A DNA stretch of 64,000 nt from Octopus sinensis. Its lineage: Eukaryota. How positions within the stretch are numbered: the stretch's first letter is position 1; each line of letters starts with the position of its first letter. The DNA is taken from NCBI RefSeq assembly GCF_006345805.1, contig NC_043024.1, forward strand, positions 18,104,001-18,168,000, in the 5' to 3' direction. Positions 1 to 64,000 of the stretch are shown here, in pieces. The notes beneath the pieces were generated by a model that had not been told where the DNA came from, ran no database searches, and saw only the letters and a list, made by a program, of their open reading frames with translations. The translations under genes and the position numbers were made by a program.

Positions 1-324
1 GTCTTCTGCTATAGTATCGGGCCGACCAATGCCTTGTGAGTGGATTTGGTAGACGTAAACTGAAAGAAGCCCGTCGCGTATATATGTATATATATATGTA
101 TGTGTGTGTATGTTTGTGTGTCTGTGTTTGACCCCTAGCATTGCTTGACAACCGATGCTGGGGTGTTTATGTCCCCGTCACTTAGCGGTTCGGCAAAAAG
201 AGACCGATACAATAAGTACTGGGCTTACAAAGAATAAGTCCCGGGGTCGAGTTGCTCGATTAAAGGCGGTGCTCCAGCATGGCCGCAGTCAAATGACTGA
301 AACAAGTAAAAGAGTAAAAGAGAA

Positions 325-357
<33 letters not shown>

Positions 358-1446
358 TATACATACATATATAGGACGGGATTCTTTCAATTTCTGTCTA
401 CCAAATCCACTCACAAGGCTTTGGTCGGCCCGAGGCTATAGTAGGAAACACTTGCCCAAGGTGCCACGTAGTGGAACTGAACCTGGAACCATGTGGTTGG
501 TAAGCAAGCTACTTACCACACAGCTACTCCTGTGCTAATAATGATGATGAAAAAGACGAGGTGGAGGTAGAAGATAGGTGGTGGTGGTGGTGGTGGTGGA
601 AGTAGCAATCGTGATGGTGATGGTGAAAGTAGCAGTAGTGATGACAGTGGTGATGGTGATGGTGGTGGTGTAGGTGGTGTCTTCTGTAAATTGTTATCTC
701 AATGTGAAGAAATGAAATAAAGGCAATGGAAAAAAAAGCTTCACAAAACATTGTAAAATATGAAACTGAAGAAAATTTTCTTTTACAAAGAAATCCCTTT
801 GTTTAATGAGGCCGAAAGGCAACTTGGCAAAAAGTAATTTTCCCTCAAATCTAATTTATTCGTTTGTTTATTTTTATAATTACTTTTCTAAGAGATAACG
901 AGAAAATGAATAACTTTTAAATCCCTAAACAGCTTCTTATACATCTTGAAAGTCCTGCGCCATTTATCACTCTCACTGGCCCTGTACCATCACCGCATCC
1001 ACCTATGAAAGCCCCATTTCATTATTGCCATCCCCATCACCACACATGAAAGCCATCCAGCACTACCATCACAACCTGTGTTATCACCCGTGAACAATTT
1101 CTCAGAATGATAAGAGCTTCCTATCATTTTCCCCCTGCGTCTGAATATAGCATCATGTCATAGCACTATTAAGCTTTCGTTTCCTTCCCAAATCTTCCCT
1201 GATGAGGAATTCCCACAACTTGCTCTCACGGTAGTCCTGGATATGTAATGGTTATTTGATTGACCCTTAGTCATAACCCTATTCTCTGAGGACTACAACA
1301 TATTTCTATGTTGACATTACCATTTTCTCTCTTTTTTCCCATTCTTTCCATTTCTCTGTAATCACCTACCCCTACACTTTTTTCTAGTGCATCACTGTAA
1401 TCTCCTCTCTGCTGTTGCCCTTCATGTAATAATAAATGTTATTATT

Positions 1447-1792
1447 AATGCCTTTGTACAGCTTCTAATGCTGGAGATGTACTACAGTGTCAGCTGTTCA
1501 CTAACAGTGAACTAAGGTAACACCTCTCATTTTTTGAGCACCTTCCAGAGTTTTTCGAGCGTTTCCAAGCAATGTTGTTTTCTGCAAGTGCTCCACCCTT
1601 ATTACAGTCCCTATGTACTTCTCAAGATTTTTACTCACTGTTACCAGGCTCCTACAATTATTGGTACTACTACCACCTTTTTCATCAACCACAGCTGCTT
1701 AACCTCCCAAGCTAACCTGTGATGTCTATCGACTTTTATTTCCTTATCACACACCTTGTTATCAGCAGGGCATGCTATATCTATGATCCAGG
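1447..1792 (-). mobile_element. 5'-truncated Dong/R4-like non-LTR retrotransposon, restriction-like endonuclease C-terminus and 3' end
   Basis: Minus-strand ORFs 1641-1823 and 1501-1692 give WIIDIACPADNKVCDKE...LAWEVKQLWLMKKVVVVPIIVGA and VSKNLEKY...EHLQKTTLLG, the typical RLE C-terminus of R4/Dong elements. The 3' end runs into (TAA)n, the known Dong target. Confidence 0.8.
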
Positions 1793-2112
1793 TGATTATT
1801 ATTATCGCTATGATGCTCCCCAACTACTTCTGCTCGTGATCAGAGATGCATATATCATCAGCCACTAAGAGACATGCTCAACTTGTTACGGTCAAACAAC
1901 TGACAAGCAAATCTGTGGTATTGAGCAGAATATTTGCTGTGGCCCATCTTTTTATAACAAGACAAAACAATGTACAGGATGACACTTCCAATCAGTTAAG
2001 ATCAGAAGCCACGAGAGTGACTGCCTGGTACTGCATCAGCGCATAGCCACTGCCTGGTACTGCATTACTGCATTTATTATTATTATTATTATTATTATTA
2101 TCATCATCATCA

Positions 2113-2315
2113 AGGTGGTGAGCTAGCAGAATTGTTAGCATGCTGGTTAAAATGCTTAGTGGCAGTTCATCCATTCTGAGTTCAAAATTCCAAGGTTAAC
2201 TTTGCCATTCATCCATTCAGGGTTGTTAAAATAAGTACCTTTTGAATACTGGGGTTGATGTGATTGACAAGCCCCCTAACTGAAAATTTCAGGCTTTGTG
2301 CCTATAGTAGAAAAG

Positions 2316-2366
<51 letters not shown>

Positions 2367-4195
2367 GAGGTGGCAAGCTGGTAGAACAGTTTGCACGCTG
2401 GGTAAAATGCTTAGTGGCATTTCATCCATCTTTACGTTCTGAGTTCAAATTCCACCGAGGTCGACTTTGCCTTTCATCCTTTTGGGGTCAATAAAATAAG
2501 TACCTGTTGAACACTGGTGGGCAATGTAATCAACTTACCCCCTCCCCTGTTACTGCTGGCCTTGTGCCAAACTTTGAGACCATTGTCATTATTATTATTA
2601 CTGCTATTATTGAAGGCAGCAAGCTGGCAGAATAATTAGCACACCAGATGAAATGCTTAGTGGTATTTCACCTGTCACTGTGTTCTGAGTTCAAATTCTG
2701 CTGAGGTCGACTTTGCCTTTCATCCTTTCAGGGTTGATAAATTAAGTACCAGTTGTGTACTAGGCTCGATCTAATTGACTGGCCCTTCTCCCCCACAAAA
2801 TTTCAGGCCTTGTGCCTACAGTAGAAAGGGTTATTATTATTGAAGGCAGTGAGATGGCAGAATTGTTAGCACACCAGACGAAATGCTTAGCGGTTTTTCG
2901 CCTGTTGCTACGTTCCGTGTTCAAATTCCACTGAAGTCGATTTTGCCTTTCATCCTTTTGGGGTCAATTAAATAAGAACCAATTGAAGACTGCAGCCGAT
3001 GTAATCGACTCATCCTCATCTCCCCCGAGCTGCCCTTGTGGCAAAAATTTGAAATAATTATTATTATTATCATTATTGAGTGAGAGAGCAGCGCATGCCA
3101 TCAAAGTGACCCTGGCTTACAAATATTCGAAGCCCAATATACCCATCATGGCTACCTGTTTGATAAGGGTACACCAGGCATATGCATCACAATTATATGT
3201 GCACAACATTGTGATTTCATATCAAGATAACCAGCACATGACCTTCCAAGTGGGACCCAGTTAGAATTTTCTTCAGGTCAAGTAACTCATTCTGCTCAAA
3301 AGGTCCCTGATTAAGGTTTGTTTTAAGGATGATGAACGAAAACATCCATGTTTCCAGAGGTGAATTATTCAAATCCCAAAGAATTCCTCTATACACATGG
3401 CTATGATACTCCCCCACTACTTCTGCCCATGATCAGAGATGCACATATCATCAGCCACCAAGGGACATACTCAACTGATTCAAGGTCAATTACATAAGTA
3501 CCAGTTATGCACTAATGTAATCGACTCATTCGCTCCCCCAAAATTTCAGGCCTTGTGCCTATAGTATAAAGGAAGCTGGTAGCATCATTGAAGCATTAGG
3601 AATATGGCTTATCATGTTTATTCCAGCAATCCATGTTCTGAGTTCAGATATGACTCAGCTCAACCAATTCCATATTTGACAATGTTCTGGGAATTTTTTT
3701 TTTAATTACCGTCATTTCTTATCTTCACACTGAAATAACAATTTACTGAACACCAAGGCAGTGAGTTGGCAGAAATGTTAGCATGCCAGGCAAAATTCTT
3801 AGAGGTATTTCGCCTGTCTTTATGTTCTGAGTTCAAATTCCGCCGAGGTCAACTTTGCCTTTCATCCTTTCAGGGGTCGATTAAATAAGTACCAGTTACA
3901 TACTGGGTGTCGATATAATTGACTTAATCCGTTTGTCTGTCCCTGTTTGTCCCCTCTGTGTGTAGCCCCTTGTGGGCAGTAAAGAAATAAGAAATGTTAG
4001 CATGCCAGGCAAAATTCTTAGCGATATTTCGTCTGTCTTTACATTCTGAGTTCAAATTTCACCGAGGTCAACTTTGCCTTTCATTTTTTCGGGGTCGATA
4101 AATTAAGTACCAGCTGCGTACTGGGGTCTATCTAATCGACTGGCCCTCTGCCTGCAAATTTTGGGCTTTGTGCCTAGAGGAGAAAAGAATTTACA
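2113..4195 (+). mobile_element. Head-to-tail cluster of tRNA-derived SINEs with a Meta-domain-like core
   Basis: Repeated unit ggc.agctggcagaa..gttagca...gagttcaaattcc.ccgaggtc.actttgcctttcatcctttcggggtcgataaattaagtaccag...aaatttcaggccttgtgcct...agtagaaagg(ATT)n. Copies at ~2113, 2367, 2612, 2843, 3755 and 3990, and many more elsewhere (e.g. 19375, 19620, 21620-21860 on minus, 44500, 57615, 59372). The Meta-domain label is from recollection. Confidence 0.8.
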
Positions 4196-5009
4196 GAACA
4201 CCGTCACCACAACCACCACCACCACAATAACAACAACAACAGCAGCAACAACCACCACTACCACCACATCCACCTCCTCAACTACTGCTACCACTACTAC
4301 CACCACCACTACTACTACTACTGTCATCACTACCACTGCCTCCACCATCACTGTCTCCACTTCTACCACCACCTCCACTGCTGACACCCCCCTGCCATTT
4401 ATCTTCTTAGGGATCCCACATCTGTTCATTCTTCATGCAACAAATGCTGACATCAAATTTATGGAAAGAATTGTCTTACAGGTGATGTTTCATCATGCTA
4501 GAAATAACAGCTAAGTGTCTTCAATTTGCACTGTGTTTCATATAGAAATGAAGGACACTTAAAATATAATCTCCCTCAGTGATCTCATTATATGTTAATG
4601 TATCACTCCACCACACTTTGTTTTCTCTCTTATCTACCCCCACCCCTACCCTGGGAAGAAATATGGAGACTTATCCCAGTGTAAGATATTGCTGTTATGA
4701 AGATGCTACATTGGCATTAATAAGTTAGAATGACTCATGAAATACCTTGTGGTATTTAGATAGGTCCCTTTATGTACCAAGTTGAAATATGGCCAGTATC
4801 AACTTTTGTCTTTCTTCCTTACTGGGTTGATAAAAATCAGTAAAAACGCATATGGACATTTCCATTAACATATGCGTGTGTGTGTATGTGTGTGCACACA
4901 CACATGTGTGTGTAACAAATGTGTATGTATATATATATATATTTATATATAGATAATTATATATATACTTATATATAAATAACATATTTATACATATATA
5001 CATATATAT

Positions 5010-5056
<47 letters not shown>

Positions 5057-5151
5057 GATAATTATATATATACTTATATATAAATAACATATTTATACAT
5101 ATATACATATATATACACACACACATATATATATTTATTTATGGATAACAA

Positions 5152-5229
<78 letters not shown>

Positions 5230-5966
5230 AGAGAGAGATAACAAATATATATAGATAACAAATACACACACATTCACACACACACACTGTTATAGTATTT
5301 TTACATAGATGTATTTACGTAATACGCACACATATGTATGCATTTAATACATATGTACACAATTCTATACATACATTTACGTGTGTGTGTGTTTGAGTAC
5401 ATTTACATAAATATATACATACATACACACTCTCAAATACACATGTAATGTATGTAGATGTGAGAGTAGCTATATATATATATATATATATATACATGCG
5501 CAGATAACTTTGTGTGTGTGTGTTATGAATTAATGGACATTAATTTAATATAAGCTATATTAAATTTGCAACTCTAAGAAGAGAGCTGCTTCCCTTCATT
5601 GATGTGTATCAGAGCATAAATCTCTGACATTGCCAAGTAAACAACTTAGCAGCTACATTGATGAATGTCTGCGAGGAGGGATGGACTTTCTATCTACACA
5701 CCTTGTATTAGTGGGGCTAGAAGTGTAACATTTACGATAATGATGATGATGATAATATACATACATACATACATATATATATATACGCATACATATTTAC
5801 ATGCATATACATACTTGTAGTTATATATATATATATATATATACATACACACATGCATATATACATCTGTATGTATGTATTTATGTACATATGTGTATGC
5901 ATATATATATATACATACACACACACACATGCATATATACATCTGTATTTATGTACATATATATGT

Positions 5967-6038
<72 letters not shown>

Positions 6039-6129
6039 TAGGATATATAGTGTGTGAGAGGTATTTGAAGATTATATTTGGTACTTTAATAAAATAACTC
6101 TAATCTACCAAAAGCCAAATGTATTTTAA

Positions 6130-7785
6130 TAAAAACTTCTGCACATGTTCTCGATAAGCTTTCTTATCAGAATATTCTATGAATCTACCTTCAGCTTCAA
6201 TGACTGCTTCAACACGTGTAACTGGAGTTGTTGACATGCCTGCACTAAATGGTCTTTATTAATTTTAGATATCACAAGAACAGTGGTAACCTTCACTGAA
6301 GCTGTGGTATTGTGAGGATGCTGATTAGCTTCTTTTTCAACAAATCTCCAAATGTTGGAGGCCAAAAGTTTGGTACCATATGGTCTGACATCTTAGAATA
6401 GAAATATTATTATTTCTAAGTCTCTCTAAAGGAGACTACGGCAGCGGTACTGGATATTAATAGTTATCGCCAAGCTAATATGGCAGTCCAGAAATACAGG
6501 ACAAATGCTGCCGTTGATTAGCTCCAAGAGGCCATCGTCTCTAGCTTGCTATGTGACACATGAACCTGTGTCCATTATAACCTTCAAACAAAGGAGGTCA
6601 GCTGCTTCCCCTTGCTGGTCAGGCATCTGCAGACTAGTTTCAGAGTATTTGCCCCTTATCAATGCAGAGCAGCCGAACCCAGCAGGCGTCACTACTAACT
6701 GTCTGTTCAAAGGATTATTTACCTAAATTCAGTGGAATACATCCACTGGTTTTCAAAAATAGAAATATTATTATTTGTAAGTCTCTCTAAAGGAGACTAC
6801 AGCAGCAGTACAGGATATTAATAGTTATTGCCAATCCATTCTTGGGTTACTGGTCTTTCTGAAATGGTGAGTCTTGTTGAAACACGTATGGTCTTCCACT
6901 GCACTCTTCATCCACCTATGGCTCAACAGCTGTCTCTAGCAACATTAATTCTACAACTCTGTGGAAAAACTTGAGGTGGCAAGACATGACCTTTGTTGTT
7001 ATTTCTAAACCCATCAGAGTTGCTGGAAACTTAGTGTGCAACACACTGGAGACATCAGAAAGAGCTATACACAACCATCTGTCCTGTCACTTCTCCTGTT
7101 AGACAAGTGGTTCCTAAAATAGGGCATATGTCACACTGGAGGAGCCTGAAAAAATTGCAGTGAGGCATAGGATTCAAATTTTTTTTTTTTTTTTTTGTGG
7201 GACATGGAATTGTGAAATTTATTTGTTTCTTTATCATAAACGCACTTTTACTGTTCTCATTTCTTAATTAAAAAAAAAGTCACTGATAGATTCTTTCATA
7301 TTAGACAATTCATCATCATTTAGAATCTACTTTCCATGAGTTGGATGGTTTTGGCCTGAGCTGGCAAGGAGGACAGCTGCCCCAGGTTCCAGTCTGTTTT
7401 GGCTTGGTTTCTATGGTTGGATGCCCTTCCTAATGCCAACCACTCCACACACTGTGATGAAATATTAAAAATAAAGTTTTTTTTTTGCCAACCACCAGTG
7501 GGATATATGTTTTTCGGAAAGTTAGTGTGGCCTGGGGGTGGAAAACAGATCAGGAAACACTTCTCTTGGACTTTCGATCTTGTTTGAAGTCTTCTCATCA
7601 GAGAAGAACTAAGGCATGTTATGTCTGTGAGGGTCTTTAAACTTTGTTAAGTAACCACTTGGCATGGATGAAATAGTTCTTCTAAGTCTTTGCAGACATG
7701 AATTGGCCTCTCCTCAATACATACAATTTGTACCAAATGTCATCATACACCACAGTTTAAATAATCCAAAGAGAAATCTGAAGTT
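6130..7785 (-). pseudogene. Decayed Tc1/mariner-superfamily (maT/DD37D-like) transposase interrupted by later insertions
   Basis: Minus-strand pieces in colinear order. 7550-7785: VVYDDIWYKLYVLRRGQFMSAKT...AK.LLNK...FFSDEK. 6840-7080: HTKFPATLM...GHVLPP...GRPYVFQQDS. 6130-6397: NFWPP..NIWRFVEKEANQHPHNT...HLVQAC...TRVEAVIEAEGRFIE. Frameshifts and stops throughout. Confidence 0.75.
6398..6834. repeat. 361-bp structured interspersed repeat with a 76-bp terminal direct repeat
   Basis: 6398-6473 and 6759-6834 are near-identical direct repeats. A reverse-orientation homologue lies at ~23701-24018. Confidence 0.8.
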
Positions 7786-8427
7786 TTTTGGTGATGACCT
7801 TCACTGGCTTTTCAAGATTCTACAGTTCTATATTTAAGAGATGAGGAATTATGTACATTATTTACATTCACCAGATATTTGTCTGCATCTTGTTTGTTGT
7901 TAACACAAACAAGATGAGGACAAATATCCGTTGAATGTAAATAATGTACTTTTCAAGATTATCATCAATAATGTTTTAAACCTATTGGGTCATCTGTGAT
8001 ATGTTCTGATTTCAAATTCCGCCAAGGTCGATTGTGCCTTTCATCCTTTCAGGGTCAATAAATTAAGTACCAGTTGCATACTGAAGTCAATCTAATCGAC
8101 TGGCCCCCTCCCCCAAAATTTCAGGCCTTGTGCCAAGAGTAGAAAAGAATATCTTTTTAGGATCCAAATGCTTTATTTTTCTACTTGTTTCAGTCATCAG
8201 ACAGTGGCTGTGCTGGAGCACTGCCTAAAAGGGTTTTAGTCAAAGAAATCAAACCCCAGACTTATTCTTTGTAAGCCTAATACTTACTCTATCAGTCTCA
8301 TTTGCCAAACCACTATGTTACAGAGACACAAATACACCAGCACTGGCTGTCAAGCAATGGTGGTGGCACAAGCATTGACACAAAGACACACACACATCAA
8401 TATATACATACATACATACATATATAT

Positions 8428-8808
8428 GTGGCACTCCGTCGGTTACGACAACACAAGTTCCAGTTGATCTGATCAATGGAACAGCCTGCTCGTGAAATTA
8501 ATGTGCAAGTGGCTGAGCACTCCACAGACACGTGTAACCTTAACATAGTTCTCAGGGAGATTCAGCATGACACAGAGTGTGACAAGGCTGGCGCTTTGAA
8601 ATACAGGTACAACAGAAACAGGAAGAAAGAGTGAGAGAAAGCTGTGGTGAAAGAATACAGCAGAGTTCACCACTACCCCCTTCTGGAGCCTCGTAGAGCT
8701 TTAGGTGTTTTCACTCAATAAACACTCACAACGCCCGGTCTGGGAATCAAAACCGTGATTCTAAGACCGCGAGTCCCCTGCCCTAACCACTGGGCCATTG
8801 CGCCTCCA
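8428..8808 (-). mobile_element. tRNA-headed SINE, third family, full-length
   Basis: Minus strand begins gtggaggcgcaatggcccagtggttagggc (A box) and contains ggttttgattccc (B-box-like). Body ccagccttgtcacactctgtgtca.gctgaatctccc.gagaactac is repeated at 60100-60330, 60370-60470 and 60890-61240. Confidence 0.75.
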
Positions 8809-9198
8809 CACACACATACATAAATACACATATACATATATAATTACTGTGGCCTTGTGATATTTTTATTAATGTCTCATTTATATCTATATTTTGACCA
8901 ACCATAAAGGGCTAATATTGGTAAAATGAGACATAATTATCGACATGGCCGAAACGGCTGTAAGATCCAATTTATACTTATATTTATATTTACTTGTATT
9001 TATATTCTTTTTTATATATATTCTAATTATTATACAACATTACCCTTTTATGTACACTTTTATGTGCACTGATTTGTTCTGCTTTTTATATTTAACCCTA
9101 CAGTCTCTTATGTGGTGGTTTAATAAAGTATGTGATTGAGTATTATCTGGTAATTGATATTTGATTTAGATGTATTTCTCCATTTCTTATATATATAT

Positions 9199-9256
<58 letters not shown>

Positions 9257-9270
9257 CATACATACATATA

Positions 9271-9668
9271 TAGGCGTAGGAGTGGCTGTGTGGTAAGTAG
9301 CTTGCTTAGGAACCACGTGGTTCCAGGTTCAGTCCCACTGGGTGACACCTTGGGCTTGTGTCTTCTACTAAAGCTTTGGGCCGACCAAAGCCTTATGAGT
9401 GGATTTAGTAGATGGAAACTGAAAGAAGCCCATCGTGTGTATATATGCGTGTGTGTGTGTGTGTATGTTTGTGTGTCTGTGTTTATCCCCCAATATCGCT
9501 TGACAACCGATGCTGGTATGTTTACGTCCCCGTAACTTAGTGGTTCAGCAAAAGATACCGATAGAATAAGTACTAGGGTTACAAAGAATAAGTCCTGGGA
9601 TTGATTTGCTCGACTAAAGGCAATGCTCCAGCATGGCTACAGTCAAGTGACTGAAACAAGTAAAAGAG
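9271..9668 (+). mobile_element. tRNA-derived SINE with an internal (TA/TG)n microsatellite, full-length example of the most abundant family
   Basis: Head taggcgtaggagtggctgtgtggtaag (A box), ggttcagtccc (B box), caccttgggc (CORE-like), then a microsatellite, then tail ...gactgaaacaagtaaaagag. Roughly 25 or more full or partial copies on both strands, e.g. 1-330, 13945-14745 (x2), 23517-24325, 48915-49222, 54159-54559, 60471-60888. Confidence 0.85.
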
Positions 9669-11900
9669 ATATATATTTATACATATATATATGATGGGCT
9701 TCTTTCAGTTTCCGTCTACCAAATCCACTCACAAGGCTTTGGTCGGCCCGAGGCTATAGCAGAAGACACTTGCCCAAGGTGTCAAGGAATGGGACTAAAC
9801 CACACAGCCAAACATTCGTGCTAGAGGTTTCCAGTTCCATCTGAGCATTGTATATAGAATATCTTGCTGTTTTTAGGGAGTTGGCAGTTTCTTAATTGCT
9901 GGGTTCCACTCATATGGCAACGATGATTGCATGTTTTATTTTTTTTGTTCCTTGTGTTAACATTTTATATTGTCATAGGGGGATCTGCTAGAGACGAAAA
10001 AACCCTTTTAATTAGTTTGAAGAGAGTAATATGCTGATAATTAAGTATCCACAAATATGCCTCGCACCCTGTATGTATATCATCATCATCATCGTTATCA
10101 TCATCATCACCTACCACCACCATCATCATTTTCGTCATTGGCATCAGCATTACCATCATAACCACCATCATCATCATCATCATTATCATGATTTTCAGCA
10201 TCATCACCATCATCACCTCTACCATCATCATCATCATCATCATCATTATCATATGCACAATTGTGCATATGTATGTGTGTGAGTGTATCTCCTTATGACT
10301 GAGTTGTGTGGTAAAGAGAGATTGATAAAATGAGAACCAGGCATAAAAAGTCAGCATTTTGATGTGAAAAACCGTCAAGGTGGCTCTCTTTCTCTGTTTT
10401 CTTCAAATATAACACATGCACACTCACACACACACACACACACACACTGGCACATACGCACTCTAATAAACGCACACATACATATGCACACACACTCAAG
10501 CAAACACTCCCATACACTCATACATGCACACACACATACACTGAAACAAACACAAACACTGGCACACACACACACACACTCAAACAACCACTCCTACACA
10601 CTCATTCACTCACACACACACACTCCCACACACTCATGCACATGCATACACACCGACACACACACACTCATTCATTCGCTCACATGCATACACACACACA
10701 TACACTCATATACGCACACACTGAAACAAACACAAACACTGACTCACACACACACACACAACACTCCCGCCCACTCATTCACTCACACACACACATACTT
10801 GTCTTGTATTTTATATTTGATATCATTTGATGAATCGTGTTTTCAGTCAATTTTTAAAAAACAGATTTCATGTCTGTCTCTAATAAAAAAGAACTTATCT
10901 ATGGAAGCCTCTGGTTGTGTGTGTAAGTATACATGTTTTTATGTGTGTAGGTGTGTATATGTAAATGTGTGTGTATGTACATATATATATATATATATTT
11001 ATATACACTCACATATATGTGTGTGTGTATATATATGTATAAACACACACATACACACACACATGTATATGTATGTATATACACATGTATACATATTTGT
11101 ATATAAGGAGGGTTATACACTGACAATAACCAACATACGCATGTATGTACATATGTATGTATATGTATATAATATATATGTGTGTATATATATATATATA
11201 TAAGCATGTGTGTAATTGTGCACATGTGTGTGTGTGTGTGTGTAAATTAAATATCCCAACCATAATTCCCGACAGCACCACACCATTATCAACATCATCA
11301 TCACCATAATGATAATAATAACAACAACAATAATAATGGTAATAAAATTTGTATCGTATCAAAAGAGAATTTCTTTAGCAAATACTATTATTATCTTTAT
11401 CGCAATTTGCCATTGTTGTTTTGGAGATAGAAATGTGAGTGAATGTGGATGTAAGTGTGTATGTTTTGAAGTTCTATCTTTAAACAACATTTATATGAGT
11501 ATATATATATGTATGTATGACTATATGTATGCATATATGTATGTATGTACTATGTTTGTATGAGTGTATGTATGAGTGTATGTATGTGTGCATGTATGTA
11601 TGAATGTATGTGTGTGTGTATGTATGGATGTGTATATGTATACACATATACAAACACGTTTTATATATCTATATGTGTGGGTATCTGTGAAAGAGTTTGA
11701 GTACATGTATCTCCATATACATCTATAACCCTGCATACTTACACACATAGATGTCTGTGCATGTACATTCATACATATATACATATATACACACACATGC
11801 ATAGGCAAATATATATGTATACATACACACACCTATATATGTATGCATATATACATGCATATGTATTTACGCACACACACACATATATATATATTTATAC

Positions 11901-12000
11901 ATTTTGAAATATTTTAACTGATGAAGATATTACGTAATGGATGCATTTCTTACTATATGCTACACACACCCGAAACATATGTATTAAATAATTTCAAAAT
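11901..12000 (+). ncRNA. Type-I hammerhead ribozyme-like motif
   Basis: CTGATGA at 11918-11924, GAAA at 11972-11975, palindromic stem III ACATATGT, GUA triplet at 11981-11983. Stem I (11901-11917 with 11984-12000) pairs at 15 of 17 positions. Stem II is a 47-nt insert with poor closing pairs. Confidence 0.6.
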
Positions 12001-12901
12001 ACCACTATTTGGTTTGATTTCTACCACTGCTCCAGGCTGACCAGTGTCTTCTCAGTAATTCTTTAGCAGACAGTAACTGTGCAAAACCTCATAATATATA
12101 CATATACTCTGTGTGTATCTATGTGTATGTTGGACTACTGTCCGTGCAACATCTATATTCCTTCCGGTGCTTGTTAAATCTTATGTCCCTGCCATAAGGC
12201 TTTGCTTCCACACACGCCAGCTTAATTTAATTTGTCCTTAGTCGAAAGACATCTGTTGTTATGTCCTGTTATTTGTATCTGTGTAACATTTCTCTGGGGT
12301 TTTTTTTCGTCCTTTTATACATTGTACATACTCTGCTTTCTTCCAAGGAATGTAATGCTCTTAGCTTATTCTTTCCTTGGGGCTGGCCAGATTGGAGCAA
12401 TCTTGAGTATAACCAGCCAAAATTGCAAAGATATTCTGGAACTTGACTGAGAATAGAAAACTCAGAATGATCCGTCCTTGCTTTCCTTGTATCGTTTGTC
12501 AGGATATTTTGTTGTCCCTTTTTGTTTCATCTAACTGTCTGGATGTTTTGTGTTTTCTTGTCCCATTTTTGTATTTTTTATATATAAAATATAGCGTACA
12601 TACACCTTCGTCTATATATATATATATATATATGCAGAATACATCCGGTCATGAAGGACTTAGCCCAATGTATGACTCATCAGATTCTAATGGTTAAGAA
12701 CATGTAGTTCTTCAAACAAAAGTAGAAATCCGTTATGGTTAGTTATTTAGTACGTAAACAGAGAATAAGGAATCCAAGAGGATGGATTATCACCCTTAAA
12801 CCAGTCCATGTGGGCCAAAAAGGGGAACGGGAGACTCTGCCCTTAGATTGCTTTTAGCTAGTAAGGACATTTTTGGATATATGTATATATATATATATAT
12901 A

Positions 12902-13588
12902 TTGTTGCTATTATGTCAAAGTGTCGTATGTCCAAATTTGGCCAGATGCGTCCTTTTGAATGTTTAGTTTTGCATGCAATAACCGCTTCTTTTGGTTAAA
13001 CTATTGTATATCCAGCTTCTTTAGATGCCAAGATATCAAGTATTGTCAATGTGTAGTACAACAGTTTTGCTATGGAATGGTGAAACTATTTTATCATTTT
13101 CTGGAAAAGTAATATTTTGGACCTATGACACTTTTGAATAACAGCAATGATATATACATACTTATTTATATATATGTATATATTCATATAAATATCATTG
13201 CTATTATGTTAAACTGGCACACGTCCAAATTTGGCTAAATGCATTTTTTTCAATATTCAATTTTGTTTGCGATAGCCAGTTCTTTTGGTCAAACTATCGT
13301 ATCTCCAGCTGCTTCAGATGCCAAGTTATGAAAAATTGTCAAAGTGTAGTACAATGACTTAGCATTTTTCAAAAGTATAGTAAGTCCCACATACAACAGC
13401 TTTGCAAGAATATTTCTGCCTGAAAATATCATACAGGCATGGAGTTACAATTTTATGCCCCCAACAAAGTATTACTGTTAAGCTGTATCTGTTGCTAATG
13501 TAAAAAGAAATGGAAGGGTGAAATTATTTTTATGTTTTCTGAAAAAGCAGCGTTTTGGACTTAAGACATGTTTGCATAATAGCAACAA
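12902..13588. mobile_element. Two adjacent related MITEs (12902-13150 and ~13195-13588) in (TA)n
   Basis: Terminal inverted repeats ttgttgctattatg..aa..tgtc / gaca..tt.gcataatagcaacaa. The two copies have homologous interiors and TA-repeat flanks. Confidence 0.65.
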
Positions 13589-16500
13589 TATATATGTATA
13601 TATATATATATATATATATACAAGAAGAAAATGGATGTAAATAACAAGGAGAAACTTGTCGTTTTAGCTGGTATACTTTTAATTTAATCAATTAACAAAG
13701 AAGAAGATGGCATTATGTATGTGTGTGTGTGTGTCTTCTACTATAACCTCGGGCTAACCAAAACCTTGTGAGTGGATTTGATAGAAACTGAAAGAAGCCC
13801 ATCGTATATATGTATATATGTGTATGTTAACCACCATTATCAATTGGTAGAAGCGTATATTGGTACCTGCTTCGATTATGTATCCCCATCAGCCCAAAAA
13901 TTTTGGAAACTAGACTAATATATATGTATATATACAGACACAGCTGTGTAGTAAGAAGCTTGCTCCCCAACCACATGGTTTCAGGTTCAGTCCCACTGTG
14001 TGGCACCTTGGCAAGTGTTTTTTTATTATAGCCTCAGACTGACCAAAGCCTTGTGAGTGGATTTGGTTGATGGAAACTGAAAGAAGCCTGTCATATATAT
14101 GTGTGTGTTTGTGTTTGTTCCCCACCATTGTTTGACAACCAGTTTTGGTCTCTTTGTGTCCCTGTAACTTAGCAGTTTGGCAAAAGAGTTGATTAAAATA
14201 TGGACAAGTCTTTATAAACTGATAAGTACGGGGGGTGGGCGAATTCATTTGAACTAAAATTCCTCAAGGTGGTGCCCCAGCATGGCCACAATCAAATAAC
14301 TAAAACAAATAAGAGATAAAAATAAAATAAAAAGATATATATAGGTGCAGGCTTGGCTGGGTAGTAAGAAGCTTCCTTCCCACCACATGGTTCCAGGTTC
14401 AGTCCCACTGCATGGCATCTTGGCAAGTGTCTTCTACTATAGTTCAACCAAAGCCTTGTCAGAGGATTTGGTAAACGGAAACTGAAAGAAGCCTATCATA
14501 TATATACACATATATATATTATATGTATGTGTTTGTGTGTGTCTATGTTTGTCCCCCACCAACATCGCTTGACAACTGATGTCAGTGTATTTACATCCCC
14601 ATAACTTAGAAGTTCAGCAAAAGAGACTGATAGAATAAGTACTAGGCTTACAAAGAATAAGTACTGGGGTTAATTTTTTTTTTTTGCAACTAAAGGCAGT
14701 GCTCCAGCATGGCCACATTCAAATGACTGAAACAAGTAAAAGAATACCCACCCACACACACATATATATATACATACACATATATACATATACACACATG
14801 TTCATGAAGTAAAACAAAAAACAAGCAAAAATTTTTTAAATAATTACAAAATTACAAAATTGTAAAATAGAAATAAAGTAAAAATACTTTCAAAAAAAAG
14901 ATGTTGAGGCAATAGAAAAAATAAAAGAACAAAAATGAAACCAGATGAAGTGACCGATGATAAGAAAGAAATGTGGAGAGATGGAGGAGGGAAGCTGCAC
15001 AGTCGGGGCCCCAATGAAACTAATAAAAATCTCAATATAACTATAGCAAAAGGAAAATGTTCAGCAAGTGAAGAGGAGGTTGATGTGTGAGAGAGGCTGT
15101 TAATGAGTGGAAGTAGGAAGAGGAGGTGTAGAGGAGAGCAACATTAAAGTTAGATATCGTGCTGGAGGACCATCATCTCGCAGATATTGTTTGGGTGGGT
15201 GTTGATGTCTTTTTATAGATTTGTGATAGGCAGAAGCGGGTGGATTTGGTTTGTTTTGGGAGTGGGTTTACTTTTTTTTGACCGGTTCTGCCAAGTTTTT
15301 TTTACAAGTGCAGCAGTGGTGGTGCTGGTGCTGGTGCTGGTGGCTGTGGTGACTAGCGATGTGATAGTGAGGTGGTAATAGTGGCCCTGGTGATGGGTGT
15401 AGCATCAGCAGTGGTGGTGGTGGTGGTGGTGGTGGTGGTGGTGGTAGTAGTGGTGGTGATGGCGGCAGCGGTGGTGGTGAAGAAGTTATGGCAATGTTGA
15501 TGTACTGGTATTATATATGGTGGTGGTAGTTTTGGAGTTGGTGTCTGCAGTGGTGGTTGTGATGATACCAGTAGTGGTAGTGGTGGTAGTGGTAGTAGTG
15601 ATGGTGGGGGTGATGATGATGATGGTGATGTGGGTTGTTTTTTAAGTTTATTACTCTTTTTGCATTATTTTCTCAGGACATAAAATACGAAAATAATTGT
15701 TTCTAATTTAGGAACAATGCTTTCAGGGGTTTTTAAGGGGAGGGGTTTATTAGTACCATCAATGCCCCTCTTCCCCACTCCCACCATACTAGAAGGATGA
15801 AAGACAAAGTTGGCCTCAGCAGAGTTCGAACTCAGAACCCAATGAACCAGTAGAAATATCACAGGACATTTTTCCCTGATGCTCTGATGATTCAACCACA
15901 TTTGGAGACAGAAATTCTCAAATTTGAGGGGGAAGGTAGAGTTGATGCTACTGATCCCTGAGTCTAATTTCCAGGCCAGGTGTGTGGGGCATATTTTGGA
16001 AATTGGGTGTATGTATGCACTTGTGTGCACATGTGTACATGTGTGTGTGTGTGTGTGTTCCACATAAAATATGTTTTACATATTTTATAAGTTATATGGC
16101 TTGGTGGTTGAAGTGCTGAACACGTGGTCATTAACATATGGTTTCAATTCCCAGAACAAGCAAACAACATATTAAGCCCTTAAGCAAAGTACTACTCTTC
16201 ATGCAGCAGCTGGGGAGTTTAGCTCAGTGAAAGACCGGTGACCTATCCCAGAGAGAGCCCTGTGCTCGCAGTTATTTAAGTCCACCCAACACCAACACCC
16301 AGACCCCTACACACATGGACCAATTTTCCTAATCCTTCTGCCTTCACGCAGCTTCAATCCCCAGTAATTCCATCTCCCACCCATGTACCCACAACTTACT
16401 GACCCACAAACATCATTCTCACCGGTCTTGGAGCATTTATAAGTTAGCCCCTTGTGGGTAGTAAAGAAATAGGTCTTGGAGCATTTACAAGAAATCAAGG

Positions 16501-16924
16501 CTACTGCTCTTCATTAAAAATTCTCCAAGAAACAATTCCATGTGTGAGAAACCGAGGGAACCTACATATGGTCATTTGATCAGTCAACCCCCATCAAAGA
16601 ACCCAATCCCCCCTATTTGCCATCATGAAAACAAAAATAGCTATTGGATGTTATTGACATTTTCCTTAATATTCAATCATTGCCAACAAAGGCTGGATGA
16701 AAGCCTCTGCATCTCATTTCTCTACATTGGTTGTAGGCCCCACTGTACATATTAGTTAATGACAGCTTAGATACTGTGGCCTCTATGGTCAACCTGGAAG
16801 ATCAAGCTCACAATATGTGAAAGATTATATGGGATGGCCATAAGTGGAATCTGGAACACTTTTCATTACAGGTCTACTGAACCATGGCTGCTCTGGAGAT
16901 TAAACAACAGCCACTACATATTAG

Positions 16925-17640
16925 AGTGGACACTTTGGTCCACATCTACTCACTGGAGTGGACAGGTTGGTTTACATCTATTCAGTGGATTGGTTAGTGT
17001 GATCCAAATCTACACATTGGAGTGGACAGTTTGATCTACACACTGGAGTGGACAGTTTGATCCACATCTACACATTGGAGTGGACTGTTTGATCCACATC
17101 TATACGCTACAGTGGACAGGTTGATCCAAATCTACACATTGGAGTGGACAGTTTGATCCACATTTACACATTGGAGTGGACTGTTTGATCCACATCTACA
17201 CATTGGAGTGGACAGTTTGATCCACATCTACACATTGGAGTGGACAGTTTGATCCACATCTACACATTGGAGTGGACTGTTTGATCCACATCTACACATT
17301 GGAGTGGACTGTTTGATCCACATCTACACATTGGAGTGGACAGTTTGATCCACATCTATACATTGGAGTGGACAGTTTGATCCACATCTACACACTACAG
17401 TGGACAGGTTGATCCACATCTACACATTGGAGTGGACAGTTTGATCCACATCTACACATTGGAGTGGACAGTTTGATCCACATCTATACATTGGAGTGGA
17501 CAGTTTGATCCACATCTACACATTGGAGTGGACAGTTTGATCCACATCTACACACTAGAGTGGACTGTTTGGTCCAAATCTACACACTGGAGTAAGCCCT
17601 TTGGTTCACATCTACACACTGGGGTGGGCAGTTCAGTCCA
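16925..17640. repeat. 32-bp minisatellite, about 22 copies
   Basis: Unit gatccacatctacacattggagtggacagttt, homogeneous in the centre and diverged at the edges. Confidence 0.95.
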
Positions 17641-18562
17641 CTATATTATAAAACAATAAAGACCAAAGAGCCAAAAAGAAGCTTGTTTTGATTATAAAGA
17701 AAAATAGTAAAAAAACATGATTGGTTTGGTTCAAAATCAGACAGACAGACAGAGTGTGAGATCATAGAATTTACTGAAGAGAATGGACAACAAGTTGTAA
17801 AAGAGTCCGATTCTCAAGACATGGTAATTGTGAAATGTCAAAATGAAGAAGTAGACTCATTGGTGCTGACGAGAGTTGGGTTAAGAACGTTTAATTAACT
17901 TTCAAAATACCTCTTATCATGAACCACCATTTTATACTATTGCCTCTCCCTCCACCCACGTCTCTCTCTCTTCCTCTCTCTTTTTCTCTCTCTGACCTTT
18001 GACATTTCAATAACTCTTAATGAGCTTTAAGAATTGTTTCTGTCTGTCTCTTTCATTCTTTCTCTCTCCTCTGTTCCTCCCTCTCTCTCTCTCTCTCTCT
18101 CAGCATTACTTCCTAAATTGATCTAGCTATCTCCCTCTCACAAACCCTTCCTTGCCTCATCTACTCTCATTCACCCACACACACATACACACACCCTCTC
18201 TACATCATTTTTCTCTCCACCCCTCTCTACCCCGAACCACTCACATCACTTATTCCCATTATTGTTAAGTACAGATATTGAACACCATCCATCTTGTCTC
18301 TCAGTTACACAAGAGTCAGTAGATTCCCTGTTGGACATGTGTAGTCCCTACTTTAAATAATATTAGGAAGTTTATCAAACCATGGCTGTATGGTAAGAAG
18401 CTTGTTTCCCAACCACATGTTTCTGGGTTCAATCCCACTGTGTGGCATCATGAGTAAGTGTCTTGGGGAAATTTCAAACCTGGGTTCTCATTCCTTAAGG
18501 TATTTTTCGATGTTGTTTTTATTATTATTATTATTATTATTATGATTATTATTATTATTAAT

Positions 18563-18595
<33 letters not shown>

Positions 18596-19141
18596 GAGTG
18601 AGAGAGCAGTGCATGCCATCAAAGTGACACTGGGGTAAAATATACAAATCCCAGTATACCCATCATGACTAACCATCTGAGAAGGGTACACCAAGCACAT
18701 GCATTACAACCATATGTGCGCGACATGGTGATATATCAAGATAAACAGAGCATGACCTTGCAGGTGGGGCTCAGAATTTTTTTCAGCTCGAGTAACCCAT
18801 CCCGCTCAAAAGGTCCCTGTATAAGGATTGTTTAAAGATGTTGAATGAACCACCCATGTTTCTAAAGGTGAATTATCCAAACCCCAAAGAATTCCTCTCA
18901 ACATACGGCTATGATGCTCCCCCCACTACTTCTACTTGCGGTCAGAGATGCATATATCATCAGCCACTAAGGGACATGGGCAACTGGTTAAGGTCAAACA
19001 ACTGACAAGCAAATCTGTGGTATTGAGCAGAATATTTGCTGTAGCCCATCTTTTATACCAAGACAAAACAATGTACATGATAACACTTCCAATCAGTTAA
19101 GATCAGAAGCCATGAGAGCCACTGTGTACTGCATCAGGGCT
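18596..19141. mobile_element. ~550-bp interspersed repeat inserted in (TTA)n tracts, full copy
   Basis: Begins gagtgagagagcagtgcatgccatcaaagtgac and ends gtactgcatcagggc, flanked by (TTA)n. Partial copies at 1807-2073, 3078-3489 and 29887-30340. Confidence 0.8.
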
Positions 19142-19168
19142 TTTATTATTATTATTATTATTATTATT

Positions 19169-19380
19169 CAGGTCACTGCCTGAAATTGAACTCGGATTCT
19201 TGGAGTTAGTAGCCTGCACTCTTAACCATTACGCTATATGCCCGAATAATAATAATAATAATGATAACATCGAAAAATACCTTAGGAATGAGAACCCAGG
19301 TTCAAAATTTCCCCAAGACACCTGAAGAAGGCTGGAGGGTATATCAGGCGAAATGTTGTGTTAACAACAAACAAGATGAC
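19169..19380. mobile_element. tRNA-headed SINE with a hammerhead-like tail: head on the minus strand (19169-19244), body on the plus strand (19245-19380)
   Basis: Minus-strand head gggcatatagcgtaatggttaagag...gagttcaatttc. Plus-strand body contains acac-CTGAAGA-a-ggctg...caggc-GAAA-tg-TT-gtgt (19318-19361). Related pieces at 7820-7949, 18460-18520 and 49460-49883. Confidence 0.65.
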
Positions 19381-20774
19381 AAGCTGGCAGAATCATTAGC
19401 ACGCCAGTCAAAATGCTTAGCAGTATTTCTTCTGTCTTTACGTTCTGGGTTCAAATTCTGCCAAAGTTGACTTTCATCCCTTTCATCCTTTTGGGGTTGA
19501 TAAATTAAGTACCTGTCATGTGCTGGAGTCGATGTGATTGATTGTCCCCTTCCTCACAAAAATCCAAGCCTTGTGTTTATTGTAGAAGGGATCATTATTA
19601 TTATTATTATTCATATTCTTAAAGGTGGCAAACTGGCAGAATCGTTAGCACGTCAGGCAAAATTCTTAGTGGTGTCTCGTTTGTCTCTATGTTCTGAGTT
19701 AAAATACTGCTAAGGCCGACTTTATCTTTCATCCTTTCACAGTCAATGAAATGAGTACCAGTTGTGTACTGGGCTCGATGTAATCAATTTACTCTCTCTA
19801 CCTCTCCAAACTTGCTGGCCTTGTGCCAAAGTTTAAGACCCTTATTCTTATTCTTTTCCTTCTCTTCTTCCTCCTCCTCTTCTTTTCTACCACTGCCTTT
19901 TTCTCCTCTTCATTCTTCTTGTTCTTTCCTTTCTTTTCCTTCTCTTCTTTTCTTCTCCTGAAGAATAAGCTTCTTGTTCTTCTCTTCCTCCTCCTTCATC
20001 TTCTCCACCTCCTCCTGCTTCTCTTTTTTCTACCTGTTCTTCCCCTCCTCCTCATCCTTCTTGTTCTTCCCCTTCTTTCCCTCCAACTCATTCTTCTTTT
20101 TTCTTCTTTCATCTACTTCTTGTTCCTCCTCCCCCTCCTCCTTCTCTGTTCTTCCTCATCCTTCTCTTCTTCTTCATCTCCAGTTTTTCTTTTCATCCAT
20201 ATCTTCCTTCTGTTTCTTCCTCTCATTTCTCCTTCCATTTCTTCCCCTCCTCCTTAGTCATTTTTCTTCCTCTTGGAAACCCCCGCTTCTCATCTCTCTC
20301 TCTCTTTCTCTCTCTCTCTCTAAGTCAACACTGACTCAACATGCTTTCATTAGTGTTGTTTATTTACTGATTTGCTGTTGCTTCAGTTTGGTTTTTAAGT
20401 TGGTTGCCAGGTGATGGGGATGGCGGGGGAGGGGGGATCTTACAAAAGGACAAAACTAGAAATGAGAAAGAAAAATGACAAGGGAGAGAGATAGATAGAT
20501 TGATAAAGAAGGAAAGAGAGAGAGAGAGGAAAAGAGAGGGAGATGTAGAAAGAAAATGAGGAAGGTAAGAAGGAAGAAAGAAAATGTAAGACATGCTCAC
20601 ACAGACACACACACACACACTGTAACAACTACAAATATACACATGTACAAACACACACATACACAGACACACACACAAACAACATAACAACAATATAAAC
20701 CCACAATAATTCCACAATATTATTTAGTGAAAAATTTACAATTCCCTTTCTTCTTTCTCTTATTTTCCCTTTGT

Positions 20775-21135
20775 TATTACCTCCGCCTTAGCAAAGACAG
20801 AGGTATTGTTTTTAGTTGTGTTTGTTTGTTTGTCCGTGGACAAGATATCTCAAGAACTGCTGCATGGATTCGGATGAAACTATCAGAGATGTTTGGCCTC
20901 ATGACTGGCACAAACTGATTAGATTTTGGGATTGATCTGATACTGGAAAAGGATTCTGGATTATTTTTCTTGTTTTTTACTTAATTTTTGAGAGCAGTCG
21001 GGTACATTTTTAGTATTCTTGTTTGTGAGTGCAGCCAGGTTTATTTCAGATTTTCTCATTTTAAGAATCATCTCTGGCTAATCTTTGAGAGGACGTTGGT
21101 GTTGCCTTGGCAGAGGTTTGTGCTCCCTGAGTTCT
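20775..21135 (+). mobile_element. Helentron-associated non-autonomous element (HINE/DINE-1-like)
   Basis: 5' tattacctccgcc followed by a short inverted copy (cagagg) and a (GTTT)n tract. The 3' end has ttggcagaggt and a short stem-loop. Second copy at 57827-58196. Confidence 0.65.
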
Positions 21136-21869
21136 TTCTATTTCTCCTTTCTTCAGTTTCCTCACTTTCTGACAAATTTTCTAACAATAATTACAATTAT
21201 TAATTTCCTTTTTCTTTTCCTTTTTCTCCTCCTTTTTGTAAATAGCATTTATTTTCCAGAATGCCATGTCATATACAGAATTATAATTTACAATATTTTA
21301 CTAAATATAAATTCATTTATTTATTCATTTATTTATTTATTTAGTCTCTTGTAAATGCAATGACATTTGCCAAACAAACATATTTATTATATTTTACCAT
21401 TTTTCCTAAATAATGTTAGATTTTACAATTTTTATGTTTTAATGCTATGTGATGTGTAACAACTGTTTATAACCATTGTTCCAATGATATCTATATATAT
21501 ATATGTCTATGTTTGTGTGTCTGTGTTTGTCCCCCAACAAGTGTCTTCTACTATAGCCTTGGGCCGACCAAAGCCTTGTGAGTGGATTTGGTAGATGGAA
21601 ACTGAAAGAAGCCCGTCGTATATATATATATATATTTCTTTACTACCCACAAGGGGCTAAACACAGAAGGGACAAACAAGGACAAACAAAGGGATTAAGT
21701 TGATTACATCGGCCCCAGTGCGTAACTGATACTTAATTTATCGACCCCAAATAGATGAAAGGCAAAGTCGACCTCGGCGGTATTTGAACTCAGAATGTAA
21801 GAACAAACAAAATACAGCTACGCATTTCGCCCGGTGTGCTAACGTTTCTGCCAGCTCACCTGTATATAT

Positions 21870-21927
<58 letters not shown>

Positions 21928-23700
21928 GTATATGTGTGTGTGTATGTGTGTGTATATGTTCGTGTGTCTGTGTTTGTTCCCCCAACATCGCTTGACAACT
22001 GATGCTGGTATGTTTACGTCTCCTGTAACTTAGCGGTTCGGCAAAAAGAGACCAATAGAATAAGTACTAGGCTTACAAAGAATAAGTCCTGGGGTAAATT
22101 TTCTCGACTAAAGACGGTGCTCCAGATGGCAACAGTCAAAGGACTGAAACAAGAAAAAGAGTAAAAGAGTAAATGTTCCCCACCTGGACAGGACGCAGGA
22201 TAAGTAATCGCAGGGTGTACTCATGTACAGCTGAGTGGACTGAAGCAATGTGAAGAGAAGTGTTTTGCTCAAGAACACATGTCACCCGGTCCAGGGGTTG
22301 AAACTGCAATCTTAAGATCATAAATCTTAACACCCTAACCACTAAGCCATGTGCCTCCACTATTGTAGAAATGGTGTATAGTGTAGTGTTGCAGTAATAT
22401 TCTGCTCTAGACACAAGGCCTGAAATTATGGGGGAAGGGGCCAGTTGATTAGATCGACCCTGGTATGCAGCCGGTACTTAATTTATTGACCCCAAAAGGA
22501 TGAAAGGCAAAGTCAACCTCAGTGGAATTTGAACTCAGAACGTAAAGACAGCCGAAATACTGCTAAGCATTCTGCCTGGCGTGCTAACGATTCTTATTTC
22601 TTTACTGCCCACAAGGAGCTACACACAGAGGGGACAAACAAGGACAGATAAACGGATTAAGTCGATTATATCGAACCCAGTGCATAGCTGGTACTTATTT
22701 AATCAACCCCAAAAGGATGAAAGGCAAAGTCAGCCTCGGTGGAATTTGAACTCAGAATGTTGCAGTAGACAATTCTACCAACTCGCCACCTTAGCATCAT
22801 AATAATATTCTTTTCTACACTAGACACAAGGCCCAAAACTTTGGGGGAAGGGCTGGTCAATTAGATCAAACCAGTACACAACTGGTACTTAATTTATCGA
22901 CAAGCTTTCTTCTGTTCCATCTGAAATCCACTCGCAAGGCCTGAAACAATAGTAGCAGACACTTGCCCAAGGTGCATGCAGTGGGACTGAACCCAGAACC
23001 ATGTGGTTGGGAAGCAAGTTTCTTACCACACAGCCATGCCTGCTCCTATAACATAAAAAGGAAAGAAGTTAAATTAAATGTATTTAGAATTTGAAACCCC
23101 AACAACAAACTTTAAATACTGCAAATCACTCCTAACACCACAACTCCATCAGCTTCCAATCTCTGGGAAATCAGGGATTTTTTAGTTTTTTTCTCTCTTT
23201 AAACCAAATCGTTATGAATTCAAGTACTAAACTTTATTTTCCACATTTCAATTTTCCATGCGGAAATTTAATCCATTTTATCTCCTGTGTGGATGTAATT
23301 TATTTGTGTGTCACTTCCAGCTGTTTTATTATTAAAACTAAAACTGTTTCTGTCATTTTATCATCATCTTCCCCATTATCATCATCATCATAATTATAAT
23401 TATTTTAATGACAATTACGAAAATGATTGTTTATTAGCCTCGTCAGCATTTTTGTTATTAAGGGTGATGGATTACCATTGTTGAGATTGGTGGCATGGTG
23501 TAAGAAGTTCACTAGGTATAGGAGTGGCTGTGTGGTAAGTAAGTCGCTTACCAACCACATGGTTCCAGGTTCAGTCCCACTGCGTAGCACCTTGCGCAAG
23601 TGTCTTCTACTATAGCTTCCGGCCGACCAAAGCCTTGTGAGTGGATTTGGCAGACAGAAACTGAAAGAAGCCTGACATATATATGTGTATATATAATTTT

Positions 23701-24018
23701 AATATTTCTATTATTGAAAACAAGTGGATGTATTCCACTGAAACTAGGTAAATAGATTCTTCGAACGGGGACAGTCAGTAGCGACACCTGCTGGGTCTGA
23801 CTACGCTGCATTGATAAAGGGTAAATACCCTGAAACATGTCTGCAGCTGTCTGACTGGCAGGATGAAGCGGCTGACCTCCCCTGTTTGAAGGTTTATAAT
23901 GGACGCAGGTTGTGTGTCATATAGCTAGCTTGAGGCAGTGGCCTCTTGGAGCTAATCAGCGACAGCTTTAGTCTTATATTTATAAGACTGCCATATAAGT
24001 ATGGCGATAACTATTAAT
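23701..24018. repeat. Inverted, differently permuted copy of the 361-bp structured repeat, nested in the microsatellite of a SINE
   Basis: The reverse complement aligns with 6460-6770. It splits a SINE into 23517-23690 and ~24100-24325. Confidence 0.75.
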
Positions 24019-24019
24019 T

Positions 24020-24064
<45 letters not shown>

Positions 24065-24094
24065 GTATGTATGTATGTATGTACGTATATATAT

Positions 24095-24128
<34 letters not shown>

Positions 24129-24971
24129 TTGTCCCCCCCCCCAACATCGCTTGACAACCGATGCTGGTGTGTTTACATCACCGTAACTTAGTGGTTCGGC
24201 AAAAGAGACTGATAGAATAAGTACTAGGCTTACAAAGAATAAGTCCTGGGATCGATTTGTTCGACTAAAGGCGGTGCTCCAGCATAGCCACAGTCAAATG
24301 ACTGAAACAAGTAAAAGAGAGAGTAAAAAGTATTCCAGTCATGTAGTTTGGGGTTCAAACTCACTGTACAGCTTCTGGGGAAAGTTGTCTGTTGTCCTAA
24401 CCTCAAATAAAACAAAGTCTTCTCAGTGAAGTTTGATAAATGGGAATTGTGTAGAAGGTCCTCAGATGGTCGTTCAAAGGGGTCTTTTGAATGAACAGCA
24501 CATGGAATTTATGTCTCCACACTATCCACTTGTAATAACAAAATATGAACTTCTATCGGAACCTACATACCATGGACAAGAAGCATTTCTACCCATTCTA
24601 CACAGCACTTTCCTTGGATAATGGAACTGCAACTGCAACATCCTACATATATTTTTATTTTTATTCTCTTATTTCCCTTTATACTTCATATATCCATCCT
24701 TTTCCAAAGTAACTCCTTATACTGAACTCAGCTATTTCCCTCTAATTAACTCTCTCGTATCGTTTCTGATGAAGGGATATCCCTAATATCCCAGAAACAG
24801 CTTTACAAATGTCCTAGAAATTTCACACTGCCTTTGCTTTGTTGTCTCACTTTATTTAATATATAAATGCGAAGAACCAAGAGTCTAAGTACAGTCCTCC
24901 CATAGCACTTACATAGCCTTACCTACCATTTTGGGTCTTTTGGATACCAATATCTCTCATATATATAATAT

Positions 24972-25007
<36 letters not shown>

Positions 25008-25087
25008 CCTCACTCAGAGATTTATTATTGCTTGTTTACACTTTTATGATATCAGTGACTTTTCGTGACTGGAAAAAGGATATATAT

Positions 25088-26300
25088 TTGCAAAGGGAAC
25101 CTACTTTTCATTGACAACCGGTGATTGTCACGTGCGTCGTTGAAGTGTTGTTTTTTGCGGAGTTGGAGTTTATGATATTGTGAGTTGCAGAAATTGTTAT
25201 TAGAAATTTTATTGTTGAAAGTACTATTGTAGTTGAATTTTGAAAATTATTTTGTAGCTACCCTTTGTGGGTATGCAAACAAGTTACGCCCAGGCAGCAA
25301 GCAAAAGCCTGTCGGCCGACATGTTGCAGCTGAAAGAATTGAGAAGGAAGGTTTGAAGAAATATTTCGAAAATTTCAAGAAGGAGGGTGATTGCTTACAG
25401 ATCACACTGCCGGAGGAAGACGCAGAAAAAGCGAGGAAAAAGATTATTGTATATAGAACGTGGAGTGTGGCCAACAAGAAAATAGAAGTGGAAAAAGTTG
25501 AAGAAAAAAACGGCAGAAAGAAAGAGAACAAGGGTGGAGTCACCACCAAAAAGCCCAAAGAAAAGTAAAGTAGAAAATGAAGGAAGAAAGACAACAGCAA
25601 GGGGAAAAAGTACAGAGATTCAAACCCAGGAACTGAAGACAATGACAGGAAGTAAAGAAGGTAAAACCAGAAAAGAGAAATGCGAAGAATGGATGAGGAA
25701 GGTGATGGAGAGAGTAAATCATGTAAAACAAACAGGACGACCTATGGGAGAGAATGTAAGAAGGTTAATTTTGTATGAAAAATATGGAGATTAAAAAAAG
25801 ATTAACAAAAACAAAAGGACTGATATGAGTGAAATTAGAAAACGACATGTTCGAACCAAGCGCTAGAGCGATGTTAATAGAAAAAGAAAAAATAGACAAA
25901 TTGGCAGAGACATTTAAAGGAAAGATTAAAGTAAGTAAAATAGACGTTCGCTATGATAGCCTGCCCAACGTGATTGGGATGGAGGATGTTATCAAACATA
26001 TATCTAATGGATAAGTGGAACAGTTGCAAAATGTATAAATGAAACTGCAAGCTTAAGGGACTCGCAAGCCATTCCATTTCCCATTACACATAACTCATTT
26101 CATATTCATTATTTGTTTTATGTACCCCAAATTTTGTATTGTTTTGTATGTAAATTGTAATGTCCTTTTTATATTCAGGCTACATGCCTATAATAAAGAG
26201 AAACCGGTGATTGTCACACACTGATGATGGGTCAATACTCAGAAACTCGAGTCCGTGTGTATCATAGGTTGAAGATGGGAAGGATGGCTTCCCTTTGCAA
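25088..26300 (+). mobile_element. Unclassified 1.2-kb element: imperfect inverted ends, decayed K/E-rich RRM-like ORF, 3' hammerhead
   Basis: ttgcaaagggaa (25088-25099) and ttccctttgcaa (26289-26300) form a perfect 12-bp inverted repeat. A 16-bp direct repeat aaccggtgattgtcac lies at 25116-25131 and 26202-26217. ORF pieces at 25233-25568, 25498-25794 and 25829-26014. AATAAA at 26192. Hammerhead at 26215-26259. Confidence 0.6.
26215..26259 (+). ncRNA. Minimal type-I hammerhead ribozyme motif
   Basis: cacaca-CTGATGA-tgggt(caat)actca-GAAA-ctcgag-TC-cgtgtg. Core is intact, stem II has 5 bp, stem III ACTCGAGT is a perfect palindrome, and the GUC triplet predicts cleavage after 26253. Stem I has 5 bp plus an A.C mismatch at the core-proximal pair. 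Confidence 0.75.
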
Positions 26301-26422
26301 TTATTGATAGGGCACAAAAGTGTGTCAATAGCCAGCTGGAGGAGGTGTCCTCCTGGGGCTACAAGCTACAGTAGCATCCACACTTAGGCGTTAGCTACAT
26401 TTAAGTGGCAAATATACTTCAT

Positions 26423-26463
<41 letters not shown>

Positions 26464-29400
26464 CCATTGTCATCATCATTATTATTTAATGTCCACTCTG
26501 CCATGTTTATATGGATCAAACATAATTTGTTGAGATGGATTTTCTATGGCAGGGTGCCCGTCCTATTGCCAACCCTCATCTTTTTCAAGCAAGGTAATAT
26601 TTTCCCAATGCTAGCCATAATTTCACAGAAGATTAGAAATGGAGATTACTACTGGCACGGCATTGAATCTCACTTAGGACTATCTTGTGATGTCAAGGCA
26701 AGGAGAGAGTAACACACTTGCACACACAAGCATGCTCAATATAATAGGTTTCTTTCAGTTTCCATCTACCAAATCTATTCACAAAGTTTTCATTGGTCTA
26801 TAGCTATAATGAAAAAAAGAAAACACTTACCCCGGGTACTTAACTGAAAGATTTTATTGTGTCTTCAATTTCATTCTATGGTGAAAATTATTAAAATTAT
26901 AACACTCATTATGTCTTTCACATTGTTCCATACATTCAACCTTTTGATACCAAATTTCTGTTGAGATACACAGCCTTTTCATTTCCAATAAATTTTTTTT
27001 TTAATATAAAAATTTATTAAAATAACTTTTTCATTATTAAGTTGGAAACAAATTAACATGAAATATAGGTGCAAGAGTGGCTGTGTGGTAAGTAGCTTGG
27101 TTACCAACTACATGGTTCCAGGTTCAGTCCCTCTGCATGGCACCTTAGGCAAGTATCTTCTGCTACAGCCTCGGGCTGACCAAAACCTTGTGAGTCGATT
27201 TGGTAGACGGAAACTGAAAGAAGCCCATCGTATATGTATGTATGTATGTGTGTATGTATGTATGCATACATGCATGCATTCATGCATGTATTTACTTGTT
27301 TCAGTCCTTTGACTGCAGCCATGCTGGAGCACCACCTTTAGTCGAGCAAATCAACCCCAGTACTTATTCTATCGGCCTGTTTTGCCAAACCACTAAGTTA
27401 CGGTGAAGTAAACACACCACCATCGGTTGTCAAGCGATGTTGGAGGGACAAACACAGACACACAAACATATACACACACCTACATACATATATACAATGG
27501 GCTTCTTTCAGTTTCCGTCTACCAAATCCACTCACAAGGCTTTGGTCAGCTCGAGGCTATAGTAGAAGTCACTTGCCCAAGATGCCACGCAGTGAGACTG
27601 AACCTTGAACCATGTGGTTACTTACCACAAGCTACTTACCACACCCACTCCTGCACCTATATATATATATATACATATGTATGTATATATGTATGTGTTT
27701 GTGTGTGTGTGTTTATCACCCCATCGCATGACAACCAATGCTGGTATGTTTATGACCCTGTAACTTAGCGGTTCAGCAAAAGAGACTGATAGAATAAGTA
27801 CTAGGCTAACAAAGAATAAACCCTGGGATCGATTTGTTTGACTGAAACAAGTAAAAAGAATGAAATTTTGAATGGAGTGTTTTAATTTAGAATACTTTAA
27901 GGCAGGACATTTCTATCCTAGAACCAGGGGTGAGGGCAGTCTCAGGAAAGGCTGGGAACAAAAGGGTTAACCCTTTTGTTACCCTATTTCTGTTGAAATA
28001 CATGTTATTAATCTGGTGTTTGGAAAATAAATTAACAAGAAATTTTAATGGAATGTGTTAAATTTACATCACTTCAATACAGAAAGTCTGTCTGAAAGGA
28101 GTAGAGACAGTCCCGGATTATATTCAGTTTAAAATACTCTGACTTTGTCTTAATATATTTCAAAAGTAGTAAAAGAACTGAAGATAATTTCGTCGTTAAT
28201 TAAGCTGTGTTGTAAGGAACAAATTAACATGAAATTTTTATGGGAGGTTTTTATTTAGATCACATTAATAGAGGGCATGGATTGGATGGTTTGACATGTT
28301 CCAATGAGCTGCAGAGCATCATCAAGCTTTAATACCTGCTTCGACATGGTTTCTACAGCTGGATGCCCTCCCTAATGCCAACCACTTACAGAAAGGCCTG
28401 GGTGCTTTTCATGTGGCAACAGCACTGGCCAGGTCTGCTTTGGCATGGTTTCTACAGCTGGATGCCCTTCCTAATGCCAACCTCTTTGCAGTGAGTATCA
28501 GGTGTGTTTTTTTGTGATGCCAACACTAGTGAGGTCACCAAGAAACACACAGGACAAGATTCCTCCACTGAATGGGATGTAATACAGGGAGAGGACAGAA
28601 GAGGGAGATTCAGCAGTTATTTCTAGTTGATCAAAAAGCCAAATTGAAGCTCTGTCACCGACTTATAAGTTGTTGTAGAAACAATGTCATAATATACCAA
28701 GGAGTACATTATCCAAAGTAACCTGTTTTTAAGGGAATAGACTATATCATTTGTGGCTGATTTGGTTGCTCTTTCTAGCATCCCAAGAGACTGCATGCTC
28801 TCTAATTTGTTGGCTCCTATATGTGGGTGGGTGTATGTATGTGTGCATGGATGTGTATTCTTTTATTCTTTTGCTTGTTTCAGTCATTTGACTGTGGCCA
28901 TGCTGGAGCATCACCTTAAAGGGTTTTAGTCAAACAAATCAACCCTTTTAAGCTTTCTGTTGGGCTCTTTTGCCAAACTGCTAAGTTACAAGAGCATAAA
29001 CACATCAGCACCAGTTGTCAAACAGTGTTGGCGGAGACAAACACTGACACACACACACACACACACACACATGATGGGCTTCTTTCAGTTTCCATCAACC
29101 AAATCCACTCGTAAGTCTTTGGTTAACCCAAGGCTATAGTGGAAGACACTTGCCCAAGGTGCCATGCAGTGGGACTGAACCCAGAACCATGTGATTGGGA
29201 GGCAAGCTTCTTACCACACAGCCAAACCTGTACCTTATATATGTATGTGTATATGTGTTTGTATATATATATATATTGCTCTTGCACGTGCAGCTGTGCA
29301 TGTACGTGTGTGTGTGTATGTGCATATAACTCTGTGCACTTGCATGTGTGTGTGTGTGCATCTGTGCCTTCATATGGTAAAAGTTTACGAAATAATTTTG

Positions 29401-29486
29401 TTTCTATGTATTTCTCTAATAATCCCTGTATATTTCTGTTTTTCTTTTCTTTCTATATCCTACCCTTAACCCTCAACACTTCACAG

Positions 29487-29656
29487 ACTGGCCACACCAC
29501 AAATTACTAGAGAAGACCCTTTATTTTCAAGTGATTGACTATGACAGATTCAGCCGAGATGACCCGATCGGAGAAATTACCATTCCTTTGAACGAGGTGG
29601 ATCTTACACAAAAAAAAAGCACATGGCGGTTTCTGGAACCATGCAAAGAGAGTAGG
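29487..29656 (+). CDS. SYT7: Internal coding exon of a synaptotagmin, end of the C2A domain, synaptotagmin-7-like
   Basis: Acceptor ...cacttcacag|AC at 29486/29487 and donor AGTAGG|gtaagt at 29656/29657. 170 nt, phase 1 start, phase 0 end. Translation xD-WPHHKLLEKTLYFQVIDYDRFSRDDPIGEITIPLNEVDLTQKKSTWRFLEPCKESR matches my recollection of vertebrate Syt7 C2A ([41 protein letters not shown]), including the Ca2+-binding DYD...D aspartates. Paralogue assignment is from memory, not a search. Confidence 0.9.
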
Positions 29657-31029
29657 GTAAGTGTACAAGAAATGTTTGTTACTTTCTTCTGCTATAAGGC
29701 TGTGGCCATGCTGGAGTACTTAACCACTTCTGCTGGGTTTACACTTCCACAAAACAAGGAAGAGGGAAGGCGTTCTTTTATTGATGCTTGGAAAATGTTG
29801 TTTTTGTTTTTTATTACGGGGGGGGTGTATATTGTGAAATTTATGGGGATTATGCATGAGCTCTATTGTTAATTATTATTATTATTGAGTGAGAAGGCAA
29901 CGCATGCCATCAAAGTGACCCTGAGGTACAAATATACAAACCCCAATATACCCATCGTGACTACCCATGCGAAAAAGGTACATCAGGCACATGCACCACA
30001 ACCATGTGTGCGTGACATGGTAGTTTCATATCAAGATAAACAGCACATAACCTTACATATGGGGGCCAGTTGGAATTTTCTTCAGATCAAGAAGCCCATA
30101 TTGTTTAAAAGTTCTGTGAATAAGTTTTGTTTTAAAGATGACAAACGAAACAGCCATGTTTCCAGAGGTGAAATATTCAAACCCCAAAGAATTCCTTTCA
30201 ACACATGGCTATGATGCCCCCCTCCACTTCTTCTGCTTATGATCAGAGAAGCACGTATTATATTGTCGGCCACCAAGGAACATGCTCAACTGGTTAAGGT
30301 CAATCAACTGACAATCCATTAAGATCAGAAGCCATGAGCACCATTTGGAGCTTCAAGAACCATATTTTCAAAGTCTTGTATTAAATATACTTTGACCATT
30401 CCTTCTCCACCAACATCACATCATTCTGTGTTACATTTCCAGCAATAATTATAGATTGGTTGTCTTCTGTCTGTAGACAAACCATTCCAGTTTATGTTCT
30501 TCACTTAGAAAGTGGTTTTCACACATTTGACTATCATCATCATCGTCGTTTAACGTCCGTTTTCCGCGCTAGCACGGGTTGGACGGTTTCGACCGGGGTC
30601 TGGGGAGCTCGGGACTGCCCCAGGCTCCAGTCTAGTCTGGCAGTGTTTCTACAGCTGGATGCCCTTCCTAACGCCAACCACTCCGCGAGTGTAGTGGGTG
30701 CTTTTTACGTGCCACCTGCACAGGTGCCAGAGGGGTCTGGCATCGGCCACGTTCGGATGGTGCTTTTTATGTGTGGGGGGGGTGCAGAAATAGAGGGGAG
30801 CACCAGTGGGGAGGGGGGTGGTCAGAGAAATGATGACAGGTTCTAGGCAAGTAGAATGTAGGATATCGAGAGAGGGGTAATGCATGGTGAAATAGCGTAT
30901 TGAAGAGGGGGGGTTCGAAGAGTAGACACCTATAATGGTGGTGGGAGAGAAGCGACATCCGGTATAGATGGAGCCAAATATAGAGATATCCGGTATGGTG
31001 GTGGGGTGGGAGGGCTGGCGCACCGCGCA

Positions 31030-31283
31030 TTGGGAGATGAGGTTTTAGGCGGCAGAAAGAAGACAGGATTGAGATGAAATGCTTTGCGGTGGTGTGAATA
31101 AGTTTTTGTGAGTGAAAGTTTTTATGCTTCAGCTAGCATTTGAGACGAAAGACAACGATAACGCTATTAGATGGGGATACAATAATAATAAGGCTTGCAA
31201 AAACAATGAAAAGAGGAACAGGTCGGGAACTTAGGTAATGTTTTTCATCCTGCGGAAGCGAGTGAAGGTGAGATATATACCGA

Positions 31284-31335
<52 letters not shown>

Positions 31336-31672
31336 GAGAGAGAGAGAAGAGAGAGAGAGACAGTGAAAACAGAGGGAAGAACCGACACCACATAGCGAGA
31401 GAGAGAATTGGGAGATGAGGTTTTAGGCGGCAGCAGAAGAAGACAGGGTTGAGATGAAATGCTTTGCGGTGGTGTGAATAAGTTTTTGTGAGTGAAAGTT
31501 TTTATGCTTCAGCTAGCATTTGAGACGAAAGACAACGATAACGCTATTAGATGGGGATACAATAATAATAAGGCTTGCAAAAACAATAAAAAGAGGAAAC
31601 AGGTCGGGAACTTAGCTGATGTTTTTTCATCCTGCGGAAGCGAGTGAAGGTGAGATATATACCGAGAGGGAG
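31030..31672. repeat. ~260-bp direct duplication (31030-31290 and 31408-31672) separated by (GA)n
   Basis: ttgggagatgaggttttaggcggcag...gagatatataccgagaggg occurs twice with few differences. Confidence 0.9.
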
Positions 31673-31756
31673 ATATATATATATATTATATATATATATA
31701 TAGATATATATATATATATTATATATATATATATATATATAATACATATATATATA

Positions 31757-31805
<49 letters not shown>

Positions 31806-32062
31806 ATATACATATATATATATATATATATACATATATTATATATATATATTACATATATATATATATATTATACATATATATATATATATATAATATA
31901 TATATATATACATATATATATATCTATATATACATATATATATATATATATACATATATAATACATATATATATACATCTATATATACATATATATATAT
32001 TATATATATAATATATATATACATATACATATATATACATATATATATACATATACATATAT

Positions 32063-32120
<58 letters not shown>

Positions 32121-32520
32121 CTATACATATACATATACATATAATATACATATACATATATATACATATATACATATAATATATATACATATATATATAC
32201 ATATATATATACATATATATACACTATATATATACATATATATACATATATATACATATATAATACATATATATATACATATATATATACATATATACAT
32301 ATATATACATATATACATATATACATATATATATATATACATATACATATAATATACATATACATATATATATACATATAATATATATATACATATACAT
32401 ATAATACATATACACATATATATATACATATATATATATAATATACATATATATATATACATATACATATATATATACATATACATATATATATACATAT
32501 ACATATATATATACATATAC

Positions 32521-32551
<31 letters not shown>

Positions 32552-32575
32552 CATATATATATACATATATATATA
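31673..32575. repeat. ~900-bp (TA)n/(TATACA)n microsatellite block
   Basis: Directly visible low-complexity tract. Confidence 0.95.
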
Positions 32576-35555
32576 GACCGGAGTAAACACATAAATGTGA
32601 AACAAGGTGGAAAAAAGAGTACTCAAATACCAGTGGTAGAGTAATATGCTTTATTTTAAGCAGCAGAAAATTCAACAAAATCTGTTACTCTGAGTTTCTT
32701 GTTGCCGTTCATCAGACAGTTTTTGCTAGAATGGAACATATATTAATTCAATCTATACTCTTACAAACGCTACACCTTTAAAAAGAAATGGACTTGTTTG
32801 ATTGGCCTTTAGAAAAAACGGTCAATCTTCGAGCGATAAACAAAAAGATCAAAAATATATGTATTATATATAAAAAAACTTATAAAAATTATAAAAAATT
32901 ATAAAATCCGAGGAAAAAACCTATTGCCGTTAATGAAGACAGTACAAATTAATGCATAGAAATTAAACCTGTTATAAATACTGCAATACATATTTATATT
33001 AAAATCCACATATATATATCAACATACACAAAAGGATGCGCGTAAACGCCATACATACATATACAGACGTATGAATATGAATCTAAATTATACACATAAA
33101 AGCATGTGTACATATATTCACGCAAACCGTCTCGCACGCAAGCTAAAATTCATCTATGTAGCAATTCTCATATACTGAGCAAGGAGGGGGAACGAAAGAA
33201 AGGGAAGAGAGAAAAAGGAACGAAAGAGGGGGGGGGGGGGAAACTTGTAGCGATGTTATTGGCATCTATAGAGGCCCGTATACATACACAAGTTTGAATT
33301 GATACATATACATACCGTCGTGTGTATGCGTGCTTAAGCACAAGCATACTTTCACTTACACATACACAGATACGCATGCTTACAAATACATATGCTTTGC
33401 TATACACAAACTTATATAAACATTCTAAATTTGACAACATTGCTTTTTTAAAAAAAACATTGCTTTTAAAAAAATGGGTGCATTAATAAAAATATATACG
33501 AAAGACATATAAAATAAAATATAACATCCTATTTTGGGTCATTTATAAATAATCAAGGTAATATAAATAATCAAGGTAATCCTATGCAATACAATAACAT
33601 GAAAACAAAGTTTGTAGGTTTTTCCTAATATATATGTAGAAACAATAAGACTTGCTATAGATCCGTCGTAGCGCTTAAGAGTCAAAATCAAAATCAAAAA
33701 TCAAAATACAAAATATATACTCTATCCATATGGTATATTTATATTCGACATTTTAAATTTAGCCGCGTGCCTACATAAGTTCATTAATCACTTCTTTGAT
33801 TCAAAGAATTATTGTCTTTGAATAATATGTGCATTTTTCTAATAAGCAAAGCTTGCACTTGAAATTATATTTGTAAGCTCCATGCCTGTATGGTGCCGCC
33901 CTGTCCAGAATGCTCCATGTCACGTTGAAAGGTGGGGCTTCCTTTTCTTTTAGTTCCCAGACATATTTTGCTAGGCTGGTTTTCTTCCTATTCTCTGGGT
34001 ATTTAAAAGAATTCTATGAGAATAAAATCTTGTTTTAAATGAATTTTCTGAAGCCCCTGTGTATGTCTTGTATTCCGATGAGCCTTCCACTTGCACCTTG
34101 GCTCTATAAACTACTCCTTTCACTAGACATTTCCCTTCTAACGGACAGGAGCTTTCGTTTTTGAAATTACATTTCTTAATGGGCTCGGCACCATGTCTAA
34201 TCTCAATTAGCTTCCTATTATGTTGGCTATGTAAGAGGCGAAATTTCTGCAACAAGAATAGCTAACCTTCAGGGTTCTTCTATTAAATATTCTGTAGAAT
34301 TTATGACCCTGCTAAAATGCTTAGAGTCTATCTCAAAAATTCCTTACCTATATTAGTCTTTACGGCCAAATTGAAAGCCGGGTTGAACCACAAAACTTTC
34401 CTGGTCCTAGTTCTTCGTGCAGCATTATTATTAGCATTAAGCTGGTTGAACTGGATCTTCTCCGAGAATCCACTATTCTTTAATGCGCTATCGTAATAAG
34501 GTGCAGCATTATGGAATGCTGCCTCGTCCGAAGAAATTGAAGATATTCTTCTACCTACATTGCTGACTAAGTTGCTAAGGATAACTGGTGGATGGTTCGA
34601 ATCTTTGTTTTCATGTTATTGTATTGCATAGGATTACCTTGATTATTTATATTACCTTGATTATTTATAAATGACCCAAAATAGGATGTTATATTTTATT
34701 TTATATGTCTTTCGTATATATTTTTATTAATGCACCCATTTTTTTAAAAGCAATGTTTTTTTAAAAAAAGCAATGTTGTCAAATTTAGAATGTTTATATA
34801 AGTTTGTGTATAGCAAAGCATATGTATTTGTAAGCATGCGTATCTGTGTATGTGTAAGTGAAAGTATGCTTGTGCTTAAGCACGCATACACACGACGGTA
34901 TGTATATGTATCAATTCAAACTTGTGTATGTATACTGGCCTCTATAGATGCCAATAACATCGCTACAAGTTTTCCCCCCCCCCCACCCCTCTTTCGTTCC
35001 TTTTTCTCTCTTTCCCTTTCTTTCGTTCCCCCTCCTTGCTCAGTATATGAGAATTGCTACATAGATGAATTTTAGCTTGCGTGCGAGACGGTTTGCGTGA
35101 ATATATGTACACATGCTTTTATGTGTATAATTTAGATTCATATTCATACGTCTGTATATGTATGTATGGCGTTTACGCGCATCCTTTTGTGTGGTTGATA
35201 TATATATGTGGATTTTAATATAAATATGTATTGCAGTATTTATAACAGGTTTAATTTCTATGCATTAATTTGTACTGTCTCATTAACGGCAATAGGTTTT
35301 TTTCCTCGGATTTTATAATTTTTATAATTTTATAAGTTTTTTTATATATATATACATATATTTTTGATCTTTTTGTTTATCGCTCGAAGATTGACCGTTT
35401 TTTCTAAAGGGCCAATCAAACAAGTCCATTTCTTTTTAAAGGTGTAGCGTTTGTAAGAGTATAGATTGAATTAATATATATGTTCCATTCTAGCAAAAAC
35501 TGTCTGATGAACGGCAACGAGAAACTCAGAGTAACAGATTTTGTTGAATTTTCTG
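32576..35555 (-). mobile_element. 5'-truncated Penelope-like retroelement with inverted pseudo-LTR arms
   Basis: Arms 32664-33610 and 34603-35555 are near-perfect reverse complements. The spacer carries a decayed minus-strand ORF end: NKDSNHPP, APYYDSALKNSGF, WFNP, KVSYSC, CPLEGKCLVKGVVYRAKV..KTYTGASENSFKTRFYSH (GIY-YIG-type endonuclease), TSLAKYVWELKEK, CKLCLLEK. Each arm holds a hammerhead-like motif, and both ends abut (TA)n. Confidence 0.85.
35494..35543 (+). ncRNA. Minimal hammerhead-like motif in the PLE pseudo-LTR (mirror copy on the minus strand at 32676-32725)
   Basis: caaaa-a-ctgt-CTGATGA-a-cg(gcaa)cg-a-GAAA-ctcagag-TA-acag-a-ttttg. Stem III is ACTC-A-GAGT and the triplet is GUA. 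Stem II is weak (2 bp with A.A closure) and weaker still in the left copy. Confidence 0.65.
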
Positions 35556-35559
35556 TTAC

Positions 35560-35594
<35 letters not shown>

Positions 35595-35688
35595 ATTTTA
35601 ATCCAAACGGGAAACAAAAAAAACAACAACAATGGAACAATTACAGTATTATTATTAATAGGCGCTCAGGAAATATGGAAGCAGGAAG

Positions 35689-35723
35689 GTATGACGTTTC
35701 GAGCGGAGCTCTTCGTCGGAAAC
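35689..35723 (-). ncRNA. Variant minimal hammerhead-like motif (core CCGACGA)
   Basis: Minus strand gttt-CCGACGA-a-gagc(tcc)gctc-GAAA-cg-TC-atac, with ACGT palindromic stem III and a GUC triplet. It lies in a probable further PLE 3' region (~35640-36430). Confidence 0.5.
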
Positions 35724-37541
35724 ATAAAGAAGGAAGAGAGAGGAAAGAAAGATCCCAAAGCGGGCAACAGGAGATGGAGAAAAAAACGACTGGTGTTTAC
35801 GAAGTACACATGGTGAAAGGCGGAAGTTTACGATAACAAGAACAAAGTAGGTTTTTAAAGCCAAAAGAGTGGAGACAGGGTTGGTAACGCAACAGATGTG
35901 TGTGTATGTGTGAGTGTGTATGTGTGAGTGTGTGCGTGTGTGTATGTGTGTGTGAGGCGAGATAAAAAAACAAAAAATATATGTATGTGTTAGTGTGTGC
36001 GTCTGTGTGTAGGCGTGTGAGGTAGGGCGAGACAGTAGTAGGCATAGCAGACAGTGGTCAGTAGTAAGAAAATGAAGGAAGGAGAGGAGGGAGGGGGGAA
36101 GGGGTGGGGGCGTATGTAGCGTGCCAGCGTGTGTTGAGTAGTAGTGTGTGTGTGTCCAGTGTCGTGGTAGTATTAATGGCGAGTAGATTGAATGTGTGTA
36201 AGAGTAATGTATATATTTAAGCAATGTGTGTGTGTGAGTGGGTGTGTATATGTGTGCGCGCGTGTGTAACAAAAAAGGGGGGGTTAAGGAAAAAGGACTC
36301 CAGCTGAGGGGAAGATGGAAGAGTGGTCCCGCGGAGACGGGCGTGGGAGAACCCAACGACAAGCGACGGTCCCAGGAACGAGCGGGAGGTCTCGTCGGGT
36401 CCAAGAGCGAGGTGCATGCAGCGCGTATGCGTGCGCATATGCGTGCGCGCGCCTGCGAGTATGCGCGTAAGTATGTATGTGTGTGGATGTGTGAGTGTGT
36501 CTGTGTGTATGTCTGCGTGTCAGTGTGTCCGATGAATGTATGTGAGTATGTGTGTATATATGTGTGTGCATAGATGTATGTCCGTGTGTGTGTGTGTGTG
36601 TATGTGTATGAGTGTGTATGTATGTACGTGTGGGTGTGTGGAAGTGTGTGTATGTGCATGTGTGTGCGCGTACATACAGGTGTGTGAGTGAGTGTGTGTG
36701 TGTGTATGTATGTGTGAGTGTGTATGTATGTGTGTGTAGGATGCATGTATGTGTATGTATGTGTGTGTGTGTATGTATGTATGTGTACGTGCGTGTGTGT
36801 GTGTGTATGCGTGTAGGTGTGTGCATGCATGCATGCATGTGCGTATGTGTGTGTGTGTGCATGTGTGTGGGTATATATGTATGTGCGTATATGTGTGTGT
36901 ATGTGCGTACATGTGTGTGTGTGTATGCATGTGTGTGTATGTAGGTGTGTAGGCGTGTGTGTATAGGTGTATGTATGTAAGTATGTATGGGTGTGTCCGT
37001 GTGTGTGTGTATGTATGTGTGTGTATGTAGGTGTGTGGGCGTGTGTATATATATATAAAGAATGGAAATTTCGTTTTGGCCGAATTCCATCCCTTGATCT
37101 GCTAAAAACTTTGTTATTAGCCCCAGCTGGTTCCCCATATTTCTGGGGCTTAAAACCATCAACAAAGAATTTATGGCTTATAAACATGTTAAACTTGTGT
37201 ATTTGTACATGTGTGGGCGTGCATATACAGTTAGATATATATATATATAGCTACATGGTTATAAATAGATATACTCGTATATATATAGTTATAGCGTTAT
37301 AAATATATATATATATACACACACACACACATATATATGTATGTATGTATGTATGTGTATATATATATATAGTTGTATATATATATATATATATAATTAT
37401 ATAATAGTTATCACTGAAGGCACGAAATTGTATTTGACCCTCCGGTCAGTAACTGATGAGCATTTGGTGACCTTCAGTGTTAGTATCCCATTTGTTCTTA
37501 CATTTATTATATGTTTTTCAACTTATCATATAGTTATATGT

Positions 37542-37573
<32 letters not shown>

Positions 37574-37661
37574 GTATGTATGTAGTTACATACGCATTGT
37601 GTATTGATGTGGGTGTGCACGTGTGCATGAGTATGTACGTGTGTGTGTGTATATATATGTG

Positions 37662-38490
37662 TAGACATGGCAAGAATGGATGAAGATAGGTGTGTGAGAA
37701 AGTGCCAATCCCTAGCAGTTGAGGGAACCCGTGGAAGAGGTAGACCCAGGAAAACCTGGGACGAAGTGGTGAAGCACGACCTTCGGACGTTAGGTCTCAC
37801 CATGGAAATGACTAGAGACCGAGACCTATGGAAGTATGCTGTGCGTGAGAAGACCCGGCAAGACTAGTGAAGCCATAATCCGTGGCCCCTACCTGGGACG
37901 TAGTCAGTCCACCTGTGCATACCTTCCTTCTTGTGACACTTGTGAAGACCTGTTGAGGCAAGTGAGAATCGAATCAAATCAAATCAAATCGAACCAAATC
38001 AAAATAGATGAACATCAATGGAATTTGTATCCTTGTGGTACCAGTGCCGGTGGTACATAAGAAAACCATCCGAACGTGATCGTAGCCAGTACCGCAACGA
38101 CTGGCCTCCGTGCTGAGGGCACGTAACAAACACCATCCGAGTGTGGCCGTCCGCCAGCCCCATCTGGCACCTGTGTCGGTGACACATAAGAAAACACCAT
38201 CTGAGCGTGGCCGTCAGCCAGCCTCGTCTGGCACCTGTGTCGGTGGCACATAAAAAACACCATCCGAGCGTGGCCGTCTACCAGCCTCGTCTGGCACCTG
38301 TGTCGGTGGCACATAAAATCACCCACCACACTCTCGGAGTGGTTGGCGTTAGGAAGGGCATCCAGCTGTAGAAACACTGCCAGATCTGACTGGCCTGGTG
38401 CAGCCTTCGGGCTTGCCAGACCCCAGTTGAACCGTCCAACCCATGCTAGCATGGAAAGCGGACGTTAAACGATGATGATGATGATGATGA
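37662..38490 (+). mobile_element. 3' end of an RTE-clade LINE: ORF2 C-terminus, 3' UTR with ~62-bp tandem repeats, (GAT)n tail
   Basis: MARMDEDRCVRKCQSLAVEGTRGRGRPRKTWDEVVKHDLRTLGLTMEMTRDRDLWKYAVREK (37667-37867) is a typical RTE C-terminus. The UTR ends ...ggcgttaggaagggcatccagctgtagaaac...gcatggaaagcggacgttaaacgatgatgat. Confidence 0.85.
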
Positions 38491-39063
38491 TATATTTGTA
38501 TGCATATATGAGCATACACGAATATCTATACATACTCATTCATAAACATATTTATATGCACGTGTCAGTTTCTTTCATACACATTTTCTCTCACTGTGTG
38601 TGTGGTGTGTGTGTATGTGCATGTATGTATGTATTTACAGCCTTGTCCCCCATTTCTATACTAGTACCCACACCACCCACAAAGATTGCTGAGATCAGAA
38701 GGGTGCATTGAATGTATGATAGGTCGTTAGGACAACAATGTTGTTTCTTAAACAATAGTTACTATTTATATAACACATTTCTATGACACTTTTACACACA
38801 TATACAGCAAAACAGTGTAAAAGAGAGTGTTTTTTTATACATACATATATACACACACACACATGTATATATAATTATGTAATAATATATATGTGTATGT
38901 GTGCATATATATATATACATACACTCACACACAGAGTAAGAGCAGAGTGACTGTAAATGTGTGTAAGAGGGACAGACATGCATATTTATTGTACGTTTAT
39001 ACTGGCATAAATGTATATATAAATGAGTGTATATATGAATGTGTGTATTATACATACATACAT

Positions 39064-39101
<38 letters not shown>

Positions 39102-40022
39102 ATACATATCAGGTACAGGCATGGCTGTGTGGTAAGAAGCTTGCTCCCCTACCACATGATTCCAGGTTCAGTCCCACTGCATGGCACATTGGGCAAGTGT
39201 CTTCTACTATAGCCTTGGGCTGACCAAAGCTTTGTGAATGGATTTGGTAGACAGAAACTGCTTGTTGTAGTTTAATTTTAAAGTTAGTGTTTAATCCTGC
39301 CTATATTTAGATTGAACACCGTTGTAGATGGGGTAAATGTGTTTGAAAGTTGTGTGTGTGTGTATGTGTTTTTTTTGCAGGGAGGTATGTTTGTTCACAA
39401 ACAGCACTTCTTTTAGTGCTATTGACACTGCCAGGTTGAATGGTACTGCCCAGGTGTCGAAACCATAATGATATATGTGGGGCAGCTGATGATGAAGGTA
39501 TGTTGGATTGTTGGTATGGCTGTTTTTGTATATGTGGAATAGTGTTATAACATCCTTTTGATATGTGTGTGTCTTTATGTCTGTGTTTGTTCCCCCCACA
39601 CCCACCATCACTTAACAACTGATACTGATATGTTTACATCCCAGTAACTTAGTGGTTCGGCAAAAGAGACTGACAGAATAATTACTAGGCTTACAAAGAA
39701 TAAGTCCTGGGGTCGATTTCTTCAACTAAAACCCTTTAAGGTGGTGCTCCAGTATGGTCGCAATCAAATGACTGAAACATGTAAAAGAATAAAAGAATTT
39801 GTGCTTGCAGTTATGTGCACACATATATATGAATGTATATATGTGTGTGTGTGCGCATGTGTGTGTATATATATACACACACACATTAGGAAGGGCATCC
39901 AGCCGTAGAAACACTGCCAGATCAGACTGGGCCTGATGCAGCCAGCCTTCTGGCTTCACAGACCCCAGTTGAACCGTCCAACCCATGCTAGCATGGAAAA
40001 CGGACGCTAAATGATGATGATG

Positions 40023-40057
<35 letters not shown>

Positions 40058-40718
40058 TACATATATACATATACAAATATATACATGCATACATATATAT
40101 ATCTGTGTATATGTGTGTGTGTAAGTATACACACACACACACACATATATGTATATTTATATATCTGCACACATACATACATGTGTGTACATGTAGTTCT
40201 CATTGTGCTTCTGGAACAGAGATCTAAAAGAAGAGTAATAGATGCCTCCCCACCCCCTCTAAATAGTGGGGTGGAGCAGATTCTATTGAATGTATGGAAG
40301 ATAATTGGGACAACAACATTGTTTGGTGAACAATAGTGGCTATTTATATATGAACCAAACACTGGCACCATTACCACCAACATTCAAGTTAGCATCACCA
40401 CCACCGCCATTATCATTCATACCACCACCATCAACACCATCATTCCTGTTACCACAACCACCATCACCACCAACATCATTATCACCACCATCACCACCAC
40501 CTCTAGCATGACCACAAATATCACCACTACCACTACTGCTACAACCACAACTGTGTGGTATTAAATGGATTTAGTATTTTTACTAATTTACTGACTAAAC
40601 AACAACAGTATTGGATTCCAGTTTGCTCAAATCTACACACACTCATTCTTCCTTATACACATACACATGCAGATACACATGCACTCACAGACATATATAT
40701 ATAAATATATATATATAT

Positions 40719-40753
<35 letters not shown>

Positions 40754-40823
40754 CACACATACATGCTGTCTATTGCTGTGTTTCTTTCATTTCTTTTGTG
40801 TCCACCCATATGTGTGTATAAGG

Positions 40824-40892
<69 letters not shown>

Positions 40893-41380
40893 CAGATATA
40901 TATTATGTAAATGTGTCTGTGTGTGTGTATGTTTGAGAGAGAGTGATGGAGAAAAAATTTCCCCTCTATCTGTTCATCTCTCAATTTATCTTTCTATCTG
41001 TATGTCTCTTTGTTCAACAATTTGTCTACATAGGATTCTATATGTGTCTATTTACATATTCCTATATGTATGTACATGTACGGCTGTTTGTTTGATTATC
41101 AATGAATGCAGTTATGTGTGTGTGTCGGACATACACATGCGTGAACATACACGCACATTAACAGCAAATAAAGTACTTAATACATGAAAATACAGTGTTT
41201 GTTCAAAGTTGAGACTAGTCGCCATCACTACTCTGAGCTTCATGTTTCATAAACATTGATACAAACGTGATTGATAGACTGTCATTCCTCAATCAATCAG
41301 ATTGCTACCATTGCTGATGATTGCAGAGAAACACGAAACATTTAAGGTTCAATGACTGGTAGTAGAAATATCTGTTTATA

Positions 41381-41946
41381 TTGGGTTGTCCGGAAAGTTT
41401 GTACCGATTTATAGCAGTTTACCTTTCGACTTATTTTAGAACATGGTTGAGTCCATAAAATAGTATTTGACTACACCTCCATTTAGAGCACAGTTTAAGC
41501 TATCTTTTGATGGAAGAAGGTTTATGTTCCTATAACCTGTGTTACTTTTGTAACCCTTTAAAATGGAAGATAAGAAAGTTAATTTTCAGCACTTGATGCT
41601 TTGGAAGCCAGACAAAAATTGCTGCAGCTTGGCTGGGATGTGTTACCCCACCCTCCATATTCACCAGATATTGCTCCTTTGGATTTCCACTTATTCAGGG
41701 CTCTGCAGAATAGTCTTAATGGTAAAAATTTCAATTCCTTGGATGACATAAAAAGATACCTTGATGAATTCTTTGCCATGAAACCACCTCAGTTTTGGGA
41801 AGAGGGTATTTTCAAGTTAAAGGAAAGATGGAGACGCATTGTGCAACAAAATGGTTCATATTTGGTTGATTAAAAATGTAATGATAGGTATTTATTGACC
41901 TTTTTCTTTCCTTTAAAAATCGGCACGAACTTTCCAGACAACCCAA
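41381..41946 (+). mobile_element. Internally deleted mariner (DD34D) element with both TIRs and a TA target duplication
   Basis: TA|ttgggttgtccggaaagtttgtaccgattt ... aaatcggcacgaactttccagacaacccaa|TA. The N-terminus MEDKKVNFQHLMLW (ATG 41563) is fused out of frame to the C-terminus RQKLLQLGWDVLPHPPYSPDIAPLDFHLF...WRRIVQQNGSY (to 41873). Confidence 0.92.
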
Positions 41947-42075
41947 TAGAAAGTTTTGATGTGTGTGTGTGTGTGCATACATGCGTGTATACACTCACAA
42001 ACACCCAAGTGTGTCCTGCCTTGCTTTGCTCAACAACAGTTGTTGTTGTTAATGATGATAAATGAAGATGATTAA

Positions 42076-42295
42076 CCCTTTAGCATTCAGATTATTTTGC
42101 CAAATCTAATGCTTATTTATCCACGTTGTTTTGAATTAGTCATGTATTATCTTTTAAGCTTTGAGATTGTGATGATGTGATTGTAAATTTTTAGAATTAC
42201 AATACAGGGTAGGTGGAAGCGGCCAGATCTTGACAGTCTGAACAAAAAACAATAAAATATTTGGGTTGTATGTAGCCAGTTTAAATGCTAAACGG
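42076..42295. mobile_element. piggyBac-like MITE
   Basis: TTAA|ccctttagcatt ... aatgctaaacgg|TTAG. Related copy at 56418-56570 flanked by TTAA. Other TTAA-CCC ends at ~27968 and ~45729. Confidence 0.6.
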
Positions 42296-42511
42296 TTAGA
42301 ATATGAGTTTAAAAAATTCATGCTAAAGCATAGGAATGTGTGCAGGTGTGTGTGCTTGTATATATCTAGATAGGTAGATAGGTAGGTAGGCAGACAGGTA
42401 TGTAGGTAGATAAATAGATAGGTAGATAGGGGGAGAATTCATAAAAAAACAAAAGATGAAGACAGGTGGTGTAGACAACAAACAGATGTATTAGTTTAAT
42501 GCTTGGGAAGT

Positions 42512-42547
42512 CTTTAACATTTCGAGCCTATGCTCTTCCACAGAAAG
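42512..42547 (-). ncRNA. Degenerate or variant hammerhead-like motif
   Basis: Minus strand cttt-CTGTGGA-a-gagc(atag)gctc-GAAA-tg-TT-aaag. Stems I and II pair, but the core deviates at A6 and stem III is probably a CpG-decayed ACGT. Confidence 0.4.
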
Positions 42548-42624
42548 GAACACAGAAAGAAACAAGGAGAGAAAATAGATAGATAGATTGATTGATAGAT
42601 AGGTAGATAGGTAGGTAGGTAGGT

Positions 42625-42666
<42 letters not shown>

Positions 42667-43823
42667 ATGCTCTCCTAAATAAATTCCAATTGCTGTTCAA
42701 TGAACACATTGCCTGACACCAAACTTCCTAAACAGCAGTTGGCTCCAGGTCACATAGAGGACCAAAGAAGAGATGCAAAGGTATTCCCAAGACAATCTTG
42801 AGAAGTGTAATTTAGAGTAGTCTATTTGGAAACATCATGTTAAAGGTTGCTCACTGTAGCATAATGCTGTGTACTCTCAAATACAGCAATTTGAATGAGA
42901 CATGACTTGAGAAGCTAAGGAACGAAGGGCTGTGAGGCAAACAAAAGTACCATCGGATCCTTTCTCTGCTATTGCAGGCTCCCACCGTAACTGGAATTTA
43001 TGCCATATTGGATTAATAAGCCACCTCAGGATATATGAAGTGGAAAGCTGATAACCTAGTCTTCTTGACAGACATGGAGGGATAAATGTCTTCTACTATA
43101 AGCTGAAACCAATCAAAGAATTGTGAGTGGATCTGATTGGCAGAAGTGAAAAAGATTTTGTATTTGTGTGTGTTTTTTTGCATGTGTGTGAGTGCATGTG
43201 CATATGTGTGTACATGTGAGTGTGTGTGTTTGTATGTGTATGTTTATGTCTCCTAGTCTTGACAATACACTAAATGTAAACAAATATCACCATCATGGAA
43301 AGAAGTGTCATTTGTTTATTTTGAAGGAGGAGGGGAAATATTAGTTTGTTTAGAAATAAGTGAGGGTCAGCGACAGGAAGAGCATCCAGCCATAGAAAAT
43401 GTACCTCATTCATTCAAGCATGGAAAAGTAGACATTAAGATGATGATGACGATGACACTGATAAAGAATATGACAATGATAATGATGATAATGAAGAGGA
43501 AGAGGAGGTTCTCTGTGAGACCTCCATTAAGTTATGGAAATCACACAGTGGCTCTTGGTTCAATGTTTCTTTTGTTCTAGCCCTCTCTCAGTTGGTTGTT
43601 ATTAGCAATGCCTGGAGATGATTCAAAAATCTGTAATGCATCTACATTGGACAACTGAGGGAGGAACTGATGGCAGGAAGTTCCATTTCGGAAACAGGAA
43701 GTTTGTAAATCGATGTTAACACATCTCTCTACCTGTTCATTATCTTCAATATTACAATACTGCTGTCAGTTATCTTTTGTCATAGACAGCTTCTGATTTT
43801 GAAGGAAATTCCCACTAACCTAA

Positions 43824-44740
43824 GATTCCACAAAAACAGAACCGGTTAATGACTTTCACTAAAATCATTGTTGCACCTGCAACAGTCTGTATCATTGTTG
43901 ACAGCGCAAAAGTTGTTCATGCATCGATTAATCGGTTTGAGAGAACAAACCTATGTAATATAGTGACTGATACAAAGTTTTAGCGAGTCTTATTACAGGG
44001 GTCATTGAAACTGGAAACTCTGATATCATTTGGGCGAATTAATATTGATTATTACTAATGTGAGATTCCACAAAAACAGCAATGGTTAATCACTTTTACC
44101 AATATTATTACTGCACCTGCAGTAGTTTGTGTCATTGTTGAGTACAGCACTTGCAACAGTTGTCTCTGCACTGATAGATCAATTTGGGAGGACAAACCTA
44201 TGTCATATAGTGATAGATACTAAGTTTTAGCAAGTCTTATTACAGGAGTCATTGAAAGTGGAAGCTGTAATAGCATACAGGTGAATTAATATTAATTATT
44301 ACTAACCTGGGATTCCACAAAAACAGCAACGGTTAATCACTTTTACCAAAATTATTACTGCACCTGCAGCAGTCTGAGTCATTGTTGAGTGCAACACATG
44401 CAATAGTTGTCCGAGCGTTGATAGATTCAGTTTGGGAGAAGAAATCCATGGTATACAGTGATTGATAGAGTTTTACTGAGTGTTATTACAGAAGTCATGA
44501 AGATGGCAAGCTAGCAGAATCATTAGCACACTGGGAAAAATTCTTAGCAGCATTTCATTTGTCCTTATGTTCTGAGTTCAAATTCCACTGAGGTTGATTT
44601 TTGCCTTTCGTCCTTTCAGAGTATGATGAAATAAGTACCAATTGAATATTGGGTCAATGTAATTAACTTACATCTTCTCATGCCAAAATCTGAAACCATT
44701 ATAACAGAAGTCATTGAAACTGGAAGCTGTAATAGCATAA
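43824..44740. repeat. Diverged ~240-bp tandem triplication, with the third unit interrupted by a SINE
   Basis: gattccacaaaaacag recurs at 43824, 44064 and 44311. A SINE at ~44500-44700 is flanked by the duplication acagaagtcat (44488-44498 and 44704-44714). Confidence 0.85.
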
Positions 44741-46124
44741 GTGCAAATGGTTGAGAGGTGTCAGAGGTCACAGTTAAATTGAAAATTAACAAATCTCAAA
44801 TTTATCTCAAACCAGCTCCAATATTTCTAATAAATTTTTATCATGATTCAATAACGTCCATCTTCAAAATTTCTTTAACATTTGGTATGGTTGTCCCACT
44901 CCAAAACCAACAATTTTTAGTTCCTGATTTTAGTAATAAAACCTGGTCACATTGACAATGATAAGGATCATCATCATAATCATCAGTTTATTCCTTTGAC
45001 CCTTTTGATACTAACCTGCTGAAAACTGCCCCTGATTCTAGGATACAAACTCCCTGTTTTATAATAATCTAAATCAAAGACTTTGTAGTGGTGCAGGTAA
45101 CTAAATAGTTGAATGATCTCCCTTGCAAGAAAGATTATAGAGTAACCTCCCTTTTCTAAGTTTCTCAAAGCATCTGTGTCATGAGACGTGATTCTTAATT
45201 ATTCAAGAAGTTTAGCATTTCTCCTGGAAGTTTCTAGAATGTCTAACATTCCATTAATAAAAACAGTTTGCTAACCCAGTTCTTTGCTTCTTAGTCAAAT
45301 AGACTTAAACCATTCACATCATTGCTATGTCCATCTATTTCTCTATACCACTGTTATTTCTACATTTCCTATCTCTGAACTTTCTTGCATAGATTACTTC
45401 ATTCAACTAGATTCTACATTTTGATTCTATGTACCATCATCAGCCAGTAAATAAAATATATTTTTATGTAGTAAATATATAGATCTTGAATTTAATCTTT
45501 CATCTCTTTATGAACTATTGTTATAAGATAACACAACCACATCAACACCTTGTACTGACTATATATTTCCACTACAACTTCAATCAAAACTTCATGTTAA
45601 TTTCTGTTCCAAACACCAGCTTCAAAATGACTAAGCTACTGTACTAAATTCCTCGTTATTTTCAAAATCAATTGAAATGATGACAGAATGTTTCTGTTTC
45701 AACAGAAATATGGTAACAAAAGGGTTAACATCTGGCTTCTCTACTGGCATGGTGTGTGATATTGATGATGATGGTGATGATGATTCTAGTTTATCTCCCT
45801 CAACAACCCAACTTTGGATCCTCTCAGTATATATTTCACAGTTCTTGCCTGGAAACAAAGGAGTCACCAAGCAAAAAATATCGACCTACATCCATGCAAT
45901 TGAATAACACTTTCACACCTTAAAAATTTGCAACACTCTGGCAATATTAAAAATGCCATTTTTTTTTTGTTTTGACATGTTTTTGTCTTCTCTTGTTTCT
46001 CTCCCCTCTCCCTCCTCTTTTATTTTATTTTCCATCTTCTTCATCTCACCCTTGTCTTCTCTTGTCCTCATTCTCTCTTCTGTGTTCACTTCAAACCATT
46101 TCCAGTCGACACTTTCGTTTCACC

Positions 46125-46450
46125 ATGATGATGGTGATGATGATGATGTTGATGATGACGATCTTGCTAATGGTGGTGGTGGTGGTGGTGATGATGATGA
46201 TGATAATGACAACAATAATGATGATGTTGACAACAATGATGATGATGATGCTGATGATAAAGGTGATGATAACGATGATGATGATAATGATAATGACGGT
46301 GATGATGGTGTTAGTGGTGATAACGATGGTGATGATGATGATGAGGATGATGATAATGGTGATGACGAAGATGATGATGATAATGGTGATGATAAAAATG
46401 ATGATGATGATAATGATGACTACGGTGATGATGGTGGTGGTGATGATAAC

Positions 46451-46489
<39 letters not shown>

Positions 46490-46565
46490 AACGATGATGA
46501 TGATGATGATGATGATGATAACGATGATGATGATGATGATGATGATGATGATAACAACCATGATG
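46125..46565. repeat. (GAT)n/(GGT)n trinucleotide block
   Basis: Directly visible. It is the source of the poly-D, poly-M, poly-I and poly-H ORFs in the track. Confidence 0.95.
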
Positions 46566-49459
46566 GATAGAGAAGCAAGCGAGTAGAAAAATCCTAAATA
46601 AAGAAACAAGACTAACACTAAAAACACAACAGCTGAACACAATGGCATCTGTTGACACCTTCTTCAAGACATTTTTCTCAGTGTCTCCTTCTGCTCCTCA
46701 TCTTACCTATCACTCCTTCTGTCATCACACACACACACACACATGGACGACTATAAGTATTCGCCTGTGTTTTGCTCCATGACCTCAATACTGTGACATC
46801 TAACATCTTCAACACCATCAATCTTCATCATCATCATCATCATCATCACCATCAACACCATTGTCATCACTAACCACTAGCATTTATCATCAGCACCATC
46901 ATCACTGCCATCACAACCACCACTGCCACTAATACTGTCAACACCATCACCACTTCCAGCACTACTGTCAACACCACCACTACCAACACCATCACAATTA
47001 CCACCACCTCCCCGCTGCTCCCTGACCATCATCACTACTACCACACAAACCTCATGTTTTGTTATATGGAATATTATTTGTTGTGCTTGTTGTTAGTAGT
47101 GGTGGTAAGGTGGTAACAGTGGTAGTGGTAGCAGTGGTGGTGGTAGCAGTGGTGGTGGTGGCGGTGCTGGTGGTGGTGGTAGCAGTGGTGGTGGTGGTAA
47201 CAGTGGTAGAGGTAGCGGTGGTGGTGGTAGTAGTGCTAAGATGGTGACGGCAGTGGCATAATGCTCAGAAAACTGATTAAACGAGGGGAAGGCTTACACT
47301 ATGGAAGGTGAATGCCGGAAGCTTCTAATTAATTTGAAGTTTTGTAAAGAGGAAGAGATAGATAACGATGGTGAGAGTGGAGAGGAGGATTGGTTTTAAC
47401 GACAAGGTGGATGGAAAGGTGGGAGGAAGAAAGGGTGGGGAAGTGAACTGAAGAATCTGGTAATTGTCTTCTGTAACTAATGGTGGTGGTGGTGGTGCAG
47501 CTAATGTCCATGGTGGTGTTGTTGTTGTTGTTATATACTGTAAATGTTTATTGTCAGAGGTGGGGAAGTGACGAAGAGATATATGGATTATTGGGTAGAA
47601 GGATGGATGGATTTATTGGTCAACGGATTAAGGAATAGATGGGAAAGAGAAAGGTAGAGTGAGAGAGAGAAATAGAACTAGACTGAGAAAGAGGATAAAT
47701 AAATGTTGTTGTTGTTGATGGTGGTGGTAGTGGTGGTGGTATTTAATCCCAGGCCAGCTCTGATCCAGTTGGCCTATGATCAAAGATATTTCAGCTGTGA
47801 CCATCCCATGGTTTTAGAACCATTTAGGACAACATATACTCTCCAAATTACATCCAGGTTTTGTACAAACTGACAAAACCTATTTTGAAATGGACATGAC
47901 TTGAGATCTTCTAGTATGTAGGGGATAGCAGGGATCTACCCCTCTACATTCAGTTTATCCTTTTTATCCCTTATAATACATATTTACCAACATATTTGTC
48001 TTTTCGTTAATCTACTTACTGATGTTTTTGGAGGGCAATAATACTAAGGGGAGCAATAATAATAAAGCATTTATTGGTACCCTACCAATATGGTATTCTT
48101 TTAAATTCAGTTTAAATGAAAGACTTGTAAGTTCACAAATTTTTGGAGTTCTTTTAAAATTTGAATATTCAGCTGTTAACATATAACAACTCCTCATCCA
48201 GACCTGATCCCAATGCTAGATGAAGAGCTAAATGAAGGGCAGATTTTCAATCCTGGGATCATCCTGATTCCAAAAAGGTATAACATGTCTATGTAGAACA
48301 AATATAGACTGAGATACAGGGGTCCCAGACAGACAGACAGACAGAATTTTGTGTTTGTTATTATAAATTACAAAAGAAATTGAAATTTTAATGAGACAAT
48401 TTACAATGATATAAAACACCTTATTGGGTGGGGGGGTGCAAGTCAGTTCCATCCATCCAAGATCTCCACTGGTCCCTATTATAGGGTGATGATCTGGCAG
48501 AACTGTTAGGACGTCAGGCAGAGGTCGACTTTTATCTTTTCAGGCTTGATAGAATAAGTACCATCTTAGCACTGGGATCAATGCAGTCAGATTACCCTCT
48601 GTCCTGGAAATGCTGGCCTTGTGCCAAAATCGGAAATCAATATTCTTTTCTACTCTAGGCACGAGGCCCGAAATTTTGGGGGAATGGGCCAATCGATTAG
48701 ATCGACCTCAGTATGCAACTGGTACTTAATTTATTGTCCCTGAAGGGATGAAAGGCAAAGTCAACCTCGGCGGAATTTGAACTCAGAACATAAAGACAGA
48801 TGAAATACTGTTAAGCATTTCACCCAGCGTGCTATCGTTTCTGCCAGCTCGGCACCTTGGAAATCAATATTCTTTTCTACTTTAGGCATAAGGTATTATA
48901 TATTATTGTCTCAGTGGGCAAGTGTCTTCTACTATAGTCTTGGGCTGACCAAAGCCTTGTGAGTGGATTTGGTAGACGGACACTGAAAAGAGCCCGTCGT
49001 ATATATGTGTATATGTGTGTGTGTGTATGTGTGTCTGTGTTTGTCCCCCCCAACATCGCTTGACAACCGATCCTGGTGTGTTTACATCCCCGTAACTTAG
49101 CAGTTCAGCAAAAGAGACCGATAGAATAAGTACTTAGAAAGAATAAGTTCTGGGGTCGATTTGCTTGACTAAAGATGGTGCTCCAGCATGGCAACAGTCA
49201 AATGACTGAAACAAGTAAAAGAGTATTCATTTTTGTTACAACGCTTCGTATCCAAGATGTCAGTTGTAAACAAGCAAGAGATCGAAGCTGAAGAATGTTA
49301 ATGGGTGCATATGCCATATAGTTCGAGGGTTTTTGCCCCTTCATCAACACCCATCTAACCCCTTAATCATTCACAAACACACTGCTTAAACAGCCACTAA
49401 ATACACCAAAGTAACATTACACCCGAAATATGGCTTATAAGTTTCCGTCTTCAGTCTCA

Positions 49460-49628
49460 CTACAGTTCTATATTTAAGAGATGAGGAATTATGTGCTCAA
49501 TGGATATTTGTCCTCGTCTTGTTTGTTGTTAACACATTTCTGCTGATATACCTTCTTGCTTTCCTCAGGTGTCTTGGGGAAATTGCGAACCTGGATTCTC
49601 ATTTCTAAGGTACTTTTCAATGTTGTTG

Positions 49629-49673
<45 letters not shown>

Positions 49674-49883
49674 TTCAGGTCACTGCTTGGAAGATTCTGA
49701 GTTCAATTCCAAGCAGTGACCTGAACAATAATAATAATAACAACAACATCGAAGAATACCTTAGAGAACCTAGGTTCAAAATTTCCCCAAGACACCTGAT
49801 GTAGGCTGGAGGGTATATCAGCCAAAACATTGTGTTAAGAACAAACAAAATGAGGACAAATATCCATTGAATGTAAATAATGT
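49460..49883. mobile_element. Palindromic head-to-head dimer of the hammerhead-tailed SINE
   Basis: The left half is the reverse complement of the right half around the centre caggtcactgcttggaa (49676-49692) / ttccaagcagtgacctg (49707-49723). Decayed HHR at 49792-49835. Confidence 0.75.
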
Positions 49884-50580
49884 CCAATCTCACTGCTCGT
49901 TTACATCTGACATCTAATGTCTCAGATACGAAATATCATATCTAAAATCATTGCTGGCTAGAATTTCTGTACAATATCTGTAGTGATAATCTTAACAAGG
50001 GATTACTGTAGGCATTAAGAATACCAAGAGAAATCACAGATATCAGATGTAAGCCAACAATGAGACTGATGACGAAAAATGGGTAATGAGCCTGAAATAT
50101 GGCACATAAACCTATTGCCCTTTTTCATCTTTGATTTGACGTCTTGGACTTGCAATGTTGTTACAAAAATAAGTGCTAGCTGTAATTTCTATAGAATATC
50201 TATTGAGATATTCTTCACAAGGGATTGTTATATGCATATGGAATACCAAGAGAAATTGCAAGAATGTGTACAGAAATATGAATGGTTGGGCTAGCAGGAT
50301 GGCCTGCTGTGCTTACCTTGGATTGTAGGGTGACTTTGACTAGCGTCCGTGCCAGTGGCACGTAAAAAGCGCCAACCGATTGTGGCTGTTGCCAGCCTCC
50401 TCTGGCCTCCTTGCCAGTGGCATGTAAAAAGCACCCACTACACTCACAGGGTTAGGAAGGGCATCCAGCTGTAGAAACACTGCCAGATCAGACTGGAGCC
50501 TGGCTTCCCAGAATCCAGTCGAACCATGCTAGCATGGAAAACGGACGTTAAACGATGATGATGATGATGTGATCCTAGAT

Positions 50581-50928
50581 CAAGGGTTCCCAACCATTTT
50601 TTATCTATGGACTCCTTTGATTACTATTTTTTTCTGGTAGACCCCTCATAGCCATTCACTGTTTAAAAACTAGTTTTATAGAAACTTCTTTCAAATTTCC
50701 TATTCTGTTTTTCATACATTAACTTGTGTCGGTTGAACTCTGTAAAACATCAGAGAAAGAAACCTAGCTATTTCTTGCAATACATAACAATACATATATC
50801 TAAAGTGAATGTTTTTCAGGGGCTTAAAATACTATTGTGGGTTCCCAATTTACTATTTTATTGTGTGGACCCCCAAAAATCTTATATGAACCCTCAGAGG
50901 CCTTATGGACCCCAGTTGAGAACTTCTG
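50581..50928. mobile_element. hAT-type MITE
   Basis: Ends caagggttcccaacc ... gttgagaacttctg resemble CAGGGGTTCCCAAC TIRs. The left flank contains CTAGA, but the target duplication is not clean. Confidence 0.5.
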
Positions 50929-51324
50929 CTCAAAATGGTCCTAAGTCAAATAAATTGTATGTTGGATGACGGTGGGGTTTGCATTGAAGATGTTAGATTG
51001 TGGGATTTGAGGGAGATTTGGCTGTTGTCTTTAGCAGATCGGATTACCATGTTAGAGTTCACTCATTGATAGACACACAGAGTAATGGGTGGATAGAGAA
51101 AGAGGGGGGGAAAGGTAAGTAGGTTGGTGAGTGTCCATCTGTCTTCCATCCATTGAAGTAGATGGTAAAAGGATAGAAACAAACGGATAACATCTGTCAG
51201 ATAAATCGGTAAATATGAGAATGATACATTGATTAAGAAACTGATCCTAACAAACAGCTGAAGAGATCAAGGAACTGGAGAAGATTGAAAATATGTGTGT
51301 GCATGTGCATGTGTACATATATAC

Positions 51325-51357
<33 letters not shown>

Positions 51358-51599
51358 CTCTTATATTCTTTTACTTGTTTCAGTCATTTGACTGCAGCCA
51401 GCCATGCTGGAGCACCGCTTTCAGTCAAACAAATCAACCCCAAGGCTTATTCTTTGTAAGCCTAGTATTTATTTTATCAGTCTCTTTTGCCAAGCCATTA
51501 AGTTGTGGGGATGTAAACAAACCGACATTGGTTGTCAAGCGATGGTGGAAGGACAAACACAGACAACACACAAATACATACATACACATATATATATCA

Positions 51600-52085
51600 T
51601 TATTGTTATCATTGTCGTTTAACGTATGCTTTCCATGCTGGCATGGGTTGGATGGTTTGACTAAGGGCTGGTAAGCCAGAAGGCTACACCAGGCTCCAAT
51701 CTGATCTGGTAAAGTTTCTACAGCTGGATGTCTCTAATGCCAACCACTGCATGAGTGTAGTGGGTGCTTTCAAAGTGCCACTGGCATGAGGGCCAGTCAG
51801 GTAATACTGGCATCGACCACACTTGAATGGTACTTTTTACATGCCACTAGCATGGGAGCCAGTGAGGCGGCACTGGCAATGACCACACTCGAATGGTGCT
51901 TTTTATGTGCCACTGGCACTGAAGCCAGTCAGGTGGCACTGGCAATCACCACATTTTTATGTGCCACCAGCACTGGAGCCTATCAGGCAGCACTGGCTAT
52001 GACCACACTCGAATGGTGCTTTTTACATGCCACCAGCACGGGACAACTCAGGCGGCACTGGCATCAACCATGCTCAAATGGTGCT
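51600..52085 (-). mobile_element. Non-autonomous repeat sharing the RTE 3' tail, with about five ~62-bp tandem units
   Basis: Reverse complement of the RTE tail (cgtttaacgt...ccatgctggcatgggttgg...ctacagctggatg) followed by repeated gaccacactcgaatggtgctttt. Similar tails at 30536-30770, 39883-40022, 50340-50570 and 63240-63375. Confidence 0.7.
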
Positions 52086-52239
52086 TCCTCGATTTCAGCT
52101 CTTCGTGTTTTCTCTAGCGAGTAAATAATATGTGGAAATTGACGATTTAAAAGTCTGTTATCAGCATATTGGCATAGAAATAATTTTCTTTAGCCCTTAT
52201 TTATAAGTTGTATATATATATATATATAAATATATATAT

Positions 52240-53936
52240 CAGTGGCGTGCGGTGACTTCCAGGGTTGGGCATGCAATGAATTTCTTATTCCCCCCCGGCA
52301 ATTTTTCAGTAAAAAAATTTTCGAATTCCTACGATTTACATATGGGAGATTCTGAATATGCAATCACCCCCGTATGACCTAGATTTAAAAAAAAGCGTCA
52401 CCCTAGTACTATTTAAGAAGAGTGGTCCCATTGCGCGCACTCCCACATCCACGCTGGCTAGTCGTGACTAGTCGATCGTACGACTATCTAGCAAAGTAAA
52501 TAAAATTTTTAAACAAAATATAAAAAACACAAAAACACAAAGTAAATAATATTTTAAACAAAGTAAATAAAATACAAAAACACAAAGTAAGGATCGGCTA
52601 GTCATGACTAGCTAGCGTGGATGCTCGGGTGCACGCACCGGGACCACTCTTCTTAAATAGTACCCATGATTTTTAAATTGTTTGCAATACTCATCAAATT
52701 TGTTGAAATTCGAAAGTTCCATGAATTTAAACTCTTCTAAGGATGAATATCGTGCTTTTATTTGGTCAACTATTGTACTGATAATTTTGTTATAAAGCAT
52801 TTTATAATGTCGTTAGGGCTCAATATATTCTCTGAATTCCGATTCCTGCATCGACTCCATATTTTTCCCCTAACATATAAAAGATTGAAAAATTATCAAG
52901 TTTGTTTTCGAGTACAGTTCTAGTTTTATCTATTTGATCTTTACAATACACTATGTCATGACTTTTACTCTGGAGGATGTTAAATAAGACATCAGTAAAA
53001 GAAAAAATCTCACTGAATACTTCTAACAAAAATAAGAAATCAGGAGCTTTTAAAGTGTGTAAGAATCCAATTGCTGAATTTATCGTGGTATCATCCCATG
53101 CTTCAGGATTTTCAATGATATGCTCAAAAAGGCTGATTATGAAATGATAATTTTCCTTTGTGGTAATAATAAGCCGTGAGGAGTAATTCCATTGCTGTTG
53201 CCTTCGAAAATCTTTTTTTTAACAATGTTATCTAATGCATTAGCCCTTTTCGGTGTTGGTCTCCCACCGTTTATAATTAATTATTTTCCATCGAAGACTC
53301 TTTTCGAAAAACTATTTCTCAAAAATATCATTTATAACACACATTTCACTCATTTCGTAAAAGGCTGGTGGAAGCGCCGGTGTAAATTGTAAGTCAATTT
53401 CAAAAAGAGACAGAGAGTGGGTATCATGCGGTCACCTCATAGCATGACATACCACTGAGAGAGAGAGGAAGGGGGTACAAAATATTATGAAAGACCTTTC
53501 CTCCTAGCATCTGTTTTATCAATTCACTAAGCGAGAGAGAAGAAGGAGGGACAAACTAAGAGACAGAGAGGGAGGTCATGCAGGTCTTCCCACAGCATGA
53601 CAAGCCACTAAGAGAAAGAGGAAGGGGGTAAAAATATTTCAAATGCCCTATCCCCTTAGCATGTCTTTTAAACATGTCACTAAGAGAGAGAGAGAGGAAG
53701 CAAGGACAAACTGAGACAGAGAGGGAGTGTCTGACATGCTGGTCTTGTCAATGCATGACTTCTAAAAACAGAAGTAGAGTCACTGAGAGAGAAGGGGAGA
53801 CAAAATATTTCCAAAAGAACTGGACGGATTTTCTTTGAAACAAAGTAACTATTTTATCTAATTTTCCGATCATATGGATAAAAAAATCACAGGGCATGCA
53901 ATGCATACCTTGCATACCTGAGAGTGCACGCCCCTG
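52240..53936 (-). mobile_element. Internally deleted hAT transposon with a ZMYM1-like transposase fragment
   Basis: TIRs cagtggcgtgc / gcacgcccctg (10 of 11 match) with 8-bp flanks atatatat on both sides. Minus-strand fragments PKRANALDNIVKKRF, FEHIIENPEAWDDTTINSAIGFL, EVFSEIFSFTDVLFNILQSK and YNKIISTIVDQIKARYSSL. Subterminal repeats at 53400-53750. Confidence 0.8.
52406..52663. mobile_element. Foldback MITE nested in the hAT element
   Basis: Perfect 24-bp inverted repeat gtactatttaagaagagtggtccc (52406-52429 and 52640-52663) with imperfect pairing continuing inward. Confidence 0.75.
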
Positions 53937-54753
53937 ATATATATATATATATATAGTATACATCCCCGCAACTTAATGGCTTGGCAAAAGAGACTGATAG
54001 AATAAATACTAGGCTTACAAAGAATAAGCCTTGGGGTTGATTTGTTTGACTGAAAGCGGTGCTCCAGCATGGCTGGCTGCAGTCAAATGACTGAAACAAG
54101 TAAAAGAATATAAGAGTATATACACACACACACACACACACACACGTATTTGTACACACGCACAGGAGTGACTGTGTGGTAAGTAGCTTGCTTACCAATC
54201 ACATAGTTCCAGGTTCAGTCCCACTGCGTGGCACCTTGGGCAAGTGTCTTCTACTATAGCATTGGGCCAACCAAAGCCTTGTGAGTGGATTTGGTAGACA
54301 GAAACTGAAAGAAACCCGTCGTATATATATGTATATATATGTATGTGTTTGTGTGTCTTGTGTTTGTCGCCCTAGCATTGCTTGACAACCGATGCTGGTC
54401 TGTTTACGTCCCTGTAACTTAGCGGTTCGGCAAAAGAGACTGATAGAATAAGTACTGGGCTTACAAAGAATAAGTCCCGGGGTCGAGTTGCTCGACTAAA
54501 GGCGGTGCTCCAGCATGGCCGCAGTCAAATGACTGAAACAAGTAAAAGAGTAAAAGAGAATATATGCATACATACATACATATACATATGTACAACAGGC
54601 TTCTTTCAGTTTCCATCTACCAAATCCACTCACAAGGCTTTGGTCGGCCTGAGGCTATAGTAGAAGACACTTGGACAAGCTGCCGTGCAGTGGAACTGAA
54701 GCTGGAACCATGTGGTTCATAAGCAAGCTACTTACCACACAAGCACTCCTATG

Positions 54754-54816
<63 letters not shown>

Positions 54817-55451
54817 CATATATACACATATATATATACATATATACACAGACACACACATATATTTGATATATATATTTTGAATATATATATGCATATA
54901 TGTATATATAATAAAATTTATCACATGGAAAATTTCTTGAGTTTTTTTTACATACACATTTATGTGTTGCTGTGTGTGTGTATGCGTGTGCTTGTGTATG
55001 ACTAGATATATAGGTAGATAGATGCATACATACATACACACCATATGTAACATATATATATATAGTTACAAATACATTATAAAATGATGGATGAATTGGG
55101 TGGATGGATGACAAACCAGTAAGATGAACAAATAGACAAACATACAGATGATAGGTAGACAGCAAAAGACATAGAATGACAGAAAATATAGAGATATATA
55201 AGTGAGAGAGGTGGGTAAAGGAGAGGGTGTAGGGTTAGATGATGAGATAAGATTCTGAAGATGGTTAAAGCATTTGTTAATCCAATATGGATATTTACCA
55301 TTGTCTGGAGACAAACGGAAATGATGCTGGTGGAACAAAAGAATATAAAGGTTTCTTAGGCAATAATTATTACTCTTCCAAAGTCGATCACGAATTTGTG
55401 TCAGTGCCATCATCATCATCATCAGCAGGAATAGCATTATTATTATTATTA

Positions 55452-55554
<103 letters not shown>

Positions 55555-55759
55555 CATTTTTATCATTATTATTATTAAAATAGCACGCTGGGCAAAATGC
55601 TTAGCAGCATTTCGTCTATCTTCATGTTCTGAGTTCAAATTCCACCAAGGTTGACTTACCCTCTAATCTTTTCAGGATCAATAAAATTAGTTCAAGTTAA
55701 GCACTGGGGTTGATGTAATCTACTAGTCCTGAAGAATTTCAGGCTTTACACCTATAGTA

Positions 55760-55777
55760 GAAAGGATTATTATTATT

Positions 55778-55809
<32 letters not shown>

Positions 55810-55914
55810 TATTATTATTATTATTTATTATTATTAATATATTAATATTATTAGTATTATTATTATTATTATTATTATTAATATTATTATTATTATTATT
55901 ATATTAATATTATT

Positions 55915-55974
<60 letters not shown>

Positions 55975-55997
55975 ATTATTATTATTATTATTATTAA

Positions 55998-56028
<31 letters not shown>

Positions 56029-56135
56029 ATTATTATTATTATTAATATCATTATTATTATTATTATTATTATTATTAATATTATAATTATTATTATTATT
56101 ATTAATATTATTATCATTATTATTATTATTATTCC
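55760..56135. repeat. (TAT)n block
   Basis: Directly visible. Confidence 0.95.
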
Positions 56136-57560
56136 ATCTTTGCCCTTTTCAAGCCTAGCCAGGCTCATGGGCCTGGTTTCCCGGTTTCTGTGGCGTATGT
56201 GTTTCCCCTAGCTGGATGGGATGCCAATCCATCACAGCATTACTCAAGGAACAGGAAGAGAGAGTGAGAGAAAATTGGGGCAAAAGAGTACAACAGGGGT
56301 CTCCACCCCCACCCACCCCCTGCTGGAGCCTTGTGGAGCTTTTAGGTGTTTTCGCTTAATAAACACACACAATTATATATAACTAACCATTTACTTTTAT
56401 AGTAAATCCTAACTTAACCCTTTAACATTCAAATTACTCTTTCAAACGTTGATGATGTGACTATTGATTTTTTTAATGCGTGTACAATGTGAGAGGTTGG
56501 ATATGGCCAGTTTCAACATGACACAGGTAGAATATTTGTGCTGGATATGACCAGTTTAAATGCTAAATGATTAATATTATCTCACCTTTTACTGGAAACT
56601 GTTGTGGTTTTTATAAGAAACCTTGTGTCTCCTTGCAATTTTCTGGCTCTGAGATTATGAGTTAATAATAAACACATGTAGATTCCTTGTTATGTTATAT
56701 GTTTCTATACTGTAACCCTAAACACGAGGCGATATATCCACAGCTAGAATGTCTTTGATCCTACATCTATCCAGTTAGAGCTGAACCAGGGGTTAAACAA
56801 CAACTACAACTAAACAACACTATGCCACCAAGAATGGCATCAAAGCCATAAAGCCATTACAACTGACCAACAAAATTGGCTTCAACAAGCTGCAGCAGTG
56901 ATTGCTATGAGATGACTTAAATGAATTAAGGAGAAACACAAAGATTGATTAAAACACTAATTAACTTCATTAAAGATTGCAATAATTAAACTGAAGAATT
57001 GAAGAACCCAAATAGCTGCAAAATATTATCCAACCCTGACGATTTCTTCAACACTGGTGCTTAGTTACCATTATATGCTGATAATGTCTGAGAGAAATTC
57101 TTCTACCATAGTTGCTAGGATAGAGCAATGATCAGAATAATTTAAAGTCCCTTGCAGTATTCGTTCTAGTTGTTTACATTCTTAGTTCAAATCCCACTGA
57201 CATTGTTTTTACCTTTCATCTTTTTGCAGTCAATAACTGAAACAGCAGTTAAGCACTGAACAAGTTCCTTTAATTTCTCCTCTCGGCTCTTTCTCTCTCT
57301 CTCAGTCACAAATCCCCAACCACTTGTGGATACCCAATAGCTGATGGAGTGTCACTCCTATGGAAGGTGTCTGTGCTATGCCAAAGTAGGATAAACACTA
57401 AGAAATGAAAACCAATATCAGTCATTGAATTAGTATTTTCTTCCACTCTCCACAACAATTAACTAATGAATTATTAATTAGATTATTTTTACTTCACAAT
57501 GCATTATGATGGCATTAGATATTAATACCAGGCCATTTTGCATTGTTGTTGTTATTGTTA

Positions 57561-57612
<52 letters not shown>

Positions 57613-57826
57613 GACGTCAAGCTGGCAGAATCATTAGCACACTGGATGAAATGTTCAGCGGTATTTCACTCATCGTTACATTCCAAGTTCAAATTCCACC
57701 AAGGTCGACTTTGCCTTTCATCTTTTCGGGGTTGATAAATTAAGTACCAGTCAAGTACTGGGGTCGATGCAATCGACTATCCCTCTCCTCCAAAATTGCT
57801 GCCCTCGTGGCAAATTTTGAAACCAT

Positions 57827-58196
57827 TATTACTTCCACCTTAGCAAAGGTGGAGGTATCGTTTTCTGTCGCATTTATTTGATTGTTTGTTTGTCCATGGA
57901 CAAGATATCTCAAGAACCACTGGATGGATTCAGATGAAACTTTCAGGGATGTTTGGCCTTATGACAGGTACGAACTGATTAGATTTTGGGAATTATCCAG
58001 TATCGGACAAGAATTCTGGATTAGTTTTCCTGTTTTTTTACTTAAGTTTTGAAAGCTGTCGGGTTCATTTTTAGTATTCTCATTTGTGAGAGCAGTCGAG
58101 TTTATTTCAGATATTCTCATTTTAAAAATTATCTCCAACTAATTGTTGAGAGGACATTGGTGTTGCCTTGGTGGAGGTTTGTGCTCTCTGAGTGCT
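57827..58196 (+). mobile_element. Second HINE/DINE-1-like copy
   Basis: tattacttccaccttagcaaaggtggagg...ttggtggaggtttgtgctctctgagtgc, colinear with 20775-21135. Confidence 0.65.
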
Positions 58197-58410
58197 CTTC
58201 TTCTTATTGTTGTTGTTGCTGTTGTTAAGGCAGCAAGCTGCTGGCAGAATCATTAGCACATTGTATGAAATGCTTAATGGTATTTCACCCATCACTACAT
58301 TCTGAGTTTGACTCTCATCCTTTTGGGGGGAGGGGTGGTCAATGAATTAAGTACCAGTTACGCACTGGGGTCGATGTAATCAACTTGTCTCTACCCTCCA
58401 AAATTGCAGC

Positions 58411-59118
58411 CCTTGTGCCTTTAGTAGAAAGGATTATTAATATAATTATTATTAATGAGAAGGCAATGAGCTGGCTGAATCATTAGCACAGCAAAACGCT
58501 TAGTGACATGTCATCTGTCTTTACATTCTGGGTTCAAATGCTGCTGAGGATAACTTCGCCTATCGTCCCTTTCAGAGTCAATGAAATAAATACCAGTTAT
58601 GCACTGGGGTCAACTAGCCCTCTCCCCCAAAATTTCAGGCCTTGTGCCTTTAGTAGAAAGGATTATTAATATAATTATTATTAATGAGAAGGCAATGAGC
58701 TGGCTGAATCATTAGCACGGCAAAAAGCTTAGTGACATGTCATCTGTCTTTACATTCTGGGTTCAAATGCTGCTGAGGATAACTTTGCCTATCGTCCCTT
58801 TCAGAGTCAATGAAATAAATACCAGTTATGCACTGGGGTCAACTAGCCCTCTCCCCCAAAATTTCAGGCCTTGTGCCTTTAGTAGAAAGGATTATTAATA
58901 TAATTATTATTAATGAGAAGGCAATGAGCTGGCTGAATCATTAGCACGGCAAAAAGCTTAGTGACATGTCATCTGTCTTTACATTCTGGGTTCAAATGCT
59001 GCTGAGGATAACTTTGCCTATCGTCCCTTTCAGAGTCAATGAAATAAATACCAGTTATGCACTGGGGTCAACTAGCCCTCTCCCCCAAAATTTCAGGCCT
59101 TGTGCCTTTAGTAGAAAA
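58411..59118 (+). repeat. Near-identical 229-bp tandem triplication of one SINE copy
   Basis: ccttgtgcctttagtagaaa recurs at 58411, 58640, 58869 and 59098. Confidence 0.92.
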
Positions 59119-59194
59119 GATTATTATTATTATTATTATCATTCTTCTTCTTCTTATTATTATTATTAATATTATTATTATTATTATTATTATT

Positions 59195-59366
59195 GCCTTT
59201 GCACAGCTTCTAACACTGGAGATGTACTGCGGTGTCAGCTGTTCACTACCAGTGAACTAAGGTAACACCTCTTGTTTTTCGAGCACTTTCCAGAGTATTT
59301 CGGCAGTTCCAAGCAGTGCTGTTTTCTGCAAGTGCTCCACCTTTATTGCAGCCCCTATTTGTTCCT
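59195..59366 (-). mobile_element. Second, shorter Dong/R4-like 3' fragment
   Basis: Homologous to 1447-1620 (gcctttg.acagcttctaa...ctggagatgtac...aactaaggtaacacctct...ttttctgcaagtgctccac) and abuts a (TAT)n tract. Confidence 0.75.
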
Positions 59367-61519
59367 ATGTTAAAGGCAGTGAGCTAGCAGAAACGTTAGC
59401 ATGCCGGGCGAAATGCTTAGTGGTATTTCATCTGCCGTTACATTTTGAGTTCAAATTCCGCCAATGTCAACTTTGCCTTTCATCCTTTTGGTGTCGATAA
59501 ATTAAGTAGCAGTTACACACTGGGGTCGATGTAATCGACTTAATCCCTTTCTCTGTCCTTGTTTGTTCCCTCCATGTTTAGCCCCTTGTGGGCAATAAAG
59601 AAATAAGATTCGTAAGCACGCTGAACAAAATGCTAATCAGCATACTGTCTGTCTTTATGTTCTGAGTTCAAATTCCACTGAGATTAACTTTGCTTTTATC
59701 CTTTCAGGGTCAGTAAAATAAGTACCAGTTATACACTGGTGTCAATGCAATCGATAATCAACCACCCCACCGCCTCCATCAAATTTCAGGCCTTGTGCCT
59801 ATAGTAGAAAGGATTGGATTATTAGGGTAATAAATCTCAATAAGTGTACATTGTGGTATTTGTTCCAACTCTGTGCATTCTGAGTTCAAATCCCACCAGA
59901 GTCCTGGTAGCACCATGCGCAAGCATAGAGTATGTTACCCAGGATGGCCCTTCTGTTTGCTACTCCTGGACCCCACAAGAAACACATATTGCCTACAGTA
60001 GACCCCAAAGCATCACCCATTTAAAAGTACCACCCAGGGCAGACTGGCCCTACTGCTGGGCTCCCCACTCAAGCTACACTAGTGACACCATGTGTCCTTG
60101 AAAAACACTTTATTTTGCGTTGCCACAGTCCACTCAGCTGGCAAAAGTGAATAGTACCTGTATTTCAAAGGGCCAGCCTTGTCACATTCTCTGTCACACT
60201 GAATCTCCCCGTGAGCTACGTTAAGGGTACATGTGTCTGGGAGTTCTCAGCCATTTGCACATTATTTTCATGAGCAGACTGTTCCATTAGCTGAAACCCT
60301 TGTCATCGTAACTGATGGAGTTCCATGCCTAACGATCTACCCACCTATCTACACTTAATTTCATGTTGCTCCAGTTCACTCAGCTGGCAAAAATGAGTTG
60401 TAATTCAAATGGGGCCAACCTTGTCACACTCTGTGTCATGCTGAATCTCCTTGAGAACTACATTAAGGGTACGCAGAGTGGCTGTGTGGTAAGTAGCTTG
60501 CTTACCAACCACATGGTCATGGGTTCAGTCCCACTGCGTGTCACCTTGGGCAAGTATCTTCTACTATAGCCTCAGACTGACCAAAACCTTGTGATGGTAG
60601 ATGGAAACTAGAAGCCCATCATATATGTATATATATATATATATGTGTGTGTGTGTGCGTGCGTGTGTGTGTATATGTTTGTGTGTCTGTGTTTGTCCCC
60701 CCCACCCACATCGCTTAACAACCGATGCTGGTGTGTTTATGTCCCCGTAACTTAGCGGTTCGGCAAAAGAGACCAATGGAATAAGTACTAGGCTTACAAA
60801 GAATAAGTCCTGGGGTTGATTTCCTCGACTAAAGGCGGTGCTCCAGCATGGCCACAGTCAAATGACTGAAACAAGTAAAAGAATAAAGAATGTCTGTGGA
60901 GTACTCAGCCACTTGCACATTAATTTCTCAAGCTGGCCATTCCATTGCTCATATCAACTGGAACACTTGTCATTACCAATCATGAGATTGTGTGTTCAAT
61001 TCCTGGTGATGCATTGTGTCCTTAAGCAAGACTCTCTATTTCACATTGCCCCAGTTCACTCAACTGGCAAAAATGAGTTGTACCAGTAATTCAAAAGGGA
61101 ACCAACCTTGTCACACTCTGTGTCATGCTGAATCTCCCTGAGAACTACGTTAAGGGTACACATGCCTGTGGAATACTCAGCCACTTGCATGTTAATTTCA
61201 TGAGCAGGTTGTTTGGTTGAGTGTAGCAACTGGAACACTTGGGGTCTTAAACAACAGAGAGCCAGGCCAAGGGAAATGAGGTAAAAAAAAACTGTATATA
61301 AGCTTATTAGATGGACTTTACAACAGATGAACTTAAACAACACTACTTGTCTTTTTAGGGGCCCTGAAATAAGGCCCACTTTGTTGCAAATACATGGAGA
61401 GCCATTTGGAGTATGCTGTCCTTCTTTTCTTCCTTCTACTAGTCTGGGAGATGCTATAGCAATGGTACTGTGGCTGCTGATCACTCATCTCACACTCAGC
61501 CATTTAATTAACTTAGTCC

Positions 61520-61795
61520 AACTGAATACAGTGGCAATAGAGACCTTAAGCAAGGTTTTCAGATTGTCTTACTTAATGCTGAGACAAATAATTCAATATT
61601 ATCGACTACAATGGATATAGTAACCTTAAGCAAGGCTTTCAGATCATTCTACTTACTGCTGAGACAAATATCTTGAAACAGCTGACTACAATGGATGTAG
61701 TGACCTTGAGCAAGGTTTTCAGATCACTTCAATTATTGCTAAGACAAATTATTGATACAGCTAACTACAGTGGAAGGAGTGACCTTGAGCAAGTT
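61520..61795 (+). repeat. ~80-bp diverged tandem repeat, about 3.5 copies
   Basis: (g/a)accttragcaag recurs at 61542, 61622, 61702 and 61781. Confidence 0.85.
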
Positions 61796-62073
61796 AATCA
61801 GCACACATAAGTTATTGTTAATAACATGGATATATTGGAATGAATGAAGAGACACTTCAGAAGACACTGACTACTAGCATTTCTCTCTCACTCATTCTCC
61901 CTAGCTCTTATTCTTATTAATCACTCTTGTTCCTCTCTATTATTTATCTGCCTCTCTAACGATATGTCTGTATGACTGCCTGCATATAGATGTATGTGTG
62001 CATATACAGACATAATACATTCACACAGGTACAAACAAGCATACATGTAAATACACACACACACATATACACA

Positions 62074-62117
<44 letters not shown>

Positions 62118-63733
62118 CACAAACACATATATATGCACACATATACATACACTCACATATAAACAAACACATATACATACATGAAAACATACAAGACAAA
62201 AGTTACGTATGTATGATTGTGTTTTGTACACTTACACATATATACACACATGCATACACCTGCACACACACACATACACCCACACATGCACATATACACA
62301 CAAACGTATTTATATGTGTGCACACACACAGACATACACCACACATACACCTGCACACACACATGCACATATACATACAAACCTATTCCTACAAACACAC
62401 ACACATATACACACACCCATACACCTGCACACATATACACACTAACGTATTTATATGTGCACACACACACACACACGCCTGCACACACACATATACATAT
62501 ATGCCCAAACCTATTTCTACAAACACACACATATATACACACATGCAGAAGCGTATTTATGCATGCATACACACATACACACACACATATACACACAAAC
62601 CTATTCCTACAAACATACACACACACACATATACACATGCATACATACACACATATACACATGCATATATATATACATGCACACACATACACATATACAC
62701 ACAAACATATTTCTACAAGCATACTCACACATACACCAGCAGACACACACACAAACAGAAACATATTCACACACACAACACATATAGGATAAATGTAACA
62801 GCACTATTCTTCAGCACACAGTCTATATAAAAGCCACCAGGATCACTGCCACCATGACCACCACCACAGCACGAAACACTACAACAACCACAACAATAGC
62901 CGGTGCTGCTATATACGTCCAGTCTCATTGTTGTGGGGGTACATACCTAAGCTATTCCTGACAGAGACACAAACATAACATTTACCTGTATCTGTTGTTG
63001 TTGTCGTGTCATGTGCTTGTAATTGTTATTCTCGTCTATGTCTGTCTTGGCTTGTCTCCATTTTACACCTACATTCCTTCTCTCTCTCTTTCTCTCTCTC
63101 ACACACACACACATACACCAATGTCAAGTGTGTACAGACAGACAAAGTGACTCACAAACAGTTTATTTAAGCTGATGCACTCCACGTTTGTATTGAGTAC
63201 TTCTCTGTTATGTGTACATGGACTATTATAAATATAAGAGGAAGAGCATCCAGCTGAAGAAACCATGCCAAACCAGACTGGAGTCTAGCGCTGCTCCCCA
63301 GCTTGCTAGCTCTGGTCACACTGTCCAACCCATGCCAGCATGGACAACAGACGTTAAATGATGATGATGATGATATAGATATATATATACATACATGGCT
63401 CTGTGTTTGTGTTGGTGTGTGGTAGGAGGTTTGCTTCCCAAACACATGGTTCTGGGTTCAGTCCCACTGCATGACACCTTGGGCAAATGTTTTTTCCTAT
63501 AATTTTGGGCACGCCAAGGCCTGGTGAATGGATTTGGAAGACGAAAACTGAAAGAAGCTTGTCATATATATGTATGTATGTATGTGGTAGGAAGTTTGTT
63601 TCCCAACTACATGGTTCTGAGTTCAATTCTACTACATGGTGCCTTGAGCAAGTGTCTTTACCTTTAGCCATCGACCAACCAAAACCTCCTGAGTAGATTT
63701 GCAAGACGGAAACTCAAAGAAGCCTATCATACG

Positions 63734-63765
<32 letters not shown>

Positions 63766-64000
63766 ATGTGTGCATATGTGTGCCTGTATGTGCCTGTGTG
63801 TGTGTCATTATGTTTGTTCACAGACACCACTTGATGGCCTGTAACTTAGCAGCTCAGTAAAAAGAATAAGGATCACGCTTTAAAAATAAGTAGTGGAGTC
63901 GATCTCTTTAACTGCATTCTTCAAAGCAGTGCTCCAGCATGGCCACATCGCAATGACTGAAGCCAGATAAAAGATATAGATACAGAAATTGTTGGAAATA

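Follow-up and report, generated by a model that had tools for sequence, protein, structure and literature searches.

The locus and its surroundings

The window analyzed here, a 64-kb stretch (64,000 nucleotides) of the Octopus sinensis genome, has 26-43% GC and contains dense TA and CA microsatellites, SINE-like repeats and a C2-domain-like exon. At positions 25088-26300 it holds two imperfectly inverted arms, a short direct repeat, the pieces of a degenerate open reading frame (ORF) and a hammerhead-like motif. Direct reading of 24800-26600 reveals perfect 12-bp inverted ends, with TTGCAAAGGGAA at 25088-25099 (+) and its exact complement, TTCCCTTTGCAA, at 26289-26300 (+). Beyond these 12 bp the inverted similarity is imperfect, and local alignment traces it through 44 nt of the left arm and 47 nt of the right, bearing out a first-pass annotation of this DNA that had described a 12-bp terminal inverted repeat with an imperfect extension of about 30-50 bp. 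The left arm (25088-25131, +) pairs with the right arm (26254-26300, +) through 35 bp, four of them G.U, and the duplex is more stable as plus-strand RNA (-45.8 kcal/mol) than as minus-strand RNA (-35.2 kcal/mol).

The same annotation had noted a 16-bp direct repeat, at the 5' end and again after an AATAAA, and this repeat is exact: AACCGGTGATTGTCAC stands at 25116-25131 (+), the inner end of the left arm, and at 26202-26217 (+), just past an AATAAA at 26192-26197 (+), with 16 of 16 positions identical. The second copy still serves as the proximal 5' strand of hammerhead helix I, so that the repeat coincides exactly with a break in the left arm on one side and with the start of helix I, beside the catalytic core, on the other. 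Outward of the break, 25088-25115 pairs with the distal right arm, and the sequence immediately upstream of the proximal 16-mer does not. The inner 16 nt of the left arm match the helix I 5' strand at 16 of 16 positions, but only 10 of the 16 agree with the reverse-complemented 3' strand; this copy is thus direct rather than inverted, as fits a target-site duplication and not an inverted terminal copy. The arms as a whole are about 70% alike, and the 16-bp repeat is perfect. A BLAST search finds no other copy of the element in the rest of the 64-kb window. Sequence outside the arms folds with z-scores of -2.3 and +0.8 and is not convincingly structured, which makes the ends of the hairpin the best-supported boundaries of the locus.

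Several other features lie nearby. An ORF fragment at 29531-29650 (+) resembles a C2-domain (synaptotagmin-like) exon; the element is probably situated within an intron of a gene of this kind or next to one. A SINE-like repeat, whose spurious translation contains CPRCHAVGLNPEPC, has at least five copies in the window (13910-14248, 23548-23838 and 63354-63704 on the minus strand; 27427-27768 and 29139-29510 on the plus strand). A tandem repeat at 58389-59139 comprises 3.3 copies of a 229-bp unit with 98% matches, followed by (ATT)25. Finally, CTGATGAACGGCAAC[A/G]AGAAACTCAGAGTA occurs as two near-identical inverted copies, at 32715 (-) and 35504 (+), about 2.8 kb apart around a very AT-rich microsatellite block; the two could belong together as a pair of repeats, or could mark the termini of a further element.

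The hammerhead motif and the restored hairpin

The motif at 26218-26253 (+) comprises a hammerhead catalytic core with helices II and III, its C3 at 26221. The core elements are CUGAUGA (26221-26227), GAAA (26242-26245), U26252 and C17 at C26253, and cleavage is predicted between C26253 and C26254. Helix II is a 4-bp stem, UGGG/CUCA, with one G.U pair and a UCAAUA loop, helix III consists of an A-U and a C-G pair capped by the palindrome UCGA, and helix I runs for 5-6 bp before a 3-4-nt bulge in its 5' strand and further pairs. The site therefore combines the conserved type-I core with three helices, of which helix I is open. A descriptor built from CUGANGA, a helix II of 4 bp, GAAA, a helix III closed by A-U, H17 and at least five of six helix I pairs matches this site alone across both strands of the window, against a mean of 0.01 sites in 200 dinucleotide-preserving shuffles.

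The first-pass annotation had called this a core-intact type-I hammerhead, and it was right that the core is complete and that the motif exceeds what chance would supply; the call needs qualification on several points. Searches of Rfam at the gathering threshold and at E<=10 yield no usable hammerhead match, and a direct comparison of a 91-nt slice with RF00163 (Hammerhead_1) gives 10.6 bits against a threshold of 34 (E 8.8), in a mis-registered alignment. The site deviates from the consensus by a U-A pair at 10.1-11.1, where G-C is usual, and a C.A mismatch at 1.1/2.1, and a fold constrained to the hammerhead is 7 kcal/mol less stable than the rod-like minimum-free-energy structure. We take the hammerhead to be real but probably weakened as a ribozyme.

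At 24766-24803 (+), 320 bp upstream of the element, lies a second CUGAUGA...GAAA motif, whose helix II position is occupied by a perfect stem of 7 bp (GGGAUAU/AUAUCCC). We rejected it as a hammerhead: it has neither helix I nor helix III, and its fold has a z-score of -0.84. It sits inside a palindrome, GUUUCUG...CAGAAAC. It is probably a chance match or a very decayed minimal hammerhead of the kind found in Penelope-like elements (PLEs).

A pattern scan of metagenomes with the helix III sequence finds the same helix III, GAAACUCGAGUC, in independent canonical type-I hammerheads; the matches come from unrelated invertebrates and bacteria and serve as comparators only. A canonical type-I family of the form GGAGCAA-CUGAUGA-GGUUC...GAACC-GAAACUCGAGUC-UUGCUU is abundant in one host-associated metagenome (loci L005, L007, L009, L010, L015-L017, L021, L023, L024, L026, L028, L031, L032 and L037-L040; metagenomes Ga0126336 and Ga0099820), and another locus, L001, carries two tandem copies of a different hammerhead, spaced by 662 bp and retrozyme-like in appearance.

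The relation between the hammerhead and the arms becomes apparent in an empty-site reconstruction, in which we deleted 25132-26217, that is, the sequence between the repeats together with one repeat copy. What remains folds as a single uninterrupted 127-nt hairpin (-55.8 kcal/mol, z-score -6.3; none of 200 dinucleotide shuffles is equally stable), and the hammerhead core occupies its tip. Since a simple deletion restores the hairpin, the apparent terminal inverted repeats are the two strands of one extended helix I of about 35 bp. Most likely the restored hairpin is what remains, as a solitary relic, of a ribozyme repeat associated with a retrozyme or a Penelope element.

Could the hammerhead instead be a coincidence, and the 127-bp palindrome a MITE-like relic of a DNA transposon that was later struck by a retrocopy? 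The failure of Rfam to recognize a ribozyme, the perfect 12-bp terminal inverted repeat and a 3-bp ATT that can be read on both flanks if the terminal repeat is taken as 11 bp would all suit this idea. Against it, the full core and helices II and III fall at the exact tip of the hairpin and in register with helix I, which chance is very unlikely to produce; the descriptor expectation of 0.01 per 64 kb applies even before a long hairpin is required. In addition, the bulge in helix I, the 6-nt length of loop 2 and the palindromic tetraloop on helix III are those of canonical metazoan type-I hammerheads (PMC4209133, PMC7229834). We regard a chance hammerhead as very improbable.

The intervening sequence and its protein family

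Between the two copies of the repeat, 25132-26201 (+) has the anatomy of a 1,070-bp retrocopy, with a 142-nt 5'UTR, a degenerate ORF and a 187-nt 3'UTR that contains the AATAAA signal and ends in AATAAAGAGA. This A-rich end, without a long poly(A) tail, abuts the repeat directly, and the AA of the repeat comes next. An exact 16-bp repeat thus flanks the insert at both junctions, within the range of about 7-20 bp for target-site duplications made by target-primed reverse transcription. The insert is 40% A, and its CpG observed/expected ratio of 0.71, against 0.40 for the whole window, suggests either a more recent arrival than the surrounding sequence or a source with less methylation.

The ORF spans 25274-26014 (+), with its start ATG at 25274 and its pieces in the reading frames 25233-25568, 25498-25794 and 25829-26014. 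A word-indexed protein search with the joined ORF returned no match, whereas an exhaustive HMMER scan of 1.8 billion representatives returned eight, seven of them convincing (E from 1e-16 to 6e-5), and profile searches added three further relatives. All ten (P0001-P0007 and P0009-P0011) are "uncharacterized" proteins of Octopus bimaculoides, with 27-59% identity to the window ORF and short gene models of 116-288 aa. Alignments to these relatives run through a frameshift near 25350 (joining MQTSYAQAASKSLS... to EGLKKYF...), an in-frame stop at 25792-25794 and a second frameshift near 25820. As the alignments cross all three breaks, the three ORF pieces represent one decayed gene. The first-pass annotation had joined the same pieces by about two frameshifts; its pieces are indeed homologous to O. 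bimaculoides proteins, and their source is, as it had supposed, a repeated family, but the gene is further damaged by the stop and, near 25500, by an internal deletion that took out about 165 aa.

What this deletion removed is visible in the relatives, which have some 165 additional residues between the window's KKIEVEKVEE and KKKTAERKR. Within that stretch P0009 contains a CX2CX4HX4C knuckle, labeled CCHC-type by UniProt and scoring 18.5 bits as zf-CCHC against a Pfam cut-off of 20.8. P0011 has an internal deletion different from that of the window copy. Pfam otherwise finds no match in the window ORF pieces and nothing significant in the ten relatives, the zinc knuckle remaining borderline; no reverse transcriptase (RT), GIY-YIG, recombinase or endonuclease domain is found by Pfam in the ORF pieces or the ten gene models; and sequence searches of the PDB with the family return no relative. 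Judged from these comparisons, the family is a multi-copy, variously deleted, gag/ORF1-like one, apparently specific to Octopus.

Two proposals about the protein fare less well. A resemblance of its N-terminal part to an RNA recognition motif (RRM) had been seen by eye, and neither Pfam nor structure prediction supports it: AlphaFold models of the window protein and P0005 reach pLDDT values of 44.8 and 35.3, too low for a fold search or for a verdict on an RRM. The low-confidence model of P0005 has a beta-alpha-beta-beta-alpha-beta-like order, of which the window copy retains only the first strands. Likewise, the suggestion that the element carries its own RNA-binding protein is at odds with the loss, in the window copy, of the CCHC knuckle region, the candidate RNA-binding part.

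A proposed nested insertion and its place among known systems

We propose that the locus is a decayed gag/ORF1-like retrocopy nested in an older type-I hammerhead hairpin, a reading that we consider likely for the one locus examined. The older sequence would have been the 127-nt hairpin tipped by the hammerhead. A 1,070-nt RNA, consisting of a 5'UTR, a gag/ORF1-like ORF crippled before or after the event, a 3'UTR and an A-rich end, would then have been copied, by target-primed reverse transcription that duplicated 16 bp of the target, into helix I at a point of its 5' strand that lies 4 nt upstream of the core. Such an insertion would separate the outermost 28 nt of the left arm from the rest of the hairpin by 1.07 kb, giving rise to apparent terminal inverted repeats, and would leave the second copy of the 16-mer beside the core as an apparent internal direct repeat. 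Transcripts reading through the insert could, by an accident of position, undergo cleavage at 26253/26254. One retro-insertion into helix I, flanked by a target-site duplication, thus accounts together for the inverted ends, for the direct repeat and for the exactness with which they abut. The first-pass annotation was right that the region derives from a retroelement, and its more ambitious proposal, a single unclassifiable element uniting inverted ends, an RNA-binding protein and a ribozyme, is unsupported.

Some observations sit less comfortably with nesting. The insert has no long poly(A) tail, the hammerhead falls below the Rfam threshold with non-consensus positions at 10.1-11.1 and 1.1-2.1, and the 16-bp repeat is perfect despite the heavily damaged ORF; the last combination implies that the source copy was already defective, or else luck. 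With (TA)n on both sides and a ribozyme close to its 3' end, the whole unit could also be taken for a Penelope-type insertion.

The competing view closest to the original proposal is that of one 1.2-kb mobile unit, a non-autonomous, ribozyme-processed retroelement with its own gag/ORF1-like protein. On this view the inverted ends and the 16-mer would be built in, for example as an RNA panhandle with two alternative 5' strands for helix I. Such a unit would draw on the better pairing of its ends as plus-strand RNA, with four G.U pairs, on the ability of the hammerhead to fold with the proximal 16-mer, and on an ORF family that is multi-copy and resembles those of transposable elements. It would need three separate design features where nesting needs one insertion event, however, and would not explain why the repeat falls exactly where the arm is broken; moreover, no protein model among the relatives is linked to a ribozyme or RT, and a second copy is absent from the 64-kb window. 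We consider a single unit unlikely, and equally the retrozyme-like but protein-coding retroelement that it would imply, whose transcript would be closed by the 35-bp panhandle and trimmed by its own hammerhead, and would encode a gag/ORF1-like packaging protein, so as not to depend wholly on a partner.

A different possibility is a complex insertion in the style of PLEs, in which an ORF-bearing non-autonomous element with its own 3' hammerhead and an inverted or "tail" 5' structure was mobilized in trans by a PLE into (TA)n. PLEs prefer (TA)n targets and carry hammerheads near their 3' ends in pseudo-LTRs, their 5' end is often occupied by an inverted, 5'-truncated copy, and they have tails of 30-40 bp (PMC8557442); they are also abundant in Octopus (PMC13282606). 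At our locus, (TA)n microsatellites lie at 24950-25007 and 26423-26462, 80 bp to the left and 122 bp to the right of the hairpin. Yet the window has a TA tract roughly every 2 kb, which makes (TA)n on both flanks only mildly unusual. We reject an inverted 5' copy, since the inner 16 nt of the left arm are a direct, not an inverted, copy, and arms that are only about 70% alike contrast with the perfect repeat. The direct repeat spans 16 bp only and the hammerhead core occurs once, which leaves no pseudo-LTR; nor is there a long ORF nearby, or an RT or GIY-YIG domain in the relatives' gene models. On this evidence a PLE-style insertion seems quite unlikely.

If the nested reading is true, the locus is a case of ordinary transposon layering in a very repeat-rich genome, and it carries a caution: an insertion into a hairpin mimics an element with terminal inverted repeats and an internal direct repeat. 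Octopus also carries a type-I hammerhead of canonical style in which helix I is unusually long; our literature searches found no description of hammerheads in cephalopods. In the canonical metazoan type-I hammerhead, helix I runs for 5-6 bp up to a bulge in its 5' strand, helix II has 4 bp and a 6-nt loop, and helix III has 2 bp and a palindromic tetraloop (PMC4209133, PMC7229834; Cervera and de la Pena). With the hammerheads of metazoan retrozymes and PLEs (Cervera & de la Pena 2014, 2020) the octopus site shares the core, the 4-bp helix II, the helix I bulge and the 2-bp helix III with its palindromic tetraloop, which could allow dimer formation, as well as a moderately low GC content (0.45) and a PLE-rich invertebrate host. 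It differs from them in being single rather than tandem, in its helix I of about 35 bp within a 127-nt hairpin, in the U-A pair at 10.1-11.1 and the mismatch at 1.1/2.1, in its sub-threshold Rfam score and in having no adjacent RT/GIY-YIG ORF.

Non-LTR retrozymes consist of tandem 150-450-bp repeats, each with a type-I hammerhead, whereas the octopus locus has one site in 64 kb and no second unit. Retrozymes are expressed as circular RNA that is highly self-paired; for the octopus hairpin, strong self-pairing is predicted from the sequence. PLEs have an ORF for a telomerase-like RT with GIY-YIG, for which the octopus locus offers neither a Pfam match nor long ORFs nearby, and pseudo-LTRs in the form of direct repeats that each contain a hammerhead, in place of which we find a 16-bp repeat and a core that occurs once. 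DIRS-like elements combine RT and tyrosine recombinase with inverted terminal repeats and an internal complementary region. We rejected a DIRS-like origin, as the locus encodes neither enzyme and its internal 16-mer copies the inner, not the outer, end of the left arm.

The insert itself most resembles retrocopies made by LINEs and elements such as HAL1, a mammalian ORF1-only non-autonomous LINE derivative. They have in common the 5'UTR-ORF-3'UTR anatomy, an A-rich end, a target-site duplication (here 16 bp), the lack of RT and, in intact relatives, a gag/ORF1-like protein with a CCHC knuckle. The octopus insert departs from them in its negligible poly(A) tail and in having no demonstrated parent LINE, and its ORF family is without relatives in Pfam or PDB and has so far been seen in Octopus alone. 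In the classification of Khazina and Weichenrieder, type I ORF1 proteins of non-LTR retrotransposons are reportedly those that combine RRM and CCHC domains; in full-length elements an ORF2 with RT comes after them. The octopus relatives approach this arrangement, with one CX2CX4HX4C knuckle after segments predicted to be beta-alpha-beta-like, although at pLDDT values of 35-45 an RRM fold is not demonstrable, the zf-CCHC score lies just below the Pfam cut-off and the window copy has lost the whole knuckle region. As a lineage-restricted, uncharacterized gag/ORF1-like family with a CCHC knuckle, a conserved C-terminal domain and no Pfam or PDB relative, it merits an entry in repeat libraries. 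A new class of element is unsupported, and the locus is best read as a retrocopy and a hammerhead hairpin that each belong to known kinds.
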